Below, piece by piece: positions 1 through 64,000 of a stretch of DNA of 64,000 nucleotides; positions within the stretch are counted from its first letter, which is position 1; every line of letters starts with the position of its first letter. The translations under genes were made by a program, and so were the position numbers. Under the pieces are notes generated by a model. The model worked only from the letters and a program-made list of their open reading frames with translations, was not told the origin of the DNA and did not search any database. This DNA is from an uncultured Vicinamibacteraceae bacterium (GTDB lineage Bacteria > Acidobacteriota > Vicinamibacteria > Vicinamibacterales > UBA8438). The DNA lies in the NCBI GenBank assembly GCA_964646815.1, contig CAZYFH010000012.1, positions 16,641-80,640 on the forward strand, written 5' to 3'.

Positions 1-157
1 CCAGTTCGTTGACGACGCCGAAATGGTGGAGATGCTTGGGAGCGACGACCTGATGCGGAAAATGCGAGCCGGCTCGAGTCAGGCTCGGAAGCGGCCGGGC
101 CGCTTCGTTGGGTGGCGACCAGTATCTTCGAGACCGAACAGTTTGCGCGCGACCTGA
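1..157 (+). CDS. Possible type II antitoxin gene, 3' end only (runs off window start)
   Basis: Open frame from nt 2 to TGA 155-157 (..FVDDAEMVEMLGSDDLMRKMRAGSSQARK..). It overlaps the GTG at 112 of a RelE/ParE-like remnant. The call rests on context and a weak resemblance to Phd/YefM-type C-termini. Confidence 0.3.
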   Translation, partial: QFVDDAEMVEMLGSDDLMRKMRAGSSQARKRPGRFVGWRPVSSRPNSLRAT

Positions 158-345
158 AACGGATTGCGAGGTGATCGCAACTGCAGTCACATCCGCACTT
201 CGGTCCTCATGTCCTCAAGTTTAAGAGCTATCCGCCAGAAACGTGGCGATGCCGAATCGGCGCGTGGTGGTTCTTTTACGAAATCAATGACCTGGATTAG
301 GTGGCATCCATGACAGCGGCAGCCCACCGGGGCGCGGCCCGCTGA
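112..345 (+). pseudogene. RelE/ParE-family toxin remnant with in-frame stops
   Basis: A single frame from GTG 112 reads VATSIFETEQFARDLKRIAR*SQLQSHPHFGPHVLKFKSYPPETWRCRIGAWWFFYEINDLD*VASMTAAAHRGAAR*. The FxxxAxxDLKRI and WRxRIGxxxxxYEIxD...HR pattern is RelE/ParE-like. In-frame TGA at 172-174 and TAG at 298-300. An internal segment seems to be missing. Confidence 0.45.
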
Positions 346-420
346 GTGAGTATTCGTGTGTCTCGCGGGTTGCGCGAACGTGATAGAACTCCAGGTGTGT
401 CGGCGCGGCACTACCGGTTG

Positions 421-2961
421 ATGAGCGCACGGGACCCTCTGCGAGCGACGACTCGTTGCGTGGCCGCATCGATGCTCGCGCTGCTGCTCCCGGCTGGGCT
501 CGTGGCGGGCGGCGCGGGCGGGACCCGCTCGGCGACCCGATCCCAGGCCTCCCAATCGACGTCCGGCTCAGCTGACGTGACGTGGGACTTTGAGACCGGC
601 GACCTGCGCGGGTGGACCACGTCAGGCGACGCGTTTGTCTTCCAGCCCACCCGGGGTGACAACCCCGCCTCTCGCCAGTCCGCCTCCAACCACGAGGGCG
701 ACTACTGGGTCGGCACCTTCGAGCGGTACCAGGGTGGACCCACGGAAACGGCCGGCACGACACAGGGCGAACGCCCGCAAGGCACGCTCGACTCACCCGC
801 GTTCGAGATCCCGCCGGGTCCGCTCAGCTTCCTCGTCGGCGGCGGCAACGAGTTCGCGACCCGCGTGGAGCTCGTGGTGATCTCCGCAGCGGAGGGAGAG
901 AGTCGGGCGCTGCATGCCACTGGACGCGGTTTCGACGCGATGGAGCGGGTGACCTGGGACCTAACGCCATTTGCCGGGCAGCGCGGGCGGATCCGCGTCG
1001 TCGACGCGTCGTCAGGCGACGGTGGCTACATCAATATCGACGACATCCGGTTCGCGTCGATTACGGTACCGAACGTCGTGGGCCGCGACGAGGCGACCGC
1101 GCGCCGGGTGCTCGAGGGCCGAGGGTTGACCCTGGGTGCCGTCGAGCCGGTCGAGTCCCGCGTGGCCGAGGGACGCGTGCTTATGCAGGACCCCGGAGCG
1201 GGCGCTCGAGTCGAGCCGGGGGCGCCCATTGCCGTCGGCGTTGCACAGCTCGCGCTGGTGCCGGTACCGGACCTTGTGGGACGCAGCGAGTCGGACATCG
1301 ACCGGCTGCTCGACCGAGCGGACTTGTCGCGCGGACAGATTCGCCGTGAGGAATCAGGTCGGCCGCTAGGGACGGTCGTCTCGCACGTGCCGGCCGCGAA
1401 TGCGCGCGTCCCGATCGAAACCGCCGTCGATGTCGTCGTGGCGGTGCCGGTGACTGTACTGGTGCCGGATCTGGTCGGCCGCGACGTGGACGACGCCGAC
1501 CGGGTGCTGGTGGATGCGGAGCTCGAGCGTGGTCGCGTGCGTCGCGAGGAATCACGCCGGCCGCTGGGGACCGTTCTGTCGCAAGCGCCAGCGGGCGGTG
1601 ACCGGATCGCCATCGACACGGCGGTTGACCTGGTCGTGGCGACCCCGGTGATCGTAAGTGTGCCGGATCTCGTCGGCCACGAGGTCGCGGCCGCCGACGC
1701 GCTGCTGCGCGAGGCCGAGCTAAGACGCGGGCAGACGGCGACCGAGGAATCGCGGGAGCCTGAAGGCGTGGTGCTGGCGCATGATCCTCCCTCAAGCCGC
1801 CGGGTGGCGATCGAGACCGACGTCGATTTGGTCGTTGCAGCGCGGGTGACGGTGCTGGTCCCCGACCTCGTCGGCCGCGACGCGCCGGCCGTCGACGACC
1901 TCCTTCTGCGTGCGGAGCTGACGCGTGGCACGCTTGAGCGCGAGGAATCCAGGGAGTCGGTTGGCACTGTGCTGACGCAGACGCCGGTGGCCGGCACGCG
2001 GGTCGTGATTGAGACACCGGTGGCGCTGGTCCTCGCGGTGCCGCCGACGGTGGTCATGCCCGATGTCGCTGGCCTGGTGGAGGCCGAAGCGCTCGACCTG
2101 CTCGACGTCCACGAGCTCGGCCTCGGCGTGCTGGCGCATCGGGAGTCGCCGACGGGTATCGGTCGCGTCCTGGAGCAGTGGCCGGCGGCCGGCACCCGCG
2201 TCGACATCGGTACCGGCATCGACCTCGTCGTCGCTGCGATGGAGACCGTGGAGATTCCGACGGTCGTCGGCTTGTCGGTCGACGCGGCCCGCCAGGTCCT
2301 CACGGCGCTGCGGCTGGATATCGGTGACGAGACGCGACAGGCGTCCCGAACCGAAGAGGAAGGGATGGTGCTCGAGCAGCACCCGCCGGCCGCGACGCGG
2401 GTCGCCGTGGGTTCGGCGATCGGCCTAGTGCTGGCCGAGCCGGAGATGGTTGCGGTCCCGGCGATCGTCGGTCTCGGGGTTGACGAGGTTGCCGGCGCCC
2501 TCGACGCTTCGGGGCTGGTTTCCGGACACGTCGAGCAACGGTTCTCGCTGGAGCCGGGTGGTACCGTGCTTACGCAGAGCCAGCCGGCCGGCACTTTGTT
2601 GGAGTTCGGCGCGCCGCTTCCTTTCGGCGTCGCACGCGATCGGATCACCTGGGTGGGGCCGATTGGCGCGCTGCTGATCGTCGGTCTCGTCGGACTTGTG
2701 GCGAGACGGGTCAGGTTCGGGCGGACGAAGGAGCCGCCGGCGAGATCGACACCACCGCCGGAGGTGGCACCGGGTCTCGCCGTCGGCGTGCGAGGGCATC
2801 GCGATGCAGGCAGTCAGGGGATCCCCGACAAAGCGCGACCGACGACCCGCGTCGCCATTCGGCTTCGGCCACATGTTGACCGCGGCACGCAACAACTAGA
2901 GGTCGAGGGCACCGCCGCGAACCTTGGCCGATTGATAGCGCGCGAACGGAGGCAACGGTGA
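421..2961 (+). CDS. Membrane-anchored surface protein: signal/anchor, jelly-roll-like N-domain, 8 tandem PASTA domains, C-terminal TM helix and about 95 aa tail
   Basis: ORF 346..2961; ATG 421 gives MSARDPLRATTRCVAASMLALLLPAGL. Eight units of about 66 aa of type VPDLVGRxxxxAxxxLxxAxLxxGxxxxEESxxPxGTVLSQxPxxGxRVxIxTxVDLVVA match the PASTA consensus. Hydrophobic WVGPIGALLIVGLVGLVA near the C-terminus. The stop overlaps the next start (GTGA). Confidence 0.85.
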   Translation: MSARDPLRATTRCVAASMLALLLPAGLVAGGAGGTRSATRSQASQSTSGSADVTWDFETGDLRGWTTSGDAFVFQPTRGDNPASRQSASNHEGDYWVGTFERYQGGPTETAGTTQGERPQGTLDSPAFEIPPGPLSFLVGGGNEFATRVELVVISAAEGESRALHATGRGFDAMERVTWDLTPFAGQRGRIRVVDASSGDGGYINIDDIRFASITVPNVVGRDEATARRVLEGRGLTLGAVEPVESRVAEGRVLMQDPGAGARVEPGAPIAVGVAQLALVPVPDLVGRSESDIDRLLDRADLSRGQIRREESGRPLGTVVSHVPAANARVPIETAVDVVVAVPVTVLVPDLVGRDVDDADRVLVDAELERGRVRREESRRPLGTVLSQAPAGGDRIAIDTAVDLVVATPVIVSVPDLVGHEVAAADALLREAELRRGQTATEESREPEGVVLAHDPPSSRRVAIETDVDLVVAARVTVLVPDLVGRDAPAVDDLLLRAELTRGTLEREESRESVGTVLTQTPVAGTRVVIETPVALVLAVPPTVVMPDVAGLVEAEALDLLDVHELGLGVLAHRESPTGIGRVLEQWPAAGTRVDIGTGIDLVVAAMETVEIPTVVGLSVDAARQVLTALRLDIGDETRQASRTEEEGMVLEQHPPAATRVAVGSAIGLVLAEPEMVAVPAIVGLGVDEVAGALDASGLVSGHVEQRFSLEPGGTVLTQSQPAGTLLEFGAPLPFGVARDRITWVGPIGALLIVGLVGLVARRVRFGRTKEPPARSTPPPEVAPGLAVGVRGHRDAGSQGIPDKARPTTRVAIRLRPHVDRGTQQLEVEGTAANLGRLIARERRQR
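1066..2649 (+). repeat. Tandem array of 8 x about 198 nt coding repeats (PASTA units)
   Basis: Recurring GT(G/C)CC(G/C)GA(T/C)CT(G/C)GTCGGCCGCGA motif at a period of about 198 nt. Units 2-5 are the most similar at DNA level. Confidence 0.8.
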
Positions 2962-3572
2962 CCAGCCCGACATGCACGCTGCGCGACTTCTTCGCGCTCG
3001 CCGACGACGAACGGGTAGCACAACGCGTCGCGGCGCTCGGGTCGAACCCTGTGCTGTCCACGCTGGCCGAAACGGTGTCCGCGACCGCCGGGTCGGCCGG
3101 CTGGCTACGCGTGCTCATGGAGATCACGGGGGCGATCCCGGATCTACTGCAGGTCGATCTCGTCGAGGTGCTCGGTGAAGGGTGGAAGAACGGCGGCGCG
3201 CTCAGGTGCTTCGCTGACACCCAGCTTTACGCCCCCGAAGAGACGATCGTGGTAGAGCTGACGACCCATGTCGTGACTTCGCGACATCGACCGCGTCTCG
3301 AGGTGCTGCTTAATGACCAGCCGTGCGGCCAGCTCGACATAGAGGTTGACGTTGCCCTCCGGGTTGATGGCGCGGTGCTCACGATCAAGGCCGGCAAGAT
3401 CTGGAAGGCGACTACAGGCGCCTGTGCGGCGAGCGGCCGTATCACTTGTGCCGGGCAGACACTCAGCGGGCGGGAGTCCGTGCGGGTGCCGTTGCCAGAC
3501 GCCTTCGTTTTCGACCAACCGATTCCCATCGTACCGCAACGTGCAGGCTGGGAGGACACGCAGTTGTCGTAA
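2958..3572 (+). CDS. Hypothetical protein (no family recognised), translationally coupled to the PASTA gene
   Basis: 204 aa ORF whose GTG overlaps the upstream TGA (GTGA at 2958-2961). No signal peptide seen. Codon third positions are GC-rich. Confidence 0.6.
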   Translation: MTSPTCTLRDFFALADDERVAQRVAALGSNPVLSTLAETVSATAGSAGWLRVLMEITGAIPDLLQVDLVEVLGEGWKNGGALRCFADTQLYAPEETIVVELTTHVVTSRHRPRLEVLLNDQPCGQLDIEVDVALRVDGAVLTIKAGKIWKATTGACAASGRITCAGQTLSGRESVRVPLPDAFVFDQPIPIVPQRAGWEDTQLS

Positions 3573-3636
3573 CGGTTGCTGAGGTATTATCTCGACGGTG
3601 CGCGATCCGCGGGGCACGCTGTCCGGGAGGAAACCG

Positions 3637-4728
3637 ATGCGTAGAGGCGGATTCAGGACGAGCGTGGTTGGCTTGGGCGTTCTCATCGCGGCTGTCGGGG
3701 GGCCGGACGCACAGGAGGTCCAGCCGACTCGCGGATTGCGGGTGTTGGTGACGACGGCGCCCGATCGCGAGCAAGCCCTGTTCAATGCCGACTATGTGTC
3801 GATCGCAAACTCGGAGCTCCCGCTCGAGCCGATCGCACGCAGCGTACTGGCGCACTGCGGGTATGGTCCCGCCGACGGCGGCGGGTCTGTTGCCACGCTC
3901 ACGATTCGCGCGAAGGCCAACACCATCGGCGGTCAGTACAGTGACTGGCTGACGGCCTATACGGGTGCGGACCTTGAAGGAACGCTATCCTTCGTGGCGG
4001 CCGAGGGCGCGACGTTCATCTCCGCTTTCTCAGCGGTCCGGTATCCGACGCTTCTGTATCCGACCACGGCTGGCGCCGGTGTCGATGTGCGGGTACCACG
4101 GGCCGCGACGATCAACCCGGTGCTGCACGGCGACGTCAAGCGCATCCGGTCCGTGTCGGCCGTTGGCTCCCGTCCCCTGCTTGAGGGGAAGGTCTTCGTT
4201 GACGCCCTTCTGGACATCGTCCACGAGGCGTGTGGCACGGCGGGGCTCCGCCGAGCGTCTGACGACGGCGTATCGTCGTTGCGGACCGCGGCCATTCACG
4301 CGCTCGCGTCGCGCTCGGTCGGGGAGCCTGATGCACGCGAGTCGTTGCTCGCGAAACTGAACGACCCTGACCCCGCGGTGCACGGTGCGGTCGCCCAGGC
4401 GCTCTCTGACGCGGATGTGACGGCAGCGGCAGAGCCACTCCGGCGGCATTTAGCCTCCCGGCCACTGCATTACGAAGCGCGGGGATCGATGGAGCGAGCC
4501 ATCGCCCATCTGACCAACACGCCACTCGAGAGCCATGCGTGGCAGTCGCTGGCCCGATGGCACCTGATTGTGTGGGACACGTCGTCGAAGGCCGACGTTC
4601 GCGACCTGCTCGGTGAACCGGAGAGCATTGGGGGCGACGGAGAGTGGCGCTACGGCTCGGGTTGGGTTGCGTTCTCGCGTCCCGAGGATGGCGAGACCGT
4701 CACGCAGATTCGGTATCCGCACTACTAG
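3637..4728 (+). CDS. Secreted protein with HEAT-like repeats and a SmpA/BamE-like C-terminal segment
   Basis: ORF 3598..4728. ATG 3637 is preceded by GGGAGG and gives MRRGGFRTSVVGLGVLIAAVGG. DPDPAVHGAVAQALSDADVTAAAEPLRRHL is HEAT-like. The TAG stop lies inside the CTAG flank of repeat copy 1. Confidence 0.65.
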   Translation: MRRGGFRTSVVGLGVLIAAVGGPDAQEVQPTRGLRVLVTTAPDREQALFNADYVSIANSELPLEPIARSVLAHCGYGPADGGGSVATLTIRAKANTIGGQYSDWLTAYTGADLEGTLSFVAAEGATFISAFSAVRYPTLLYPTTAGAGVDVRVPRAATINPVLHGDVKRIRSVSAVGSRPLLEGKVFVDALLDIVHEACGTAGLRRASDDGVSSLRTAAIHALASRSVGEPDARESLLAKLNDPDPAVHGAVAQALSDADVTAAAEPLRRHLASRPLHYEARGSMERAIAHLTNTPLESHAWQSLARWHLIVWDTSSKADVRDLLGEPESIGGDGEWRYGSGWVAFSRPEDGETVTQIRYPHY

Positions 4729-4874
4729 TGGACTGTAACGGGTGAATCAATAGCGCTCACCAGCGCTGGACCATGTGTCAGCGCGATCACATACGGTGTG
4801 TGTAAGCTCCCTCATCGCGCCTTGCCAGCCGGGCGCCGGTGACTACTACTGATTCACCCGAGACAGGCCACTAG
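4725..4874. mobile_element. MITE-like element, copy 1 (core 4729-4870, flanked by CTAG at 4725-4728 and 4871-4874)
   Basis: Terminal inverted repeats TGGACTGTAACGGGTGAATC and (reverse complement of the right end) TGGCCTGTCTCGGGTGAATC. The core is shared with copies at 15418, 35247 and 48162. No ORF. Confidence 0.7.
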
Positions 4875-5100
4875 CCGCGTCGCTGTCCGTCCCCGGGCGG
4901 CATGAAGTCCTTAAGGTCGACGCCCAACGCATCCGGTTGATGTAGTTGAATTACGAGATGACCTGAACGGCGTCGCTGATCGGCGCCTCGTTGAACCCTT
5001 CCTCGCGTAGCGCGTCGACGTCGCCTTTGGTGGTTCCCCACGGTTCCCGCGTCAAGACGTCACTTCCGGTGTTCGCGCATTTCTCCGCCGGACGGCGCGA
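4871..5100 (-). pseudogene. AhpD/carboxymuconolactone-decarboxylase-family (peroxidase-related) gene remnant
   Basis: The minus strand reads ..REPWGTTKGDVDALREEGFNEAPISDAVQVIS*FNYINR, then in another frame DALGVDLKDFMPPGDGQRRG*. This matches the conserved C-terminus of peroxidase-related CMD proteins (..DVEALRxAGFxDxxIxDxxxVxxxFNFxNRxAxxLG..). It has one in-frame TAA (4947-4949 on the plus strand) where an aromatic residue is expected, and at least one frameshift. The final TAG is the right CTAG flank of repeat copy 1. The 5' extent is uncertain and may reach about 5390. Confidence 0.5.
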
Positions 5101-5450
5101 GTCGGCCACGAGTTATTGGCCGCGGATGTGGGCCGTGAGGGCTCGTCTACCAATATGAAGATACGTCGCGCGACGGCGTCCGGAGTGAAACGCACGAGGT
5201 GGTGGGCAAACTGGCGGAGGTGGGCAAGGTGGTCGTTGCAGGAGAATACGGACTCAGCAGCTCGGAGCGCAACGCGCGCGCCCTCGGCGACCTGGGCTCG
5301 AACACGGTGCGGTTGGCTACGGGAACGGTGGAATGCGGTGAGTGATCCTAGCAGCCTAGGCGGCGGGTGAACGGGGTGGTAAAGTGCCATGCGGGATGTG
5401 TAGGCGTCGCCTAGCAGATGCTTGAGCCTGAACCGAAAGGACGTTCGACG

Positions 5451-6794
5451 ATGACCACTATCAGATCCTGGGGCGTCCTGTTGCTCGCGGGTGCGGTCGG
5501 CGGCCTGCTGCCCGGTACCGCGGGCGCGGCCGAAGACGAGGTGCCGACCTTCACCAAGGACATCGCGCCGATCTTCCAGGCCAAGTGCGAAGCGTGCCAT
5601 CGGCCCAACTCGATCGCCCCGATGTCGCTTGCGACCTATCAGGAGTCGCGTCCGTGGGCGCGGTCGATCCGGGACCGGGTATCGACGCGGCAGATGCCAC
5701 CGTGGCACATCGACCGGACCGTGGGCATCACCGAGTTCAGCAACGACCGCTCGCTGACCGACGCGGAGATCGACGCGGTCGTCAGATGGGTGGACGGTGG
5801 CGCGCCGCGCGGGAACCCCGCCGATATGCCGGCGCCACGCGCGTGGCCGGACGAGTCGAAGTGGTATTTCGCGGATCAGTTCGGCGGGCCGCCCGATCTC
5901 ATCGTCAAATCTGAGCCGTACACGATGCCGGCCGAGGCGAACGACGCTTGGTGGAAGCCGGTTGCCGAGACCGGGTTGACCGAACCGCGCTGGGTGCGGG
6001 GCATCGAAATGCGACCCGGCAGCGTAGCTGGCCGGCGAATCACCCATCACGCAATCGCGCGACTCCAGCAGGAGGAGACCGATCCGCTGCTGCAGAACGA
6101 CGCGGCCATCGCCGACGATGATCCCCTCAACAACTCCGGCCTGTTCATGGAGTGGGCGGTCGGCAAGCAGGGCGAGCAGATGCGACCGGGCAGCGGCAAG
6201 CTGATGCTGCCGGATTCTCAGATCGTGTTCGACGTTCACTATTCGGCGGCAGGCGAGGAGATCACGGATCACGTCGAGCTCGGCATCTACTTCTATCCGA
6301 AGGGCGAGGAGCCGGAGAATCGACAGGTGCTCCACTTGATGGGCGCCACCGGTGGCGGGTCACTCGACATCCCGCCGCATACCGTCGCGGTGACGGAGGG
6401 CTTCTATCCGCTGAAACGGGCCGCGCGCATCGAGAGCTTCCAACCGCACATGCACCTCCGCGGCAGGGCGATGTCGATGGAGGCGATCCTCCCGACCGGA
6501 CGGATCCAGACGCTGAGCCACGTCGGGAACTTCAACTTCAACTGGCACAATAGCTACGTCTACGGTGCCGACGTCGCGCCGCTGCTGCCGAAAGGCACCA
6601 TCGTCAAGGTCACCGCGTGGCACGACAACACGGTCAGTAATCGCGCCAATCCTGACCCCAACGTCTGGGTGGGCTACGGCGACCGGACCGTTGACGAGAT
6701 GGCGCACGCGTGGGTCAATGTGACCTACTTCACTGATGAGGACTACGAGGCTGAGGTGGAGAAGCGCGAGGTGGCAAGAGCCGACGAGAACTAG
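5451..6794 (+). CDS. Secreted heme-c domain fused to a PHM/DBH-like copper monooxygenase fold
   Basis: ATG 5451 follows GAAAGGA and gives the signal MTTIRSWGVLLLAGAVGG. CxxCH (KCEACH) and an MPPWH motif near the N-terminus. HH (6045-6050), H (6237-6239), HxH (6447-6455) and M (6699-6701) are spaced 63/70/82 codons, against 64/70/70 for H108-H172-H242/H244-M314 of PHM. Confidence 0.7.
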   Translation: MTTIRSWGVLLLAGAVGGLLPGTAGAAEDEVPTFTKDIAPIFQAKCEACHRPNSIAPMSLATYQESRPWARSIRDRVSTRQMPPWHIDRTVGITEFSNDRSLTDAEIDAVVRWVDGGAPRGNPADMPAPRAWPDESKWYFADQFGGPPDLIVKSEPYTMPAEANDAWWKPVAETGLTEPRWVRGIEMRPGSVAGRRITHHAIARLQQEETDPLLQNDAAIADDDPLNNSGLFMEWAVGKQGEQMRPGSGKLMLPDSQIVFDVHYSAAGEEITDHVELGIYFYPKGEEPENRQVLHLMGATGGGSLDIPPHTVAVTEGFYPLKRAARIESFQPHMHLRGRAMSMEAILPTGRIQTLSHVGNFNFNWHNSYVYGADVAPLLPKGTIVKVTAWHDNTVSNRANPDPNVWVGYGDRTVDEMAHAWVNVTYFTDEDYEAEVEKREVARADEN

Positions 6795-6835
6795 TGGCCA
6801 TCCGTAGGGCAGGGCGTCAGCCGTGCCTCGCAGGG

Positions 6836-7786
6836 ATGAAGCCCTGCGCCATGACACCACGCTGGAGCCCAGAATTTTGGGCTTCGCGGAGGGTCAGAGT
6901 AACGATACCGATGTGGCTCGTGCGTTTCCTTGTCCCGCTCATCGCAGTCGCGCTCATGGTAGGACCGGCGGTGGTTGCCGAGGCGCAACCGCCCAGAGCA
7001 CCCCTGCCACTGGAACCAGAGGGCGATCGCGGCGAGGCAGTGTTTCCGGCTCTCGAGGGCTGGTACCGCAACGCCGACGGCAGCTACACGATCCTGCTCG
7101 GCTACTTCAACCGGAACATGGTGCCGGTCGACATCCCAGTGGGACCCGACAATCAGATCCAACCGGGCGGACCCGACATGGGGCAGCCGTCGCATTTTCT
7201 CCCCCGTCGCGGCTGGGGGGTGTTCGCGGTCACCGTGCCAGAGGACTTCGGTGACACGAGGCTCACGTGGACGCTCGTCGCCAACAATCAGCGGTCCGAG
7301 GTGTCGTTCTGGTTAAACCCCCCCTACTACGTCGATCCGTTCTTGAATCGGGCGAACGGCAACGAGCCGCCGATGCTCACGGTGAGATCTGGAGGGGGCG
7401 AGCATCAGGGGCCGCCGCGAGGCATTGCGACGACCTACATCGCCACGGTCGGGGAGCCACTGGTTCTGACCGCATGGGCCCGCGATAAGCCGCTCGTTGT
7501 GCCACCGCCGCCGCGCCGCAATCGCGGCGGTCAGCGACGCGAGCGTCCGCCACTAAGCGTCACCTGGCGAAAATTCCGTGGGCCGGGCGAGGTGACCTTC
7601 GATGAGGCGACGCACGAGTACGCGAGCCTCGAGGGCGGAGAGTCAACCGCCTCGGTCACGTTCGGCCAGCCAGGCGAGTACCGACTGGCGGCGACCGCCA
7701 ACGACATCTCGGGGAACGGCGGTGGCGGCGACCAGTGTTGCTGGACGACGGCGCATGTCGACGTGACCGTGACTCGGCCGCGGTAG
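6836..7786 (+). CDS. Secreted protein of unknown function (C-terminal GGGGDQCCW motif)
   Basis: ORF 6794..7786. Hydrophobic MWLVRFLVPLIAVALMVGPAVVAEA. The start is ambiguous (ATG 6836 or ATG 6911). It sits between the PHM-like and PAL-like genes on the same strand. Confidence 0.6.
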   Translation: MKPCAMTPRWSPEFWASRRVRVTIPMWLVRFLVPLIAVALMVGPAVVAEAQPPRAPLPLEPEGDRGEAVFPALEGWYRNADGSYTILLGYFNRNMVPVDIPVGPDNQIQPGGPDMGQPSHFLPRRGWGVFAVTVPEDFGDTRLTWTLVANNQRSEVSFWLNPPYYVDPFLNRANGNEPPMLTVRSGGGEHQGPPRGIATTYIATVGEPLVLTAWARDKPLVVPPPPRRNRGGQRRERPPLSVTWRKFRGPGEVTFDEATHEYASLEGGESTASVTFGQPGEYRLAATANDISGNGGGGDQCCWTTAHVDVTVTRPR

Positions 7787-7857
7787 ATTTTCGAGCTTGC
7801 ATCCGAAGGGCTCTCGGTGTCACGCTTTGCGCAGCGGGTTTGGTGGGAGGAATCTAG

Positions 7858-9087
7858 ATGATCCGGAATTACAGCATTCTCGGTTTGGTGGTGCTCGCGG
7901 CGGTCGTCATCGCAGGTGGCGGCATGATGGAAGAGATGCCAGCCGAAGCAGCGATGGCAAATCAGGCGCCCGGCCCGACGACTGGCGACGGCGCTCCGAT
8001 GTTCGAGGTCGATCCCTTCTGGCCGAAGCCGATGCCTAACAACTGGCTGCTTGGCTCGACGATCGGGGTGGCAGTCGATTCGCGCGATCACGTCTGGATC
8101 GTGCACCGCGGCAACCTCAGCGCGAACGAGACGCCGGCCGCCCAGGACCCGGCGCTGGCCGACGAGTGCTGTGCGCCAGCACCGCCCATCCTCGAGTTCG
8201 ATCCTGAGGGCAACCTCGTCGGTCACTGGGGTGGCCCGGGTGAGGGATACGACTGGCCTGATTCCAACCACGGCATCGCCCTCGACAACATGGACAACGT
8301 CTGGATCGGCGGGAATGGCGGCGCCGACTCGCACGTGCTGAAGTTCACGCGGACAGGCGAGTTCCTGCTGCAGGTCGGGGAGCACGATCACGAGGGTCCC
8401 GACAGCCTGTCGACGACCCGGTACTCGCAGGTAGCGAAGGTGAGATACGACGCCTCGGCGAACGAGGTGTACATCGCGGACGGCTATGGCAACAAGCGCG
8501 TCGCGGTCGTCGATGCCGATACCGGCGAACTGAAACGGTTCTGGGGCGCCTACGGCAACGAGCCGAGCGACGCCGCGCTGCCGCGCTACGACCTTGCCGG
8601 CGCACCGGCGCACGGCGCCGTCAGCACCGATAAGTCTGGCACGCCACAGTTCCGGAACCCGGTGCACTGCGCAGATCCCACAAACGATGGGCTCGTCTAC
8701 GCATGCGACCGTCCCGGGAATCGCGTCCAGGTCTTCCAGACCGACGGCACCTTCGTCGAGGAGATCTACCTGAAGACGCAGACCCTCGGTGCGGGAGCCG
8801 TCTGGGACATCGCGTTCTCGCGTGACCCCGACCAGACCTTCGCGTACGTCGCCGATGGGATGAACGAGAAAGTGCACGTCCTGCGCCGCAAGCCGCTCGA
8901 GTACCTTTACAGCTTTGGCCGCGGCGGTCGGATGGCCGGACAGTTCTACGGCACGCACAGCATCGAGACTGACTCGCAGGGGAACATCTACACGACGGAG
9001 ACCTACGAGGGGAAGCGCGTCCAGAAGTTCGTCTACAAGGGGATGGGGAACCCGACGGGCGACATTGGCGTCGCCTGGCCGCAGTAG
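7858..9087 (+). CDS. NHL-repeat six-bladed beta-propeller, peptidyl-alpha-hydroxyglycine alpha-amidating lyase (PAL)-like
   Basis: GGAGG lies 8 nt upstream of ATG 7858, with an N-terminal anchor. Motifs IADGYGNKRVAVVD, DRPGNRVQVFQTDG, VADGMNEKVHVL and TYEGKRVQKF resemble the PAL and NHL blades. Confidence 0.75.
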   Translation: MIRNYSILGLVVLAAVVIAGGGMMEEMPAEAAMANQAPGPTTGDGAPMFEVDPFWPKPMPNNWLLGSTIGVAVDSRDHVWIVHRGNLSANETPAAQDPALADECCAPAPPILEFDPEGNLVGHWGGPGEGYDWPDSNHGIALDNMDNVWIGGNGGADSHVLKFTRTGEFLLQVGEHDHEGPDSLSTTRYSQVAKVRYDASANEVYIADGYGNKRVAVVDADTGELKRFWGAYGNEPSDAALPRYDLAGAPAHGAVSTDKSGTPQFRNPVHCADPTNDGLVYACDRPGNRVQVFQTDGTFVEEIYLKTQTLGAGAVWDIAFSRDPDQTFAYVADGMNEKVHVLRRKPLEYLYSFGRGGRMAGQFYGTHSIETDSQGNIYTTETYEGKRVQKFVYKGMGNPTGDIGVAWPQ

Positions 9088-9121
9088 CCTCCTTGCGGGT
9101 TACCTCGTGACGTCAGTTCAG

Positions 9122-9156
9122 AAAGGCCGGGCGCAACCGCCCGGCCTTTCGTTTGT
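9122..9156 (+). terminator. Intrinsic terminator-like hairpin after the NHL gene
   Basis: Perfect 12-bp stem AAAGGCCGGGCG / CGCCCGGCCTTT with a 4-nt loop, followed by CGTTTGT. Confidence 0.6.
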
Positions 9157-9195
9157 CGAGTCGCGGGTGTCTGGTTTATTGTCGGAGCGGGGCCG

Positions 9196-9687
9196 ATGAC
9201 ACGGGGGAGCAGGATGCGACAGACCGGGTGGTTGCTCGTTGGGGTCGTCGTGGGGATGGTCGGCTGTGGCGCCGAGGCGCCGGCAGGTCCACCGCTGGAC
9301 ATGAGTCATTCCGTCCAAGATCTGATGTCCGGAATGATCGATCCGGCTGCCGACGTCCTATGGGACGCTGTTGGTACTACCTTGGACGTGAACGGCGAGA
9401 CGTATTGGGAGCCGGAAACCGAAGAAGACTGGATTGCCGTCCGGGCCGCAGCGATGACCATCAAGGAGTCGGCCAACCTCTTGATGCTCGGCGATCGGCC
9501 TCGTGATCAAGAAGGGTGGATGCGCCACTCCCGGGAGATGGCTGACGCCGCTGAGGTGGCGCTCCAGGCGGTCGCGGCGCGCGACGCCGACCGGGTATTC
9601 GACGTTGGGGAAACGGTCTACAACACCTGCAACACTTGCCACAGTCTGTACTGGATCGGGGACGAAGAGCGCGGTCGGATTCAGTAG
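9196..9687 (+). CDS. Class II (cytochrome c'-like) c-type cytochrome, lipoprotein
   Basis: LLVGVVVGMVGCGAEA lipobox-like signal and a single CxxCH (CNTCH) close to the C-terminus. Alternative start at ATG 9214. Paralog of 20736..21260. Confidence 0.65.
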   Translation: MTRGSRMRQTGWLLVGVVVGMVGCGAEAPAGPPLDMSHSVQDLMSGMIDPAADVLWDAVGTTLDVNGETYWEPETEEDWIAVRAAAMTIKESANLLMLGDRPRDQEGWMRHSREMADAAEVALQAVAARDADRVFDVGETVYNTCNTCHSLYWIGDEERGRIQ

Positions 9688-9724
9688 ACGATAGCCGGCC
9701 GCGGGCGAGCGCCGTAGCCTGGTC

Positions 9725-10126
9725 CTAACGACATACCGTCGCGTCGAGGCTCTGCGTGCCCGCGTTCCTGGGCGATACGTGCGCCGCGTTCAACAGATAC
9801 AGCCGGTAGGTTCCGGGGTCTCGTCCGGGATTGCCACAAAGCGTCACCTGATCCCCGCGTTGGAGCGCGTAGGCGCTGAGTCCTTGACGCTGAAGCCGTT
9901 CCGCTGCCCGCCACTCGACGGCCCACGTCCGGACGTATCCGTTGTGCTCGTGCACCAGGACGTGGAGTACAGAGTGGGGATTGTCGAACAAGAAGGATTC
10001 CACCTTCCCCTCGATCGTCACCGTCCGCTCGACGTCGTATATCTCCGAGATCGCGTGGTGGGCATGGACCGGGAGGCCTACCAGAATGAGGGCGATCGGA
10101 GCTAGCAAATGCAGGGTCGGTTTCAT
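9725..10126 (-). CDS. Small secreted protein with predicted mature N-terminus HHAISE (unknown family; paralog of 23499..23912)
   Basis: ORF 9725..10177. ATG 10126 gives MKPTLHLLAPIALILVGLPVHA|HHAISEIYD..IEGKV..NPH. About 110 aa mature. Confidence 0.7.
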   Translation of the reverse strand: MKPTLHLLAPIALILVGLPVHAHHAISEIYDVERTVTIEGKVESFLFDNPHSVLHVLVHEHNGYVRTWAVEWRAAERLQRQGLSAYALQRGDQVTLCGNPGRDPGTYRLYLLNAAHVSPRNAGTQSLDATVCR

Positions 10127-10240
10127 GGGTCGTGTTCCACAAAGTCCGAGTCTCGCGGACGCGCCCGTACTCGCCACGTGCGACCGCCAGTCTCGGTATC
10201 ATAGTGTGAAGACGGCCGACACGGTTCCTGAAGTTTGCCT

Positions 10241-10255
10241 GAACTGTTTCAGTTC
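10241..10255. promoter_or_regulatory. Perfect palindrome GAACTG-TTT-CAGTTC in a divergent promoter region
   Basis: Seen between the HH-protein gene (-) and the response regulator gene (+), next to a CCTGAA direct repeat. Its function is unknown. Confidence 0.25.
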
Positions 10256-10342
10256 GGGCAGCCGGCACGTAATGGCCTCGAGCGGATGCCTATCACCACT
10301 TCGCCGTCCTCTGGAACCCCGGTCCGCGCGGACGAGGGGACG

Positions 10343-11035
10343 ATGCGGACGCCACGCGTACTCGTTGTGGAGGACGAGCAAAAGGTCGCTAACGCCCTTC
10401 GTCAGGGGCTAGCGGGCGAGGGCTACGAGGTGGTCTGTGAGTCGTCGGGCGAGTCGGCATTCTTTCGCTTGACGACCGATCACTTCGACGTGGTCCTTCT
10501 CGATCTCACACTGCCAGGGCGGGATGGCCTCGAGATTCTCTCGACGGCGCGCCAGCAAGGTCTCGACACGCCGGTGGTGGTGCTGACAGCGCGAAATGAC
10601 ACGGTGGACCGAGTCCTCGGCCTCGACGCCGGGGCGGATGACTATCTCGTCAAGCCCTTCGCGTTCGCCGAGCTGCTGGCGCGTATTCGCGCCGTCGCCC
10701 GACGCGGGCGGGTCGCCGATTCCGACCGCTTGAGCATCGACACGCTGGAGATCGATCGCGCTCGACGAGCGGTTACGCGTTCCGGCCAGGCGGTGGAGCT
10801 GACTTCCAAGGAGTTCGACTTGTTGCACCACCTCGCACGGTACCCACGACAGGTTGTATCGCGCGATACCCTGGCACGCGAGGTCTGGCGCGAGACGGCG
10901 CGCAGCACGACGCTCGACAACGTCATTGACGTCCATATGTCGAGGCTGCGACGGAAGGTCGACGTTGACCAGCCGGTGAAGCTGATTCATACGGTCCGTG
11001 GCGTCGGGTTTGTGCTGCGCGAGGGAACACCGTGA
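10343..11035 (+). CDS. OmpR-family response regulator, CusR/CopR (heavy-metal) type
   Basis: MRTPRVLVVEDEQKV receiver domain. LVKPFAFAELLARIRAVARRG and a winged-helix C-terminus (IHTVRGVGFVL). Confidence 0.85.
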   Translation: MRTPRVLVVEDEQKVANALRQGLAGEGYEVVCESSGESAFFRLTTDHFDVVLLDLTLPGRDGLEILSTARQQGLDTPVVVLTARNDTVDRVLGLDAGADDYLVKPFAFAELLARIRAVARRGRVADSDRLSIDTLEIDRARRAVTRSGQAVELTSKEFDLLHHLARYPRQVVSRDTLAREVWRETARSTTLDNVIDVHMSRLRRKVDVDQPVKLIHTVRGVGFVLREGTP

Positions 11036-12405
11036 CGCCGCGATGGTTGCCGCACACGCTACGCGTGCGTCTCACGGCGTGGCATGTTTCGGTCATGGTC
11101 GTAGTGCTCGCAATCTATGCGTCCATGGTCCTCCTGATCGTGACACGGAGCGCGTCGACCACACTCGACGGTCAGCTCCGGAGCGATTACCGATGGGCGG
11201 CGGAGATGGCGCTGCAGGGTCCGGACGGGTCGCTGTCGTGGTTTGACGGTGACCCGGGGAGTGAGGGGAGTCCGTGGCTGCAGGTGTGGACGCCCGAGGG
11301 TCGGTTGATCTATCGCACGGCGGTCGCTCAACGATTGCCCGTCCCCGAAAGCGAAGCCTTGGTCGACGGCGCCGACGACGAGATCGTGTCGGTGCCGGCG
11401 GGTCCTGTCCCGTTTCGGCTGCTGGGTGGGCGCACCACGATCGGCGACGAGCCGGTCGTCATCCAGGTCGGCCGTTCGGAAGCGCTCATGCGACGCGAGA
11501 TCAGCGACCTGGCGTTCGTGTTGATTCTTGGATTGCCGCTGAGCGTGGCGGCCGCCGGTGTAGGCGGGTACTACTTGGCGCGGCGCGCCCTGGCGCCGCT
11601 GGATCGGATGACGGATCGCGCTCGGGCGATCACGGCAACACAGCTCAGCGAGCGGTTGCCTATCGGCAATACGAAGGACGAGCTGGGGCGGCTGGCCTCG
11701 GTCTTCAACGAGACCCTGGGTCGACTCGAGTCGTCGTTCAGGCAGATGCGGCGGTTCACGGCCAACGTGTCGCACGAGCTCCGGACGCCGCTCACGGCTA
11801 TTCGGAGCGTCGGCGAGGTTGGCCTGCGCGAGCGTCGCGACGCCGCCGCCTACCGGGCCGTCATTGAGAGCATGCTTGAGGATACCGACCGTTTGACCTG
11901 TCTCATCGATCGGTTGTTGACCGTGTCGCGATCGGACCACAGTGACAAGACGCTCTCGGCCGACGCCATTGACCTCGGCGATCTCGCCGACAACGTGACG
12001 ACGCATCTCGGCGTGCTGGCCGAGGAGAAGCAGCAATCCATGGTCGTCGAGCGCGCAGGTCATCCCACCTGCCACGGCGACCAGATCGTGCTCCGACAGG
12101 CCGTCATCAACCTCGTCGACAACGCCATCAAATACACGCCCGTCGGTGGCGCGATCCGCGTCCGGGTTGCTGAGCTGGCGACCGGCTGCGTCCTGGAAGT
12201 CAGCGACACCGGGCCCGGCATTCCCGAGGGACAGGCGCCACAGATGTTCGACCGACTGTACCGTGGACAGTCGCCCGATGAGCGCGGCGGAAGCGGCCTC
12301 GGGCTCGCCATCGCGCGCTGGGCAGTCGAATCCAATCAGGGTCAGCTGAGCTACGAGCCGCGGAACGGTCGCGGCAGCACGTTTCGCATCGAGCTGCCGA
12401 TTTGA
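11032..12405 (+). CDS. Sensor histidine kinase, CusS-like heavy-metal sensor type
   Basis: GTGA overlap with the regulator gene. Two TM segments, a HAMP domain, H-box FTANVSHELRTPLTAI, and an ATPase G-box GSGLGLAIAR. Confidence 0.85.
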   Translation: MTPRWLPHTLRVRLTAWHVSVMVVVLAIYASMVLLIVTRSASTTLDGQLRSDYRWAAEMALQGPDGSLSWFDGDPGSEGSPWLQVWTPEGRLIYRTAVAQRLPVPESEALVDGADDEIVSVPAGPVPFRLLGGRTTIGDEPVVIQVGRSEALMRREISDLAFVLILGLPLSVAAAGVGGYYLARRALAPLDRMTDRARAITATQLSERLPIGNTKDELGRLASVFNETLGRLESSFRQMRRFTANVSHELRTPLTAIRSVGEVGLRERRDAAAYRAVIESMLEDTDRLTCLIDRLLTVSRSDHSDKTLSADAIDLGDLADNVTTHLGVLAEEKQQSMVVERAGHPTCHGDQIVLRQAVINLVDNAIKYTPVGGAIRVRVAELATGCVLEVSDTGPGIPEGQAPQMFDRLYRGQSPDERGGSGLGLAIARWAVESNQGQLSYEPRNGRGSTFRIELPI

Positions 12406-12592
12406 TCGCGCTCGCGTTGCCGTGCCGGGCGTCCATCCCATCGTCCCTGACGAAAAGTTCATGAACTCTGCAGGGACGTGCCCGCGGGGTGTTCGCTAGA
12501 CTGATCTTCAGTGCGGCGTCGAGTTTGACGCGTTGTCTTGCCTACTCGATCGCTCCAGCCCGCAATGCGGCCGTTCCAGCAACGAGAGAGTG

Positions 12593-15064
12593 ATGATGGA
12601 CTGGATGAGAGCCTTGGATGTCGCGGCGGTGGCGCGACGATCGGCCGCCACGCGATGCGCGGTCGCCGCGGTAATGGTTGGCGTGATGATGGCCGGTTCG
12701 CCACCGCTCTCGGCGGCGCAAGGTGAGGGCGCCGTATCCGGCACGGTCGTCGATCCGCTCGGAATGCGATTGCCGGCGACCGTTTCCCTGCTGCAGGACG
12801 AAGAGGCGGTGAGCGAACAGGATACCGATGCGAACGGCGCCTTCCGGTTTGATGGGCTCGCCGCAGGGCGGTACCGAGTCGAAGGCCGCGCGCTGGGGTT
12901 CGCCGTGGCGGTGTCCCCCACGGTTTTCGTTGGTGCCACCTCCGAGGTGCGTGTCGATCTCTCGCTACAGATCGGCCCGATCGAGCAGCACGTCGTCGTC
13001 ACCGCCGCGGCCGTCGATCTCCCGCAGTCACAAAGCGGGTCGCCAGTTACCGTGATCGACCGCGACTTACTCGAGCAGTTCGGTAAGGCCGACGTGCTTG
13101 AGGTGCTGCGTCTGGTCCCCGGCGCGTCCGTGGTACAGACCGGCGCGCGCGGATCGACGACGTCGATCTTCCTCCGCGGTGGCGGCGGCAATTTTAACAA
13201 GGTGCTGATCGATGGCGTGCCCGCCAACGACATCGGTGGTGCGTTTGACTTCGGTGCCTTCGCGATGGCGGGTGTGGAGCAACTGGAGGTGCTGCGTAGC
13301 GCCAACAGCGTAATTTACGGCCCCGATGCGCTGAGTGGTGTGATCAGCCTCACGACCCGGCGCGGCGATACGCGACGACCGGAGCTGACGTACGCAATCG
13401 ACGGCGGTAACCTGGCGACGGTTCGCAACGAGTTGTCGGTGGGCGGGGTCGCCGGCCGGTTTGACTACTTCCTCGATGTGTCGCGGTTCGACACCGACAA
13501 CGATCTGGCGAACAATGAGTATCGGAACGACTCGGTGGCGGGGCGCTTCGGGGTCAGGCTCGCGCGTGCGACCGATCTGAACGCCACCGTTCGGCACACC
13601 AAGGCCGACCTCGGTCTTCCCGGCGCGGTCCTGTTTAACGGAATCACTAACGACTCGTCCCAGTCGAACGACTTGATGTTCCTGAGCGTCAACGCGCGCT
13701 CGCAGGTCACCAATCGTTTGCAGACCAATGTCCAGTTGTCGTCGATGGACAGTGGCTACCGTTTCGTCGACCCTGCGCCCACCGGCAAGCCGTTCGACCC
13801 GTTCGGGTTTGGCGCCCATTTCCTCGGCGACGAGGTGACGGTCGTCGGCGCGAACGGCTACCAGGCCACAGGGCGAGCAATCCTGGATTTCGGCGGAGTC
13901 TACCCGTTGGTATACGAAGCCAACTCGGCGCGGCGGATGGTGTCCGGACAGGCGGACTACTACGTGAACGAGGCCTTCGACGTGTCGGCCGGTGTCCGAC
14001 TCAACCGCGAGGAGGGCGTCGCGGGAACGTCGGCCACGACCGAGCGTACCAACGTCGGCTCGTTCGTCGAGGCTCGCTGGGCCGTCGGGTACCGGCTCCA
14101 CCTCACCGGGGGCGTCGGGTTTGAACACAACGACCTATTTGGCTACGCGACGACGCCACGGCTCTCGGTGGCGTTCTACGCGCGGCCGCCGTCGCCGACG
14201 GCGACCGGGGCGCTTAGCGACACCAAGCTGACCTTCAACGTCGGGCGTGGCATCAAGGCGCCGGGAGTGTTAGACGAACAATCATCCCTATTTGCGCTGC
14301 TGCCCGGCGTGCCCGGGGGGATCGATCCCGGGGACCGGATCGGGCCGGAACGCAGCCGCAACATCGATGTAGGGATCGAGCAAGCGTTGTGGGGCAGGCG
14401 CGCCCGCGTGCGTGTTGCCTATTTTCACAACGAGTTCGACGATCTGATCGAGTTCGTCAGCAAGTTTGCGCTGCCACAACTCGGCGTGCCCACGGAGGTC
14501 GCCGCGGGGGTGCCGTTTGGCGCAACGGTGAACGCGTCGTCGTACCGGGCCCAGGGAATCGAGACGTCGATCGATCTGTCGGTCGGCGACGTGCGGGTGG
14601 CGGCGTCGTACACCTACGTCGACGCGATCGTCACGGAGTCGTTCTCCGGGAGCGCACTCTTTCCCTCTATCAACCCCGCGTTCCCCGACATCGAGATCGG
14701 TCAGTTCTCTCCGCTCGTTGGTGCCCGCCCGTTCCGGCGTCCTGCCCACTCCGGCAGCCTCTTCGCGTCCTACCTCCGTGGGCCCGCGCAGGTGACGCTC
14801 ACCGGGTACTTCGTCGGCAAGTCCGACGACAGCACGTTCCTCTCGGATGCCTTCTTCGGGCCGTCGCTCCTCTTGCCGAACCGGGACCTCATCGCGGGCT
14901 ATCAGAAGGCTGATTTGAGCGGCTCCTATCGCGTCCACCGTCGGCTGCGATGGTACGCCAGCATCGAGAATCTGCTCGACCAGGGTTACACGGCGGCAGC
15001 CGGCTTCCCGGCGTTGCCGCTCACGTTCCGTAGCGGACTTTCGGTAACGCTCGGGGGCGACTAG
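12593..15064 (+). CDS. TonB-dependent receptor with N-terminal carboxypeptidase-regulatory-like domain
   Basis: ATGATG at 12593 with a signal peptide. GTVVDPLG..DANGAFRFDGLAAGRYRV, plug motifs (ANSVIYGPDALSGVISL), and a long beta-barrel. Confidence 0.85.
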   Translation: MMDWMRALDVAAVARRSAATRCAVAAVMVGVMMAGSPPLSAAQGEGAVSGTVVDPLGMRLPATVSLLQDEEAVSEQDTDANGAFRFDGLAAGRYRVEGRALGFAVAVSPTVFVGATSEVRVDLSLQIGPIEQHVVVTAAAVDLPQSQSGSPVTVIDRDLLEQFGKADVLEVLRLVPGASVVQTGARGSTTSIFLRGGGGNFNKVLIDGVPANDIGGAFDFGAFAMAGVEQLEVLRSANSVIYGPDALSGVISLTTRRGDTRRPELTYAIDGGNLATVRNELSVGGVAGRFDYFLDVSRFDTDNDLANNEYRNDSVAGRFGVRLARATDLNATVRHTKADLGLPGAVLFNGITNDSSQSNDLMFLSVNARSQVTNRLQTNVQLSSMDSGYRFVDPAPTGKPFDPFGFGAHFLGDEVTVVGANGYQATGRAILDFGGVYPLVYEANSARRMVSGQADYYVNEAFDVSAGVRLNREEGVAGTSATTERTNVGSFVEARWAVGYRLHLTGGVGFEHNDLFGYATTPRLSVAFYARPPSPTATGALSDTKLTFNVGRGIKAPGVLDEQSSLFALLPGVPGGIDPGDRIGPERSRNIDVGIEQALWGRRARVRVAYFHNEFDDLIEFVSKFALPQLGVPTEVAAGVPFGATVNASSYRAQGIETSIDLSVGDVRVAASYTYVDAIVTESFSGSALFPSINPAFPDIEIGQFSPLVGARPFRRPAHSGSLFASYLRGPAQVTLTGYFVGKSDDSTFLSDAFFGPSLLLPNRDLIAGYQKADLSGSYRVHRRLRWYASIENLLDQGYTAAAGFPALPLTFRSGLSVTLGGD

Positions 15065-15417
15065 TCAGAGAGTCTGCGTCGCCGCTGCTAAGCTGTACTT
15101 GTGTACCACGACGCCACCACCATGCTCCGCGGGTTGGGCGGGGCGATCTTCGCCTCGACGGCCGGGACCTGGCGCGCGGCGGCGGCGCTGACCGCGGCCT
15201 TCCTCGTCGCTGCGCTCTGGTGGTAACCCGGTCCGGCCTGGAACGGCGAGCGCGCCCACAGCGCGCTCCGGGTCACACACAACCCGACGGCGTCGCTGAT
15301 ACCGGCGATACGCCCGTTGGGCGACCGGTTCGCGCTGGTCTGGAACGAGGATGTCCTGGCCGAGCGGGGCGACCACATCAACGGCGGCCGCTCCGAGATC
15401 GTGTTCGCCTTCGTACC

Positions 15418-15584
15418 CTAAGTGGACTGTAACAGCTCTTTGTAGAGTGATTTCCGACCGGGACGCACCGCGTGCCAGCGGTGTTCCTCGGTCACATATA
15501 CGGAACATGCTCCCTCGTCACGTCTTGCCAGCCTGGCGTCACGGCTCGGACCTCACTCCACAACTGGCTGTCACAGTCCACTAG
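15418..15584. mobile_element. MITE-like element, copy 2 (most divergent)
   Basis: Left end CTAAG+TGGACTGTAACAG; right end CTGTCACAGTCCA+CTAG (TIR 12/13). The core shares GGTCACATA..CGG...GCTCCCTCGTCACGTCTTGCCAGCC with copy 1. Confidence 0.6.
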
Positions 15585-15940
15585 CAGCCCGTGGTGAGTC
15601 CCGCATCGCGCCGAGACCGGGATGTGGCCTGCCCCCGCCCTGATAAGGCGCGCGGAGGGAGAATACTCGCCTACTTGACCGACGCGCACCGCCGTCAGGC
15701 GTCATGCAGCGCCGGTCGAGTGCAGCGCGACTTTGACCACGGGCTGCTAGGGCCCCCGATCGCCTTCGACGCCCTCGCGCCCCGGCTGATGATTCTCTTC
15801 TGTGCCAGGCCAGCTCGGACTGCCTGAAGCAGAATTCATGATTTCTTCAGGGATGCGAGGCCGTTCGGTCCAATAGACTCCGTTCCAGGTCGATCGGGTT
15901 CGCACAGGGCGAGACGCAGACTTACGAACAGTGAGGATAC

Positions 15941-18421
15941 ATGCACAGCGGTGGATGGAACCTTGCCAGGGTTCTGCGCAGCACCGTCGTGGGGCTGACG
16001 ATGACGGTGGGCAGTATCGTCGGCTTCCCTGCGGTGGCCTTAGCGCAGGACGGCACAATCACAGGTGTTGTCGTCGCGCGCGCAGAGGGCACTGCGGTGG
16101 CTGAAGCCGTCGTCCTAGTCGACGGAACCTCGCTGGCCGCCGTCGCCAATGCGGTTGGGCGGTTTCGCATCGACGGGGTCCCACCGGGCGGGGTGACACT
16201 CGTCGTCCAGGCTTCCGGTTTTCTCGAGTTGCGTGTCGGCGGCGTTCAGGTACAACCGGGAGGCAATGCCCCGCTGCGGGTCGAGCTAGAGGTCACCCCG
16301 AACTACCTCGAACGCGTGCAGGTGACGGCGAGCCGGGCGCCGCTCAGCGTCGGCGACGTGGCGGCGCAAGCGGACATCATCGACCGCACCACCATCGAAC
16401 AGCGGGGCGACCAGGAGTTGGTGCAGGCAATCGCGCACGTGCCGGGTGTCATCGTGAGTACGCAGGCCGGCTCGTTCCAGTCGGTGACAATGCGCGGTCT
16501 GCCGCGCGACGGCAACGAGTTCACCAGCACGTTGCTGCTCATCGACGGCGTACCGCAGACCGATTCGCGTAACAGCGCGCGTGTCGTCAACCTCCCGATC
16601 AACGACGCGAGCAGCATCGAGGTCCTGCGCGGACCGAACTCATCGCTCTATGGTCGCACCGCCATCGGTGGCTCGATCAACGTGCGGACCGCTGAGCCCA
16701 CGCCCGACCACCAGTTTGGCTTCGACTTCACTACAGGGGGGTTCGACGCGAACGGTAGCGGACTCGATACGGCGAAGGGCGTAGCGCGCGCATCTGGGCC
16801 CATACGCGACTGGGGCGGCTACTATGTGTCGGCGTCGAGCGAGCAAAACTCGAGTTTCTATACCGGGCCATTCGACTTCGATGTCGACCGGACCGCTATG
16901 TTCGCTAAAGTGACCTTCGTTCCCGACGAGCGGTCGCACGGCAGCGTTAGCGTCAACCGAGTGCTCTCCGCGCAAAGCACACCGACCAACGTGCCCATTA
17001 TCGACGGGCGGTTGCTGAGCGACATCGACGCACGGTTCGATCGCCTGACCAATCTCAACGTTCCAGGTCCGAACTACCGTCAGAACGAAGGCCGGATTAC
17101 AGCGAACTACACGCGCGTCCTATCGTCGTGGGCCAGCATTCACGGCATCTTTGGCTATCGTGCGATCCAGTACAAGTTCATCGACGACGGCGACGTGATT
17201 GGTGGCCCGTTCGATCTCGAGGCCACCACGCTGACGATGTATCCGTTCGAGATGCAGACCGATGAGGACATCACGTACTCGGAAGCTCGCATCGAGGTGA
17301 CGCCGGTACTGGGCGAGATGCGCAACACCCTGACGGTGGGGGCTTCATACGAGAAGACCGGCGGGTTTGCCGCCGGCAACCTGATGTACACGGATCCCAA
17401 CACGTTCGGTTGGCCGGTGAACTATCTCAACCCGATACATCCGCCGAAGAGCGAGTGGGAGTTCTTCCGCTTCGGCGGTAACGACTACAACCTCGGGAGC
17501 ACCGGCGTGTTCGCGCAGTACCTGATCGAGCCAGTCAGCCGTCTCATGTTCACCGCCGCCGGGCGATTCGACCGCTTCAACATCGACAACACGCTAACGT
17601 TCGCTCCCACGCCGACGGTGATCGAGGATTCGTTCGACGCGTTCAGCCCGAAACTGAGCGCGATGGTGAAACTGCTCGGCGTCGACGGCGTCGGCCCGAC
17701 GGTCAACGCGTACGCCACCTACTCGCAGGCGTTTCTCCCGCCGCGTCGTGCAAGTCAGCTTCGGCCTGGTAATGAGCTGAACCCGCTGAACCCGGAAGAC
17801 ATCGAGAACTACGAGGTGGGGATGAAGGGCAGCGCCGCCAACGGGCGAGTGACGTTCGAGGGGACGTTCTTCTACATGACGCGCGACGGCATCATTGCCA
17901 GCGTGCGTCAGGGGCCGTTCTTCCTGCCGACGAACTCCGGGGCGCACGAATACAAGGGCTTCGAGACCGGAGTCGGTGTGACGCCCCTCGAAGACAACGG
18001 TTGCTACGGCTCGCTGTCCGTCTACATCAACGCGTCGTTCTACGAGAACCGGTTCGGCGATTTCGTGATCGAGAGCACTGGTGGGGACACCGTGCTGACT
18101 GGTAACCGTCTCCCGATCGCGCCAGACCGCGTCATCAACGCGGGGCTGACCTGGGCCCCTACCGACGCGGTCGATGTCGTGGTCAATGCCAAGCACGTCG
18201 GCGACGTCATGGTCGACCAGGGAAACACGTTCGAGTTCGATCCGTACACGCTGGTCGATCTCGCCGTCTCGTGGCGGACCGGTCCGCTGCGCCTGACGCT
18301 GTCGGCGCACAACGTCTTCGACGAAGAGTACTTCTGGAATGGCGACATCTCGCGCGGCGAATCGGCCGATGTAGGTCCCTCGCGCCAAGTCCTGCTGACG
18401 ACATCGTTCTCATTCAGGTAA
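15941..18421 (+). CDS. TonB-dependent receptor (siderophore-receptor-like) with carboxypeptidase-regulatory-like domain
   Basis: GAGGA upstream of ATG 15941 and a signal peptide. GTITGVVV..AVGRFRIDGVPPG, plug (IEVLRGPNSSLYGRTAIGGSINV), and barrel. Confidence 0.85.
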   Translation: MHSGGWNLARVLRSTVVGLTMTVGSIVGFPAVALAQDGTITGVVVARAEGTAVAEAVVLVDGTSLAAVANAVGRFRIDGVPPGGVTLVVQASGFLELRVGGVQVQPGGNAPLRVELEVTPNYLERVQVTASRAPLSVGDVAAQADIIDRTTIEQRGDQELVQAIAHVPGVIVSTQAGSFQSVTMRGLPRDGNEFTSTLLLIDGVPQTDSRNSARVVNLPINDASSIEVLRGPNSSLYGRTAIGGSINVRTAEPTPDHQFGFDFTTGGFDANGSGLDTAKGVARASGPIRDWGGYYVSASSEQNSSFYTGPFDFDVDRTAMFAKVTFVPDERSHGSVSVNRVLSAQSTPTNVPIIDGRLLSDIDARFDRLTNLNVPGPNYRQNEGRITANYTRVLSSWASIHGIFGYRAIQYKFIDDGDVIGGPFDLEATTLTMYPFEMQTDEDITYSEARIEVTPVLGEMRNTLTVGASYEKTGGFAAGNLMYTDPNTFGWPVNYLNPIHPPKSEWEFFRFGGNDYNLGSTGVFAQYLIEPVSRLMFTAAGRFDRFNIDNTLTFAPTPTVIEDSFDAFSPKLSAMVKLLGVDGVGPTVNAYATYSQAFLPPRRASQLRPGNELNPLNPEDIENYEVGMKGSAANGRVTFEGTFFYMTRDGIIASVRQGPFFLPTNSGAHEYKGFETGVGVTPLEDNGCYGSLSVYINASFYENRFGDFVIESTGGDTVLTGNRLPIAPDRVINAGLTWAPTDAVDVVVNAKHVGDVMVDQGNTFEFDPYTLVDLAVSWRTGPLRLTLSAHNVFDEEYFWNGDISRGESADVGPSRQVLLTTSFSFR

Positions 18422-18431
18422 TACTGACCGG

Positions 18432-20138
18432 ATGGGCTCTCTGCCGGGCGCGGGTTCCCCTGCTCACGCGGCCTCCAGAGTTAGCCGGGGGGCGGGGACC
18501 GCTCGGAGCCCCGACTCCGGTCGCGACGCGACAAGCCGTGCCCCGAGTGCGACGGCGCCGCGGCCGGATTGGCGCCGGGCCATCGTCTACACGCACCGCT
18601 GGCTCGGAATTGCCGGCAGCCTGCTGTTCATGGCGTGGTTCGTGTCCGGCATCGTCTTGATGTACGCCGGCATGCCGAGCCTCACGGCCGAGGAGCGGTT
18701 CGCCCGGTTGCCGGAACTCGACCTCTCCTCAGCGCGCGTCCCGCTAGCCGCGGCGGCGGTGGCGGCCGGTGGCGTCCCGGATCGCACGCTGGTTGGCATG
18801 GTCGGCGACCGACCCGCCTATCGGTTTTGGCGGCTGGGTCGGTGGATCACCGTGTTCGCGGATACGGGAGTGCACCTGGACCACCTGACGCCTCGCCAGG
18901 CGACGGCACTCGCGCGCCAGTACGCGCCCGAGAATGCCGCGTCCCTCCGACACGAGACCCGAATGACTGCGCCCGACCAGTGGACCCTCCAGAGCCGCGA
19001 GTTCATGCCTCTGCATCGCATCGCGCTCGGCGATGCCGACGACACGCGGATCTACATCTCCGACCGGACCGGCGAGCCGGTCATGAAGACGACGCGCACC
19101 GGTCGGAGGCTTGCGTATGCCGGGGCCGTGCTGCACTGGTTCTACTTCACGCCGTTCAGGCGCCACACGACTGTCTGGATCCAGTCCGTCATCTGGATAT
19201 CGATCGTCGGTTGCGTGCTGACGCTCTCCGGGCTCCTGTGGGGCGTCTGGCGGATCTCGCCGGGCCTCCGCTACCGACTCCGGATCCGGGGTCGGTCACC
19301 GACGCCATACGATGGCTTGATGCGATGGCACCACTACGCTGGCCTCGTTTTTGGATTCACGACATTCACCTGGGTGTTGAGTGGCTGCCTCTCGCTCGAT
19401 CCGTTCGGCTGGCATCCGGGCACGGCTCCGACACCCGAACAGCGTGCCGCGGTGCGCGGGAATCCACTTCGTCTCGAGGGGATCGGTCTCAACGAGCTGC
19501 GGAGCGGCGCCGGAGTGATTCGGGCGTCGTTCGTGCCGAAGGAACTCGAGGTCGTGCCCTTCCGCGGCCGAGGCTATCTGCTCGCACGCCGTCCGAGATC
19601 GTTCGAGGAATCGGCACGTGCGCGTGCACCTTACAGGCCCCCGGACGATCCGGCGTGGGTGGCGGCGTTCGAGCAGCGTCTCGTACCGGCGCAGGCACCT
19701 GACCCGCAGGCATTCGTTCGTTTCGACGATGCGGCCGTGCTCGACGTGGCTCGCCTGGCGATGCCACGCTCGTCGATCACGGACGCCTCGTGGTTGGAGG
19801 CCTACGACGCCTACTACTACGACCGCACCGGTGCCCGGCCGCTCCCCGTCCTACGCGTGCGCTATGACGATCCGCAGGAGACCTGGCTCTATCTAGATCC
19901 GTTCCGGGGGGCGATCGCGCGTAAGGAAGAGCGGCTTACCCGCGTGAACCGATGGCTCTATCACGGCCTGCACAGCCTCGATTTTCCGTTCCTCTACGAC
20001 CGCCGGCCGCTCTGGGACGCGGTGGTCATCATGCTGAGCATCGGGGGGCTCGCGTTGAGCATGACGTCGTTGGCGCAAGCGTGGCAGCGTCTCAGGCGTC
20101 ACGGCCGCCGGCTCCTGGGCTCACGCCGGAGGGGGTAG
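18432..20138 (+). CDS. PepSY-associated TM-helix protein (PiuB/FoxB-like)
   Basis: WRRAIVYTHRWLGIAGSLLFMAWFVSGIVLMY and a C-terminal RWLYHGLHSLDFPFLY motif. Typical partner of TonB-dependent receptors. The true start may lie downstream. Confidence 0.75.
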   Translation: MGSLPGAGSPAHAASRVSRGAGTARSPDSGRDATSRAPSATAPRPDWRRAIVYTHRWLGIAGSLLFMAWFVSGIVLMYAGMPSLTAEERFARLPELDLSSARVPLAAAAVAAGGVPDRTLVGMVGDRPAYRFWRLGRWITVFADTGVHLDHLTPRQATALARQYAPENAASLRHETRMTAPDQWTLQSREFMPLHRIALGDADDTRIYISDRTGEPVMKTTRTGRRLAYAGAVLHWFYFTPFRRHTTVWIQSVIWISIVGCVLTLSGLLWGVWRISPGLRYRLRIRGRSPTPYDGLMRWHHYAGLVFGFTTFTWVLSGCLSLDPFGWHPGTAPTPEQRAAVRGNPLRLEGIGLNELRSGAGVIRASFVPKELEVVPFRGRGYLLARRPRSFEESARARAPYRPPDDPAWVAAFEQRLVPAQAPDPQAFVRFDDAAVLDVARLAMPRSSITDASWLEAYDAYYYDRTGARPLPVLRVRYDDPQETWLYLDPFRGAIARKEERLTRVNRWLYHGLHSLDFPFLYDRRPLWDAVVIMLSIGGLALSMTSLAQAWQRLRRHGRRLLGSRRRG

Positions 20139-20155
20139 GTGCCATGTGGCGCGAC

Positions 20156-20566
20156 TTATTGACTGGCGGCGAGGTCGCGGAGGAAGTTGATCACGTTCCA
20201 GATATCGTCGTCCGTGATGCGGCCTTCCCAGGCGTCCATGTCGTACTTGGGCGGAACGCCTTCCCTGATCACCTTGAAAATCGCCGCATCGGTGTCGCCG
20301 TGGTCCCACTCGTCGTCCACGAGGTCGGCTGGCCGCGAGTCGGGCGGGGCCGCCATGCCACGGCCGTCCGCGCTTATACCATGGCACGATCGGCAAAAAC
20401 GGCCGTAGGTCCCTCGGCCGGCCGTGATCGACTCCTCGGACGACGCGATCGGGTTATCCTGCAGCGTGAGCTCGGCTGCCAGGGCGCTGGGCGTTGGCGA
20501 GACCCCGCTCATTACGTAGAGTCCGACGGCAAAGAGAATGGCGATTGCTGGCACGAAGCGCGTCAT
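20156..20566 (-). CDS. Class I c-type cytochrome
   Basis: Strong SD (GAGGAGG) before ATG 20566, a signal peptide, and CRSCH heme motif. Confidence 0.8.
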   Translation of the reverse strand: MTRFVPAIAILFAVGLYVMSGVSPTPSALAAELTLQDNPIASSEESITAGRGTYGRFCRSCHGISADGRGMAAPPDSRPADLVDDEWDHGDTDAAIFKVIREGVPPKYDMDAWEGRITDDDIWNVINFLRDLAASQ

Positions 20567-20735
20567 ATCTGCGACCTCCTCAAGTTGTTCAACGTCAACT
20601 ATACGCTCCTGGCCGCATGAGGCGGGGGCGGTGCGGGGTCGAAGTTGACCCTACTCGGACCAGCAGGTTACACTTCGCGCCCAAGCTTTGATTCCGACTA
20701 GGGTGCGTTCTGGGCGGCTGTGGAGGTACGACGAC

Positions 20736-21260
20736 ATGCGAGTGCTCAGCCTCGTCATTACAGTGGTGTTGGTTGCTGGCACGGCTGTGGCGCAGCAGGA
20801 TCCGCCAGCAGAGCCCGCCGGTGACCTCGCAGAGGTGATGCGAGGGATATTGTTCCCGAACTCAAATATTCTTTTCGACGCGCAGAGTGTTGATCCGGGT
20901 GCACCTCCGGAAGAGTCGAACGCAGATGCAGGAGGCGCCTCCGCACGGTTTGCGGCCGTCTATACCGGCTGGGAAACGGTCGAGAACGCGGCGATTGCAC
21001 TGGCTGAGGCAGCCAATCTCATCACCCTGCCTGGACGCATGTGTGAGAACGGCCAGCCGGTTCCGATCGAGCAGGACAACTGGAAGGAATTCGTGCAGGG
21101 GCTGCGCGAGGCGGGAGAAATCGCCTACAAGGCGGCGCGCAACAAGAGCCAGGACGAAGTCATCGACGCGACGAACTACGTCGCCGAAGCCTGCTCGAAC
21201 TGCCACAGCGTCTATCGCGACAGCTATTCGGATCCCCCGAAGGAGCGTTGCGTCCCGTAG
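20736..21260 (+). CDS. Class II (cytochrome c'-like) c-type cytochrome
   Basis: GGAGG before ATG 20736, signal MRVLSLVITVVLVAGTAVAQ, and a single C-terminal CSNCH. Paralog of 9196..9687. Confidence 0.7.
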   Translation: MRVLSLVITVVLVAGTAVAQQDPPAEPAGDLAEVMRGILFPNSNILFDAQSVDPGAPPEESNADAGGASARFAAVYTGWETVENAAIALAEAANLITLPGRMCENGQPVPIEQDNWKEFVQGLREAGEIAYKAARNKSQDEVIDATNYVAEACSNCHSVYRDSYSDPPKERCVP

Positions 21261-21300
21261 CCATCTAGCGCCAGCCACCGGAATCACAGGACACTGACCG

Positions 21301-21828
21301 ATGCTCAGGAGCTTGTTCGAGTGGGGGCAGATGCTGCCGAGCAGCATTGCGCTCCGCGAGTCGCTCAACGCGTATCCGATCATGCTGACCTCGCATGTCA
21401 TCAGCATGTGTCTGATGGCGGGGCTCGTGATGATGATGGACCTTCGGTTGGCGGGCGTGGGTAACAAGCATTCCTCCATCAGCGATGTGCAGTCACGGTT
21501 GTTTCCCTGGCAGATGGTCGGCTTCGTCGTCAGCGCTGTCACCGGGGGGCTGCTGGTGTGGGCTGACCCGATGCGGTTCTACGTCAACTTCTACTTCTGG
21601 ACGAAGAACCTATTCATGGTGCTAGCGGGTATCAATATCTGGTACTTCCACACGAAGACGTATCAGACGGTGGAGCAGTGGAACATGGATCCAACGCCGC
21701 CACCGGCGGCTCGGATGGCTGGCTACTTGTCGATCGCGTTGTGGGCCGGTGTTATCGTTCTAGGTCGCATGATTGCCTACTCCGGGCTCGTTCCGCAGTG
21801 GTGGCTCGATCTGGGTCTCCAGGGATGA
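21301..21828 (+). CDS. Integral membrane protein, unknown family (paralog A)
   Basis: Four or five hydrophobic segments. Motif HVISMCLMAGLVMMMDLRLAGVG is shared with the next gene. Confidence 0.7.
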   Translation: MLRSLFEWGQMLPSSIALRESLNAYPIMLTSHVISMCLMAGLVMMMDLRLAGVGNKHSSISDVQSRLFPWQMVGFVVSAVTGGLLVWADPMRFYVNFYFWTKNLFMVLAGINIWYFHTKTYQTVEQWNMDPTPPPAARMAGYLSIALWAGVIVLGRMIAYSGLVPQWWLDLGLQG

Positions 21829-21865
21829 GCAACGCTCAGAGGGGCGCTTAAGGGATTACTACACC

Positions 21866-22342
21866 ATGCTGCAGCCGTTCTTCACGTGGATGCAACAGCA
21901 CCCGTTCAGCGCCTATGTCCTCGACACGACCTGGTTCTCGCCGATCACGCAAGTGCTGCACTTGGTAGCATTGTCGGTCTTTGCGGGAGCCATCCTCGTG
22001 GTTGACATGCGGCTCTTGGGCATCGGGTTGACCAAAACGCCGCTTGCCAAGGTGGCTCGGGACGCGCAACCGTGGCTCATCTGGTCGTTCGTGGCGTTGT
22101 TCATCACGGGATTCCCATCGCTGACGTCGACCGCCATGAAGCAGTATTTCAGCCCGTTTTTTTGGTGGAAGATGGAGTTGCTGCTGCTGGGGGTCATCTT
22201 CACGTTCACGATACGCCGCAAGCTCGTCCAGACGAGCGAGGCGGAACTGGGGCCCGTCTGGCCAAAGGTGGCTGGGCTCGTTTCCATCTCGGTTTGGACC
22301 GGCGTCGCGGTCGGCGCACGGCTGATCGGATTGCTTTCCTGA
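21866..22342 (+). CDS. Integral membrane protein, unknown family (paralog B)
   Basis: ATG 21866 gives MLQPFFTWMQQHPFSAYV. Motif LHLVALSVFAGAILVVDMRLLGIG parallels 21301..21828. Confidence 0.7.
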   Translation: MLQPFFTWMQQHPFSAYVLDTTWFSPITQVLHLVALSVFAGAILVVDMRLLGIGLTKTPLAKVARDAQPWLIWSFVALFITGFPSLTSTAMKQYFSPFFWWKMELLLLGVIFTFTIRRKLVQTSEAELGPVWPKVAGLVSISVWTGVAVGARLIGLLS

Positions 22343-22359
22343 CCCGGTGCGTTCGGTCC

Positions 22360-22388
22360 TTGACATCAGGAAGAACGGCGGTAAAAAT
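22360..22388 (+). promoter_or_regulatory. Sigma70-like promoter candidate
   Basis: TTGACA (22360-22365), a spacer of 16-17 nt, then TAAAAAT. This is an AT-rich consensus-like island in a GC-rich intergenic region upstream of 22495. Confidence 0.4.
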
Positions 22389-22494
22389 ACGACGCTGATT
22401 GATGAGTTCATTAGTCACGACGTGGCCTCGGCTGCGAGGTGGAGTGCCCGCAGCGGGTGGTCCGCGTCGAGACCCGAGCGGGGGAGATGAATTG

Positions 22495-23385
22495 ATGCGA
22501 AATCGTGGCAAGGTCAGATTCGTGATGTTGGCGTCGGCGCTTGTCGCTGTCGTAATGGTGTTTTCGTTGGCGACCGAACCGGTCGCCGGCCAGGATTATC
22601 GGGCCGATCGGACGGCTTTCGGGCAACCCGACCTGAACGGGATCTGGCAGGCGCTCGGCAGCGCCAACTGGAACATCGAGGGTCACGCGGCGAGCCCGGG
22701 GCCGGTCGTCGAACTCGCGGCACTCGGTGCGATTCCGGGTGGGCTCGGGATCGTCGAGGGCGGCGAGATCCCCTACACGGCTGCCGCGCGCGCCAGGCAG
22801 GCGGACAACAAAGAACACTGGCTTGAGCGCGACCCAGCGATCAACTGCTTCATGCCTGGTGTGCCACGCGCCAATTACATGCCGTACCCGTTCCAGATCG
22901 TGCAGACCGAGGAATACATTCTCATCGCCTACGAGTTCGCCAGTGCCAGCCGGGTCGTCTACATGAACCGGCCAGATTTTGAGGCGCCGGTCGACGCGTG
23001 GATGGGGCATTCGCGCGGCTCCTGGGACGGTGAGACGCTGGTGATTGACGTCACCGCGCAGATGCCGGACACGTGGCTCGACAGTGCGGGGAACCACCAC
23101 AGCAACTCGCTCCACGTCGTTGAGCGGTTCACGGCGATCAGTCCAGGCCACATCATGTACGAGGCGACGATTGAGGACCCGGAGGTCTACACGCGCCCGT
23201 GGACCATGCGGTTCCCGCTCTACCGTCGGATTGACGAGAACATGCAGTTGCTTGAGTTCAAGTGCGTCGAGTTCGCGGAGGAACTGATGTACGGGCACCT
23301 GCGGAAGGACCCAGACCTGACGCCAACGTATCGCCCGACCGGTTTCGGCTCGGCGTTCGAAGGCGACGCGCCTGGCCCGAGATAA
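22495..23385 (+). CDS. Secreted protein of unknown function (GQPDLNGIW family; paralog of 58951..59988)
   Basis: GGGGGAG before ATG 22495 and a signal peptide. Shares GQP(D/N)L(N/Q)GIW, VERFT..P....YE.T..(D/N)P....RPWT, and an E(F/Y).C.E motif with the paralog. Confidence 0.7.
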   Translation: MRNRGKVRFVMLASALVAVVMVFSLATEPVAGQDYRADRTAFGQPDLNGIWQALGSANWNIEGHAASPGPVVELAALGAIPGGLGIVEGGEIPYTAAARARQADNKEHWLERDPAINCFMPGVPRANYMPYPFQIVQTEEYILIAYEFASASRVVYMNRPDFEAPVDAWMGHSRGSWDGETLVIDVTAQMPDTWLDSAGNHHSNSLHVVERFTAISPGHIMYEATIEDPEVYTRPWTMRFPLYRRIDENMQLLEFKCVEFAEELMYGHLRKDPDLTPTYRPTGFGSAFEGDAPGPR

Positions 23386-23417
23386 GGCCGTATAAACGCA
23401 AGGAGAATCTGCTGGAG

Positions 23418-23446
23418 TTGACGAAATCCCGGTTGACGTCCATAAT
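23418..23446 (+). promoter_or_regulatory. Sigma70-like promoter candidate
   Basis: TTGACG (23418-23423), 17 nt, then CATAAT (23441-23446), upstream of the gene at 23499. Confidence 0.35.
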
Positions 23447-23498
23447 ACGCAGACGGTAACTATTAGGGGTGGATAGGAATCAAGTGGAGGCGAATCCG

Positions 23499-23912
23499 AT
23501 GCGAAAGGTAGTCCTTACGGTCGCGGTTGTGGCTGTCGCGCTAGCGGCGGTACCGGTAGTGGCCCATCACGCGTTCTCGGCGGAGTTCGACGCTGACGCG
23601 CCGATTCACCTTGAGGGCAAAGTGGTGAAGATGGAGTGGATCAACCCCCACGCGTGGGTCCATCTCGAACTTGAAGATGGGACCGTGTGGATGGTCGAGG
23701 GGGGCACACCGAATACGTTGCTCCGCCGAGGCTTCAACAAGCAATCCCTCCTGCCTGGGACCGAGATTGTCGTTGATGGCTATCAGGCCAAGGACGGCTC
23801 CAACAAGGGTAACGGCCGCGACCTGACCTTCAAGGACGGTCGGAAGCTGTTCATGGGATCGTCCGGCACCGGCGCGCCACAAGATGGTCGTGACGTGACC
23901 GAGCCGGAATAG
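23499..23912 (+). CDS. Small secreted protein with predicted mature N-terminus HHAFSAE (paralog of 9725..10126)
   Basis: GTGGAGG before ATG 23499. MRKVVLTVAVVAVALAAVPVVA|HHAFSAEFD..LEGKV..INPH. Confidence 0.75.
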   Translation: MRKVVLTVAVVAVALAAVPVVAHHAFSAEFDADAPIHLEGKVVKMEWINPHAWVHLELEDGTVWMVEGGTPNTLLRRGFNKQSLLPGTEIVVDGYQAKDGSNKGNGRDLTFKDGRKLFMGSSGTGAPQDGRDVTEPE

Positions 23913-23946
23913 ACCGTTCAGCAGACCGTATCGGGTAACGAATACG

Positions 23947-23997
23947 AAGACCCTGAGCGTCCCAAGTATCTACTTGGGGCGTCCAGGGTCTTTTCTT
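23947..23997 (+). terminator. Intrinsic terminator
   Basis: Long hairpin AAGACCCTG..CCCAAGTA-TC-TACTTGGG..CAGGGTCTT followed by TTTTCTT. Confidence 0.65.
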
Positions 23998-24037
23998 GTC
24001 CAGAAGCAGATCGATTACGACGGAGAACCGGAACCCC

Positions 24038-25051
24038 ATGCCTAGACTGCTGATCGTTCTCTCTAGCACGGCGCTGTTGCTGGCACCGGCGTGCGCCCAG
24101 ACGCCCGCCGATGCGCCGGGCGCCACCCCGGCCGAGACGTCTGCCGTCACGGCAGGCGACACCTCCCGTGCAGACCCACGGCAGCAGTTCGCCGGGACCT
24201 GGGAGCTCGTGAGGGTGGAGCGGTACGACGCCGACGGCGAGTTGCAACCTCCGCCCGATCCGCCGGGGTTCGGAGCGGGCTCCCCGCTCGGCTACATCAT
24301 GTATGACGGCGACGGCTACATGGGCGTGGTGATTCAGCAGGACGGGCGACAGCCGTACGCCGGTGAGCGCCGGACCCCAGACGAAGCGTTGGCGGCCGTG
24401 ACGAGCTACACGTCCTACTTCGGTCCCTACACCGTGAACGAGACCGAGGGCTACGTGACGCATCATCTCGAGGGTAGCCTGAGCCCGGGAGGCCGCGGTC
24501 GCGACAACCAGCGCTTCTACGAGTTTTCCGGCAACCAGCTTGCGCTCAAACCCCCGGCCGGCGCGTCGGGCACCCAGCTGCGCATCGTCTGGGAGCGGGT
24601 CCCGGAACTCGCGGAGCTGACGGACGAGCATCGGCGGTTCATTGGCTTCTGGGAGTTCGATTCGGTCGAACGGAGGACGGTCGACGGGGAATCTCTGCCG
24701 GCGAACCAATGGAGAGCCGGCTACATCATTTATACGCCGTCTGGACACATGGCGGTGCACCTGGCCCGGCCCGACCGGCAGCCGTACGCCGACGGCGGTC
24801 CGACACCAGACGAGGCGGATGCCGCGCTCGGGACGTACGCCAGCTACTTCGGACCGTTCACGATTCACGCCGACGAGCGCTACGTCGTCCACCACCGCAT
24901 CGGCAACACCAGCCCGAACGGCGTGGGCACCGACGCCCAGCGGTTCTACGAGTTCGCCGGCAACCAACTCATCCTGAAGCCGCCGCCGGCGATGGTCGAC
25001 GGCCGAGAAGTGCAGAGCTTCATTTACTGGAATCGCATCAGCGGAGGATGA
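24038..25051 (+). CDS. Lipoprotein with two tandem lipocalin-like domains
   Basis: MPRLLIVLSSTALLLAPAC lipobox. Two repeats F(A/I)G.WE...VER......(Y/I)I.Y...G.M......D...PYA......P.EA.AA..(S/T)Y.SYFGP(Y/F)T......YV.HH......P...G.D..RFYEF.GNQL.LKP. Confidence 0.7.
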   Translation: MPRLLIVLSSTALLLAPACAQTPADAPGATPAETSAVTAGDTSRADPRQQFAGTWELVRVERYDADGELQPPPDPPGFGAGSPLGYIMYDGDGYMGVVIQQDGRQPYAGERRTPDEALAAVTSYTSYFGPYTVNETEGYVTHHLEGSLSPGGRGRDNQRFYEFSGNQLALKPPAGASGTQLRIVWERVPELAELTDEHRRFIGFWEFDSVERRTVDGESLPANQWRAGYIIYTPSGHMAVHLARPDRQPYADGGPTPDEADAALGTYASYFGPFTIHADERYVVHHRIGNTSPNGVGTDAQRFYEFAGNQLILKPPPAMVDGREVQSFIYWNRISGG

Positions 25052-27117
25052 CGCGCGTGACCTGGATCACCCAAAGCGTCGTCGTTGCCGCGTGTGTGGG
25101 CGTTTGCGGGATCGACGCTGAGGCGCGCGTGGTTCGGCTCGTCGTCGAGCGCACGACCCCGTACGCCGGTGGCCGCATGTTCGGCGAACACGGGCCCTTT
25201 GAACGGCTCGAGGGCACCGTGTACATGGAGGTCGACCCGCTCGACCCATCGAACGCCGTCATCGTCAACCTCGACAAGGCGCCGCGCAACCCCGCTGGGC
25301 GCGTCGCCTACAGCGCCCCGTTCGTCATCATCAAGCCAGTGGATGTCAGCCGAGGAAACGGCAAGATCCTGTATGGCATCAACAACCGGGGCAACACCAT
25401 CGAGTTGACGTTTCAGACGTTCCCAAGGCTCCCGCCAGGTGCCGCGCCTGACGACGGCGACGGTCTTTTCTTTCGGCTGGGCTACACCTTCGTCGACGCC
25501 GGCTGGGCGGGTGACATCACGACCACGGCGACGCGTCTGGGCGCCGATCTGCCGGTCGCCCTCGAGCCCGACGGCGGTCCCGCCGTGTCGCGGATCCGGA
25601 TCGAGTATTCGCGCGCCGGGTACACCGTCCCGCTGAAGGGCAACGATCGGTTTCGGAGCTACGAGGCGGCCGACACCGAGACGGCGCTGTCGACGCTCAC
25701 GGTGCGCGACGGCGTGGGTGGCGCCAGGCGTCCGATCGCGCCCGACCGCTGGGGGTTCGGCCGCTGCGAGACCGGTCGATTGTCACTGGAGCCAACGACG
25801 ACCGACCTCTGTCTGTTCGATGGGTTCGACCCGGACCGGATCTACGAGCTTACCTACCCGGCCAAGGGCCCGTGGGTGATGGGTCTCGGCTACGCGGTGA
25901 CGCGCGACCTTGCGTCGTTTCTGCGATACGCGACCGCCGACGACGCCGGCAACCCCAATCCGCTCGGCGCTGGTGACGGGACAGTGGGGGTGCGCCGCGC
26001 CTACGGTTTCGGCATCTCGTCGACCGGGATGTACATGCGTGACTTTCTCTACCTCGGGTTCAACGGCGACGAGGCGGGCCGGCAGGTGTTCGATGCCGTA
26101 CGCATCCTCATCCCCGGCACGCACCGGCTGATGGCGAATGTGGAGTTCGCAGACCCGAATGTCTACTCGAGACAGGACCAGCACCAAGACTTCACGTCGT
26201 CGTCCTATCCTCCGCTCACGTACGCCGTGACAGCCGACCCGGTCTCAGGCATCCGCGACGGCATTCTCACGCGGCCCGAGACCGACCCGCTCGTGTTCCA
26301 TGTCGACACGGCGAACGAATTCTGGCAGATGAACGCCTCGCTGAACGTGCACGACGCCCGTGGCGATGCGGTACCGATCCCCGAGACGGTGCGGTTCTAT
26401 CACCTCGCAAACCATTCGCACGTCGGGGCCAGCGGCGTGGCAGCCAGGCCGACCGACCCCGGCACCTGCGCGTACCCTGTCAACGGCGGCTTCAGTTATG
26501 CGCCGGTGCTGCGGGCGCTGATCGTTGCGCTCGATGCATGGGCCGATCGAGGTGTCGAGCCCCCAGCGAGCGTCTATCCGAGCGTGCGCGACGGGTCCCT
26601 CGTCAGCGTCGCGGAGGCATCCGCGGCGTTTCCGGTGATCCCCGGCGTGACCCACCCGGGTGTCGTGAACGAGCTCGCGTGGCTGGACTTCGGACCCGCG
26701 TTCGGGCCGGCGGGCGGATATATCACCGAGCTGCCGCCTATCCAGCGTGGGAGCTATCCCGTCTTGGTGCCGAAGCCAGACGCGGACGGCGTCGACGCGA
26801 TTGGCATCAGGACCGTGGACGTCGCGGTGCCGGTTGGCACGAACACCGGCTGGAACCTGCGCGCACCCGGAGCGCGCGGCAAGGATCTGTGCGGGCTCAG
26901 CGGCTCTTTCTTTCGCTTCGCCGACACCCGAGCCGAGCGGATCGCCAGCGGCGACCCGCGGCCCTCACTCGAGGAGCGGTACGGTGATCACGCCGGCTTC
27001 GTCGACGCCGTGCGCCGGGCGACGGTCGACCTCATCGATGAGCGGTTACTGCTCGACGAGGATGCCGCGACCATCATCGGGATCGCGACGGAGAGCGACA
27101 TCCTGCAGGGGCACTAA
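25048..27117 (+). CDS. Large secreted alpha/beta-hydrolase-domain-like protein (uncharacterised family)
   Basis: ATGA overlap with the lipocalin gene and GGAGG before ATG 25048. About 690 aa. The N-terminal VVERTTPYAGGRMFGEHGPFERLEGTVYMEVDPLDPSNAVIVNLDKAPRN resembles a recurrent uncharacterised hydrolase-domain family (from memory, not verified). Confidence 0.55.
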   Translation: MTRVTWITQSVVVAACVGVCGIDAEARVVRLVVERTTPYAGGRMFGEHGPFERLEGTVYMEVDPLDPSNAVIVNLDKAPRNPAGRVAYSAPFVIIKPVDVSRGNGKILYGINNRGNTIELTFQTFPRLPPGAAPDDGDGLFFRLGYTFVDAGWAGDITTTATRLGADLPVALEPDGGPAVSRIRIEYSRAGYTVPLKGNDRFRSYEAADTETALSTLTVRDGVGGARRPIAPDRWGFGRCETGRLSLEPTTTDLCLFDGFDPDRIYELTYPAKGPWVMGLGYAVTRDLASFLRYATADDAGNPNPLGAGDGTVGVRRAYGFGISSTGMYMRDFLYLGFNGDEAGRQVFDAVRILIPGTHRLMANVEFADPNVYSRQDQHQDFTSSSYPPLTYAVTADPVSGIRDGILTRPETDPLVFHVDTANEFWQMNASLNVHDARGDAVPIPETVRFYHLANHSHVGASGVAARPTDPGTCAYPVNGGFSYAPVLRALIVALDAWADRGVEPPASVYPSVRDGSLVSVAEASAAFPVIPGVTHPGVVNELAWLDFGPAFGPAGGYITELPPIQRGSYPVLVPKPDADGVDAIGIRTVDVAVPVGTNTGWNLRAPGARGKDLCGLSGSFFRFADTRAERIASGDPRPSLEERYGDHAGFVDAVRRATVDLIDERLLLDEDAATIIGIATESDILQGH

Positions 27118-27824
27118 TTCGCTGGCGTCGCGTAGACCGCCAGGGTGTCTTTGAGGCGCATGACCGAGTCAGGCGCTACGCCGGCGCCCGCCTTCGCCGC
27201 AAGCACGACGTCTGCCGAGTCGAGCCGGTCCCCGTAGAATCTCTCGTTGGCGTCGCGGTCCGGGCGAATCGTGGAACCCTTCAGCGTCACCCCCGCGAAC
27301 ACGCCGCGGGCGCGGGAATAGCTGAGGATCTCCGCTCGCAGATACAGATCGGTCGAGGCCTCGGCGTCCCGCCCGAGGGGGCCGACGACGGCCGATGCAT
27401 CGCCACCGATCTTGAACTTGTTGTCCAGCAGCATCTCCAGCCCGCGCCGGTTCATCACGACCAGCACGAGATCGACGGCTTGACCGCCAATCTGGAGGCC
27501 GAAGCTGCCGCCCGTGAGCGTCACGAACGCCGGCTCTGTCCAGGTGCCGTCGTCCGGTTTACGGGCGCTGATGATGCCTCGGCCTCGATGCCCGCCGAAG
27601 ATGAAGCCGGCCTTGATGGTGGATGGGAACACCGCGACGGCCTCAGCGCTGTCGAGAATCGCACGCGGGATCGCTGAGTCCGGCTCGGTCATCAACTCCT
27701 CGAGGACGGCAGTCGCCCGGTCGACCCGTTCCGCTTCATCGGAGGCCGCGCTCGGGACGGATTGGTCGGCGCAGAGGAACAGGGCGGTCGCCGAGAGGAC
27801 GGTTATGTATCGGTTTCCGGTCAT
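27114..27824 (-). CDS. SYLF (Ysc84/DUF500) lipid-binding domain protein, secreted
   Basis: GAGGAG lies 6 nt before ATG 27824. Motifs AVAVFPSTIKAGFIFGGHRGRGII, GGSFGLQIGGQAVDLVLVVMN, KIGGDASAVVGPLGRDAEA and YSRARGVFAGVTLKGS. Confidence 0.8.
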   Translation of the reverse strand: MTGNRYITVLSATALFLCADQSVPSAASDEAERVDRATAVLEELMTEPDSAIPRAILDSAEAVAVFPSTIKAGFIFGGHRGRGIISARKPDDGTWTEPAFVTLTGGSFGLQIGGQAVDLVLVVMNRRGLEMLLDNKFKIGGDASAVVGPLGRDAEASTDLYLRAEILSYSRARGVFAGVTLKGSTIRPDRDANERFYGDRLDSADVVLAAKAGAGVAPDSVMRLKDTLAVYATPAN

Positions 27825-27958
27825 CCGCATCTCCTCAGCATCTGACATTACACGGTTTCGCGTGGTTCGCCGACGGGTGCGACAGAATCCCCGCATGGCC
27901 CGTGCCGACGACCACAGCTGGCACGCCTCCACCACCGGACGACGCTAAGATCGACACG

Positions 27959-29551
27959 ATGCGCGCCCAATCGACCGCCCGGTGGGCGACAGTCCTGTTT
28001 GTCGCGGTGTCCACGGCGACGGTCTCCGGCCAGGACCGGGCCACGACCCCACCTCTCTTTATCGGCACAATCGAGATCGTCAGCCACGAGGTATTCGACG
28101 AACCTGCGCGGGGGCTCGCCGCTCCGTATCGGGTGGCCAACAACATCCACGTGCGGACGCGCGCTGCGGTCATCAGGCGGGAACTCCTCTTCGCGGCGGG
28201 GGAGCCGATCAACCGGGAACGATTCGAGCAGACCGAGCGCAACCTGCGGGCGCTGCCGTTCCTGCGGGATGCGCGTGTCGAGACGACGCCGGTCGACGAG
28301 GATGGTGATGGGCGCCCCGAGCGAATGGACATCCGGGTGGTGACCTGGGATACGTGGTCGCTCGCCCCACGCTTCGATTTCGAGCAGCTTGATGACCGCA
28401 CCATCTGGGAGATCGGCGCGTCGGAGAAGAACCTGTTCGGCTTCGGGAAGGCGATCACGCTGTCTCACCGAACGACCCTGGACCGTACGACAGACCGGGT
28501 CGTGTATCAGGACCGCCAGCTGGCCGGTTCGCGCTTGGCCTTGACGGCCTCGCTGGCCAATCTCAGCGACGGCGACGAGGAGTTCCTCACGCTCGATCGG
28601 CCGTTCTTCTCGCTGGAGGATCGCTGGGCGGTGTCGATGCGCGCCGGCGCGTTCAGTCGGACCGATCCCATCTTCGAGGACGGCGAGGAGATCGACCGGC
28701 TCCGACACCGCGGCCAGTGGAGCGACCTCGAGATCGCTAGGGCGCTGCTCAGACGGCCGACGAGCGCGCTCCGGGTGCATGCCGCCTACCGTAGCCGGTC
28801 GGAGCGAGTCGGAGGCGACGCGCGTGACTTCGGGATCGTGGAGGTGGGCATCCGATCGGTCGAGCATCAGTTCGTACGGCTCAGCCACGTCAACCAATTC
28901 GAGCGGTCAGAGGATTTCAATCTCGGTGCCGCGTCTTACGGGACGATTGGGGTGTCGGCGGGCGCGCTCGGCGGCAGCAAGGGGCAGGTGGTCTTCTTCT
29001 CGGGTGGTCACACACGCGGGGTGGCGTTCCGGGATGGCCATTTCATCCTGGCCGGCGTCGGGTTCGCCGGCCGCCACGACCGGGGCGTCTGGCGAAATGC
29101 CCTCACGGAGGCCCGCGTTCGCTATCTCCGCCAGCACGCGATGAGACACGCGCTCGTTGGGCGGGTGACGTATCGACACGGCTACAACCTCGATCCCGAA
29201 GTCCAGCTCCTCCTCGGAACGGAGACCGGCTTGCGTGGCTACCCAGTGCGACAGTTCGCCGGTAGCCGGTCGTTGCTGCTGAGCGCCGAGGAGCGCTGGT
29301 TTGTGGCCGACGACGTCGGCCAGCTCCTCTCGCTCGGGCTGGCCGCCTTTGTCGACAGCGGCTTCGCGTGGCCGGAGGGACACGATGTCGATCTCGCAGA
29401 TCTCCGGACCGCGATCGGCGCGAGCCTTTTGATTGGGAGCCATCGGCTGTCGACGCGCGGCGGGGTCCGCCTCGACGTTGGCTTTGGTCTGCATCCGGTC
29501 GGGGGGGCAGGTCACTGGGTGTTCGCGGCGGGGTCCGACATTGCCTTCTGA
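27959..29551 (+). CDS. Omp85/BamA-family outer membrane protein (POTRA plus surface-antigen barrel)
   Basis: ATG 27959 gives MRAQSTARWATVLFVAVSTATVSGQ. The C-terminal barrel ends ..WVFAAGSDIAF, and the GLRGYP motif is present. Confidence 0.7.
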   Translation: MRAQSTARWATVLFVAVSTATVSGQDRATTPPLFIGTIEIVSHEVFDEPARGLAAPYRVANNIHVRTRAAVIRRELLFAAGEPINRERFEQTERNLRALPFLRDARVETTPVDEDGDGRPERMDIRVVTWDTWSLAPRFDFEQLDDRTIWEIGASEKNLFGFGKAITLSHRTTLDRTTDRVVYQDRQLAGSRLALTASLANLSDGDEEFLTLDRPFFSLEDRWAVSMRAGAFSRTDPIFEDGEEIDRLRHRGQWSDLEIARALLRRPTSALRVHAAYRSRSERVGGDARDFGIVEVGIRSVEHQFVRLSHVNQFERSEDFNLGAASYGTIGVSAGALGGSKGQVVFFSGGHTRGVAFRDGHFILAGVGFAGRHDRGVWRNALTEARVRYLRQHAMRHALVGRVTYRHGYNLDPEVQLLLGTETGLRGYPVRQFAGSRSLLLSAEERWFVADDVGQLLSLGLAAFVDSGFAWPEGHDVDLADLRTAIGASLLIGSHRLSTRGGVRLDVGFGLHPVGGAGHWVFAAGSDIAF

Positions 29552-29594
29552 CCTCAGGACTTCCCGCGGTCGGCATCACGCGCGGCGCGCGGCG

Positions 29595-30185
29595 GTGCGT
29601 TTTGCCGGTGGGATCGCAGTCCCCGTGCTGGGGTTGTTCGTGGTCGTGCCAGTCGCCGGGGCCGTCGGAGGACTGACTGGCGGATCCGTGGGGAGTCTTG
29701 CCGGCCTGATGGCGTTCGCCGGCGCGGCAGGTGGCGCGCTCGCAGGGAGCGCGCTCGGGCGCGGGTGGCGGGGCGCGGCGGCGTTCGCGCTGGCGTTTCC
29801 GGTTGGCCTCGCGCTGCCACTCCTCGCCGTGGCGAGTGTGCCGGCGCTGTCGGGTCGTGAGCGTCTCGTCGAGCTGGTTGCCGGGTTCGTGCCTGCTTTC
29901 GCCGCGTCATTCGGATTGATGGGGGGGGTCGGCACGGCGTTGGTGGGCGCGGGCTGGCGACGTGCACTTCAATCATCGCTGGCGTTTTCGCTCGCCGGTG
30001 TGATCGGAGGCTTGGCGCTCACTGCTGTAGCCACCTTCCTCCCAGGAGGGCTGACCGGGCGGTTCCCGGGGTTGTTCGTGATCGCGGCCGCGCTGACCCC
30101 CATCGTGCCCGCCGCGCTGGCGGGCTGGTGGCTCGTCTGGTCCAGTAGTGCGACTCGGGTGTCTCCGCCCAGTCAGGGGAGGTGA
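29595..30185 (+). CDS. Gly/Ala-rich polytopic membrane protein, unknown function
   Basis: In-frame GTG 29595 follows the upstream stop. Multiple glycine-zipper-like hydrophobic segments. The start is uncertain. Confidence 0.45.
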   Translation: MRFAGGIAVPVLGLFVVVPVAGAVGGLTGGSVGSLAGLMAFAGAAGGALAGSALGRGWRGAAAFALAFPVGLALPLLAVASVPALSGRERLVELVAGFVPAFAASFGLMGGVGTALVGAGWRRALQSSLAFSLAGVIGGLALTAVATFLPGGLTGRFPGLFVIAAALTPIVPAALAGWWLVWSSSATRVSPPSQGR

Positions 30186-30268
30186 GGATGCGCAATCCCG
30201 GATGCCGGCTTGTTCAGTCCACGAACACATGTCGGCCCTGACCCGCCATCCGGCCCACTGTTCGGCGC

Positions 30269-30940
30269 TCAGGTCCCCAGCCGCTCAGCGTCCCTCTCCG
30301 CGCGATAGATGAAGAAGAGCGCGGCCGCGGACAACAGGTGCCAGATGGCATGCGGTTGGACGACGTGCGCGAGCCCGCCGCCCAGACACGCCACCGCGGC
30401 GTGATCGAGGACCAGCAGCGCGATCCCTGGGAGAACCAGCGCAACGGCGATGCGGTAGTCTGACGATCCGGCGCGGCCAGCCGGCCCGCCGAGATGCAAC
30501 AACAGGACGGCCATGGTCTGAACGGTGACACCGGCAAATCCGAGCCACAGGTGCAGAAACGGGAGCAGCGCAGCGACGCCGGCGAACGTGAGGACCGCAC
30601 GCGGGAACGCGCGCCGTGCCACGTATCCTCGCGAGACGAGCGAGGCGGCCAGCAGATGGCCGGTCACCAGGAAGATGGCGGCGAGGTCCACTAACTGCAA
30701 CGTCGCGGTGAACGAGGCGTGAAACAGCATCGACGCCAGACCGACCACGGCGATGACCGCCGGGAACCGCGCGATGGGAAGGTGCCGATCGTCGGGACGG
30801 GATGTGGTCCAGATGATGATCGCCGTCGCCAGATAGGCGATCGCGGTGGTAGCTTCGGCCGGATGGACGACCCAGCCCGCGACGTCTGGCTCGCAGGTGT
30901 CGAGTACCGCGCGTTCGAAGCCGCTCCACGGACCGCGCAT
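30269..30940 (-). CDS. Alkaline-ceramidase/CREST-like 7-TM hydrolase
   Basis: ATG 30940 lies 5 nt after the upstream stop. GLASMLFHASFTATLQLVDLAAIF and QPHAIWHLLSAAALFF resemble ceramidase-family His motifs. Confidence 0.6.
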   Translation of the reverse strand: MRGPWSGFERAVLDTCEPDVAGWVVHPAEATTAIAYLATAIIIWTTSRPDDRHLPIARFPAVIAVVGLASMLFHASFTATLQLVDLAAIFLVTGHLLAASLVSRGYVARRAFPRAVLTFAGVAALLPFLHLWLGFAGVTVQTMAVLLLHLGGPAGRAGSSDYRIAVALVLPGIALLVLDHAAVACLGGGLAHVVQPHAIWHLLSAAALFFIYRAERDAERLGT

Positions 30941-30945
30941 GCGCC

Positions 30946-32640
30946 TCAGCGAGCGGCAGCCGTCCGACCCGCCTCCCCGAGCAACTCCCGCCAGGCCCGG
31001 CCCACGTCGTCGCCGAAGCGCTGGCCGATCGTGACAAAGTCTTCGTAGTGGTTCGGGTGGTCGCCGTTCCACCAGCCAACGTAGTCGGCGAGCGGGATCA
31101 TGTACGACAGGTAGTCCTGCGCCGAGCCGATGACGGCGTGATGGGTGCCGGGCATGAGCCGGTCGACGCCAGGCATGGCGGGAAAGTGCCACGTGCCCCA
31201 CCGGTCCCCGTAGTCGGCCGTGCTTGCTGTGCGACCGAGGAAGTACGCCGGGTCGATTTCACCGGGCGCGGTGAGGAGGCTGAGATCGCCGATGCGGACG
31301 AGGCTGACCTCCGCCCGCACGCAGCCGAGCGGTCCCCAGCAGCGGGGCCAGTGATATCGAGGCTGGTCCTCGGGCGCCACGTCATCGTTCCAGACCGACC
31401 AGGTCGCGAGCAGGTGAATCACGTTGTCCACCGGCGTGTCGAACGATGTCGTGTGAACCGACACCGTCCCACGGTTCGTAGCGGCGGCCGTTTCGAGCGC
31501 TCGTGTGGCTGCATTCGCCACTTCGTAGCCGGTCGATCGGATTTTGTCCCAGCCGTCGGTCACCAGGACGGGGGTTGGGATGCCGCCGTCACCGACCTCG
31601 ACCACCCGTTCTCCCGCATCGCTCCAGAGCGGCACCGGCGTTCCGCGCAGCCCTCCAATCTGGTTGCCCAGTGTCCCGACGACATAGACGGCCACGCCGC
31701 CACGGCGCTCCTCGACGAACTCGCGCAAGTAGTGCGGGTAGTCGCTCGAGATGAGCCGATTGGCGCTTCCGAGCGTATCGGGGTGATTGTGCCAGTTAAC
31801 GAAGGTCGCGATCGGCGTGCCGGTGGAGACGGCGTCGAACCCTGCAGTCACGATGCGCGTGTTGCGGACGATAGGGTCGCGCTGGTCCCGTTGAATAAGA
31901 AACTCGTCATAGGCCGCCGCCGAATCGTCAAACTCGTTATTGACGTCGGGCAATCGGCAGTCCGGGTCGTGCTTGAGTTCCCCGGTGCGGGGATCGCGAC
32001 ACGAGACGTGGGTGGTCGTCGCAACCGTCATGGTGGCCGGGCGCAGCTGCCCGATCGCTTCGTCGATCGACTGGTAGATGCGCGCGCGGACGTCCGCCAT
32101 GTACCGGGCGTTTCGGCCGGGCATCAACGTGGACCAGTAGCCGCTGCCATCAGGCGCGGAGTGCGTGTGGGTCGAGTGGATGATGACATGCGTCGCTGGG
32201 ACGCCGAGGGTCTGCTCGACGCGGCGCCGCACGCGGCCCGTGTGCTTGCGACCGAGACCGGGCAGATCTGTCGAGACGATGACCACGGTGTCTCCGTTGG
32301 TGCCACGGATTGCCAGGGCGCGGGACCAGAGCGGGTCGTGGATCCCCGTGGCTAGGCGGTTGTCGGCCCGCAGCGGGATAAAAGGGCTGAATCCGGCGAG
32401 ATGGACCCAGCGAAAGCAGTCGCCGAGTTCGTCGAATTGGGTAGGTCCGGCGTCGGGCGCGGCGTGCTCGCACAGCCGCGGCGTGATCTCGACAGCGGCC
32501 GCGCCAGCGTGCAGCTGCGCGGTGACCGGTGAGGCGTGGAAAGCTGAGGCGATGGCTGCAATGGCGAGCGCCCTCGCCCGCGACCCGACCGCGCGACACT
32601 GACAACGGTCAGGCGGTCTCGATGCCAGCGGCGCGGCCAA
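30946..32640 (-). CDS. Neutral/alkaline non-lysosomal ceramidase-like secreted hydrolase
   Basis: Signal peptide present. [40 protein letters not shown] and [14 protein letters not shown] match the neutral ceramidase N-domain. Confidence 0.7.
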
Positions 32641-34249
32641 GATCCAGCTCCTTGATGGCGATCTCCCGCATCCGGAACTTCTGCACCTTGCCGGTGACCG
32701 TCATCGGAAACTCCTCCACCTGCTTCCAATAGCGGGGGATCTTGTAGGTCGCGATGGTGCCCTTGCAGAACGCGTCGAGTTGGTCATCCGTGAGCGAGGC
32801 CCCCGCCTTCGGCTTGACCCACGCCATGACTTCCTCCCCGTACGTGGACGAGGGGACGCCGATGACCTGGGCGTCTTCGATGTCCGGATGAGTGTAGAGG
32901 AACTCCTCGATCTCTCGCGGGTAGACGTTCTCGCCGCCACGGATGATCAGATCCTTGATACGGCCGACGATGCTGAGGAAGCCGTCGGCATCCATCGTCG
33001 CGAGGTCGCCAGTGTGCATCCAGCGCGCACTGTCGATTGATGCCGTCGTGGCGTGCGCGTCGTTCCAGTATCCGAGCATGACCGAATACCCACGCGTGCA
33101 CAGCTCCCCCCGCATGCCCTGCGGCACGACCTGGCCGGTCTCAGGGTCGACCACCTTGATCTCAACGTGTGGGTGAATTCGTCCGACGCTGGTCACCCTC
33201 TTCTCGACCGGGTCGTCGACGCGTGTCTGTGTCGACACGGGGGAGGTTTCTGTCATCCCGTAGCAGATCGTGATCTCTTTGACGTGCATCCGGTCGCGCA
33301 CCTGCTTCATTACCTCGACGGGGCACGGCGAGCCGGCCATGACTCCGGTGCGGAGCGAGGAGAGATCTCTCCGATCGCAGTCGGGGTGGCTCAGCTGGGC
33401 GATGAACATCGTCGGCACGCCGTAGACCGACGTGCATCGCTCGACCTCGATGGCGGACAGCGTTTTCGCCGCGTCGAAGCCTTCCGCGGGCACGACGATG
33501 CACGAGCCATGACTCGTGCAGGCGAGGTTGCCGATGACCATGCCGAAGCAGTGATAGAAGGGCACCGGTATCGCCACCCGGTCGGCCTCGGTGTAGCCGA
33601 GGATCTCGCCACAGAAGTAGCCGTTGTTCAGGATGTTGTGGTGCGAGAGCGTGGCGCCCTTGGGCGACCCGGTCGTGCCCGAGGTGTACTGGATGTTGAT
33701 GGGATCGTCGAACGCCAGGGAGCCCTCACGGTCCGCCAGCGCCGCCTCGTCGGTTGCCGAGGCCTCTTCGAGCAGGGCCTCCCAGTCGTCGTCGATGACG
33801 ATCACCTCGGTCAGCATGGGGCACCGCGCGCGCACCCGGTCGAGGACGGCGCCGTAGTCCGTTGTGCGGAACCGACGCGCGTGCAGCAGCATGCGGACAC
33901 CGGACTGGGTGAGCGCGTGTTCGAGTTCTTTGGCCTTGTACGCCGGGTTCACGTTGACGAGCACCGCGCCGACGCGCGCGGTCGCATACTGCGTAATTAC
34001 CCATTCGTAGCGGTTGGGGGCCCAGATGCCGACACGGTCGCCCTTGGCGATGCCTCGCCCGAGGAGAGATCGCGCGAGCCGCGATGTGTCCTGCCAGAAC
34101 TGCCGGTAGGTGGCCCGGTAGTCCTGCGAGCGGACGACGAGGGCATCGCACTCCGCGAATCGTTCAGCGGTCCGGCGCAAGTTGGTCCCGATGGTCTCGC
34201 CGAGCAGCGGCACGTCGGTCGCGCCGTGCGCATAGGAGGGAGCGCCCAC
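32609..34249 (-). CDS. AMP-dependent acyl-CoA synthetase (fatty-acid--CoA ligase)
   Basis: [21 protein letters not shown]-binding motif, plus [36 protein letters not shown] and GKVQKF. Confidence 0.9.
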
Positions 34250-34296
34250 TCGACCGTGATTATAATGGGCTAGCCAGCCCTGTAAGGATCCAACGA

Positions 34297-35223
34297 GTGT
34301 TTCACGGCTCGCGACTCGGCGCGTGTGCCGGCGTGGTCGCCGCAGGGTTCGTCGTCCTCGCTGACGGCGCGCCGCGGGCGCAGCCGCGGGAAACCCAGAT
34401 CTTCCGGTCCGGCGTCGACCTGGTACAGGTCACCGCGACCGTCCGGGACGGCGACGGCCGCCTGGTTGGCGATCTCGTGCGCGACGATTTCGAGATTCTC
34501 GAAGACGGACGACCCCAGCCGATCACGCAGTTCGACCGCGGCCGCGTCCCGGTCAGCCTGGGTGTCGTGCTCGATGTCAGCGAGAGCATGTACGGCCGGC
34601 GGATGGAGGACGCGCGATTCGCTCTCCGGCGATTCCTGGTCGATCTCCTCGAGCCGACCGACGAGGCCTTTCTCGTCGTCTTCAACCACGACCCGCGCCT
34701 CGAGGAGCCGTGGACCGCTGGGCCGCACCGGCTGCAGGGACGCCTGGACGACGTGCGCCCGTACGGCGCCACGGCCATCTACGACGCCATGGACATGGCA
34801 CTGCCGTTGTTTGCCTCGCGGTCGCATGCGCGCGCCGCGCTGGTGCTGATCTCGGACGGCTCCGATACGGCCAGCGATGCGACCCCGACTGACGTGCGTC
34901 GCGCAATCCGGCAGTCCGACGCGTTTGTCTACGCGATTGGGATTGACGCCACTGAGCACCGACCCATCAACGACAGCGTGAATCCACGGGTGCTGCGCGA
35001 GATCACCGACGAGAGCGGCGGCTACACCGAGATCATTCACGACAGTCCCGACCTGGCGCCTGCGACCGAGCGGATCGCGGAGGAACTGAATCACCAGTAC
35101 ACGCTCGGCTATACACCGACGCGCGCGCCGGACGGGAGGTATCACCGTATACGCGTGCGTGTCGGTCGGGGCGACTACGACGTGCGGGCACGGCGTGGGT
35201 ATGTCGCGACAACCAATCCGTAG
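34297..35223 (+). CDS. VWA domain protein of the acidobacterial VWFA-related type
   Basis: AAGGA before GTG 34297 and a signal peptide. [44 protein letters not shown], then a VWA core (VLDVSESM.., [10 protein letters not shown]). Confidence 0.8.
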
Positions 35224-35246
35224 GTGACGGCGGCGCCTCTGGGCAG

Positions 35247-35435
35247 CTGGTGGCCCTGTATGGCCTGTCTCGGGTGACTCAAGAGCGCTCACCGGGCGGG
35301 CGACCCCGCGCTGGCCGACGTTGGACCATACGTCAGCGCGGTCACACACGGTGTGTCTGCTTCCTCGTCGCGCCTCGTCAGCCGGGTGGCCGCGCGCCGG
35401 TGACCACGACCGATTCAGCTGATACAGGCCACTAG
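35247..35435. mobile_element. MITE-like element, copy 3
   Basis: Left end CTGG+TGGCCCTGTATGGCCTGTCTCGGGTGACTC; right end GATTCAGCTGATACAGGCCA+CTAG. The core is near-identical to copy 4. It lies between the convergent VWA and PQQ-dehydrogenase genes, and its right CTAG is the dehydrogenase stop codon. Confidence 0.7.
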
Positions 35436-37147
35436 TGGCGGGCCTCCAGTGCGAAGACGTGGAGGCCGTTGCCGGTGCGCGGACGCCGTTTCTCGGGGGT
35501 CAGTTCGGCGGGGAGCATCGTGCCCCAGCTGGCGCCGCCCACGCCGACAGGGATCGCGAGGTACTGCGTGCCATCGACGGCGTACGTGATCGGAAAGCCC
35601 TGTACGGAGTTCGGCAGCCGTGTCTGCCACAGGACCTCGCCGTCAGCCGCGTCGAAGACGAAGACGTTTCTGTCCCAGTCGCCGGCGACGGCGAGCCCCC
35701 CGGCCGTCGTCAACGCCGCGCTGTTGATCGGCGTGCGCGTCCGATGGCGCCAGACGACCTCACCCGTGCGCATGCTCATCGCGACGAACTGGCCCAGCTG
35801 GTCGGGGCTGTCCGGATGCACGTGATTGGTCCGGCGAACCGGCCCCGTGCCCCCACCGCCTTCGACTTTTTCCACAGGACCGAAGACCGCGGTTTCGCAG
35901 TTGAGGATCATCGGGATGTAGAAGATCTCAAGATCCGGGTGATAGGACATGGCGCGCCAGCTCTTGAACCCAGACGTGCTGGGACACCAGAAAATTTCCT
36001 TGCCTAGCTCCGGCACCATGCCGTCGCGGTAGGTGACCGCACCGGTGGCTGGGTCAACGTCTGCAAATGTCTGCAGGCCCATGTCGTACGCATTCCGGAA
36101 TCCTCCGGTGGCGAGGTCGAGCTCCCACAGCACTGCCATCTTTCCCATGCTGAAGACCGAGCGCTGCCCGTCGTAGTCGACGAGGATGCGCTCGAACACC
36201 TCGTCCATGTCGAGCGTTTCGGCCGGGAGGTGCTGGAAGTACCACTTCAACTCGCCTGTGTCGACGTCGAGTGCCAGGGTCGAGTTCGTGTAGAGGGCAT
36301 CGCCGTCGGTTCCGCGCGCCTCCGTCGCCCACGGTTTGGCCTGCGATGTACCGTGAAAGAGTGTCCGTGTGGTCGGGTCGTAACTCCCCGGAATCCACGA
36401 ATCGCTTCCGGCGCGGAACATCACCGGGAGATCTCCCCAGCTGTCTCCACCGCGTTCACCCGGCCGCGCGATCGTCGACGTGCGCCACGCCTCACGACCC
36501 GTGTCGGCGTCGAGCGCCACGATGTAGCAGGTGTCGTCGCGGTATTGACCGCACCCGGTCAACCCCGAGACCACCTTGCCGTCGGCGACGATGGAGCCGC
36601 TGGAGTACTGGAAGCCGGCGCCGCCGCCGACATCGGTATCCCACACGGTCCGTCCGGTTCGGGCATCGAGCGCGATGACATGCGCGTCAACGGTGTTCAG
36701 ATAGATCTTGTCCATATACATCGCGATGTTCCGGTGGATGCCGCCAGGGGGCGGGCCGCCCATGCTGCTGCCTGGCGGCACCGCGCCGCGCCGGTACTCC
36801 CACAGCAGCTCGCCGGTGGCAGCGTCCAGCGCCTGGACTGTTTCGCCGGGGTTTGCCAGATACATCACACCGTCGTGGACGAGCGGCGTCGTCTGCTGCG
36901 AGCCTTGATCCATCGCCCAACTCCAGACCAGCCGGATGGTGTGCGCGTTGTCTGTGGTGATCTGGTCGAGCGGGCTGTGGCCGTGGCCATCCAGCGTGCG
37001 GCGCCAGCTTAGCCAGTCGCCCGGGTCGGGTGTTTCCAGCATGGCGTCTGTCACAGGAGTGACGGTCGCTGCTACCTGGGCACGGCCCGCCGAGGCCACG
37101 AGCAGGCACGCACACAGGAGCGCGACGAGGGAGATGCGGGCGATCAT
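35432..37147 (-). CDS. PQQ-dependent dehydrogenase (quinoprotein alcohol dehydrogenase family)
   Basis: Signal MIARISLVALLCACLLVASAGRAQ. VTDAMLETPDPGDWLSWRRTLDGHGHSPL, and propeller repeats with W-docking motifs. Confidence 0.85.
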   Translation of the reverse strand: MIARISLVALLCACLLVASAGRAQVAATVTPVTDAMLETPDPGDWLSWRRTLDGHGHSPLDQITTDNAHTIRLVWSWAMDQGSQQTTPLVHDGVMYLANPGETVQALDAATGELLWEYRRGAVPPGSSMGGPPPGGIHRNIAMYMDKIYLNTVDAHVIALDARTGRTVWDTDVGGGAGFQYSSGSIVADGKVVSGLTGCGQYRDDTCYIVALDADTGREAWRTSTIARPGERGGDSWGDLPVMFRAGSDSWIPGSYDPTTRTLFHGTSQAKPWATEARGTDGDALYTNSTLALDVDTGELKWYFQHLPAETLDMDEVFERILVDYDGQRSVFSMGKMAVLWELDLATGGFRNAYDMGLQTFADVDPATGAVTYRDGMVPELGKEIFWCPSTSGFKSWRAMSYHPDLEIFYIPMILNCETAVFGPVEKVEGGGGTGPVRRTNHVHPDSPDQLGQFVAMSMRTGEVVWRHRTRTPINSAALTTAGGLAVAGDWDRNVFVFDAADGEVLWQTRLPNSVQGFPITYAVDGTQYLAIPVGVGGASWGTMLPAELTPEKRRPRTGNGLHVFALEARH

Positions 37148-37333
37148 GCCGACTCCTTCACACCGAGATCATTGGAACCATCGACATCCGTCCGAAACCT
37201 CTCCTAGACGGACAACGGTGAACGCCGCTGGAGAATATCATTAGAAGGACGAGTGGTTGTCGTATATGTCACGTTGTGTTGTCTAGGCTGACTGAGGCCG
37301 CAGGACGACTGACTCTTGGCGGAAACCTGAACG

Positions 37334-37771
37334 TTGATTAATTCGTTTGACGACAAGGTCGAGGCGTGGATCGAAAGGCTCGAGAGCGAATGCACCGAGG
37401 CCGATGAGGCCGACTCGGACGTGCTCCACCCGTCGAATTTACATGACACGCAGGAGATCGTCACCGGCCGGCAGTCGCCCGCGCGGCAGCCGGCGGCCGA
37501 CTTCGAAGCACGGCTCGTTGATCAGATGGCCATGCTGTCGTCCGCGCGCCGCGAGCTCGCGCGCACGGAGCAGCTGGTCGAGATGATGAAAGCAGTCTCG
37601 TCGGAGATACGCGCCCTTCGCGAGGAGCTCGGTCATCTGAAGCGGACATCGTCAGAGGTCTCCACCCTCCTGCGCGACGTCAGCGACATCAAAGATCTGT
37701 TCACCCGCATGAGCCAGCGTGGCGCAGCGCGCCGCAAGGCCAGCAATGCTAGCCGAACGGATCCCGACTAA
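37334..37771 (+). CDS. Hypothetical coiled-coil protein
   Basis: 145 aa ORF with an acidic N-terminus and heptad-like ELARTEQLVEMMKAVSSEIRALREELGHLKR. TTG start, so the start is uncertain. It follows an unusually AT-rich spacer. Confidence 0.45.
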   Translation: MINSFDDKVEAWIERLESECTEADEADSDVLHPSNLHDTQEIVTGRQSPARQPAADFEARLVDQMAMLSSARRELARTEQLVEMMKAVSSEIRALREELGHLKRTSSEVSTLLRDVSDIKDLFTRMSQRGAARRKASNASRTDPD

Positions 37772-37849
37772 TTCCTGAGCTCACGTGTGTTGCTCATGTA
37801 GGGCGAGTCTTCAGCCTCGCCTCGCGGGCCTAGCCTGCGATACGGACTC

Positions 37850-38539
37850 GTGTATCGTGACCAGATGGCCGTGCTTGAGGTGCGCGAAGTCTCGAAGCGA
37901 TACCACCGCGGCGACCGCGACATCACCGCGGTCGACGGCGTGAGCCTTGCGCTCGATCGGGGTGCCTTCGCCGCGGTGGTCGGGCCGTCGGGGTGCGGGA
38001 AGTCGACGCTGCTGCACGTCGCCGGGGCGATGGATCGACCGACCGGTGGCGAAGTCTGGCTCGAGGACCGCCGGCTCGGCACGCTTGACGACGATGCCCT
38101 GACCCGGCTCCGCCGCGAGCGGATCGGCTTCGTGTTTCAGTTCTTCAACCTTCTCCCGACGCTGACCGTTGCCCAGAACATCGGGTTGCCGTTACTCCTT
38201 TCCGGCAAGCCGGCGCAGGACGTCGAACGCCGTGCCGAGCGTTGGGCGGGGCAGGTCGGGCTAGAACACCGCCTGGACCACTTTCCGCAGCAACTGTCCG
38301 GTGGGGAAGCGCAACGCGCAGCGATCGCCCGTGCGGTCATTCATCGGCCGGCCGTCATCATCGCGGACGAGCCGACGGGCAACCTCGATTCGGCCAACGG
38401 CGTGCGCGTGCTCGATCTCCTCCGTGCCGTCAACCGCGAGACGGGTGCGGCGCTGCTCCTCGCGACACACGACGCGAGCGTTGCGGCCGCCGCCGACCGC
38501 CTCCTCCAGATGCGCGACGGACGCGTCCAGGAATCGTGA
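37850..38539 (+). CDS. ABC transporter ATP-binding protein (MacB/LolD-type; AttE-like)
   Basis: Walker A GPSGCGKST, signature LSGGEAQR, Walker B VIIADEPT. Alternative start at ATG 37865. Confidence 0.9.
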   Translation: MYRDQMAVLEVREVSKRYHRGDRDITAVDGVSLALDRGAFAAVVGPSGCGKSTLLHVAGAMDRPTGGEVWLEDRRLGTLDDDALTRLRRERIGFVFQFFNLLPTLTVAQNIGLPLLLSGKPAQDVERRAERWAGQVGLEHRLDHFPQQLSGGEAQRAAIARAVIHRPAVIIADEPTGNLDSANGVRVLDLLRAVNRETGAALLLATHDASVAAAADRLLQMRDGRVQES

Positions 38540-41136
38540 GGCTGTTCCGCTGGTTCATCGGACGCCACGTCCTGCAGCATCCGCTACGCAGCGCGACCAC
38601 GGTCATGAGCATCGCGGTCGGCGTGGCCGTTGTCCTAGCCATTCAGCTCGCCAACACTAGCTCGGTCCGCGGATTCGAGGTCGTGCTCGACGCCGTGGCC
38701 GGCCGGACATCGCTCGAGATCACGGTGCCGGGCGCCGCTCTGGACGAGACGCGGATCGCAGAGCTCGACTGGCTCCGCGCGTATGGGCTGATCAGCCCCA
38801 TCATCGATGCCGACGTGCGCCTGACGGTGCCGGGGGACGGGTCTGACGGCGTCACCGGCGGCGAGGTGACCCGCCTACTCGGCGTCGACATCCTGCGCGA
38901 CCGACCCTTTCGCGACTATGCGCTGGTGGATGCGGACGCGCCGACCGGGCAGAGCGTGACCACGCGGGACTTCCTCGACCTCCTCACCGATCCGCGCGCC
39001 GTCGTGCTCACGCGCGGGTTTGCGGACCTTCACGGGCTCACCATCGGCGACGACGTCGGTCTGTTGGTGGGTGACAGCGAGCGCCCGCTGGTTGTGGCGG
39101 GAGTGTTGGGTGATGTCGGGCCGGCCCGCGCCCTCGATGGCCATTTCGCGCTGATGGACATCGCGGCAGCGCAGTGGGCGCTCGACCGCATCGGGCGCGT
39201 CGATCGCGTCGATGTGCGTCTGCGCGAGGGGATCGACGTTGCTGAGACCGAGGCACGCATTCGGGCCCGGTTACCGGCGGGGTTCTCGGTGGACCGCCCG
39301 GCACGACGTGGCGCCGAGGTCGAGCGGATGCTCCGTGCGTTCCATTTCAATCTCACTGCGCTGTCGCTCATTGCGCTCCTCGTCGGGCTCTTCCTCGTGT
39401 ACAACACCGTATCGGTGTCGGTGATCACGCGGCGCGGCGAAATCGGCGTGCTGCGTACCGTCGGCACACCGCGAAGGGTCATTCTCGGTCTGTTCCTCGG
39501 CGAGGCGGTTGCCATAGCGGTCGTCGGCTGCGCGGTCGGCGCGCCGCTTGGGTGGGTCCTGGCGCAGGCGGCGGTCGGATTGACGTCGTCCACCGTGAGC
39601 CAGTTCTGGGTCGCGACGGCGGCGGCGGTGCCGCCACTCGATGCCGTCTCGGTCGGGTTGGCCTTTGCGGTCGGTGTCCCGCTTGCCGCGCTGGCCGCCG
39701 GCGTGCCGGCGCTCGAGGCCGCGCGACTCGCGCCGATGGCAGCCGTGCGGAGCGACGATCACCTGCGCGCGCGCGCGCGGCTGCCGCGACGGTTCATCAT
39801 CGGGCCGTGTGTGCTGTTCGTGGCGGGAGCGGGCCTGGCGACCCGCGGACCGGTCGGTGGGCTCCCGGTGTTCGGGTTGCTTGCCGCGCTCGCGGTCGTC
39901 TTCGGGGCAGCCCTCCTCGTGCCAGCCGTCCTGTTCGGCATACGCCGCGTCGGCGACGGGTCGCTCGCGCGGTGGCTGCGCGTCGAGGGACGGTTGGCTC
40001 ATGCGAGCCTTGGCGGCGCCATTCCGCGGGTGGCCATCTCGGTGGGAGCGCTGGCGGTCAGCCTGGCGATGATGGTGGCCATCGCCATCATGGTGGGCAG
40101 CTTTCGACAGACGGTGATCTACTGGGTCGGCCAGACGCTGCAGGCCGACCTGTTCGTGTCGACGGCCAGACGGTCGCTGGTCGGGGACCGCGCGGGGGTG
40201 TCGGAGGCCGGCGAACGGATCATCGCCGCGCACCCAGCCGTGGTGGCCGTCGACGGAGGTGCGGTGACCGACGTACGGTACGACGACACCGTCGTCGTCG
40301 TCGGATCGGGACGGTTCGACGTGCTGCTCGACCACGGCGGCTTGCTGTTCAAGGCGCCCGCGGACGGGCGGGCGGCGATGGCCACCGCGGTCGGTGTGGA
40401 CGCTGTCGTCGTGTCCGAGAGTTTTGCGTTGAAGCACGGCAAGGGCGTCGGTGACGCTGTCGAGCTCCCGACGCCAACCGGCCCCGCGAGCTTCCGCGTG
40501 GCCGCGGTGTATTTCGACTATTCGAGCGACCGCGGGCTGGTGATGATGGACCGACCGACCTTCACACGCCACTATGAGGAGCGGCGCCCGGCGGGCTTGT
40601 CGGTCTACCTGCGTGAGGACACCGACGTGGATCTCGTGCGCGATGAGCTGCTGGCAGCGCTTGGGGGGGCTCAGATCTTCATCAACACCAACGCGACACT
40701 CCGTGCCGAAGTGTTGCGCATCTTCGACAGCACGTTTGCGATCACCTACGCACTCCAAGTGATCGCGATCATCGTGTCGCTGTTCGGCGTCGCCGTCACC
40801 CTCTTGACGCTTACGTTGGAGCGGCGTTCGGAGCTGGCGCTGCTGCGACTGGTGGGGGGCGAGCGCCGCCAGCTTCGCCGGATGATCATGATTGAGGCGG
40901 GGGTGTTGGGGGGCGTGAGTCAGGCCATTGGTCTGGTCGTCGGTCTCGCGTTGTCGTTGATCCTGATCTACGTCATCAATGTCCAGAGCTTCGGTTGGAC
41001 CATTCAGTTCCATCTGCCTGTTGCGTTTCTCGCCCAGTCGACACTGCTGATCCTGGTGGCGAGTGTCTTGGCGGGCCTGTATCCAGCTCGACTTGCGGGA
41101 CGTTTCGGGCTTGGGGGGTTGTCGGTCGAGGAATGA
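38536..41136 (+). CDS. ABC transporter permease with two FtsX-like domains (AttF/G-like)
   Basis: GTGA overlap at 38536. About 866 aa with two blocks of 4 TM separated by large periplasmic domains. The upstream part of ORF 38242.. overlaps the ATPase gene and is discarded. Confidence 0.85.
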   Translation: MRLFRWFIGRHVLQHPLRSATTVMSIAVGVAVVLAIQLANTSSVRGFEVVLDAVAGRTSLEITVPGAALDETRIAELDWLRAYGLISPIIDADVRLTVPGDGSDGVTGGEVTRLLGVDILRDRPFRDYALVDADAPTGQSVTTRDFLDLLTDPRAVVLTRGFADLHGLTIGDDVGLLVGDSERPLVVAGVLGDVGPARALDGHFALMDIAAAQWALDRIGRVDRVDVRLREGIDVAETEARIRARLPAGFSVDRPARRGAEVERMLRAFHFNLTALSLIALLVGLFLVYNTVSVSVITRRGEIGVLRTVGTPRRVILGLFLGEAVAIAVVGCAVGAPLGWVLAQAAVGLTSSTVSQFWVATAAAVPPLDAVSVGLAFAVGVPLAALAAGVPALEAARLAPMAAVRSDDHLRARARLPRRFIIGPCVLFVAGAGLATRGPVGGLPVFGLLAALAVVFGAALLVPAVLFGIRRVGDGSLARWLRVEGRLAHASLGGAIPRVAISVGALAVSLAMMVAIAIMVGSFRQTVIYWVGQTLQADLFVSTARRSLVGDRAGVSEAGERIIAAHPAVVAVDGGAVTDVRYDDTVVVVGSGRFDVLLDHGGLLFKAPADGRAAMATAVGVDAVVVSESFALKHGKGVGDAVELPTPTGPASFRVAAVYFDYSSDRGLVMMDRPTFTRHYEERRPAGLSVYLREDTDVDLVRDELLAALGGAQIFINTNATLRAEVLRIFDSTFAITYALQVIAIIVSLFGVAVTLLTLTLERRSELALLRLVGGERRQLRRMIMIEAGVLGGVSQAIGLVVGLALSLILIYVINVQSFGWTIQFHLPVAFLAQSTLLILVASVLAGLYPARLAGRFGLGGLSVEE

Positions 41137-42266
41137 TGAGAGGCGGCAACTGGTGGTGGGTCGCGTGTGCGGTGCTGGTCGTCTGTGGCGGCGTGGCGGG
41201 GCCGCACGGGCAGGACCAGGACCCCCGTGAGTGGCAGTTCGCTGATCCCGCGTACACGCTGACCTTCCCGCGGGACCACGGTGCACACCCCGCGTACCGG
41301 ATCGAATGGTGGTACTACACCGGCAATCTGGAGACGGAGGACGGGAGCCGGCGGTATGGTTACCAGTTGACGTTCTTTCGGGTCGGGATCGATGCCGAGC
41401 CAGCGAACCCATCCCGTTGGGCGGTGCGCGATCTCCACATGGCCCATCTCGCCATCACGGATGTTGCGCGCGGGAGCCATCAGGTTGCGGAACGGCTCAA
41501 TCGCGCGGGCGTCGGATGGGCGGGCGCGAGCTCGGACACGCTGCGTGTCTGGAACGAGGATTGGCGCGCGGAGCTGGACGGCGCTACCCATCGGCTCCGG
41601 GCCGTGAGCGACGACGGCGAGATCGCGCTCGATCTACGGCTCCAGCCGGGCGGGCCACCCGTGCTCCATGGCGACGACGGGTTCAGCCGAAAGGGCGCGG
41701 CGGCGGGCAACGCTTCCCACTACTACTCGCTCACCCGCCTGCAGACCGAAGGCACCGTGAGCGTCGACGGCGAGACGATCGCGGTCGGCGGCCTGAGCTG
41801 GATGGACCACGAGTTTGGGAGCAGCTTCCTGGAGCCGTCGCAGGCGGGTTGGGACTGGTTCTCGATCCAGCTAGACGACGGCACCGACCTGATGGTCTAC
41901 ACGATGCGCCGTCTCGACGGAACACCGGATCCCTACTCGAGCGGAACCGTCGTCGCGCCGGCGGCCAACCTGCGTCTCACGGCGGACGACTACAGGCTCG
42001 TACCCGTCCGTATCTGGGCGTCATCCACAAGCGGGGCCGCCTACCCCGTCGGCTGGCGCCTCGAGGTGCCGTCGCTCGAGCTCGAGCTGGACGTCGCCGC
42101 CGCCGTCGATGCGCAGGAGCTGCACACCGACCGATCGACCAGGGTGACTTACTGGGAAGGGGTGATCGACGTCACCGGCACGCGCGCCGGCGAGTCCGTC
42201 GTCGGGTCCGGGTATCTCGAGATGACCGGGTACGCTGGACCGCCGATGAGCGACGTCCTTCGGTAG
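41133..42266 (+). CDS. AttH/CrtC-like lipocalin-fold protein (hydroxyneurosporene synthase family)
   Basis: ATGA overlap at 41133. FPRDHGAHPAYRIEWWYYTGNL, YGYQLTFFR, HYYSLTRL and SWMDHEF motifs. Confidence 0.8.
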   Translation: MMRGGNWWWVACAVLVVCGGVAGPHGQDQDPREWQFADPAYTLTFPRDHGAHPAYRIEWWYYTGNLETEDGSRRYGYQLTFFRVGIDAEPANPSRWAVRDLHMAHLAITDVARGSHQVAERLNRAGVGWAGASSDTLRVWNEDWRAELDGATHRLRAVSDDGEIALDLRLQPGGPPVLHGDDGFSRKGAAAGNASHYYSLTRLQTEGTVSVDGETIAVGGLSWMDHEFGSSFLEPSQAGWDWFSIQLDDGTDLMVYTMRRLDGTPDPYSSGTVVAPAANLRLTADDYRLVPVRIWASSTSGAAYPVGWRLEVPSLELELDVAAAVDAQELHTDRSTRVTYWEGVIDVTGTRAGESVVGSGYLEMTGYAGPPMSDVLR

Positions 42267-42276
42267 GGGGCTGCTG

Positions 42277-44178
42277 CTAGGCCGGCGTCTTCGGGTATCC
42301 GAGTCGGCCGAGCGCCTCGGTGATCTCGTCTAGGATGGCCGGGTCGTCGATCGTGGCGGGGGTCGTGTATTCCCGCCCTTCCGCGATCTTCTTGATGGTG
42401 CCTCGCAGGATCTTGCCAGACCGCGTTTTTGGCAGCCGGGGGACGAGCGTGGCCGCCTTGAAAGCTGCCACCGGACCGATCGATGAACGGACCTGTGCGA
42501 CCAACTCCGGCACGATCTCCTCTGGCCCGCGGGTGACCCCGGCTTTCGTGACGGCGAACCCGATGGGGACCTCGCCCTTGATCGCGTCAGCCACACCGAC
42601 CACCGCGCACTCCGCAATGTCGGGATGGGACGCAAGAACTTCCTCCATGCCGCCCGTCGACAGGCGGTGGCCGGCAACGTTGATGATGTCGTCGATGCGG
42701 CTCATGATGAACAGATAGCCGTCGTCGTCCTTGAACCCGGCATCGCCCGTCACGTAGTACCCCGGATGGCGTGAGAGATACGAACTCTCGAAGCCGTCCT
42801 CGTTGTTCCACAACGTGGGCAGACAGCCGGGCGGCAGCGGCAGCTTGATGACGATGCCGCCGATCGTTCCGGCCGGCAGTTCGACGCCGTCATCACCGAG
42901 TACGCGGACGTCGTAGCCGGGGACGGCGGTCGTCGGCGAGCCTGGCTTGACCGGCAACATGCCGAGCCCCACACAGTTGGCGGCAATGGGCCATCCCGTT
43001 TCGGTTTGCCACCAGTGGTCGATCACCGGCACATCCAGCCGGTCGCGCGCCCAGATCAGGGTGTCGGGGTCGCAGCGCTCCCCGGCGAGGAACAGCGTCC
43101 GGAACCGCGAAAGGTCGTACTTCGCCATGAAGCGCCCGTCCGGGTCCTCCTTCTTGATCGCCCGGAAGGCGGTGGGCGCCGTGAAGAGGACGTTGACGCC
43201 GTGCTGCTCCACCACGCGCCAGAAGGCCCCCGGGTCGGGTGTGCCCACCGGCTTCCCCTCGTAGAGGACCGTCGTCGCGCCGGCCAGCAATGGGGCGTAG
43301 ACGATGTAGGAGTGGCCGACCACCCAGCCGATGTCTGACGCGGCCCAGAACACCTCGCCGGCGCCGACGCCGTACACATGCTCCATGCTCCACTTCAGCG
43401 CGACCGCGTGCCCGCCGTTGTCGCGCACCACGCCCTTTGGGACGCCGGTCGTGCCGGAGGTGTAGAGGATGTAGAGCGGGTCGGTGGAAGCCAGCGGCAC
43501 GCAGTCGACCGGGGCGGCTTGCGCACACGTCTCCTGCCAGTCGAGATCTCGGCCGTCCACGAGCGGCGCGGCGGCCTGCGGTCGCTGCAGGATGAGACAG
43601 CGCGCCGGCTTGTGCGCTGCGAGGGCGATCGCCTCGTCGAGCAGCGGCTTGTACGGCACGACGCGTCCTGCCTCGATGCCGCACGACGCCGACAGGACCA
43701 TGGTCGGCGTGGCATCGTCGATGCGGGCGGCCAGTTCCTTTGGGGCGAAGCCACCGAATACCACGGAGTGGATCGCGCCAACCCGGGCGCACGCGAGCAT
43801 GGCGATCACCGCCTCCGGGACCATCGGCATGTAGATGATCACGCGGTCGCCGCGCGTGACTCCCTGCGCGGCCAGCGCTCCCGCCGCCTGGGCCACCTTG
43901 TCCCGCAGCTCGGTGAACGTGTACCGGCGCACGGTATCGGTCACCGGGCTGTCATAGATGAGGGCGAGTTGCTTCCCGCGCCCGCGGTCGATGTGGTGAT
44001 CGAGGGCGTTGTAGCAGGTGTTGAACTCGCCGCCGGCGAACCAACGGTGGAACGGGGCGCGGCTGTCGTCACGCACGCGGTCCCAGCGTCGAATCCACGA
44101 AAGCGACTCGGCAGCGGCGGCCCAGAATCCCTCCGGGTCGGCAGCGGCTTGGTGATAGACCTCTGGATAGGCACTCAT
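42277..44178 (-). CDS. prpE: Propionate--CoA ligase (PrpE/ACSS3-like)
   Basis: ATG 44178 gives MSAYPEVYHQAAADPEGFWAAAAESLSWIRRW..PFHRWFAGGEFNTCYNALDHH..IYMPMVPEAVIAMLACARVGAIHSVVFGGFA. The upstream 165 aa of the listed ORF is discarded. Confidence 0.85.
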   Translation of the reverse strand: MSAYPEVYHQAAADPEGFWAAAAESLSWIRRWDRVRDDSRAPFHRWFAGGEFNTCYNALDHHIDRGRGKQLALIYDSPVTDTVRRYTFTELRDKVAQAAGALAAQGVTRGDRVIIYMPMVPEAVIAMLACARVGAIHSVVFGGFAPKELAARIDDATPTMVLSASCGIEAGRVVPYKPLLDEAIALAAHKPARCLILQRPQAAAPLVDGRDLDWQETCAQAAPVDCVPLASTDPLYILYTSGTTGVPKGVVRDNGGHAVALKWSMEHVYGVGAGEVFWAASDIGWVVGHSYIVYAPLLAGATTVLYEGKPVGTPDPGAFWRVVEQHGVNVLFTAPTAFRAIKKEDPDGRFMAKYDLSRFRTLFLAGERCDPDTLIWARDRLDVPVIDHWWQTETGWPIAANCVGLGMLPVKPGSPTTAVPGYDVRVLGDDGVELPAGTIGGIVIKLPLPPGCLPTLWNNEDGFESSYLSRHPGYYVTGDAGFKDDDGYLFIMSRIDDIINVAGHRLSTGGMEEVLASHPDIAECAVVGVADAIKGEVPIGFAVTKAGVTRGPEEIVPELVAQVRSSIGPVAAFKAATLVPRLPKTRSGKILRGTIKKIAEGREYTTPATIDDPAILDEITEALGRLGYPKTPA

Positions 44179-44292
44179 GAGTGGACATCCTACCGCAGAG
44201 GACCGACCTGTCCCTCCCGAATCACCGCCAGACACGGCCCCGTCGTATACAATCAGCATACGGTCTGATTTAACCCTCGTGGGAGGCACATC

Positions 44293-44661
44293 ATGAGACT
44301 CGGGACCCGAGCGATGGGATGGTGCGCAGTGCTGGTGGTTCTCAGCGTGGCGACCGCCATCGCGCATCTCCGCGTGGACAAGACGACGCCGGAGGCTAAC
44401 GCAGTATTGGCCGACGCGCCGCAGCACATCCAGGTGTGGTTCACACAGAGTCCAGATCCGGCGATCAGCCTGCTCACGCTTGAGGGTCCCGATGGGGCGA
44501 TCGAACTGGGCGACACGATGATTCACGAGGACAAGTCGCTGATGGCCATGTTGCCATCGGCGCTGGATCACGGCTCGTACACCGTGAAGTGGCGGACCGC
44601 TGGGAACGACGGTCACGCGCTGCGCGGTGATTTTGCCTTCACCGTTCGGGCCGCCGATTAG
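44293..44661 (+). CDS. copC: CopC-domain periplasmic copper-binding protein
   Basis: The signal ends AIA|HLRVDKTTPEANAVL. YTVKWRTAGNDGHALRGDFAFTV. Confidence 0.85.
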   Translation: MRLGTRAMGWCAVLVVLSVATAIAHLRVDKTTPEANAVLADAPQHIQVWFTQSPDPAISLLTLEGPDGAIELGDTMIHEDKSLMAMLPSALDHGSYTVKWRTAGNDGHALRGDFAFTVRAAD

Positions 44662-44741
44662 TCCCTCGTCAGTCACGCGCGGGGGCGGCGACAGACATCC
44701 GAACGGGTCGGCTACGCCGCAACCTGCGGTGCACCCTCCGT

Positions 44742-45671
44742 ATGAGCCCCGCGTCGCTCGCCGTCGCTTACCTGGCCGTCGCGAATTGGGTGACCTATCT
44801 CGGGCTCTTCGGGCTCACCGGTGCGACGACGGCCCGCGCCGTCATGAGTTCCCTCCGCCCCACCGCGCGGACCCTCCCGACGGGTGTGTGGCCGCAGCTC
44901 GAACGCCGGCTGTACAGAGTGGGTGTCCTCTCGACGGTCATGCTGGTAGCCGCCGCCGTCGCGCGTCTCTACGCGCAGACCTACTCTGTCTTCGGCCTGG
45001 ACGAGCCAGTGACCATCGAGTTGGTGCGGATCATTGCCCTGGAGAGTCGGTGGGGCACATTCTGGCTTCCGCAAGTCGTCGTGGCGGCCGGGGCGGCGGT
45101 GACGATCGGGTGGGCTGCGATCCGACCTCGTCCTGGCTGGCGGGCCACTGCGGTCATGGTTGTGCTGCTCTGGGTTACGTTGCCGTTGACCGGGCACGCG
45201 GTGACACTCGGCACGTACCTGCCGTGGCTCCTCCAGATTGGCCACGGGCTGGCCGCCGCGGCCTGGCTCGGTACGCTGGCGGTCGTGCTGGCGGTCGCGG
45301 CCGTCGCGACGACGGAGCCCGGCGCCGACGCATGGGTCTCTGCCGTCATCGACCGCTTTTCGCGGCTCGCCGTCTGGGCCGTGTCCATCGTGTTGGTGAC
45401 CGGCGGCGCCACGGCGTGGTTGTATATCAATTCGCTCAGCCAGCTCCGGACGACCTCCTGGGGCCTGACGCTGCTCGCGAAGTTCGTTCTGGTCGCGGCC
45501 ACCGGCGCTGTTGGGGCGTACAATTGGCGGCGGGTCCGGCCGCAGCTCGGGAATGCTGCCGGCACACGCACCTTGGTCCGCTCCGCTCGACTGGAGCTCG
45601 CGCTCGGTGTCGTGCTTCTGGCGATAACCGCCGTCCTCGTGCATCTGGCGATGCCCTACGAATTGGAGTAA
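44742..45671 (+). CDS. copD: CopD-family copper resistance membrane protein
   Basis: Eight hydrophobic segments. LPLTGHAV..HGLAAAAWLGTL and KFVLVAATGAVGAYNW motifs. Confidence 0.8.
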   Translation: MSPASLAVAYLAVANWVTYLGLFGLTGATTARAVMSSLRPTARTLPTGVWPQLERRLYRVGVLSTVMLVAAAVARLYAQTYSVFGLDEPVTIELVRIIALESRWGTFWLPQVVVAAGAAVTIGWAAIRPRPGWRATAVMVVLLWVTLPLTGHAVTLGTYLPWLLQIGHGLAAAAWLGTLAVVLAVAAVATTEPGADAWVSAVIDRFSRLAVWAVSIVLVTGGATAWLYINSLSQLRTTSWGLTLLAKFVLVAATGAVGAYNWRRVRPQLGNAAGTRTLVRSARLELALGVVLLAITAVLVHLAMPYELE

Positions 45672-45680
45672 AAGACCTCC

Positions 45681-46919
45681 ATGACCACACCATTCTCCCG
45701 TCGGCGTTTCCTGCAGACGGCTGGGGCGAGCGCCGCAGTCTGGGTGCCTGCGTCCGTCAACGGTTACACCACGTCTGAGGTGGCCGCCATGGCGACCGGC
45801 GAGCGCCTCGAGGTCGGGCTGTCGATGTGGGAGCTCGACACGCCCGCGCTCGTGGTCGATCTGGACGCCCTTGAGGGCAACCTTGTCACGATGCAGGAGA
45901 CCGTACGCGCCAACGGCATTGCGAGCCGCCCGCATGCCAAGACGCACAAGTGTCCCGCCATCGCACGGTTGCAGCTCGAGGGCGGAGCGGTCGGGATCTG
46001 CGTGGCAAAGATCAGCGAGGCCGAGGCACTGTTCGAGCATGGCATCGCCGAGCTGTTGATGACGACCAGCAACGTCACGCCCTTCAAGATCCAGCGGGCG
46101 ATGATGCTCCGCAAGTGGTGCGACGGGTTCATCCAGGCGACCGATACGGCCGAGAACGCACGGCAGCTGTCCGACGCGGCACAGGCGGCTGACATCGTGG
46201 CCGATGTGGTCGTCGACGTCGACCCGGGCGGGCACCGGACAGGAATCACGCCCGGGCGACCCGCGCTGATGCTCGCGCAGCTCGTTGATCGGCTGCCGCA
46301 TCTCCGGCTGCGCGGCATGCTCTGTTACGACGGCGGATCGCAACACGTCAAGGGGTTCGACGCGCGGCGGGCCCAGACGCTCGAGCGCCTGGCACCCGCC
46401 GCGGAGACGTTCGAGCTATTCCGCCGGTCGGGGCTGAACACCGATGTCTTCAGTGGCGGAGGCACGGGCACCTACAACATCGACCACGCTACCCCAGGCC
46501 TCACCGACGTCCAGGTTGGCAGTTACGTCTTCATGGATGCGCAATATTTGGCCATCGGAGGCGCCCAGGACGCCGAGCGATTCTCTGACTTTCAGCCGGC
46601 GCTGACGATTCTCACGACCGTCCTCAACGCGCAGTACGCGGGACGGGCCACCACGGACGCGGGTGCCAAGGCCTGCACGATCAATCGCCCGTGGGCGATC
46701 GTCAAAGGCGAGTCGGGGATGAGCTACACGTCGGGCTCCGATGAGTTTGGGTCGATCCGCTACGACAACCCGAGCCGAACCTACGCGGTCGGCGACAAAC
46801 TCGAGCTGATCGTGTCGCACTGCGATCCGGTCGTGAACCTCTACGACCAGATGTACGCCGTGCGCAACGGGCAGGTCGAGGCGGTCTGGAGCATCGCCGC
46901 ACGCGGCAGGTCGACCTAG
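45681..46919 (+). CDS. DSD1/D-threonine-aldolase-family PLP enzyme with a twin-arginine signal
   Basis: MTTPFSRRRFLQTAGASAAVWV Tat motif. DTPALVVDLDALEGNL..SRPHAKTHKCPAIARLQ..GICVAKISEAE (alanine-racemase-N fold). Confidence 0.8.
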   Translation: MTTPFSRRRFLQTAGASAAVWVPASVNGYTTSEVAAMATGERLEVGLSMWELDTPALVVDLDALEGNLVTMQETVRANGIASRPHAKTHKCPAIARLQLEGGAVGICVAKISEAEALFEHGIAELLMTTSNVTPFKIQRAMMLRKWCDGFIQATDTAENARQLSDAAQAADIVADVVVDVDPGGHRTGITPGRPALMLAQLVDRLPHLRLRGMLCYDGGSQHVKGFDARRAQTLERLAPAAETFELFRRSGLNTDVFSGGGTGTYNIDHATPGLTDVQVGSYVFMDAQYLAIGGAQDAERFSDFQPALTILTTVLNAQYAGRATTDAGAKACTINRPWAIVKGESGMSYTSGSDEFGSIRYDNPSRTYAVGDKLELIVSHCDPVVNLYDQMYAVRNGQVEAVWSIAARGRST

Positions 46920-47112
46920 CCACTAGTTGGACGGGTCTTCGCCCGGAAGCGCCGGCGTTCCGTGGGGACCCCCACCAGCCCATGGGGTGCGTCCGCGTCG
47001 AATACAGCGGCGCGCATCCCATCGGCTGGCAGCCTCACTCCGCGCGCGCGAGGCGCGCCGTGCGCGCCCTGGCCGTTTGCGCGTCAGTGGGACTGCGATC
47101 GGGTCGGGTATA

Positions 47113-47493
47113 ATGGCAGCGCCTATGTGGACGAAGCTGATGAATAAGCCTCGCAAGAGGGCGCCAAAGCGAATCGCAGTCATCGACCCTGAGCGCTGCT
47201 TCGGCGCGGTCGCGTGCTCAATCTGTCAGGCGGCCTGTCCGGTCGAGGACTGCATCATCGAGGAACCGGATAGCTACGGCCGGATGGTATGCGCGGTCGT
47301 CATCGACAAGTGCATCGGCTGCGGCCTCTGCGTCACGCTAGGCAACACGACCGCCCCTCAGCCGCGCGACTTCGGCTGCCCGCCCGACTACGACGCCATC
47401 GACATGCACGACTTCAGTGACGTGGTTGAGGCGCTCGAGGTGGAGTCCAGCGACTCCGACGCACCCGAACCGGACGCCGCGGCAACGACCTAG
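47113..47493 (+). CDS. 4Fe-4S dicluster ferredoxin-type protein
   Basis: CFGAVACSICQAACP and CIGCGLC motifs. The start is ambiguous (ATG 47113 inside TATAAT, or ATG 47125). Acidic C-terminus. Confidence 0.65.
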   Translation: MAAPMWTKLMNKPRKRAPKRIAVIDPERCFGAVACSICQAACPVEDCIIEEPDSYGRMVCAVVIDKCIGCGLCVTLGNTTAPQPRDFGCPPDYDAIDMHDFSDVVEALEVESSDSDAPEPDAAATT

Positions 47494-47509
47494 CGCTAAT
47501 CCCGACTCG

Positions 47510-48046
47510 TCAGGCGAGGGTCACCAGCGGTCGTCCCGGCTGAACCAGCTCACCGTCGCGACACGAAACACTCGTCACGCGCGCGTCGTGTGGCGCGCGC
47601 ACCGCGAGCTCCATTTTCATCGCCTCGAGTCGCACCAGCGTGTCGCCTTTGCTGACCGTGTCGCCCGTCTGTACCAGCACTTTGGTGACCGTCGCGGGCA
47701 TCGGTGCGGAGAGCGGATCGTCATCGGGGACGCGCGGCCCGACGGGTCTGGCAACGGCCGACCGCTCGACTTCCAGCGCGCGACCGGCGACCATCGCCAA
47801 GCACCCGCGCGCACCATCCATGACCAGGTGGACGAGGTGCCGCGAGCCGTCGGCAGTGACCAGGAACGTGGACGCATCGATGACGGTGATCTCGACCGCG
47901 ACGGGCCGGCCATCGACCTCGACGGCGTCATCGGAGACGACGCGCGCCAGAGAGCTCGACGATCCAGCGTGCACGAGGAGGTCGATGGGGGTCGGCATCG
48001 CTAGTAGCGCGTGGTGAAGTCCCACTGCATTCGACCGCCGATGCAT
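47510..48046 (-). CDS. Stand-alone BT/BCCP (biotinyl carrier) portion of methylcrotonyl-CoA carboxylase alpha
   Basis: C-terminal biotinyl domain PMPATVTKVLVQTGDTVSKGDTLVRLEAMKMELAVRAP. Alternative start at ATG 47998. Separated from the BC ORF by repeat copy 4. Confidence 0.75.
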   Translation of the reverse strand: MHRRSNAVGLHHALLAMPTPIDLLVHAGSSSSLARVVSDDAVEVDGRPVAVEITVIDASTFLVTADGSRHLVHLVMDGARGCLAMVAGRALEVERSAVARPVGPRVPDDDPLSAPMPATVTKVLVQTGDTVSKGDTLVRLEAMKMELAVRAPHDARVTSVSCRDGELVQPGRPLVTLA

Positions 48047-48161
48047 TCTGCCTCGCGGCGTTGCTCGTCGGTCAAGTGCTCAGTGTAATGTCTCTTTTGT
48101 CGCCTTGCGGGGCAGGCGCCTCGACGGCTTCGGTGTCACGCGGCACGTTCACCGCGGGATG

Positions 48162-48347
48162 CTTGTCGCCTGTCTCTGGTGGATGAATAGCGCTCACCGG
48201 GTGGGGCATCCCGCGCTGGCCGGCGCTGGATCATGCGTCAGCGCGGTTACAGACAGTGTATCTGCTTCCTCGTCGCGCCTTATCAGCCGGGCGCCGCGCG
48301 CCGGTGGCCACTACCGATTCACCCGACACAGGTCACTCGTGCACTAG
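48162..48347. mobile_element. MITE-like element, copy 4, inside the MCC alpha coding region
   Basis: The core AGCGCTCACCGGG..CGCGCTGGCC..GCGTCAGCGCGGTTACAGACAGTGTATCTGCTTCCTCGTCGCGCCTTATCAGCCGGGCGCCGCGCGCCGGTGGCCAC closely matches copy 3. The right end is ..GGGTGAATC-type TIR plus CTAG (48344-48347). The left end is degraded (CTTG+TCGCCTGT). Confidence 0.65.
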
Positions 48348-48349
48348 GG

Positions 48350-49879
48350 TTAGAGGCGCCAGTCGTTCAGGCGGCCCCACGGATCGGTCGCTCGGGGGTA
48401 TCCGCCGGCACCCGTGGCGCGCGCCGGCTGGCCGTTCCGGAGGGCACGCCCAGCGGCAGCAGCCACTGCGGCGACGACGGCGTCGCCCGTCCGAGCGTCT
48501 TGCAGCGCATCACGCTCGTCGTCCACGAACCCGATGTCGATCGCGCCGCGCTCGAATCTCGGATGCGCGAGCACGCGACCCAGAAACGATAAATTGCTCC
48601 GTACGCCGAGCACGACGTAGCGACGCAGCGCCGCCATCGCACGTTGACGGGCGACTTCGCGCGTCTCCCCGTAGACGGCGAGCTTCGCGAGCAGCGGATC
48701 GTAGTGAACCGGGATGGCGCTTCCCGTGCTGACGCCGGCGTCGACGCGCACGCCTGGTCCGGTTGGTTCACGGTAGAGCGCCAGGTGGCCGGCGTCCGGG
48801 CTGAAGTCGCGCGCAGGGTCTTCCGCGTACAGCCGGCATTCGATCGCGTGCCCGCGCGCAGTGATGCCACCCTGGGTCCACGGGACGCCGGCGCCACTCG
48901 CGATCTCGAGCTGGGCTCGGACGAGGTCGACGCCTGTGACGAGTTCCGTGATGGGATGCTCGACCTGTAGGCGGGTATTCATCTCAAGGAAATAGAACCG
49001 TGCATCGTCTCCGCTTCCCTCGAGCAGGAACTCGACCGTGCCGACGTTGTCATACTCCGCCGCCCGTGCCACACTGATCGCTGCCGCCGTCAGCTGGTTG
49101 CGGGTCGACGCCGTTAGTGCGATGGAGGGTGTTTCTTCGACCACCTTCTGGTGGCGCCGCTGCACGGAACAGTCGCGCTCCCCGAGGTGGACGAGCCGTC
49201 CATGCCGATCGCCGGCGATCTGGACCTCGATGTGTCGAGGTCGTTCTAGTAGCCGCTCGACGTAGAGCGTGCCGTCGCCAAATGCCGCGTTCGCCTCGCG
49301 ACGGGCCGCCTCGGATGCGGTGGCCACCTCTTGCTCGTGGCGCACAATCCGCATCCCCTTACCGCCACCGCCCGCTGATGGCTTCAGTACCGCCGGATAC
49401 CCGATCGCCCGGACGATAGCCTCGATGCCGGTGAGCGTCTGGTCTGCCGGTTCGCCGCCGGGCACGACAGGGACGCCAGCTGTCGTGGCAGTTCGCCGAG
49501 CCTCGATCTTGGAGCCAAACCGGGCAATGACCGCGGGCGACGGACCGACGAACGTCAGGCCCGCATCGACACAGGCCGCGGCGAACGCTGCGTTCTCAGC
49601 GAGGAAGCCGTAGCCGGGATGAATGGCGTCCGCCCTGCTCGAGCGGGCTGCGTCGATGAGCCGTGTCATCGACAGGTAGCTCTCCGCGGCCGGCGCCGGT
49701 CCGATCGCGAGCGCACGCGAGGCCTCCGCGACGTGGCGGGCGTTGCGATCCGCGTCGGAGTAGACCGCGACGGTCTCGACGCCGAGTAGCTCGCAGGTGC
49801 GAATGATGCGGACGGCGATCTCGCCACGGTCAGCAATCAGCAGACGCTTGATCGAAGGTCCCTCCGACTGTGGTTCCAC
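48350..49879 (-). CDS. mccA: Biotin carboxylase portion of methylcrotonyl-CoA carboxylase alpha (BC plus start of BT domain)
   Basis: GTG 49879 is preceded by GGAG. KRLLIADRGEIAVRIIRT, GGGGKGMRIV and EMNTRLQVEHPITE. Ends ..DPWGRLNDWRL* (509 aa), directly next to repeat copy 4. Confidence 0.85.
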   Translation of the reverse strand: MEPQSEGPSIKRLLIADRGEIAVRIIRTCELLGVETVAVYSDADRNARHVAEASRALAIGPAPAAESYLSMTRLIDAARSSRADAIHPGYGFLAENAAFAAACVDAGLTFVGPSPAVIARFGSKIEARRTATTAGVPVVPGGEPADQTLTGIEAIVRAIGYPAVLKPSAGGGGKGMRIVRHEQEVATASEAARREANAAFGDGTLYVERLLERPRHIEVQIAGDRHGRLVHLGERDCSVQRRHQKVVEETPSIALTASTRNQLTAAAISVARAAEYDNVGTVEFLLEGSGDDARFYFLEMNTRLQVEHPITELVTGVDLVRAQLEIASGAGVPWTQGGITARGHAIECRLYAEDPARDFSPDAGHLALYREPTGPGVRVDAGVSTGSAIPVHYDPLLAKLAVYGETREVARQRAMAALRRYVVLGVRSNLSFLGRVLAHPRFERGAIDIGFVDDERDALQDARTGDAVVAAVAAAAGRALRNGQPARATGAGGYPRATDPWGRLNDWRL

Positions 49880-50003
49880 GCCCCGTTGCTCCTAGTTCTG
49901 CGCCGCGCTGCTCCTGGTTCCTGGTGCCATTGCTCGTGTTTCCAGGTCCTCGCTCCTTAGTCCTTCCAAAAAATGCTCCTGGAACCACGAGAGATTCGTG
50001 CTC

Positions 50004-51611
50004 TTACATCCTGAAGATCCCGAACGTGGGGTCGGGGATGGGGGCGTTGTGGGCGACGGTGAGTCCGAGTGCGAGCGCGTCCCGCGTGCGCACGGGATGC
50101 ATGACGCCGTCATCCCAGAGGCGCGCCGTGGAGTAATACGGTGAGCCTTCGCGCTCGTATTTCTCGACGATTGGGCGTCGAATCGCCTCGACCTCGGCGT
50201 CGCTCAGCTCGCGGCCGTCGCGCGCCGCCTGCGTTTGCTTGATGGTCGTTAGGACGTCCGCCGCCTGCTCGCCCCCCATCACCGAGATGCGGGCGTTCGG
50301 CCACATCCAGAGAAACCGCGGCTCGTAGGCGCGGCCGCACATGCCGTAGTTGCCCGCGCCAAAGGACCCGCCAATGATGACCGTCAGCTTCGGCACGACC
50401 GCGTTGGCGACGGCGTGCACCATCTTGGCGCCATCTTTCGCGATGCCGCCCTCCTCGTACTGGCGGCCGACCATGAACCCGGTGATGTTCTGGAGAAAGA
50501 CGAGTGGGATGCGGCGCTTGTTGCAGAGCTGAATAAAATGGGTCGCCTTGAGCGCTGACTCCGAGAACAGGACCCCGTTGTTGGCGAGGATGCCGACGAG
50601 CATGCCGTGCAACCGGGCGAATCCGGTGACAAGGGTTGGACCGTAGCGCGCCTTGAACTCGTCGAACCGTGAGCCGTCGACCAGGCGGGCGAGGACTTCT
50701 CGGACGTCGTATCGGGCACGGGGGTCGGCCGGCAAGATGCCGAGTAGTTCATCCGGATCGTAGGCCGGTTCTTCGACCGGCGCGATGTCCGGGATGTGGC
50801 GTGTCTCGGTATGCGCCGTCGAAATAATGGTACGTGCCAGCCTGATCGCGTGCGCGTCGTCGTCCGCGAGGTAATCGGCGACGCCCGAGAGCCGCGTGTG
50901 TACGTCGGCGCCACCGAGCGCTTCGGCCGTGACTTCTTCCCCGGTCGCGGCTTTGACCAGCGGGGGGCCGCCTAAGAAGATCGTGCCGGTTCCGTTCACG
51001 ATCACCGTCTCGTCCGACATGGCGGGCACGTATGCGCCGCCGGCGGTGCACGATCCCATCACGACGGCGATCTGCGGGATTCCGCGTGCGGACAGCTGCG
51101 CTTGGTTAAAGAAGATTCGACCGAAGTGTTCCCGGTCCGGAAACACTTCTGCCTGCATCGGAAGGAACGCGCCTCCGGAATCGACGAGATACACACACGG
51201 GAGACGATTGTCGAGCGCCACCTGCTGGGCCCGTAGGTGTTTCTTGACGGTGACCGGCAGGTAGGTTCCGCCCTTCACAGTCGCGTCGTTGGCGACGATC
51301 ATGACCTCGCGGTCGGACACGCGGCCAACGCCGGTCACGAGGCCGGCGGCCGGAGAGGTGTCGTCGTACATGCCGAAGGCCGCCAGCGGAGCAATCTCGA
51401 GAAACGGGGAGCCGTCGTCCAGCAGGTGGTCGACGCGTTCGCGCGCGGTGAGCTTGCCCTGACGGTGGTGACGCGCGACCACGGCAGCGTCGCCCCCTTC
51501 CCGCACCTTGGCAAGTCGCGCGTCCAGGTCTCCGACGATGCGCGTCATTGCCTCGCGGTTCGCACAGTATTCCGGCGTATCGGTGCGGACCTGGGAGCGG
51601 ATAGGGTCCAT
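50004..51611 (-). CDS. mccB: Methylcrotonyl-CoA carboxylase beta subunit (carboxyltransferase)
   Basis: ATG 51611 (535 aa). [65 protein letters not shown]. Confidence 0.9.
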
Positions 51612-51778
51612 TACCAGCCGCAGCAGTCGGTCTTGTACCCGCAGGCGGGACAGCGCCAAACCGCGTGCATGCGGAACATCTCCTGGCCGCACCGGTCGCA
51701 GAGCATGGCGGCGTCGGAGACGCGTGTCGTCGAGGGAGGCGGTACCGGCGCCGGCGCCGGCCGGGGTGGTTCCGGCAT
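51611..51778 (-). CDS. Unlisted small ORF: Pro/Ala-rich N-terminus plus CxxC...CxxC zinc-ribbon (55 aa)
   Basis: The minus strand reads [55 protein letters not shown]. The TAA shares a T with the mccB ATG (TAATG). GC-rich third positions in the ribbon part. Below the 60-aa cutoff of the supplied track. Confidence 0.45.
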
Positions 51779-51801
51779 GCGCCGATTATAGATCCTCCAC
51801 G

Positions 51802-51831
51802 TTGACCGCTTCCGATGCGTCCCCCTATTAT
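51802..51831 (+). promoter_or_regulatory. Sigma70-like promoter candidate for pcm
   Basis: TTGACC (51802-51807), 18 nt, then TATTAT (51826-51831), about 40 nt upstream of GTG 51870. Confidence 0.3.
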
Positions 51832-51869
51832 CAGGTCAGAGCGCTGCGGAGCACTCTGAGATCTGCCGC

Positions 51870-52562
51870 GTGTCAACTGCTCGTCAGACCGTTTCGTCTG
51901 AGCGTGCTGCCGAACGAGCGCTGATGGTTGACGATCAGCTCCGAGCGCGTGGCATCGACGACGCGCGGACGCTCGAGGCGATGCACGCGGTGCCGCGGCA
52001 CGCGTTCGTCGCGCCGCCGCACCAGGCGGCGGCGTACGACGACCGCCCGCTGCCGATGGGCCACGGGCAGACGATCTCGCAGCCGTACATGGTGGCGGCG
52101 ATGACTGCGGCGCTCGCGATTGCGCCGAGCGACCACGTGCTGGAAGTGGGCACTGGCTCAGGGTATCAGACGGCGATCCTCGCGCGTCTGGCGACGAACG
52201 TCGTTTCGTTTGAGTGGGTCCCGGAGCTGGCGGCACGAGCGAGCACGGTGCTGGCCAGCGTCGGCGTGACGAATGTGACGGTGATGAGCGGTGACGGGAG
52301 TCTGGCGCACTCGGGACGCCGCTTCGACGCGGTGCTCGTGGCGGCAGGCGCAGCCGAGGTGCCGCCGCCGCTGCGCGCTGTGCTTGCGGACGGCGGGCGC
52401 TTGGTAATGCCGGTCGGGACCCCGGACCGGCAGGAACTCTTCCTCGTCCGCCGGTGCGGCGCCGGTTTCGTCGAGGAACGACGAGACGGGTGCGTCTTCG
52501 TGCCGCTTCACGGGCCCCACGGATGGCGGCATGTGCGCATGGAGAGAAAGGTCGACGCGTGA
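51870..52562 (+). CDS. pcm: Protein-L-isoaspartate O-methyltransferase
   Basis: GHGQTISQPYMVAAMTAAL and VLEVGTGSGYQTAILARL motifs. Confidence 0.9.
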   Translation: MSTARQTVSSERAAERALMVDDQLRARGIDDARTLEAMHAVPRHAFVAPPHQAAAYDDRPLPMGHGQTISQPYMVAAMTAALAIAPSDHVLEVGTGSGYQTAILARLATNVVSFEWVPELAARASTVLASVGVTNVTVMSGDGSLAHSGRRFDAVLVAAGAAEVPPPLRAVLADGGRLVMPVGTPDRQELFLVRRCGAGFVEERRDGCVFVPLHGPHGWRHVRMERKVDA

Positions 52563-53134
52563 CAACTGGTCAGCGCCGAGTCCGACGCCCACGGTACTTG
52601 GGATTTGTAGCAGTGATCTGCCTACTCGTCGGGTGGCCGATAGCCGCATCCGCCGACAACGTGTTCACGCCGTTCATCGGCGCCTCCTTTGGGCCCGGTG
52701 ATACCGAACGGGTGAGCACGTGGGGTTTGTCGCTCGCCTCGATGGCGGGCGGCGTCTTCGGTTTCGAGATCGACTCCAGCCGCACCGCAGAGGCGATGAC
52801 GAGCAGCGTGTTCGTCGATAACAGCCGGGTGACGCAGGTGACGGGCAACATCATCGTCGGTGCCCCGATCAAAGCGGTTCGCCCGTACGTCGTCAGTGGC
52901 ATCGGATGGGTGCGCACCGAGATCAACGCTACCGATCTCTCGTTGGCGGAACAGACCGATGGGCTTGGGGCTACCGTGGGCGGCGGACTGATGGGGTTCT
53001 TCTCGGACCATGTCGGCGCGCGCGTCGACCTGCGCTATCTGCGCGGCGCGTCCGTCGGGGACTCCTTAACCGAGTTTGAGCTTGAGAAGGTCGGGTTCTG
53101 GCGCGCGGCCGTCGGCCTGGCCCTCCGTTTCTAG
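52559..53134 (+). CDS. Outer-membrane beta-barrel (OmpW/porin-like) protein
   Basis: GTGA overlap with pcm. Signal ..LVGWPIAASA, alternating beta-strand pattern, and terminal ..VGLALRF. Confidence 0.65.
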   Translation: MTTGQRRVRRPRYLGFVAVICLLVGWPIAASADNVFTPFIGASFGPGDTERVSTWGLSLASMAGGVFGFEIDSSRTAEAMTSSVFVDNSRVTQVTGNIIVGAPIKAVRPYVVSGIGWVRTEINATDLSLAEQTDGLGATVGGGLMGFFSDHVGARVDLRYLRGASVGDSLTEFELEKVGFWRAAVGLALRF

Positions 53135-53157
53135 ATCCAGCACGACGGGGGAACGCT

Positions 53158-53445
53158 GTGGACGAACGCTCACAGGTACTCGTTGCCACGATACTGGGCG
53201 CCGTCGCGGGAGGGGTGCTCGGGTGCCTCTACCTGACGAAACAGGGCCGGCGCGTACGTGACCAGATGGAGCCGCTGCTCGACGCAGTAGTCGATGAGCT
53301 CACCCGGGCGCACGCAACGGTCGAGAAGGCGCGCGCGGCGGCGCGTCAAGGGCGTCGCGCCATGGACGACCTTCTATCCGGGCAGCCGGCGCGCGACCTG
53401 AGCGAAGGGTGGAAATCGCGCGACTATCCCCAGGCGCCGTCATAG
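53158..53445 (+). CDS. YtxH-like small membrane-associated protein
   Basis: GGGGGAA before GTG 53158. One N-terminal helix LVATILGAVAGGVLGCLYL, followed by a charged helical region. Confidence 0.5.
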   Translation: MDERSQVLVATILGAVAGGVLGCLYLTKQGRRVRDQMEPLLDAVVDELTRAHATVEKARAAARQGRRAMDDLLSGQPARDLSEGWKSRDYPQAPS

Positions 53446-54288
53446 GCGCCTGCTGGGCGTGCCACTCTGCGTCTGGTTACCACCGACGATCTCACTTGCG
53501 CGTCCTCGATCGCCTACTACGCGCTGGTCTCGCTCTTCTCGTTGCTTGTGCTGGGCGCGTTCCTGATCGGATGGGTGACGTCGGACGTGGCGCAACGGGC
53601 CGCCGTCGCCGATCTCATTCTCTAGTTCTTTCCCGAGCGTGTCGGTCTCGTCCGCGCGCAGCTCGACGCCCTGGCGCAGGCAAGTCTCGGGATCGACGTT
53701 ACGGGGACGGTCGTGGCCGGGTGGGTCTCGCTCGGTATCTTTCGCGCGATCTCGATCGCCGTCAATGACGCGTCTGGCGTCGATGAGCCGCCGAGTTTTC
53801 TCCATAGTTAGGTCATGGCCTTTGTGATGCTGACGGCCGCCGGCGTCACGTTGATTTTGGCGCTGGGATGGGCGAGCGTGAGCGGTATCCTGCAGAGCTC
53901 ATGGTTCGATTTGGAGTTTGAGACGGTGCCGGTGCTGGCCAGTCTGAGCGTCCTGCCGAGCCGTTACACGACGCTGGTCGCCGTCACGATCGGTGTTGGG
54001 CTCATCTTCTACGTCGTGCCGAACGCGCGCGTCCGCTTTCGCGATGTTTGGGTGGGCGCGGTGTTTACGGGACTGCTCTGGCAGTTGGGACTTGCCAGGT
54101 TCTCCTGGTATCTGCGCGAGGTGTCCGATCTCAGCCTGCACGGATCGATCGCGACGGTCGTGACGTTCCTCTTCTGGGTCTATACCTCGGCGGTGATCTT
54201 CTTGTTCGGTGTCGAGTTCACGGCCGTGCGGATACGCGCGGCCGACCGGTCATCGGAGGCCGCAGCGACCGGCGGGGCCACCTCCTAA
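53446..54288 (+). pseudogene. YihY/BrkB-family membrane protein gene interrupted by two in-frame TAG codons
   Basis: A single frame reads ..DDLTCASSIAYYALVSLFSLLVLGAFLIGW..ADLIL*FFPERV..GWVSLGIFRAISIAVNDA..FLHS*VMAFVML..VVPNARVRFRDVWVGAVFTGLLWQ..VYTSAVIFLFGVEFT. TAG at 53623-53625 and 53809-53811. No canonical start after the upstream TAG (53443-53445). Only the last 157 aa is an intact ORF (53815..54288). Confidence 0.6.
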
Positions 54289-54428
54289 CCCCTGAGCGCA
54301 CTGCCTGGCATCCGTAACGTAGGGCTCGCAAGCCTCACGCGACATGGCAACACGTGAGCTCCGGGGTTAGGCGGGCCGAGGACACGGGCATTCGACCGCT
54401 CCTGTATTCTTACGGTGGAGCGACGATC

Positions 54429-55244
54429 GTGCGTATCGCCTATCAGGGGGTCTCTGGCGCGTACAGCGAAGCGGCGGCGCTGCGGTTCAATCCGACCGCC
54501 GACCCGGTGCCACACCAGGAGTTCGACGACGTTTTCACGGCGGTTCAGGAACGGCAGGCGACACATGGCATCCTGCCTATCGAGAACACCATCGCCGGCA
54601 CAATCCACCGCAACTACGACCTGATGCTGGAGCACGAGTTGTCGATCGTGGCGGAGGTTAAGCACCCGGTCGTCCATAACTTGGTCGTCGGCGAGGGCAT
54701 CAGTCTGAACCAGGTGCGCAAGGTCTATTCCCACCCGCAGGGCCTCGGGCAGTGCGAGCGGTTCCTGCGTACGCTGAGGGATGTCGAGCTGATCGCGACC
54801 TACGACACGGCTGGCAGCGCCAAGATGATCAAGGAGCAAGGGCTGGTCGACAGCGCGGCCATCGCCTCGGAGCGCGCGGCGCAGATCTTCGGTCTGACGG
54901 TGCTGAAGACCGGGATCCAGGACTTCGCGCACAACTTCACGCGGTTTCTCATCATCAGCCGAGACGCCGCGCCGCTCGGCGCACCGGACAAGACGACCAT
55001 CGTGTTCACCGTGTCGAACGAGGCGGGCGCGCTCTTCAAGGCGCTGAGCGTCTTCGCGCTGCGCGACATCGACCTGACGAAGCTGGAGTCGCGGCCGATC
55101 CCGGACCGGCCGTTCGAGTATCGGTTCTACGCGGATATCTCAGCCAACCGCGCGGAGCTCCGTTGCGCGCGCGCTCTCATGCATCTGGCGGAGTTCGCGC
55201 CGTCGCTGCGCACGCTCGGCTCCTATCCCGCCTGGAAGGATTGA
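54429..55244 (+). CDS. pheA: Prephenate dehydratase
   Basis: GGTGGAG before GTG 54429. [23 protein letters not shown], and ACT domain [34 protein letters not shown]. Confidence 0.85.
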
Positions 55245-55314
55245 GTCAGGAAGCCACGCACATTTCTGGGGGGCACGCGCTCAGCGCGCCTGTGTGAGCC
55301 CGCCGCCGTCGATC

Positions 55315-57444
55315 ATGTGGAACCGACTGCAACATGAACCGAGTCCGTATCTGCAGCAGCATGCGGCCAACCCGGTCGACTGGTATCCGTGGAGCGAGGA
55401 GGCGTTCGCGAAGGCACGGCAAGATGACAAGCCGATCTTTCTCTCGATCGGGTACTCGACGTGCCACTGGTGCCACGTCATGGAGCACGAATCATTTGAG
55501 AACCCGGCGATCGCCGCCGCACTGAACGATGGCTTCGTCTCGATCAAGGTCGATCGCGAGGAGCGTCCGGACGTCGACCGCGTGTACATGGCGTTCGTGC
55601 AGGCGACGACCGGCGCCGGCGGCTGGCCGATGAGCGTGTGGCTGACGCCCGAGCTCAAGCCGTTCCTGGGCGGGACGTACTTCCCGCCCGCGGCGCGCGG
55701 CGGCCGTCCCGGGTTTCCCGACGTCCTCGACGAGATCGTGCGCCGCTGGTCAGTCAATCGCAACGAGCTCGTGTCGTCGGCCGACACGATGCTCGATCGC
55801 TTGCAGCAGACGCTCGGCGCCGGAGATCGTGTGGCGGGGGAGGTGGCCGGGGTCGATGCGCTCGCGCGCGGCGTGCAGCAGTTCGTCGAGGCGTTCGACG
55901 AACGCCACGGAGGATTCGGGCAGGCTCCGAAGTTTCCTCGGCCGTCGGAGTTCCTCTTCCTGCTGCGAGAGGGAGCACGTAGCACCAATCTGGAAGCGCG
56001 GCGCATGGCGGTGGCGACGCTCGAGGCGATCGCCCGCGGGGGGATGCGCGACCACATCGGCGGGGGATTCCATCGCTACGCCGTTGACGGCGCGTGGCGC
56101 GTGCCTCATTTTGAGAAGATGCTGTACGACCAGGCGCAGCTCGTCCTAGCGTATCTGGAAGCTGGGCAGGCAACGGGCGAGCGGTTCTTCGTCGATGTTG
56201 CGGAGGACACGCTCGCCTACGTGCTCCGGGACATGACGAGCGAGGAGGGCGGTTTCTACTCGGCGGAAGATGCCGACAGCCTCCCACCAGACGCGAGTGC
56301 TCCCGATGTTGAGAAGGCCGAGGGGGCCTTCTATCTGTGGACCGAAGACGAGATCGATGCGCTACTGGGAACTGACGCCGCGATCGTTAAACGCAGGTTT
56401 GGCATTGAGCCACACGGAAACGCGCCACAGGACCCGATGGGGGAGTTCCGCGGGAAGAACATTCCCTATCTCCAGCAGCATGTCAGTGAGATTGCCACGC
56501 TTATTGGCCGATCCGAGGACGATATCCGTGAGGTGCTGCCGCGTGCGCGCCGGCAGCTGTTCGAGGCGCGGGCGAGCCGCCCTCACCCGCACGTCGATGA
56601 CAAGGTGCTGACCGCGTGGAACGGACTGATGATTGCCGCGCTCGCCCGCGCGTCGTCGCTCGTCTCCGCGCCGGCAACCGAGCAGTTTGCGCGCGCCGCC
56701 ACGCGTGCGGCGACGTTCGCGCGGCACCGTTTGTGGGACGCCGGACGCCGGGTGCTGTATCGACGAAGTTACGGCGCGCAGGTCTCGATCGACGGCTATG
56801 CCGAGGATTACGCCTTCCTTATCTGGGGCCTCCTCGAGCTGTTCCAGGTGGACAGCGAGGTCGCGTGGCTCGACTGGGCGCGCGAGCTGCAGGCACGGCA
56901 GGACGAGCTCTTCTGGGACGATGCTGATGGCGGGTGGTTCTCGACGACCGGTCGTGACCCGTCGGTGCTCCTGCGCATGAAGGAGGACTACGACGGTGCC
57001 GAGCCCGCCGCGAGCTCCGTCGCCGTCGGAAATCTGCTGACGTTGCGACACCTGACCGGCGACCCGCACGCGCTCGCCACCTGCGATCGGACGCTCGGCC
57101 GCTACGGTGCTCGCCTTGGACAGGCGGCGCGCGTCGTCCCAATGATGATGGCCGCCCTGGCGCACCGTCACGCGTCGGCGACACAGATCGTCATCGTGGG
57201 ATCGCCTGACGACGACGCCACGTGCGCACTGCAACGAGTCGTCGCGTCCCGGTATCTTCCGTTCGCGGTCCGGATCCAAGTGACATCCGCAGCGCGGCAG
57301 GCGCAGCTCGCGACTCGGTTGCCGTTCATCGGCGCAATGACCGGCGTCGAGGGGCGGCCGACGGCCTATGTGTGCTCGGATTTCACCTGTCGGGAGCCGG
57401 TGACGGCGCCGGCGGCGCTCGACGCACAGCTTCGAGACCTATAG
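55315..57444 (+). CDS. Thioredoxin-domain protein of the DUF255/YyaL (SSP411-like) family
   Basis: [59 protein letters not shown], with a C-terminal six-hairpin glycosidase-like region. Confidence 0.85.
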
Positions 57445-57503
57445 ACTGTGGCCCTGTGTCCGGCTCATGAGCGTCTCGCCAATCACCTCGAACCCCGACG
57501 TTG

Positions 57504-57854
57504 ATGACCTTCAACGTTGAAGTGCTCCTGAAGGGCAAGGAACACGTCGTCGACGAATCGGTGCATCTCGACGGTCCCGATGCCTCCGAGTGGGCCGATG
57601 ACGACGTTCGCCGTATCCTGACCCTTACCCTTGGCATTTACGACAAGGTGCTGAATCCGTCGGCCGAGACGCGCTCGGTCTCGATGCAGGGGTTTAGCTG
57701 GATCGTGACCCCGGCCGACGGCGGGGTGGCAATCGCTATCGAGGTGTCGACCGGGGTAGTCGTGGCGGGGCCGTTCGATGCCGATGCGGATGAGCTCACC
57801 GCGACGATTCAACGCGTGCTGGCCAACCGGGCCGGCGGCGACCGCGTACACTGA
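57504..57854 (+). CDS. Hypothetical protein
   Basis: 116 aa ORF with no recognisable motif. Confidence 0.4.
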   Translation: MTFNVEVLLKGKEHVVDESVHLDGPDASEWADDDVRRILTLTLGIYDKVLNPSAETRSVSMQGFSWIVTPADGGVAIAIEVSTGVVVAGPFDADADELTATIQRVLANRAGGDRVH

Positions 57855-57947
57855 CGGCGCCGATTAGTGCGGTTGGTCGCGGCCCATTAATCGCTTGAGG
57901 AATCCGATCAGGATTGGGAACCCCTCGGGCTTGTAGAAGCGTTGGGA

Positions 57948-58268
57948 CTAGTGGTGTGGCAACGCGGCCTTCTCTTTCTCCAGGAGTTGCTCCCCGGTCA
58001 GCACGATGCCGGGCGTGCGCGACTGTACCGGTCGACTGCGTAGTTGAGCCGTCAGATCGATCCCCGAGTGCTTCCCTGACAAATGCACGTCGAGGATGAA
58101 CGCGTCGACAGGGCTGGTATCGGCTAGTTCCTGCGCTTCCTCGACCGAGGTCGCCTTGAGGGCACAGCATCCGTGGCGTTTCAGGAAGGATCCGAGGACC
58201 ATGCGGATGCTCGGCTCGTTGTCCAGAACGAGGACGCGCGCTGAACTGGAAACGGGGTTCGTGCTCAC
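57948..58268 (-). CDS. Single-domain response regulator (CheY-like receiver)
   Basis: ARVLVLDNEPSIRMVLGSFLKRHG..VDAFILDVHLSGKHSGIDL..PGIVLTG. GTG start at 58268. Confidence 0.75.
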   Translation of the reverse strand: MSTNPVSSSARVLVLDNEPSIRMVLGSFLKRHGCCALKATSVEEAQELADTSPVDAFILDVHLSGKHSGIDLTAQLRSRPVQSRTPGIVLTGEQLLEKEKAALPHH

Positions 58269-58521
58269 GTGATTCAGCTTGCCTGGCTGGGGGCGAACCG
58301 ACGCCTCCTCGAAGCTACCGTGAGGAATGTCTCCTGCCGTTTTCCTGATCCCCCGCGGCGGACACGAGATCCGTCAAATCGTGTTCGTCGAGAATGACTT
58401 AGCGATACGTCGGAGGGAGGCGTCTGAGGCGCGGGCCGGGATGGCCGATTCGTTGCCCCGTCGGCCAAACTATCGGCCGAGCACCCGTCAGCGACCGCGA
58501 CACCGACGCACCAAGAACGGG

Positions 58522-58809
58522 TTACGAACCCCGCTGGGGTGGCGATGGCCGAGCGTCTGTCGCGATGAGCTTATCGAAGAGCCAGAAGAGGAAGAAAACG
58601 ACCGCGCAACCCCCTAGAAACGCGAGGTGCGCCTGGGTATAGGTGGCGAACGCGGCAAACTGGAGGTTTGGGCCGAGCGCCACGACGTAGAACAAGGCGG
58701 CTCCCAAGAGCCAAAAGATGCGGCGGCGAGTTGGTGTCGCGTCGGTTCCCCGCAGCCGTGCCGATCGTCGTGCCACCACCTGACCTCCGTGAACTCGGTC
58801 CGTAAGCAT
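58522..58809 (-). CDS. Possible small two-TM membrane protein
   Basis: An internal ATG of ORF 58522..59079 gives RRIFWLLGAALFYVVALGP and GGCAVVFFLFWLF helices. Support is weak. Confidence 0.3.
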   Translation of the reverse strand: MLTDRVHGGQVVARRSARLRGTDATPTRRRIFWLLGAALFYVVALGPNLQFAAFATYTQAHLAFLGGCAVVFFLFWLFDKLIATDARPSPPQRGS

Positions 58810-58950
58810 GGCCTCTGGCCGCTTGCGTGTCAACTCAACGCGCAGATCCCATCGTCTCACCACAACCTGACGTTTTGCGGTCTCGCCCGGGCGCTCGGCG
58901 CGAGATCTGCTGTAATATGCGACGTTATCCAGTTGCAAGAGAGGTGCCCC

Positions 58951-59988
58951 ATGAAGAGTCTGGGACTTGTGATCGCGCTGACGCTCGTCGCCGTCGTTGT
59001 GTCGAGTGGACCGGTTGTCGCTCAGAACGAGGCGTCCCAGGACGAGCAGTGGAGCGTGCCGCGAACGGCGTCCGGTCAACCCAATCTTCAGGGCATCTGG
59101 GCGAACAACGTCGCCACGCCGCTGGAGCGTCCGGTCGCGTTCGAGGGGAAAGACGTCCTCACCGATGAGGAGTTAGCGGAGCTCAAGGAGCAGATCGCGG
59201 GTGTGCTCGATGGTGGCGATGCCGTGTTCGGGGACGGGCTCGTGGCGGCGGCGCTCAAGGAGAACAGCGACTACCTGACGTTTGACGAGACGACGGGTAA
59301 CTACAGCCAGGTATGGCTGGTCGAGCGCGATGTCGATAACCGAACGTCGCTCCTCGTCGATCCGCCGGACGGACGGCTTCCGGCCATGATCCCGGCGGCC
59401 GCCGAACGGGTGGCGGTCCGCGGCGCCTATCTCGCCGACCACCCCGCCGACTCGTGGGAAGACCGGATGCTCAACGAGCGGTGCATCACGTTCGGTCTGC
59501 CCAACCTGCTCGCTGGCTACAACAGCTACTACCAGATCCTCCAGACCGACGACCACGTGGCGATCTTGCAGGAGCTGATTCATGACGTCCGCATCATCCC
59601 GCTCGACAACCGACCGCACGTCGATGACGCGATCCGCCACGTGCACGGCGACTCGCGCGGACACTGGGAGGGAGATACGCTCGTCGTCGAGACGACCAAC
59701 TTCGCGGCGAACGTGGACTCGCCGGGCGCCCTGGCGATGAGGTTGCTCAGAGGGGTGAGCCGGGAGCTCAGCCTCGTGGAGCGCTTCACCCGTGTCGGTC
59801 CAGACAAGATGGATTACGAGGTCACGGTCAGGAACCCGACGCTGTGGGACCGGCCGTGGACGATCCTCATACCGCTCAGCGGGACCACGGAGCCGATTTT
59901 TGAGTATGCCTGCCACGAGGGGAACTACGGGATGGAAGGTATCCTGGCAGGGCACCGGGTGCAGGAACGGGACGCAGGGTCCAGGTAG
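58951..59988 (+). CDS. Secreted protein of unknown function (paralog of 22495..23385)
   Basis: AGAGAGG before ATG 58951. Signal MKSLGLVIALTLVAVVVSSGPVVAQ. GQPNLQGIW, LVERFTRVGPDKMDYEVTVRNPTLWDRPWT and FEYACHEGNYGMEG. Confidence 0.75.
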   Translation: MKSLGLVIALTLVAVVVSSGPVVAQNEASQDEQWSVPRTASGQPNLQGIWANNVATPLERPVAFEGKDVLTDEELAELKEQIAGVLDGGDAVFGDGLVAAALKENSDYLTFDETTGNYSQVWLVERDVDNRTSLLVDPPDGRLPAMIPAAAERVAVRGAYLADHPADSWEDRMLNERCITFGLPNLLAGYNSYYQILQTDDHVAILQELIHDVRIIPLDNRPHVDDAIRHVHGDSRGHWEGDTLVVETTNFAANVDSPGALAMRLLRGVSRELSLVERFTRVGPDKMDYEVTVRNPTLWDRPWTILIPLSGTTEPIFEYACHEGNYGMEGILAGHRVQERDAGSR

Positions 59989-59990
59989 CC

Positions 59991-60602
59991 ATGAGCTTCG
60001 GAGGGACGCAGATGCAGCGCTCAGCAGTCATCGTTCTCGGAATTCTCGTGTGCGCGGGCATCGGGGCGCCGGCCCCGACTGGCGCCGCCGCCCAGGCTGG
60101 CGGATGGACGACGTTGTTCGACGGCTCGAGCCTCGACGGGTGGAACCCGATCGGCAACGCGAACTGGGAACTGGCGGACGGGGCCGTCCAGGCCGACAGT
60201 GGGAGCGGGTTCCTCGTGACCGACGACTCTTACGGAGACTTCGAGTTGACGCTGGAGTTCTGGGTCGATGAGCCGGCAAACAGCGGCATCTTTATTCGGT
60301 GTGCCGATCCCCAGAGCGTCAACGACCGGAACTCGTACGAAGTGAACATCTACGATACGCGCGCCGATCAGACCTACCGGACCGGCGGGATTGTCCACAT
60401 CGCGTCCCCGCAGAGCGTCATCATGACCGGCGGGAAGTGGAACTCCTACGAGATCACCGCTCGCGGCTCGCGATTGGTGGTCAGCCTCAACGGCCAGCCG
60501 ATGGTCGACGTTGAGGACAGCCAGTTCGCCGCCGGACCGATCGCCCTGCAGTACGGCGCGGGTGTCGTGAAGTTCCGTGACGTTCGGATCAGACCGCTGT
60601 AG
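59991..60602 (+). CDS. DUF1080 (3-keto-disaccharide hydrolase-like, LamG fold) secreted protein
   Basis: GWTTLFDGSSLDGWNPIGNANWELADGAV, YGDFELTLEFW, NSGIFIR, YEVNIYD and VKFRDVRIRPL. Confidence 0.85.
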   Translation: MSFGGTQMQRSAVIVLGILVCAGIGAPAPTGAAAQAGGWTTLFDGSSLDGWNPIGNANWELADGAVQADSGSGFLVTDDSYGDFELTLEFWVDEPANSGIFIRCADPQSVNDRNSYEVNIYDTRADQTYRTGGIVHIASPQSVIMTGGKWNSYEITARGSRLVVSLNGQPMVDVEDSQFAAGPIALQYGAGVVKFRDVRIRPL

Positions 60603-60639
60603 CTCTGTCGTGCCACGCCGCCACCTCGCGTGTCCGGTC

Positions 60640-61875
60640 ATGGCCGGCGGTCGCACGGCGGCCACCCTGCTGGCGGCGTTGACCGTCGGGTTGGTCTCGT
60701 CGGTTGCCGCGCAAGACCTACCCGTTGGGCCGCCGCTCCGGCCGCTCGTGCTCGAGGCGCAAGGCGGTCAGCGGATCCGCGTGGTGCCGATCGCTACCGG
60801 CCTCGAACATCCCTGGAGTGTTGCGTTCCTGCCGGACGGTCGCACCATGTTGGTGACCGAGCGTCCGGGTCGCCTGCGGATCATCCGGGACGACGGGCTC
60901 GACCCGAGCCCGGTTGAGGGGGTGCCGGAGGTCGTCAATACCTACATCGGCGGCCTCAACGAGGTCGCCCTCCATCCGGACTTCGCCGCCAATCGCCTGG
61001 TGTACCTCTCCTACTCCAAGTCCGGGGAGCAGGGGACGACGCTGGCGCTAGCGCGCGGGCGGTTCGACGGAACCGCGCTGACCGACGTCCGCGACATCTT
61101 CGTGGCCGACGCCTGGGAAGAGGCGGGACCGACCACGAGAGGGGGAGGCGGCACCTACGGCGGCCGGATCACCTTCGGGCCCGATGGCATGCTCTACCTG
61201 ACCGTCGCGGACCGCGATACGATGGTGCTCACCGGCGACCCGGAGGTTCGGATGCGCGCGCAGAACCTGGGCGACCACGTCGGCAAGGTGCTCCGCCTGC
61301 GCGACGACGGCAGCGTGCCGGACGACAACCCCTTCGTCGGCCGACCGGACGCCCGCCCGGAGATTTACACCTACGGGCATCGCAATGCTTACGGGCTAGC
61401 CTTTCACCCGGAGACCGGTGAGCTCTGGGAGGTCGAGATCGGTCCGCTGGCCGGCGACGAGGTTAACATTCTCATCCCGGGGCGGAACTACGGCTGGCCG
61501 CTCGTCTCGCTTGGGCGCGAGTACAGCGGCAACTTCGTGTCAGATCGGCCGTGGTGGCGCCCCGACATGGAGATGCCGCTCATCTTCTGGGTGCCGGCCA
61601 TCAGTCCGTCGGGGATGACGTTCTACACCGGCGACCGGTTTCCCGCGTGGCAGGGGAACCTGTTCGTCAGCGCGCTCGGGTCGCAGCAGCTCCAGCGGAT
61701 TGTCTTCAACGACGGCATGCCCATCGGTCGCCCTGAGTCGTTGCTGACCGAGCTCGGGCAGCGTTTTCGCGATGTGCGGCAAGGTCCAGACGGGTATCTC
61801 TACGTCCTCACCGAGGCACGGGTGATGGGAGACGATGGGCTAGGGGCCGTCCTGCGGATCGAACCTGCACATTGA
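60640..61875 (+). CDS. PQQ-dependent soluble sugar dehydrogenase (YliI/sorbosone dehydrogenase family)
   Basis: Signal peptide present. GLEHPWSVAFLPDGRTMLVTERPGRLRII, EIYTYGHRNAYGLAFHP, and NYGWP. Confidence 0.85.
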   Translation: MAGGRTAATLLAALTVGLVSSVAAQDLPVGPPLRPLVLEAQGGQRIRVVPIATGLEHPWSVAFLPDGRTMLVTERPGRLRIIRDDGLDPSPVEGVPEVVNTYIGGLNEVALHPDFAANRLVYLSYSKSGEQGTTLALARGRFDGTALTDVRDIFVADAWEEAGPTTRGGGGTYGGRITFGPDGMLYLTVADRDTMVLTGDPEVRMRAQNLGDHVGKVLRLRDDGSVPDDNPFVGRPDARPEIYTYGHRNAYGLAFHPETGELWEVEIGPLAGDEVNILIPGRNYGWPLVSLGREYSGNFVSDRPWWRPDMEMPLIFWVPAISPSGMTFYTGDRFPAWQGNLFVSALGSQQLQRIVFNDGMPIGRPESLLTELGQRFRDVRQGPDGYLYVLTEARVMGDDGLGAVLRIEPAH

Positions 61876-61944
61876 CTTCGGCCGGGCATTCGCCCTCCAT
61901 GCGGGCGTTTGTCTGAGCCCACCGCCGAAGCGTTAGGATCGGGG

Positions 61945-63084
61945 ATGCGAACCACACTGCTGACACTCTCGGTCGTGCTGCTGACAGCCTGCACCTCGGA
62001 GGAGCAAGCGCCGAGCGTGGACTCCGCGCCGCCCCCGCCCCCGGCGCCAATGCTGGCGGTCTCGGCCGATTGGCTGAACGGAAGCGTCTCGTTACTCGAC
62101 CGAGACGTCTTGCTCGCCCCTGGCGCCACCTTCGATGATGCGTTGATTGCGCGGATGGACGTTGGCGTTCCAGGCGAGCAGGGGCCCCTCACCGTCGCGA
62201 CCACCGCCGACGGCAGACACGCCATCATCGTACGCTCCAACGGCGTCATGGCGTTCGTGGGCGGACAGATCGGGATCGACGCCGACGCACTTCCGGAGGC
62301 TGGCGCCGGTATCACGTTGATCGACCTCGAGATGCGGGCGGTCGTCGCCGAGACTCCCATCGCCGGTCTGCCGATCATGGCCGCGATCGATGATCAGCGT
62401 GACCAGGTGTTCGTCAGCCTCTTCGGTGGGGTCGATGTCAATGGCAGCATTGCCGTGTACGACCTCGACGGGCTTACACTGATCGAGCAGGTCGAGGTGG
62501 CGCCGGCAGTAGAGGGGCTCGCGATTAACGATGCCGGAACCCGGGGGGCGGTGATCGGCGCCGTCGATGGCCTCTTTCTCTTTGATCCCGCCGACCCTGC
62601 GGGCACCCTCAGCCAGACGCCGCTGAAGCTGTCCGATGACAGCTCTGGCGTCACGTTCATTTCCGGAACGGAACGCGCCGTCGTGGCCAACTCCGTGAAT
62701 CCCAGCAACTATGTCGTCGTCGACGCCGCGGATCTCGACGCGCCCGTGGTCGTCGACGAAGGCGACACACTGGACGCCGTGCCCTACATGATCGGGGCTG
62801 TCCCGAACCGCGAAGAGGTCGTCATGCCGGTGGCCGGCGATGGATCACTCCGGCTGATCCACGTCGACGTCTCGCAGATCCCAGCCCACACGATGCACGA
62901 CATCGAGGTGGCCGACGTGCTCACCTTCCCGCAGGCGGTGACGGTGGATCCGGACGGGCGCTACGCCTACATCGGTGCCGCCGGCTCGAAGGAGCTGTTG
63001 ATCTTCGATCTCCAGGAAGGCAGCGTACAACGTCGGAGCTGGTTGGGCGAATTGGGGCCGACCGCGCTGGCCGTGGCGCCGTAG
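61945..63084 (+). CDS. Beta-propeller lipoprotein (YVTN/lactonase-like repeats)
   Basis: MRTTLLTLSVVLLTAC lipobox, with a repeated strand pattern typical of a 7-bladed propeller. Family not identified. Confidence 0.55.
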   Translation: MRTTLLTLSVVLLTACTSEEQAPSVDSAPPPPPAPMLAVSADWLNGSVSLLDRDVLLAPGATFDDALIARMDVGVPGEQGPLTVATTADGRHAIIVRSNGVMAFVGGQIGIDADALPEAGAGITLIDLEMRAVVAETPIAGLPIMAAIDDQRDQVFVSLFGGVDVNGSIAVYDLDGLTLIEQVEVAPAVEGLAINDAGTRGAVIGAVDGLFLFDPADPAGTLSQTPLKLSDDSSGVTFISGTERAVVANSVNPSNYVVVDAADLDAPVVVDEGDTLDAVPYMIGAVPNREEVVMPVAGDGSLRLIHVDVSQIPAHTMHDIEVADVLTFPQAVTVDPDGRYAYIGAAGSKELLIFDLQEGSVQRRSWLGELGPTALAVAP

Positions 63085-63110
63085 GAGGAGTCACGCTACG
63101 CAATTCCTTT

Positions 63111-64000
63111 GTGTACGGCAGGAAGTTTCGCCTCCACCGAACGGGACTCGCCTTGGTGGTTTTGGTCACGGTGGTCGCCGGTGTCGCGGCGCAGCCCCCC
63201 GCCACCCCGTATCCTCTCGTCGAGGACTGGCCGCAGCTTCCGACGCGCATGAACGGTGGGGAGTGGGGAGAGACAATCGGTGTGGATCGTGACCCGGACG
63301 GAAACATCTGGGTCCTGCATCGGTGCTTTGCCACCCTGCCCGCCGGAGCGGCCACCTGCGTCGGTCGAGACGACGCCCCTCCGATTCTCAAGTTCACGCC
63401 ATCCGGCCGGTTCATCGGGAGCTGGGGCGAAGGGCAGTTCGCGTTCCCGCACGGGTTCCACATCGATCCGGACGGCAACATTTGGGCGACCGACGCCAAC
63501 GGGAGTGAAACCGTGCTCGGCCTGTCGGCCGAGGGACGGGGGCATCAGGTCTTCAAGTTCAGCCCGACCGGTGAGGTGTTGTTAACGCTCGGGAAGGCGG
63601 GGATCGCAGGAAACGGTCCGGACGCGTTCGACCGGCCGACCGACGTCGCAGTGGCCCCGAACGGTGACATTTTCGTGACTGATGGCCATGGACCCAACAA
63701 CCGCGTGGTGAAGTTCGCGAAGGACGGCCGGTTCATCATGGCCTGGGGACAGACTGGCACGAGGCCAGGCGAGTTCAATCAACCGCACACCATCGCTTTG
63801 GATTCGAGAGGGCGGGTGTTCGTCGGCGATCGGTCGAACAGCCGCATTCAGGTCTTCGATCCTGACGGGACCTTCATCGTCGAATGGAGCCAGTTTGGCC
63901 GACCGAGCGGCATTTTCATCGACGAGAACGATAGTCTCTACGTGACCGACTCGACGTCGAATTCGAGAAACAACCCCGACTGGAAACGAGGGATCTACAT
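63111..64000 (+). CDS. NHL-repeat PAL-like beta-propeller (partial, runs off window end; absent from the supplied ORF track)
   Basis: GTG 63111 gives YGRKFRLHRTGLALVVLVTVVAGVAAQ. Frame open to nt 64000. GVDRDPDGNIWVLHRC, FHIDPDGNIWATD, VTDGHGPNNRVVKFAKDGRF, VGDRSNSRIQVFDPDGTF. Confidence 0.75.
   Translation, partial: MYGRKFRLHRTGLALVVLVTVVAGVAAQPPATPYPLVEDWPQLPTRMNGGEWGETIGVDRDPDGNIWVLHRCFATLPAGAATCVGRDDAPPILKFTPSGRFIGSWGEGQFAFPHGFHIDPDGNIWATDANGSETVLGLSAEGRGHQVFKFSPTGEVLLTLGKAGIAGNGPDAFDRPTDVAVAPNGDIFVTDGHGPNNRVVKFAKDGRFIMAWGQTGTRPGEFNQPHTIALDSRGRVFVGDRSNSRIQVFDPDGTFIVEWSQFGRPSGIFIDENDSLYVTDSTSNSRNNPDWKRGIY

Follow-up and report, generated by a model that had tools for sequence, protein, structure and literature searches.

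The repeats in this DNA are very probably non-autonomous DNA transposons (MITEs) that have either IS630-type or IS1182/IS5-like ends, occupy CTAG sites, and are mobilized in trans. A MITE is an ordinary kind of element; what is unusual here is that one interior is found with ends from two transposase families that are unrelated to each other. The assignment is based on size, noncoding content, inverted repeats, target, copy number, ends that match those of autonomous elements, and absence from orthologous sites. A preliminary description of the DNA had proposed a MITE-like reading together with checks that might refute it, and each of those checks favored a MITE.

A profile search found six copies in the window, by which we mean the whole 64-kb stretch of DNA that was analyzed. 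Four of them, c1 to c4, had been reported before and were present where they had been placed; the boundaries given here for these four leave out the flanking CTAG. All four have IS630-type ends and lie on the plus strand. c1 (4729 to 4870) ends in TGGACTGTAAC...GACAGGCCA and is flanked by CTAG at 4725 to 4728 and 4871 to 4874, the left one of which includes the TAG stop codon of a HEAT-repeat gene (3598 to 4728). c2 (15423 to 15580) is flanked by TAAG, a decayed CTAG, on the left and by CTAG (15581 to 15584) on the right, and its arms beyond the termini differ in sequence with pairing retained. c3 (35261 to 35431) has a left flank decayed to GTA and a right CTAG (35432 to 35435) that includes the stop codon of a minus-strand PQQ-dehydrogenase gene (35432 to 37147), and c4 (48166 to 48335) adjoins the sixth copy. 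A 28-nt core pattern was found at exactly four sites in the window, those of c1 to c4, versus none expected from 100 shuffles. The two overlooked copies carry a different end, type A, which is defined by CAGCCCGTGG. c5 (15585 to 15746, minus strand) ends in CAGCCCGTGG...CCACGGGCTG, has the single CTAG at 15581 to 15584 in common with c2, and is followed by CTAG at 15747 to 15750. c6 (48005 to 48161, plus strand) is a decayed type A copy located between the genes for biotin carboxylase and the biotin carrier, with CTAG (48001 to 48004) and CTTG (48162 to 48165) as flanks. Thus, the four copies of the preliminary description are real but are not the total, since the window holds six, and its statement that all copies are in the same orientation is true of those four and false for the whole set, as c5 is on the minus strand. 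It also lacked the second end type and the wide distribution in Acidobacteriota. No ORF was conserved among the copies, and a short reverse-strand ORF starting from a conserved ATGCAT was rejected as coding because its conservation did not extend to all arm types. A copy in this species contains the annotated start of the biotin carrier gene and adds 17 codons that are missing from the gene of a relative.

Each copy is a CTAG-bounded imperfect palindrome of 142 to 171 nt, with terminal inverted repeats of approximately 28 nt and a noncoding interior of approximately 95 to 115 nt. The inverted ends were much as first described, with 17 of 20 nt matching in c1 (16 of 20 in the earlier count) and 12 of 13 in c2, and similarity between copies reached these ends and stopped at CTAG on both sides. 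Each of c1 to c4 also folded into the single long hairpin that had been suggested, at −72 to −94 kcal/mol (z = −2.1 to −7.4). In 53 copies, the terminal helix was 90.6% paired. A rod structure of 62 pairs was 85.9% paired, versus 35 to 45% when the partners were slid, and 44 of its pairs had changed on both sides. Double changes with pairing kept extended well inside the transposase-binding ends, and such paired changes within the arms are unforeseen by a simple model of ends plus junk. A small central hairpin, bordered by two unpaired CUCC(C)UCG stretches, likewise shifted in sequence with pairing kept, as CAAAT/ATTTG, CATAT/ATATG, CACAT/ATGTG, CAGAT/ATCTG, CATGC/GCATG, or AATAC/GTATT.

One explanation for the paired changes is that the repeats are a multicopy structured small RNA gene or an RNA cis-element, in which the stem and central hairpin are selected and the ends form a closing helix. 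The pairing of the rod, the sequence changes of the central hairpin, the two unpaired stretches beside it, and a 42:20 bias in orientation between tandem genes are each consistent with such an RNA. However, the rare stem mismatches were G-T in 27 cases and A-C in 26, which indicates no wobble tolerance on either strand, and selection at the RNA level was not detected because the mismatches had no strand asymmetry. Moreover, copies were found in both orientations and in all gene contexts, no promoter or terminator conserved among the elements was detected, and the ends and flanking CTAG match those of insertion sequences (ISs) that bear transposases. Templated mutation in a quasi-palindrome and the requirement for two matching transposase sites can each give rise to paired changes in the absence of an RNA function. 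A known structured RNA had been named as a possible outcome of an Rfam search, and no relevant match was obtained: at the gathering threshold, Rfam 15 gave none anywhere in the window, and a search of 15380 to 15800 at E ≤ 10 gave only a chance-level match (E = 9.3). We consider an RNA gene or RNA cis-element to be quite improbable.

The ends of the repeats instead point to two kinds of autonomous partner. As had been noted, no cognate transposase is encoded in the window, where all tblastn matches across the 64 kb had E values of ≥0.018. ISs with inverted repeats starting TGGMCTGT, a search for which had been recommended, do exist and encode IS630-family transposases. Eight such ISs of 1,090 to 1,104 bp, organized as CTAG-TGGCCTGTAACAGCTGAATC...GTTACAGGCCA-CTAG with ORFs of 351 to 359 codons, were found in metagenome contigs of other organisms. 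The one partner protein that was scanned matched the NCBIfam IS630 family transposase at 243 bits (cutoff of 100) as well as Pfam HTH and DDE_3, giving an HTH-HTH-DDE architecture. The IS630-type end starts GTGGMCTGTAAC, and the ends of c1 to c4 agreed with the consensus of IS630-family inverted repeats at 17 to 25 of 28 nt (21 of 28 on each side of c1 and 25 of 28 at the right end of c3), with the likeness between MITE and IS limited to these ends of approximately 28 nt each. An IS630-like copy in L084 was the first candidate partner; its second end was degenerate, a metagenome scan with the end of this insertion sequence gave no matches, and the intact metagenome copies took its place. The type A ends of c5 and c6 matched a different, IS1182/IS5-like IS of 1,462 bp (L093, 1616 to 3077; CTAG-CAGCCCGTGGCAGAAGG...CTTTCACCACGGGCTG-CTAG), another copy of which is present in L075. 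Its 456-aa transposase contains DUF772 and DDE_Tnp_1, and its best NCBIfam match was IS1182, below the cutoff of that family.

The same ends bear on whether the repeats might be REP/REPIN-like palindromes that a RAYT or an IS200/IS605-type HUH transposase moves in the form of single-stranded hairpins, with CTAG as the cleavage tag. REPs and REPINs are palindromes of 20 to 40 nt that have a GTAG or CGTC tag and an associated HUH (RAYT) gene. The elements resemble them in that the entire element forms a hairpin, the foot of which bears a fixed tetranucleotide, and in that the arms vary in sequence with structure kept. The elements are, however, of the wrong size at 140 to 170 nt with true terminal inverted repeats, have CTAG on both sides, and are associated with DDE transposases, the ISs of which have the same ends and the same CTAG flanks. 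Moreover, the flanks act like a TA duplication or, for some type A copies, like the duplication of a 4-mer. A REP/REPIN origin is thus extremely unlikely. Elements derived from IS200/IS605 and TnpB remnants have differing subterminal hairpins, no terminal inverted repeats, no duplication, and TnpA(Y1) or TnpB nearby; an IS200/IS605-derived element or TnpB guide-RNA remnant was rejected on the basis of the true inverted repeats, the duplicated flanks, and the DDE transposases.

To return to the transposon reading, the unforced flank of IS630-type elements was CTAG in 46 of 59 cases. In seven of seven cases in which one side had an outer base other than C, the opposite side kept C as its inner base, and because this inner C was retained, the IS630-type duplication, judged from the flanking sequence, behaves as TA and not as 4 bp. 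For type A, nine copies had identical non-CTAG flanks of 4 nt and many others differed at the outer base. TA within CTAG is given as the preferred IS630 target in PMC2170065, which cites Tenzen and Ohtsubo 1991. CTAG is underrepresented in this genome, which is 66% G+C, and at three of the insertion sites the CTAG overlaps with a TAG stop codon; the copies may therefore gather just 3′ of genes. As an insertion would leave CTAG on both sides, and with it fresh targets, new flanking sites could be the reason for the back-to-back pairs c2-c5 and c6-c4, in the second of which c4 would have inserted into the right-hand CTAG of c6.

We propose that an IS630-family transposase encoded elsewhere binds both ends of c1 to c4 and cuts the element out and that the excised element would then be pasted into the TA of CTAG, or more broadly of YTAR, with duplication of TA. 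The cut-and-paste chemistry is presumed by analogy with what is established for IS630/ISY100, and ISY100 moves by cut and paste (PMC2170065). c5 and c6 have the ends of an IS1182/IS5-like IS that likewise targets CTAG, and mobilization would occur in trans.

Three sites are candidates for the traces of departed elements. Adjacent to c4, CTCGTGCACTAG (48336 to 48347) consists of TA, terminal GTG and CAC, and TA and agreed at 11 of 12 positions with CTAGTGCACTAG, the footprint expected after excision of a third element. The exact 12-mer CTAGTGCACTAG and its 10-mer core were absent from 1.4 Mb, and CTCGTGCACTAG is suggestive only of excision. At 5348 to 5359, CTAGCAGCCTAG contains two CTAGs with CAGC, the initial 4 nt of the type A end, between them and would at most suggest a remnant of excision or deletion. 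At 46916 to 46926, at the stop codon of the gene at 45681 to 46919, CTAGCCACTAG contains two CTAGs with CCA, the final 3 nt of the IS630-type end, between them; the same spacer was found at other loci, and we regard this footprint too as suggestive only. CTAG pairs no more than 6 nt apart numbered 38, versus approximately 5 expected as estimated from CTAG density.

Comparison with relatives, another of the checks proposed at the outset, revealed empty sites. In a fully syntenic relative (L242) with a biotin carboxylase 84% identical to that in the window, 9 nt separated the genes between which the window has approximately 344 to 351 nt holding c6 and c4, and neither element was present. A second syntenic relative (L243), with a TonB receptor 83% identical, was without c2 and c5. 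Four contigs of the same species, from marine metagenomes, contained identical copies, and no presence/absence difference within the species was seen. For the PQQ-dehydrogenase neighbor of c3, no syntenic relatives were found. Separately, one relative had an unrelated IS630-family element at the 3′ end of its PQQ-dehydrogenase gene, and another had a paralogue.

The family is also widespread, and an absence of further copies, which would have told against it, was not what we found. Genome assemblies contained at least 115 loci, nearly all in Vicinamibacterales or Bryobacterales metagenome-assembled genomes and one in a gammaproteobacterial one, and soil and sediment metagenomes contained at least 120 contigs with a window-type end. 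The core pattern had no matches in viral contigs. Fetched flanks, approximately 0.9 Mb, held 39 additional copies, from which the density can be roughly estimated as one copy per 25 kb. Mean column identity of the copies was approximately 72% and several flanks had decayed; the copies appear to be old, and present-day activity is doubtful.

An interior of approximately 95 nt is common to elements with IS630-type ends and those with IS1182/IS5-like ends. A hidden Markov model built from CAGCCCGTGG-type interiors only gave 24 matches in IS630-type elements selected by their ends (E = 1e−16 to 7e−6) and found the c2 interior at E = 1e−13. Among 35 short elements with an IS630-type end, 19 scored with the shared interior, and the remaining 16 carried at least eight unrelated interiors. 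The shared interior is most likely captured filler that spread through abundance: because no fewer than eight unrelated interiors occur between the same IS630-type ends, the uptake of an abundant filler sequence during gap repair would be a sufficient explanation. Alternatively, the element might still be a MITE with an interior that is selected cargo, such as a binding site for a protein, a promoter directed outward, or a hairpin that affects neighboring transcripts. Such cargo would fit the recovery by the type A model of interiors from elements chosen by ends alone, the covariation of the central hairpin, the orientation bias between tandem genes, and a reverse-strand sigma-70-like site, CTGACA-16-CATATT, seen in one copy of the CAGCCCGTGG type. 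The sigma-70-like site is, however, missing from c1, and there is overlap between its −10 region and the covarying hairpin. Moreover, the interior was no better conserved than the ends: in 12 copies not picked by the core pattern, identity to the consensus was 0.75 to 0.88 in the core versus 0.79 to 0.86 in the ends. The near-invariant 28-nt core in the genome-collection set was partly an artifact, as the loci had been chosen by that pattern, and a core more conserved than the ends vanished once this ascertainment bias was removed. The diversity of interiors with the same IS630-type ends also argues against cargo, which we consider unlikely. In its strongest form, the interior would be a selected module, a covarying hairpin between CTCC(C)TCG strands set in a long rod, that was repeatedly refitted with unrelated ends, and this form we likewise hold to be doubtful. 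Were it true, the module would ride the transposases of IS630, IS1182/IS5-like, and several other arm types, would be spread over two Acidobacteriota classes and at least one gammaproteobacterial genome, and would persist by acting at insertion sites, for example, as an outward promoter or by shaping transcript ends.

Soils and sediments are rich in Vicinamibacteria and related Acidobacteriota, for which metagenome assemblies are almost the sole source of knowledge. In such genomes, a repeat at approximately one copy per 25 kb bears on assembly, gene calling, and the interpretation of intergenic regions. The family also provides a natural case in which two unrelated CTAG-targeting transposase families have insertion hot spots and one noncoding passenger in common, and because sites and passenger are shared, it becomes possible to test whether MITE interiors originate through capture of filler or through selection. 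If the interior were functional, a phylum that has received little study would have a regulatory module that is widely dispersed.

Similar elements are known elsewhere. RUP (repeat unit of pneumococcus) is a noncoding element of approximately 100 to 160 bp from Bacillota that is thought to be mobilized by IS630-Spn1. Like RUP, the family described here is short and noncoding, with IS630-like inverted repeats, TA duplication, dispersed intergenic copies, and presumed mobilization in trans. Unlike RUP, which is tied to one IS and is unrelated in sequence and host phylum, its interior also occurs with IS1182/IS5-like ends and its preference for CTAG is very marked (46 of 59 flanks). The Correia elements (CREE) of Neisseria are MITEs of approximately 100 to 155 bp with inverted ends of approximately 26 bp and TA duplication, which form a long hairpin in transcripts, have promoter-like sites in some copies, and are subject to RNase III and IHF effects. 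MITE size, inverted ends, TA duplication, a long-hairpin fold, and promoter-like sites in some copies are common to both, and the ends are superficially alike in a way that may be due to chance (TATAGTGGATTAAC versus CTAGTGGACTGTAAC). To our knowledge, Correia elements have no established transposase partner, whereas two partner transposase families were found here. With IS630/ISY100, the likeness lies in the 1,090- to 1,104-bp partners, which encode an HTH-HTH-DDE transposase and have TA within CTAG flanks; the window elements differ in that they encode nothing and have only approximately 28 nt per end in common with the partners. The Stowaway MITEs of plants are mobilized by Tc1/mariner transposases, and the IS630 family is Tc1/mariner-like. 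Although Stowaway elements have eukaryotic hosts and no sequence relationship to the present family, both combine TA duplication, Tc1/mariner-type ends on an unrelated interior, strong hairpin potential, and a preference for sites near genes.

The four non-coding stretches that the preliminary description proposed as a MITE-like family were found at the reported positions and could be aligned end to end. Copies 1 to 4 lie on the plus strand at 4729-4870, 15423-15580, 35261-35431 and 48166-48335. A 28 nt degenerate core, GCTYCCTCRTCRCGYCTYRYCAGCCKGG, matched precisely these four sites in the window (at most 3 mismatches) and gave no match in 100 dinucleotide-preserving shuffles. Each copy was predicted to fold into one long hairpin as proposed, with energies of −72 to −94 kcal/mol and z-scores against shuffles of −5.9, −7.4, −2.8 and −2.1, and the ends were inverted as described, with TGGMCTGT... 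on the left, ...ACAGKCCA on the right and CTAG normally outside each. The start originally given for copy 3 takes in a part-duplicate of its terminus at 35247-35260, just left of the copy (GTGGCCCTGTA preceding TGGCCTGTCTC), and the G is missing from the expected CTAG on that side. The four listed copies exist, but a search with a profile derived from a broad alignment raised the window total to six. Copy 5 (15585-15746, minus strand) has different arms, CAGCCCGTGG...CCACGGGCTG, and CTAG on both sides, of which that at 15581-15584 is common to copy 2. Copy 6 (48005-48161, plus strand) is decayed, has the arm type of copy 5 and directly adjoins copy 4.

Alignment of 53 diverse copies indicated a constant layout that runs from CTAG through an arm of ~30 to 45 nt, an interior of ~95 nt and the complementary arm to a second CTAG. 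At least a dozen sequence types of arm could be distinguished, of which the commonest, type A, starts [C/G]AGCCCGTGG; most of the others, including the IS630-type ends of copies 1 to 4 (here, the window type), start with TG and end with CA. A rod-like structure of 62 pairs was 85.9% paired over all copies, compared with 35 to 45% when the 3′ partners were slid by 1 to 3 columns, and both-sided changes were found in 44 of the pairs. The small central hairpin varied in sequence with its pairing kept (CAAAT/ATTTG, CATAT/ATATG, CACAT/ATGTG, CAGAT/ATCTG, CATGC/GCATG, CTTAT/ATAAG and AATAC/GTATT). We note that three type A copies (L006, L011 and L104) carry a ~40 nt insert, TA/CAGTGGGCGGATCGGCATGG..CCTGCCGATCCGCT/TA, a small palindrome between TAs that begins with the Tc1/IS630-like CAGTG and looks like a smaller MITE nested in a MITE. 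Moreover, five loci of OZ252008.1 (L002, L003, L026, L032 and L091) have one or two extra units of the 18-20 nt palindrome GGACTGCGYCAGTCCGC beside the central hairpin, a lineage-specific internal expansion.

When one genome per species was scanned with the core pattern, at least 115 loci were found. Nearly all of the 80 loci listed belonged to Vicinamibacterales, Bryobacterales or unclassified Acidobacteria MAGs, and several complete chromosomes had at least 8 or 9 matches each. One type A copy (L010) lay in the complete chromosome NZ_OZ253579.1, assigned to Candidatus Rariloculus sp. of the Gammaproteobacteria, which suggests that the element or its insertion sequence was transferred horizontally. 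Profile search of ~0.9 Mb of fetched flanks returned 39 further copies, which suggests a density near one copy per 25 kb for these genomes, an extrapolation inflated by the clustering of copies. Metagenome contigs scanned with the window-type end TAGTGGMCTGTNNCNGNTGAATC gave at least 120 loci. The protein collection traced same-species contigs of the window organism to marine metagenomes; its closest relatives are 83 to 84% identical over two marker proteins.

Empty sites were found in two of these relatives. Copies 4 and 6 lie between biotin carboxylase and biotin carrier genes, with 351 nt separating stop from start. In one relative (L242), with an 84% identical carboxylase and all eight genes of the neighborhood collinear with the window, the same gap is 9 nt (TAG GGACGCGGC GTG). 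If the 344 nt reaching from the outer CTAG (48344) to the CTAG at 48001 were taken out of the window, a spacer of 8 nt, CCCTAGCG, would be left. A second relative (L243; TonB-dependent receptor 83% identical) is without copies 2 and 5, and the profile search detected no copy at the corresponding sites of either. Within the species no polymorphism was seen, as four contigs (L238 to L241) hold the same copies as the window. The biotin carrier is called as 178 aa in the window species (window 47996-48046, minus strand; L238:4834-5370) from an ATG within copy 6, a conserved reverse-strand ATGCAT with GAGG five bases upstream, and the product in the MITE-free relative (L242:4513-4998) has 161 aa. 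The original start is likelier the ATG at 47998-47996, two bases past CTAG, and the 17 extra codons represent a mis-call or else an N-terminal extension derived from the MITE.

Autonomous elements with matching ends were found for both end types, and no significant transposase match was found in the 64-kb window. The type A partner (L093:1616-3077) is 1462 bp long, CTAG/CAGCCCGTGGCAGAAGG...CTTTCACCACGGGCTG/CTAG, and its 456 aa ORF contains Pfam DUF772 and DDE_Tnp_1. Its best NCBIfam model was IS1182 at 155 bits, and because this is below the cut-off of 270 we call the element IS1182/IS5-like; a copy in L075 has the same ends and is 66% identical. Window-type partners of 1090 to 1104 bp, CTAG/TGGCCTGTAACAGCTGAATCRGTAGT...ACTGAATC...GTTACAGGCCA/CTAG, were present at eight metagenome loci with open reading frames of 351 to 359 codons. 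The one representative scanned passed the NCBIfam IS630 family model (243 bits; cut-off 100) and contained Pfam HTH domains and DDE_3. The eight ends of copies 1 to 4 matched the partner inverted-repeat consensus at 17 to 25 of 28 positions. For both partner types the likeness was restricted to the ends, and thus the MITEs are not simple internal-deletion derivatives.

IS630-type elements were flanked by CTAG in 46 of 59 cases, counted on the side not fixed by the search pattern. In each of seven cases with a non-C outer base at one flank, the inner base opposite was still C, a pattern that fits duplication of TA, the terminal G...C belonging to the element itself, and not a 4 bp duplication. 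For type A, the 4 nt flanks were identical in 33 of 84 copies; nine of these were not CTAG (GTAG twice, ATAG, CTAC, TTAG, CTAT and others), which favors a 4 bp duplication, although many other copies differ at the outer base. CTAG occurs 59 times in the window, where base composition predicts ~200 and a Markov model ~77, and nine of these occurrences are at elements or the putative footprint (5348-5359). Three times, an edge CTAG either contains the stop codon of the neighboring gene or is 2 nt ahead of its start. Each insertion leaves CTAG on both sides and thereby creates new targets, and this explains why copies in the window lie back to back and why similar tandems are formed with other insertion sequences that seek CTAG (L084, L089, L004 and L070). 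At the last three loci, the neighbor joined through a common CTAG is an IS5-family element with end CAGGCTGCTGAAAAA (L089:5676-6752), whose 358 aa transposase scored 274 bits against the NCBIfam IS5 model. With it, three kinds of element in these genomes seek CTAG. Separately, an unrelated IS630-family element (L116:5707-6730; ends TA/CCCGC...) sits at the 3′ end of a relative's orthologue of the PQQ-dehydrogenase whose stop codon abuts copy 3, and IS630-family transposases seem to use gene 3′ ends as landing sites in general.

CTAG pairs 0 to 6 nt apart numbered 38 in 1.4 Mb, against ~5 expected as estimated from CTAG density, and their spacers often start with TG or end with CA, as do element termini (TGG, TG, TGA, TGTC, CCA and GCCA). 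Three such pairs in the window, at 5348-5359 (CTAGCAGCCTAG), 46916-46926 (CTAGCCACTAG) and 48336-48347 (CTCGTGCACTAG), are suggestive of excision remnants, a reading kept at that strength because the exact predicted footprint 12-mer was found nowhere else. We note that four tandem TGACTAG heptamers directly precede an intact IS630-family element at L194:112-135 and could have arisen as stacked footprints or by repeated duplication of the target.

The extensive pairing poses the question of whether the elements work as RNA, with the helix under selection. Rfam gave no match, however, and the rare non-Watson-Crick positions of type A were G-T in 27 and A-C in 26 instances, such that neither strand had the wobble tolerance of a selected RNA helix. 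Moreover, paired arm changes can arise from joint replacement of both ends, from a requirement for two matching transposase sites or from templated mutation in quasi-palindromes, none of which needs an RNA function. By crude gene calls from third-position G+C, elements occurred in every context: relative to the aligned strand, 42 copies were antisense and 20 sense between tandem genes, 22 lay between convergent and 13 between divergent genes, and six were apparently inside a gene. Taken at face value the 42:20 bias is real, but it comes from non-independent copies and rough gene calls. A sigma-70-like site, CTGACA-16-CATATT, was found on the reverse strand of one type A copy (L019) and is absent from copy 1. 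The overlap of the site's −10 element with the covarying hairpin argues that pairing, not the hexamer, matters there.

An HMM was trained on type A interiors alone (95 nt; 29 copies, arms excluded). It matched all six window copies (E = 1e-13 to 1e-5) and gave 24 hits to the interiors of IS630-type elements chosen purely by their ends (E = 3e-16 to 7e-6); thus, one interior is common to elements with ends of two unrelated transposase families. Other arm types in the 53-copy alignment also carry it. A selected role for the interior could be envisaged but seems improbable, as at least eight unrelated interiors were also found between IS630-type ends and, in copies chosen without the core pattern, the interior was no more conserved than the ends. 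We prefer the reading that ends readily take up filler DNA, for example by interrupted gap repair after excision, in which case the likeliest filler would be the genome's most abundant hairpin-forming repeat.

A search of open-access papers and preprints found no description of the family. We conclude that the MITE-like reading is correct and that the elements are ordinary in kind, with a modestly interesting modular feature. RUP, Correia and Stowaway are kinds of MITE with which the family can be compared, and it is of the same sort; its partner families and target preference agree with known IS630 behavior.

Follow-up and report, generated by a model that had tools for sequence, protein, structure and literature searches.

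The window, by which we mean the whole 64,000-nucleotide stretch analysed here, carries three consecutive genes (genes 1 to 3) on its forward strand, followed by a hairpin and a further set of genes. The features are listed below with the evidence on which each call is based.

5451..6794, + strand: gene 1, 447 aa, secreted (open reading frame; AF2 model; Foldseek; hhalign; hmmsearch)
Layout of gene 1: signal peptide, aa 1-27; class-I-like cytochrome c domain, about aa 30-120; PHM/DBH-type CuH domain, about aa 145-300; CuM domain, about aa 305-430
5586..5600, + strand: CEACH heme-c attachment motif of gene 1 (C46, C49, H50; invariance and cytochrome c matches)
5694..5696, + strand: M82 of gene 1, proposed distal axial ligand (invariant in homologues)
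6045..6239, + strand: predicted CuH-site ligands H199 and H200 (6045..6050) and H263 (6237..6239), aligned to H107, H108 and H172 of PHM
6447..6701, + strand: predicted CuM-site ligands H333 and H335 (QPHMHLRG, 6447..6455) and M417 (DEM motif, 6699..6701), aligned to H242, H244 and M314 of PHM
6911..7786, + strand: gene 2, 291 aa, secreted, two Ig-like beta-sandwich domains (linkage at 77 of 77 loci; fusions; AF2 model)
7733..7744, + strand: QCCW motif of gene 2, holding its only two cysteines, which are vicinal and invariant (motif conservation)
7858..9087, + strand: gene 3, 409 aa, PAL-like, predicted NHL beta-propeller (Pfam NHL; hhalign to rat PAL; conserved catalytic residues)
9121..9150, + strand: GC-rich hairpin with a 13-bp stem, then UUUCGUUUG, likely an intrinsic terminator (-36 kcal/mol, z = -5.8)
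9196..15064, both strands: rest of the gene 3 module, comprising the genes below (Pfam; gene calls; same ordered set at gene 3 orthologues)
9196..9687, + strand: gene 4, cytochrome c'-like lipoprotein (Pfam; gene calls)
9725..10126, - strand: DUF6152 gene (Pfam; gene calls)
10343..11035, + strand: response regulator (Pfam; gene calls)
11032..12405, + strand: histidine kinase (Pfam; gene calls)
12533..15064, + strand: TonB-dependent receptor (Pfam; gene calls)

Fold, metal ligands and substrate pocket of gene 1

The first-pass annotation had read gene 1 as a PHM-like protein with a CxxCH heme-c module, and fold, profile homology and ligand conservation all agreed with this reading. When the AF2 model (pLDDT 76, pTM 0.77) was compared with the PDB by Foldseek, the top 31 matches were all PHM or DBH structures (E values of 4e-11 to 2e-8), aligned over about 300 columns with a TM score of about 0.6 on the PHM length, and scores fell steeply after them; the double beta-sandwich that had been proposed was thus recovered. 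A diverse family profile, built from 50 relatives at 31-47% identity, aligned with rat PHM in hhalign (94.3%, E = 9.8e-8) with the six copper ligands in register, and hmmsearch of the PDB with the gene 1 profile retrieved DBH at 3.6e-10 and PHM at 4e-7. The diverse profile was needed, as shallow gene 1 profiles returned nothing in the search for PHM/DBH homology. Pfam models gave a mixed outcome for the HMM searches that the annotation had suggested: gene 1 alone had no Cu2 match at E <= 0.1, whereas Cu2_monoox_C (PF03712) matched 19 and Cu2_monooxygen 5 of the 50 relatives; the cytochrome c matches of gene 1 itself were weak and under the gathering score, and Cytochrome_CBB3 matched 33 of the 50.

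The copper-ligand codons had been placed correctly, with the spacings of 63, 70 and 82 as claimed. All six predicted ligands were invariant in 47 close homologues. Among the 50 more distant relatives, H199, H200 and H263 were kept in 50, 49 and 50 sequences, and H333, H335 and M417 in 50, 50 and 48; the only other invariant His, Met or Cys residues were those of the CxxCH motif and M82, which would serve as the distal axial heme ligand. The model has helical segments at residues 34-115, and the features of a class I c-type cytochrome, namely CxxCH, a distal Met, a helical domain of about 80 aa and an export signal, are present, with heme attachment predicted. An identical gene 1 product occurs on public marine-metagenome contigs. 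Taken at the level of sequence and model, these results indicate that gene 1 is a true two-copper enzyme of the PHM/DBH superfamily with an N-terminal c-type heme module, its metal occupancy being predicted. In animals, the copper enzymes of this kind produce amidated peptide hormones and noradrenaline.

Gene 1 shares with PHM (rat PAM core; PDB 1PHM/1OPM; PF01082 plus PF03712) an extracytoplasmic location and the two-domain beta-sandwich; its CuH His3 and CuM His2Met sets line up with those of PHM, as do the HxH..G and DEM motifs, at about 13% identity. Unlike PHM, it carries an N-terminal heme-c domain, has no implied ascorbate dependence and lacks disulfides, its cysteines being confined to the heme motif. 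Human DBH (PDB 4ZEL), the best sequence-profile match (E = 3.6e-10), has the same fold, an extra N-terminal domain and, like gene 1, a Gln at the position of PHM R240 (SQLHTH in DBH, FQPHMH in gene 1). DBH differs in being eukaryotic and ascorbate-dependent and in possessing DOMON and dimerisation domains, whereas gene 1 has a heme-c domain predicted to carry its heme covalently, and its partner is a protein of its own. No heme binding is known for the DOMON domain of DBH.

The substrate pocket also sets gene 1 apart from PHM. In the profile alignment, R240, N316 and Y318 of PHM correspond to Q331, H419 and W421, which were invariant in the gene 1 orthologue group and variable between subfamilies, and so the R240/N316/Y318 pocket of strict PHM (EC 1.14.17.3) is not found in gene 1. 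R240 of PHM forms the carboxylate salt bridge (PMC12164859). With the residues that would bind the carboxylate replaced, gene 1 probably does not act on a C-terminal glycine bound in the PHM manner.

Gene 2 as a partner of gene 1

Gene 2 had been annotated as an unknown secreted protein at 6836..7786, lying between the two halves of a split enzyme and ending in GGGGDQCCW. The secreted reading frame and its end at 7786 held up; the likeliest start is 6911, which matches the public gene call and yields the signal peptide MWLVRFLVPLIAVALMVGPAVVAEA, so that genes 1 and 2 both carry a signal peptide. The GGGGDQCCW motif is present but not terminal, as it lies 13 residues before the C-terminus. Its QCCW and the preceding Gly loop were invariant. 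The two Ig-like domains were modelled by AF2 with a pLDDT of 85, and neither structure search nor Pfam gave a specific match or a recognisable catalytic fold.

Genomic context gave gene 2 a more definite place. It lay directly 3' of gene 1 in all 77 loci from species-level genomes, and no other conserved neighbour of the pair was found on searching the locus surroundings. Furthermore, the two genes occur fused in other lineages, in the order gene 2-gene 1 in P0243 and gene 1-gene 2 in P0255 and in P0249, a cluster whose 19 members come from four sources, and in P0250 gene 1 is lodged between the two gene 2 domains. Gene 2 is thus an obligate partner of gene 1 and not a mere unknown protein between halves; an obligate Ig-like partner of this kind, with PAL linkage that is not general, is a further difference from PHM.

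The invariant QCCW and Gly loop, with the sole cysteines of gene 2, its strict 1:1 pairing with gene 1 and its want of a recognisable catalytic fold would also suit a protein that is itself the substrate: gene 1 would oxidise GGGG-D-QCCW, creating a cross-link or a cofactor derived from the protein, such as one of the Cys-Trp quinone type, and modified gene 2 would be the functional product. We consider this very unlikely. CCW is wholly missing from the fusions P0249, P0255 and P0250, which belong to other subfamilies, so the partnership is independent of that motif, and an enzyme permanently fused to a one-time substrate would be unusual.

The PAL-like gene 3 and its own module

That gene 3 is a PAL-like NHL protein on the + strand was well founded. 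It matched Pfam NHL at 1.3e-11, contains the ADGYGNKRV motif, hit 3FVZ in phmmer at 1e-4, and aligned with rat PAL (PAM 498-820; PDB 3FVZ) in hhalign at 96.8% and E = 3e-10 over 277 columns with 28% identity, covering PAL residues 16-313 of 323. The PAL catalytic constellation that had been predicted for it was recovered in large part: R533, H585, Y654, R706 and H786 of PAL correspond to R84, H138, Y210, R285 and H367, all invariant, with Y210, R285 and R84 present in 50 of 50 sequences; in PAL, Tyr654 is catalytic, and Arg706 and Arg533 bind the substrate. At the Zn-ligand positions, H138 and H367 aligned exactly with H585 and H786, whereas H270 (49 of 50) fell one column off H690. Gene 3 differs from PAL in an invariant S368 in place of D787, a residue of the structural Ca2+ site, in an extra invariant vicinal pair, C104-C105, and in the lipoprotein-type N-terminus of most of its homologues. 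Judged by these alignments, gene 3 is a genuine PAL-like NHL enzyme, predicted to be of the Zn type, that keeps most of the PAL catalytic constellation. The second PAL-like gene reported at 63111 was confirmed, its product being 34% identical to rat PAL at E = 2e-32.

Genes 1, 2 and 3 share the + strand, with gaps of 116 nt and 71 nt, and the hairpin stands only after gene 3. One strand, short gaps and a single hairpin fit co-transcription of the three genes in this clade, and the transcript likely ends at 9121..9150, where a terminator had been annotated; a generic terminator pattern scan did not include this hairpin among its listed sites. Despite its probable co-transcription with the gene 1-gene 2 pair in this clade, gene 3 is a member of a separate conserved module. 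Its linkage to the pair was rare: gene 3 followed gene 1-gene 2 in 6 of 77 loci, from six species-level genomes that are all near relatives of the window, and the three-gene arrangement was found in none of 31 metagenome gene 3 loci of at least 8 kb each. In one 5.22-Mb chromosome, a distance of about 3.4 Mb separates gene 1-gene 2 from the gene 3 orthologues (85-90% identical), and these orthologues retain gene 4, DUF6152, the response regulator, the histidine kinase and the TonB receptor; in L092, the set from gene 4 to the TonB receptor adjoins gene 3 orthologues in the same order, at 56-82% identity, without gene 1-gene 2. Unlike PAL, then, gene 3 travels with a cytochrome c', DUF6152, a two-component system and a TonB receptor and not with a hydroxylase. 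Since orthologues far from gene 1-gene 2 keep the downstream neighbours seen here, the window joins two independent modules.

These data bear directly on the pathway that the first-pass annotation had proposed, a split bacterial PAM in which gene 1 would alpha-hydroxylate a C-terminal glycine or N-acylglycine and gene 3 would dealkylate the carbinolamide to amide and glyoxylate in the periplasm. Both enzyme types are, by sequence and model, present and catalytically plausible, the PAL active-site residues named above are retained, and the shared strand, short gaps, single downstream hairpin and recurrence of the gene order in six species-level genomes would all suit it. The consistent coupling to a PAL domain that marks strict PHM was nevertheless not seen, given the 6/77 and 0/31 counts and the 3.4-Mb separation. 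PAL-like NHL genes are moreover multi-copy: the window has two, tandem pairs occur in other places, and one locus can have as many as four, so chance adjacency to gene 1-gene 2 comes easily; the glycine-carboxylate-binding residues of PHM are missing from gene 1, and obligate gene 2 would be left without a role. We therefore regard the split PAM as unlikely, and, with gene 3 in a module of its own, the data do not support a bacterial pathway of peptide amidation. As part of the explanation preferred below, the gene 3 module would probably adjoin gene 1-gene 2 by happenstance in a narrow marine clade (the host being a marine, soil-type bacterium of the order Vicinamibacterales). The same-strand layout may still leave room for a local functional link from genes 1 and 2 to the PAL-like enzyme.

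Proposed working of the gene 1-gene 2 pair

The explanation that we prefer, with a probability of roughly 0.6, is that the products of genes 1 and 2 are the two subunits of a periplasmic copper monooxygenase fed by cytochrome c, and that gene 3 is a PAL-like enzyme from a separate module. Gene 1 would hold two separate, non-coupled copper sites behind its fused N-terminal c-type heme domain. Electrons would pass from periplasmic respiratory carriers to the heme (His50/Met82), on to CuH (H199, H200, H263) and then to CuM (H333, H335, M417), where O2 would be activated and a C-H bond of the substrate hydroxylated; with electrons reaching copper through the heme, the heme would take the place of ascorbate. 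Gene 2 would be the obligate second subunit, binding gene 1 either as an accessory protein or to present the substrate; less in line with this reading, it may be a chaperone or, as considered above, a substrate.

A comparable relay is found in the cytochrome c-fused copper nitrite reductases of the periplasm, in which a covalently fused c-type heme passes electrons to an electron-transfer copper and thence to a catalytic copper. The likeness to gene 1 is a functional analogy only: the reductases are cupredoxin trimers, a fold unrelated to the PHM-type sandwiches, and their chemistry and types of copper site are likewise unrelated. By this analogy, gene 1-gene 2 could be a cytochrome-c-linked reductase or oxidase of a small molecule such as nitrite, NO, O2 or peroxide, with catalysis taking place at the His2Met copper. 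In crystal structures among the fold matches, such as 3mib, 3mlk and 3mll, CuM of PHM has nitrite, azide, CO or peroxide bound to it, NosR/ApbE-type genes lie upstream in one gene 1 context, and organic-substrate pathway genes are not conserved near the pair. Denitrification or detoxification genes, however, are not consistently linked to it either, and the pocket residues differ between gene 1 subfamilies, which suggests varied organic substrates and not one small molecule. To our knowledge, all characterised members of the PHM/DBH fold are monooxygenases, and we hold the small-molecule alternative to be quite improbable.

Returning to the cytochrome-c-fed monooxygenase, its reach may extend well beyond this locus. 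The gene 1 superfamily comprises more than 16,000 clusters at 50% identity, and we give about even odds to the broader proposal that gene 1-gene 2 exemplifies a very large, hitherto uncharacterised bacterial branch of the PHM/DBH enzymes, which would be wired by their fused heme c straight to the respiratory chain, would work in obligate partner complexes (with Ig-like gene 2 here and redoxins in other phyla) and would hydroxylate C-H bonds of substrates new to the class in the periplasm; in the marine clade, the product might pass to the adjacent PAL-like enzyme. If this is true, copper monooxygenases of the PHM/DBH type would be linked directly to respiration and would act on substrates new for their class.

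Gene 1 as a heme-fused relative of PHM and DBH

The three plus-strand ORFs described in the first-pass annotation were all present in the window. Products identical to those of genes 1, 2, and 3 were found on marine-metagenome contigs, and the nearest genome was a Vicinamibacterales (Acidobacteriota) MAG, with identities of 92% for gene 1 and 94% for gene 3. The features are as follows.

5451..6794, + strand: gene 1 (ORF), 447 aa, PHM/DBH-like with an N-terminal heme-c domain; product identical on marine-metagenome contigs
6911..7786, + strand: gene 2, Ig-like partner, 291 aa from the start position 6911 of the public gene caller
7858..9087, + strand: gene 3, PAL-like NHL propeller
9121..9150, 3′ of gene 3: 13-bp GC hairpin, −36 kcal/mol, z = −5.8, then UUUCGUUUG (folding)
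9196..9687, + strand: gene 4, cytochrome c′-like lipoprotein

Genes 1 and 2 are separated by 116 nt and genes 2 and 3 by 71 nt, and the only hairpin lies after gene 3; this close spacing and the sole hairpin suggest that the three genes are co-transcribed in the window's clade. The hairpin at 9121..9150, already noted as terminator-like, was confirmed by folding and was unlisted in a generic terminator scan. An Rfam search upstream of gene 1 returned no riboswitch or other element. At 346..2961, the window encodes an 871-aa protein of mostly repeated PASTA-like units with a hydrophobic C-terminal segment; Pfam PASTA was matched on the public gene call in the fetched locus L009, and no kinase or transpeptidase domain was evident in this ORF.

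The relationship of gene 1 to PHM was hidden from routine searches. Pfam and NCBIfam gave sub-threshold cytochrome c matches alone and no PHM relationship, phmmer and an hmmsearch of the PDB with a shallow profile yielded no PHM and at most weak cytochrome c signals, and hhalign could not align that profile with PHM either. By sequence, only a diverse profile from an exhaustive representative search, which yielded 16,718 representatives of 50%-identity clusters, linked gene 1 to PHM. This profile (A2), built from 50 gene 1 relatives of 31-47% identity, matched DBH (3.6e-10) and PHM (4e-7) in the PDB and aligned by hhalign with rat PHM (reference sequence 100% identical to 1OPM) at 94% probability (E 1e-7, 236 columns). 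Pfam detected Cu2_monoox_C in 19 and Cu2_monooxygen in 5 of the 50 relatives. Furthermore, the AF2 model of gene 1 (47 homologues; pLDDT 76, pTM 0.77) had a helical N-terminal domain followed by two beta-sandwich domains. In a Foldseek search of the PDB with this model, PHM and human DBH took all of the first 31 places, with E from 4e-11 to 2e-8, alignments of roughly 300 columns, and TM near 0.6 when scaled to PHM length; next in rank were unrelated jelly rolls with TM < 0.25. Because of this predicted fold, the 16,718-cluster search, and the A2 profile homology, gene 1 is assigned as a genuine member of the PHM/DBH superfamily that carries a heme-c domain.

The ligand codons proposed at first correspond to H199/H200, H263, H333/H335, and M417, with spacings of exactly 63, 70, and 82, and in the A2-PHM alignment all six ligands were in register with rat PHM, so that the reading of a PHM-like gene with a heme-c module held in both fold and ligands.

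Copper ligands of gene 1 in the A2-PHM alignment
H199/H200: rat PHM H107/H108, CuH
H263: rat PHM H172, CuH
H333/H335: rat PHM H242/H244, CuM (QPHMHLRG versus RVHTHHLG)
M417: rat PHM M314, CuM (DEM motif)

Among the A2 relatives, invariance or near-invariance of Cys, His, and Met was limited to C46/C49/H50 (CxxCH), M82, M58 (kept in 48 of 50), and the six copper ligands. The signal peptide of gene 1 is of the Sec type, and its cysteines are confined to the heme motif; thus, the disulfides present in PHM are absent.

The substrate pocket differed as well. In addition to R240, residues Y318 and N316 of PHM help to bind substrate (1OPM complex). R240 itself binds the substrate's C-terminal carboxylate (PMC12164859). 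In gene 1, the R240/N316/Y318 positions are Q331/H419/W421 (A2-PHM alignment), which are invariant in its orthologue group and vary across subfamilies (Q/F/M/E, I/F/H/N, and W/F/L, respectively); DBH, like gene 1, has Gln at the R240 position. These replaced and subfamily-variable residues point to a substrate other than that of PHM and to subfamily-specific substrates. Judged from its sequence, gene 1 falls outside PHM proper.

Gene 2 as the partner of gene 1

At least 374 species-level genomes, nearly all Vicinamibacterales, carried a gene 1 relative, a lower bound obtained by scanning two strict peptide patterns. We fetched 80 gene 1 loci, 77 of which had enough sequence to judge the downstream gene, and in all 77 a gene 2 homologue (39-86% identity) lay directly 3′ of gene 1 on the same strand. 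ORF clustering over the 80 loci found no other conserved neighbour; the remaining neighbours reflected clade-level synteny (glutamate dehydrogenase, aldo-keto reductase, FeoB, esterase, and similar genes), and this context gave no clue to the substrate. The unknown secreted protein of the first-pass annotation most likely starts at 6911 rather than 6836 and is the actual partner of gene 1.

The gene 2 family has more than 3,000 members, all without annotation, and gene 2 had no Pfam or NCBIfam match. Its AF2 model (pLDDT 85) consisted of two all-beta Ig-like domains, for which Foldseek returned generic tandem Ig-like matches alone (TM ≤ 0.3). A CopC/CusF-type copper chaperone was considered for gene 2. 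Its only two cysteines form an invariant vicinal pair in QCCW (7733..7744), just after a Gly-rich loop. Gene 3 also has an invariant vicinal pair, C104-C105 (ECCAP, 8167..8172). Candidate roles for both pairs are a vicinal disulfide, a Cu(I) site, or a cross-link.

In other lineages, gene 1- and gene 2-type parts (g1 and g2) are fused in a single polypeptide, in differing orders.

P0243: signal peptide, g2 (HCCW kept), g1
P0249: g1 then g2; cluster of 19 members, 627-691 aa, from JGI, ENA, NCBI, and Logan
P0255: g1 then g2
P0250: g1 inserted between two g2 domains

None of these fusions, which thus comprise three topologies, had an internal signal peptide, and they provide Rosetta-stone evidence that gene 1 and gene 2 would form a physical complex. 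Since the g1-g2 fusions are without CCW, the partnership does not depend on this motif, which is a clade-specific acquisition. The same fusions weaken a Cys-Trp cofactor reading, and we consider it very unlikely that gene 2 is a substrate that gene 1 modifies to form a cofactor.

Members of the superfamily occur in several phyla; some have the cytochrome c-PHM core duplicated in tandem, and others are redoxin fusions with a TM helix (among P0253 and P0265). On a Chondrinema litorale plasmid (Bacteroidota; L176, 6240..8293), a redoxin gene lies 9 nt upstream of a gene 1 homologue (27% identity) that keeps CxxCH, HH, PHMH, and DEM and is named "hypothetical protein" in RefSeq. In P0253, redoxin domains are fused to the cytochrome c-PHM core. 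The Bacteroidota partner of the gene 1-type protein is thus predicted to differ from gene 2.

Other loci add detail. One sub-clade of Vicinamibacterales encodes a third secreted protein (~230 aa, no Pfam match) immediately after gene 2 and in the same orientation (L036, 12294..13181, and 18 others, e.g., L005, 10445..11209). Two paralogous gene 1-gene 2 pairs occur in one genome (L084 and L090, both on CAVSLA010000003.1, ~50 kb apart), so the two genes can be duplicated as a unit. Five contigs labelled as Pseudomonadales, Bifidobacteriaceae/Bifidobacterium, or Gemmatales MAGs (L048, L070, L074, L079, and L082) carry Vicinamibacterales-type gene 1-gene 2 at 65-79% identity and are probably mis-binned.

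Gene 3 and its own module

The gene 3 family profile aligned by hhalign with rat PAL (reference sequence 100% identical to 3FVZ) at 96.8% probability (E 3e-10, 277 columns, 28% identity). R84, H138, Y210, R285, and H367, all invariant in the family, correspond to PAL R533, H585, Y654, R706, and H786, so the PAL-like assignment stood at the residue level for these five positions; H270 fell one column off the Zn ligand H690, and PAL D787 is Ser in gene 3. The second PAL-like NHL gene noted at 63111 was likewise found (63111..64000, running off the window end; 34% identity to rat PAL, E 2e-32). By BLAST it is nearer to rat PAL than gene 3 is, with HR, PHG, PH, and DR motifs and a His at the Tyr654 equivalent (TDGHG).

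Only 6 of the 77 loci, each from a close relative of the window, had gene 3 next after gene 1-gene 2, and about 12 further gene 1 loci had an NHL paralogue (39-53% identity to gene 3) within 10 kb. Among 31 metagenome loci of gene 3 (≥ 8 kb), none had the gene 1-gene 2-gene 3 arrangement, and two had a gene 1-like match, 7-8 kb off on the opposite strand. A 443-aa unannotated gene near another NHL gene (L091) was checked as a gene 1 relative and was unrelated. One 5,221,827-bp chromosome carried gene 1-gene 2 at ~1.63 Mb; at ~5.08 Mb it had a tandem pair of gene 3 orthologues (89-90% identity), which were followed 3′ by gene 4 (70%), DUF6152 (56%), a response regulator (82%), a histidine kinase (76%), and a TonB receptor (65%), which is the window's exact downstream set. 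Another gene 3 homologue (76% identity) lay beside DUF6152 without gene 1-gene 2. The gene 3 module (7858..15064), comprising the PAL-like NHL gene, gene 4 (C-terminal CNTCH), DUF6152, an OmpR-type response regulator, the histidine kinase, and the TonB-dependent receptor, recurs at 56-90% identity without gene 1-gene 2 (L092, 6542..17248); it resembles a regulated system for uptake or processing in the periplasm.

Given these loci counts, the chromosomal separation, and the retention of gene 3's own neighbours elsewhere, the window is best described as a junction of two modules that are conserved independently of each other, gene 1-gene 2 and the set from gene 3 to the TonB receptor. A PHM-like gene beside a PAL-like gene tempts over-interpretation as peptide amidation, and genes 1 and 3 had indeed been read as resembling a linked, split PAM; the module analysis corrects this to a clade-specific juxtaposition, which gives no support to the claim that bacteria amidate peptides, and we consider a split-PAM pathway unlikely. 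These organisms carry several copies of PAL-like NHL genes, which makes chance adjacency plausible; a local functional link of gene 3 with gene 1-gene 2 may exist in the window's clade.

Proposed electron route and significance

We propose that periplasmic carriers would deliver electrons to the fused heme c of gene 1 (His50/Met82), from which CuH and, in turn, CuM would receive them; O2 activation at CuM would lead to C-H hydroxylation of the substrate; gene 2 would be an obligate accessory or substrate-presenting subunit. That gene 1-gene 2 is instead a small-molecule reductase or oxidase seems to us quite unlikely.

A PDB search found no solved structure of a bacterial member, the matches being eukaryotic PHM and DBH only, and among the searchable full texts, reviews included, we found no account of bacterial cytochrome c-PHM proteins. 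Family members are publicly named "hypothetical protein," "cytochrome c," or "YncE-like," and the family is partly visible to databases, as Pfam Cu2 domains matched some distant relatives. What we regard as new is a predicted copper enzyme of the PHM/DBH type whose heme donor is fused to it and whose partner proteins are obligate.

In the copper monooxygenases PHM, DBH, and TBH, the two copper sites are separate and non-coupled, and how electrons cross the ~11 Å gap between these is a long-standing question. To our knowledge, everything known of the mechanism of these enzymes was learned from a few ascorbate-dependent representatives in eukaryotes. If our reading is true, copper enzymologists should find it of moderate to high interest: bacterial enzymes that carry their own heme donor would offer a self-contained, spectroscopically convenient electron-transfer model, the search for new substrates of these enzymes would be opened, and PHM/DBH chemistry would be widespread in bacterial periplasms, with the pair in at least 374 species-level Vicinamibacterales genomes and a multi-phylum superfamily.

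Follow-up and report, generated by a model that had tools for sequence, protein, structure and literature searches.

A CTAG-duplicating MITE family of Acidobacteriota and its coincidence with stop codons

Copies of a small palindromic repeat in the DNA of an uncultured Vicinamibacteraceae bacterium are flanked by the tetranucleotide CTAG, and at some copies this CTAG is also the stop codon of a neighboring gene. How does a repeat come to lie so exactly on the ends of genes? An earlier note on the window (i.e., the whole stretch of 64,000 nt analyzed here, 66% G+C) proposed that a CTAG-targeting transposon is steered onto C-TAG stops and regenerates them via its target duplication. This central idea is borne out by the statistics of the flanks, by orthologous sites that are empty and by an autonomous IS that matches. 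Very probably, the repeat is a MITE that is moved in trans by an IS5-like transposase and duplicates CTAG, and its placement on stop codons is largely expected.

Starting from copies 1 and 3, blastn and then a profile search identified five copies of 142–181 bp in the window, rather than the four of the earlier note, which had overlooked copy 5 (Table 1). Scanning the species-genome collection with an internal 25-nt pattern yielded at least 115 stretches of DNA, and the titles among the matches listed are nearly all those of Acidobacteriota MAGs, mainly of Vicinamibacterales and Bryobacterales. A profile built from the pattern matches found 143 copies in these loci plus the window, at unrelated sites with different neighbors. 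The copies of the family are non-coding, 105–180 bp in length, and sort into five or more classes whose terminal arms are unrelated: class A (CAGCCCGTGGCAAAAG...), class B (TGGCCTGTCTCGGG..., the type of window copies 1–4), class C (TGTCCCG...), class D (TGGCCCCGGTC...) and class E, a short form (GTTTCCTG...). Terminal inverted repeats are present, such as CAGCCCGTGG...CCACGGGCTG in class A and TGGCCTGTC...GACAGGCCA in class B, in which 11–14 of the 14 terminal nucleotides are complementary. A class-A copy found in loci L119 and L120 is missing from the window and from L118, which is a presence/absence polymorphism. The repeat is a non-autonomous MITE, and its family is abundant in Acidobacteriota; the window belongs to a marine-metagenome relative. 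No matches to the core pattern were found in the viral contigs scanned, and no Rfam 15 family reached its gathering score across the window, and permissive thresholds returned only noise (E ≥ 0.5). A metagenome scan with the class-B arm pattern gave four matches, all of them chance matches inside unrelated DNA.

Table 1. Repeat copies, their flanks and neighboring genes in the window.
Feature	Position	Strand	Remarks
HEAT_2-repeat gene	3637..4728 (ORF from 3598)	+	stop inside the left CTAG of copy 1
Copy 1, left flank CTAG	4725..4728	.	target duplication; includes the stop TAG (4726-4728) that ends the HEAT_2-repeat gene
Copy 1	4729..4870	+	arm class B, ends TGGACTGTAAC...GACAGGCCA; short variant without part of the left inner stem
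Copy 1, right flank CTAG	4871..4874	.	minus-strand TAG closes the last frame of the AhpD-like (CMD-family) remnant
CTAGcagcCTAG	5348..5359	.	candidate footprint left by excision of a class-A copy (terminus CAGC...)
34-aa ORF	15317..15421		closed by CTAAG of copy 2
Copy 2, left flank CTAAG	15418..15422	.	degenerate or 5-bp flank; its TAA closes the 34-aa ORF only
Copy 2	15423..15580	+	arm class B, divergent arms
CTAG common to copies 2 and 5	15581..15584	.	right flank of copy 2 and flank of copy 5
Copy 5	15585..15746	- (core on minus strand)	arm class A, CAGCCCGTGG...CCACGGGCTG; orientation opposite to copy 2
Copy 5, outer flank CTAG	15747..15750	.	
VWA-domain gene	34297..35223	+	convergent with the PQQ dehydrogenase; TAG 35221-35223, 23 nt before the left flank of copy 3
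Copy 3, left flank CTGG	35247..35250	.	degenerate duplication, one A-to-G change from CTAG
Copy 3	35251..35431	+	arm class B; conserved core matched at 35309-35388
Copy 3, right flank CTAG	35432..35435	.	CTA 35432-35434, read as TAG, ends the PQQ dehydrogenase gene
PQQ-domain dehydrogenase, 571 aa	35432..37147	-	
CTAGccaCTAG	46916..46926	.	gene 45672..46919 (+) has its stop here; candidate footprint left by excision of a class-B copy (terminal CCA between two duplications)
Biotin-carrier-domain gene	47510..48046	-	one side of copy 4, same strand as the biotin carboxylase gene
Copy 4, left flank CTTG	48162..48165	.	degenerate
Copy 4	48166..48335	+	arm class B; boundaries from alignment of the copies
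Copy 4, right flank CTCG	48336..48339	.	degenerate
CTAG beyond copy 4	48344..48347	.	4 nt outside the right flank; on the minus strand in frame after the biotin-carboxylase TAA (TAA CCC TAG)
Biotin carboxylase gene	48350..49879	-	other side of copy 4

In the window, two of the five copies and three of the ten flanks coincide with stop codons. Both CTAG flanks of copy 1 are stops, as the earlier note had it: the left one ends the HEAT_2-repeat gene, and the right one closes the final minus-strand frame (...VDLKDFMPPGDGQRRG, also given as ...DFMPPGDGQRRG, followed by the stop) of an AhpD-like remnant. The latter is a pseudogene in the window, where a Tyr codon has become a premature TAA and 7 nt are deleted, and the intact ortholog has a Pfam CMD match. 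The right CTAG of copy 3 is likewise the stop of the PQQ dehydrogenase, although its left flank is CTGG. The first 10 nt of this copy (35251-35260) are a duplication of the element terminus. The two other cases put forward in the note do not stand as they were worded. CTAAG beside copy 2 does contain TAA, but the frame that it closes is just 34 aa long, and the true upstream gene ends at 15064. CTAG near copy 4 is in frame, one codon past the TAA of the biotin carboxylase gene, but it is not a flank of the element. The areas adjoining copies 2, 4 and 5 do not recur elsewhere in the DNA compared, which comprised the window and the fetched loci. The CTAG common to copies 2 and 5 indicates that one of them was inserted into a CTAG left by an earlier duplication, and nested or adjacent copies with a common CTAG are also found in several fetched loci.

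The class-A flank profile was made from 94 fuzzy-matched candidate copies, of which 76 passed a later filter as good. Outside [C/G]AGCCCGTGG...CCACGGGCT[G/C], the consensus of the adjoining four bases is C, T, A and G on both sides, each in 55–81% of the copies, and past these 4 nt the composition is that of the background. Together with five copies of other classes, including window copies 1 and 2, the 76 copies form a set of 81 with defined ends. CTAG/CTAG brackets 24 of the 81, and nine more are bracketed by identical 4-mers other than CTAG: GTAG (twice), TTAG, ATAG, CTAC, CTAT, TGAA, TAAA and CCAG. Only 0.86 such pairs are expected, and none of 5000 shuffles reached nine. A duplication of 3 or 5 bp was also considered for class A; it suits a handful of copies (L004 and L009), but not the family. 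The flanks of class D are CTTAG/CTAAG-like, and the duplication length may differ between classes.

CTAG is also a target of transposons of another type, and the earlier note offered both an IS5-type 4-bp duplication and an IS630-type duplication of TA. If the element were of the IS630/Tc1-mariner type, it would target CTAG but duplicate TA alone, and its own termini, G...C, would complete TAG and CTA at the junctions. Several features of the flanks agree with this: TA is their best-conserved part, the inner bases (left G and right C) vary less than the outer ones (left NTAG 16 vs. CTAN 4; right CTAN 9 vs. NTAG 6), and ten of the non-CTAG pairs have the form NTAG/CTAN, which fits an element G...C plus TA, whereas under a pure 4-bp model these pairs must have mutated after insertion. 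The identical non-CTAG pairs, however, cannot be produced by a TA-only duplication with fixed element ends, since in GTAG/GTAG (twice), TTAG/TTAG, ATAG/ATAG, CTAC/CTAC and CTAT/CTAT the bases that supposedly belong to the element copy the outer base of the target. The transposase of the IS that shares the termini of the MITE also speaks against the IS630 type, as it contains DUF772 and DDE_Tnp_1 and hits only IS1182, IS5 and ISNCY models of NCBIfam and none of IS630; all seven full-length IS insertions inspected have CTAG on both sides. An IS630-type element is therefore very improbable, and of the two mechanisms offered it is the IS5-type one that the flank shuffles and the transposase domains favor. 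The flanks show a 4-bp direct duplication with a preference for CTAG.

The autonomous partner with class-A termini is an IS of ~1466 bp at L101:1613-3078, which is flanked by CTAG on both sides and encodes a protein of 456 aa with Pfam domains DUF772 and DDE_Tnp_1, both above the Pfam cut-offs. This IS and those of L122–L128 have the same ~16-nt termini as the class-A MITE, CTAG flanks and a DUF772+DDE_Tnp_1 protein. Against the NCBIfam models, the partner transposase scores 155 bits for IS1182 (cut-off 270) and 84 bits for IS5_4 (cut-off 140), both below. Judged by these domains and scores, the putative transposase is IS5/IS1182-like, a predicted member of the superfamily that falls below the curated cut-offs for any named IS family. 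Its family is very abundant, and the best 120 homologues listed are all at least 80% identical. The relative P0153 is found in five independent insertions, all of them with CTAG/CTAG flanks, and in two of the five a MITE copy directly adjoins the IS, with one CTAG in common. A search of the window and the fetched loci for a transposase with termini of class B, C or D found none. Based on the core shared with class A and on the same flanks, class B, to which window copies 1–4 belong, is probably moved by a related transposase.

IS5 duplicates a 4-bp target with the consensus Py-T-A-Pu, most often CTAG (PMC5493358). The system described here resembles IS5 of Escherichia coli and its MITEs in the DDE transposase with DUF772 and DDE_Tnp_1, in the 4-bp duplication of mostly CTAG and in the short non-coding derivatives with the termini of the IS. 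It differs in its partner of 456 aa, whose best NCBIfam score, although below the cut-off, is to IS1182, in its unrelated terminal sequences and in a core of ~90 nt that the MITE has and the partner IS does not. The MITE family is undescribed but of a known kind, and with the mechanism of IS5-type CTAG duplication already established, the advance is modest.

Small palindromic repeats between genes are known from several other bacterial groups. IS630 of Shigella and RUP of pneumococcus, an IS630-derived MITE, prefer CTAG or TA as target and have small palindromic intergenic derivatives; IS630 duplicates only TA and has a transposase of another family, in contrast to the 4-bp duplication and the IS5/IS1182-like transposase of the present family. 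Correia/NEMIS elements of Neisseria, ERIC/IRU of enterobacteria and MIRU of mycobacteria are imperfect palindromes of ~100–200 bp that are co-transcribed with their neighbors, and certain copies of them supply or overlap stop codons. They are similar to the present family in size and as palindromic intergenic MITEs at gene ends, but there is neither sequence relation nor Rfam match, and the overlap with stops in the present family follows from a palindromic 4-bp target that is a stop on both strands. REP/BIME are palindromes of 20–40 bp that are tagged by GTAG, with a GTAG/CGTC head, rely on a Y1 (RAYT) transposase and do not duplicate their target. Like the present family, they are high-copy extragenic palindromes with a conserved terminal tetranucleotide; unlike them, the element here is 140–180 bp in length and has 4-bp duplications and a DDE IS partner.

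With the target established, the frequency of stop codons at the junctions can be compared with their availability. Tabulating the 4-nt flanks and the distances to stops for the 81 copies bears out the CTAG consensus and reveals a spike at distance 0, although many flanks vary. Coding ORFs in the fetched loci were called by a crude GC-frame rule rather than by a gene finder. With these calls, an ORF runs up to the junction at 37 of the 162 ends; it stops exactly at the junction TAG in 28 of the 37, and only two of the 37 ends lie in the other two frames. In total, 26 of the 81 copies (32%) are exactly on a stop codon. Separate crude gene calls gave 82 ends that face the 3' end of a gene, of which 26 are at distance 0, 8 at 1–30 nt, 13 at 31–100 nt and 35 farther away. 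That the stop overlaps are a mere coincidence among a few copies might be suggested by the window, where the coincident flanks are a minority and two of the four cases of the earlier note (copies 2 and 4) fail; the concentration of ORF ends on the junction TAG and the spike at distance 0 across the family make this scarcely credible.

The overlaps are real, but the supply of sites is itself skewed. CTAG is ~5-fold depleted in 924 kb of the DNA compared, with 505 occurrences vs. 2854 expected, and in the window 59 are found vs. 201 expected from base composition and 77 from a second-order model. Among the called stops, 41% are TAG, and C precedes 37% of these TAGs. Apart from those at recognized copies there are 357 CTAGs, with 68 stops, 84 sites within coding sequence and 205 sites elsewhere. 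The statement of the earlier note that CTAG should occur mostly at stops is too strong, as stops account for 19% of these CTAGs and for 25% of those outside coding sequence. The stop occupancy of 32% differs from an availability of 25% with p = 0.09 and from one of 19% with p = 0.004. Occupancy is at most slightly above availability, which largely explains the pattern. Target choice together with the loss of intragenic insertions accounts for it, and no special attraction to stops is needed. Selection, and not an active preference for stop codons, probably shapes the distribution.

Whether the stops are native to the genes can be judged best at copy 1. Three syntenic orthologs of the upstream gene (P0121, P0122 and P0123; 80–84% identity, same neighbors) are without the element and end at the same aligned residue, with the DNA CGT TAC TGA, CGT CAC TAA and CGT CAC TAG, respectively; one of the three is an unoccupied C-TAG stop. 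In all three, the block GGCGGCATGAAGTCC follows after a variable spacer, and the same block is found downstream of copy 1 in the window. As the orthologous loci that lack copy 1 have their stop at this codon too, the left stop of copy 1 is native and was regenerated. Removing copy 1 and one CTAG from the window gives ...CAC TAC TAG ccgcg..., and in this restored state a single CTAG ended both convergent genes, of which the duplication gave each its own. For copy 3, the available homologs of the PQQ dehydrogenase are at most 79% identical and mostly end 2–3 residues earlier (...FALP(D) before the stop vs. ...FALEARH in the window). The exact protein is found on four contigs, and the marine-metagenome contigs with it also carry copy 3; at the two places examined among the four contigs, the 209-nt gap is kept. 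We infer from the logic of the duplication that the stop at copy 3 is native as well.

The position of the repeat at gene ends would also be explained if the host kept the hairpin there as a terminator or as a stabilizer of mRNA 3' ends, an alternative raised by the earlier note in which the overlap of CTAG and stop would be secondary. The repeat indeed has a long hairpin fold (-93.9 kcal/mol, z = -2.8), and compensatory changes keep its pairing: 87.8% of the cells are paired and 160 double changes occur, as against 34–45% and 25–74, respectively, in slid controls. The copies are found between convergent genes more often than between divergent ones (27 vs. 13), and between co-directional genes 35 have one orientation and 18 the other (p = 0.027). 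The terminator and promoter scan at copy 3, however, found nothing, with no terminator site in 35100-35600, and no T-run follows any of the window copies; 68 of the 150 neighboring gene ends that face a copy are 5' ends; and copy 4 lies between the same-strand genes for biotin carboxylase and the biotin-carrier domain, where a terminator would have polar effects. In 48 class-A copies, private (singleton) mutations show an even distribution across termini, arms and core (chi-square p = 0.88), so individual copies decay as if they were neutral. Wobble-type mismatches in the core helices are without clear strand bias (44 vs. 71, with 131 other mismatches), and the G-U wobble strand test gave 151 vs. 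200 in the arms. The exact 4-bp duplications and the empty sites would also be left unexplained. The lack of a terminator signature and the even spread of private mutations argue against host retention of each individual hairpin, and a role as terminator or stabilizer is unlikely to account for the positions of the copies.

Insertion by a CTAG-duplicating transposase leaves one feature of the MITE to be accounted for, namely its middle part. About 90 nt in the middle of the element are common to all five arm classes and covary. This core consists of the direct repeats GCGTTGCTCCTCGGTC and GCTCCCTCGTCGCGCC around a 4-bp hairpin, all four pairs of which covary, and a covarying stem closes the whole. 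The variants of the hairpin stem include ATAT, AAAT, AGAC, ATGC, AGCC, AGGC, GTAT and others, each with matching partners. The 25-nt search pattern sits in the core, and part of its conservation therefore comes from the way in which copies were found; the left half, which was not used in the search, is equally conserved. The partner IS is without the core, and the interior differs in other small elements that have class-A termini. Inspected by eye, the core was rejected as a sigma-70 or sigma-54 promoter (the candidate -10 element is unconserved and falls within the covarying hairpin), as a small ORF (the varying length of the hairpin breaks the reading frame) and as an IHF site. The uniform private mutations, together with a core that is present in at least five unrelated classes and not in the IS, point to selection on active source copies and not on every single insertion. 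We tentatively suggest, as a possibility that falls short of a probable one, that the core is no filler but a module that acts in cis and is under selection at the element level, such as a structured RNA, a single-stranded DNA motif or a site for a host factor that boosts mobilization or persistence.

Based on these results and on the IS5 model, we propose that a DDE transposase of the IS5/IS1182 group acts in trans on the MITE. It would make staggered cuts at the 4-bp palindrome CTAG, or more loosely NTAN, and the subsequent duplication would leave the element in a CTAG...CTAG bracket. CTAG reads as TAG on both strands and is a rare target, being strongly depleted in these genomes of 66% G+C, and 'C + TAG' stops make up between one fifth and one quarter of the CTAGs apart from recognized copies. 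Selection would then remove the intragenic insertions, which would explain why about one third of the surviving copies are exactly on a stop. An intact CTAG would be left beside each neighboring gene by the duplication, so that the stop would be preserved even where two convergent genes end on one CTAG, as at copy 1.

The finding itself is modest in scope, and the conserved core is its one feature worth experiment. For the annotation of Acidobacteriota genomes, it means that the 140–180 bp past many TAG stops are transposon DNA, that tandem CTAGs near gene ends are possible excision scars and that ORFs entering the element are artefacts. As every insertion doubles the number of targets, clusters of copies are favored. 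The family is a clean example of a mobile element that is brought onto stop codons, with the genes left unharmed, by the joint action of a transposase's target motif, the genome-wide depletion of this motif and purifying selection.

Where the flanking genes are co-directional, the core shared by the MITE copies lies antisense to them 35 times and sense 18 times (p = 0.027; all loci), and, again across all loci, the stop codons found at the element junctions number 20 on one side versus eight on the other. Such an orientation bias could reflect either insertion bias or early selection. The flanks of the class-A copies, one of the arm classes distinguished by terminal sequence, are also asymmetric at the loci fetched with the core pattern (L001-L115), where the outer base departs from CTAG more often than does the element-adjacent base: NTAG is found 16 times versus four for CTAN on the left, and CTAN nine times versus six for NTAG on the right. 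This asymmetry is not predicted by a plain 4-bp duplication followed by random mutation.

Abutting elements, whether they belong to one arm class or to different ones, often have a single CTAG in common, and so does the full-length IS. Since each insertion makes a second CTAG target, clusters of copies should be favored. Among the loci orthologous to that of window copy 1, a decayed class-A copy with the 204-aa gene on one side and the HEAT-repeat gene on the other is present in L119 and L120 and missing from the window (3573-3636) and L118, and it is a second presence/absence difference among these loci. CTAG pairs separated by 0-12 nt are seen 19 times in 924 kb, versus 3.6 expected, and the spacers between close CTAGs resemble element termini (CTAGccaCTAG, CTAGcagcCTAG, CTAGtgtcCTAG and CTAGgttttcCTAG); judged by these spacers, such pairs are candidate excision footprints. 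The pair at window 46916 coincides with the stop of gene 45672..46919(+).

Coordinates of the features in the window and at the other loci
Feature	Locus	Position	Strand	Remark
Shared CTAG	window	15581-15584		between copies 2 and 5
Shared CTAG	L122, L126	around 1797-1800
Shared CTAG	L092, L087, L001			right flanks
Decayed class-A copy	L119	1284-1444
Decayed class-A copy	L120	~20-180
Close CTAG pair	window	46916-46926
Close CTAG pair	window	5348-5359
Close CTAG pair	L023	5128-5145
Close CTAG pair	L092	4620-4639
Close CTAG pair	L067	423-436
Close CTAG pair	L037	6730-6737
Small element, class-A or class-C termini	L004	4370-4630
Small element, class-A or class-C termini	L079	7604-7860
Small element, class-A or class-C termini	L037	3158-3195
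Short E copy	L006	85-190		example
Short E copy	L111	4619-4723		example
Short E copy	L046	2623-2727		example
Class-D copy	L053	24-183	-	example
Class-D copy	L106, L085			examples
AhpD-like (CMD-family) gene	L118	2593-3172	-	orthologs also in L119, L121
AhpD-like remnant	window	4871-~5300	-	decayed pseudogene

The short E copies (~106 nt) have CTAG directly at the left end and none at the end of the right inverted repeat; CTAG or CTAC comes only 14-46 nt beyond that repeat, with a variable pyrimidine-rich tail in between. Class-D copies are flanked by CTTAG/CTAAG-like pentamers instead of CTAG, as is the left side of window copy 2 (15418-15422), a hint that some relatives may duplicate 5 bp. The same transposases seem to move several unrelated passengers, because class-A or class-C termini also occur on other small elements whose interiors are quite different; one of these small elements is a ~34-nt hairpin with little beyond its two termini.

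At three orthologous loci (L118, L119 and L121), the AhpD-like gene, which faces the HEAT-repeat gene in convergent orientation, contains ...SRENHCHY-TGA-IEAHAADL..., and its product matches Pfam CMD when U is substituted by C. Because the in-frame TGA falls where a CxxC motif would have its second Cys, these orthologs probably encode a selenocysteine (CxxU) protein.

Crude gene calls in L001-L115 plus the window gave 386 TGA, 307 TAG and 56 TAA stops. At 41%, TAG has a high share for a bacterium rich in G+C, which adds to the C-TAG sites available as targets.
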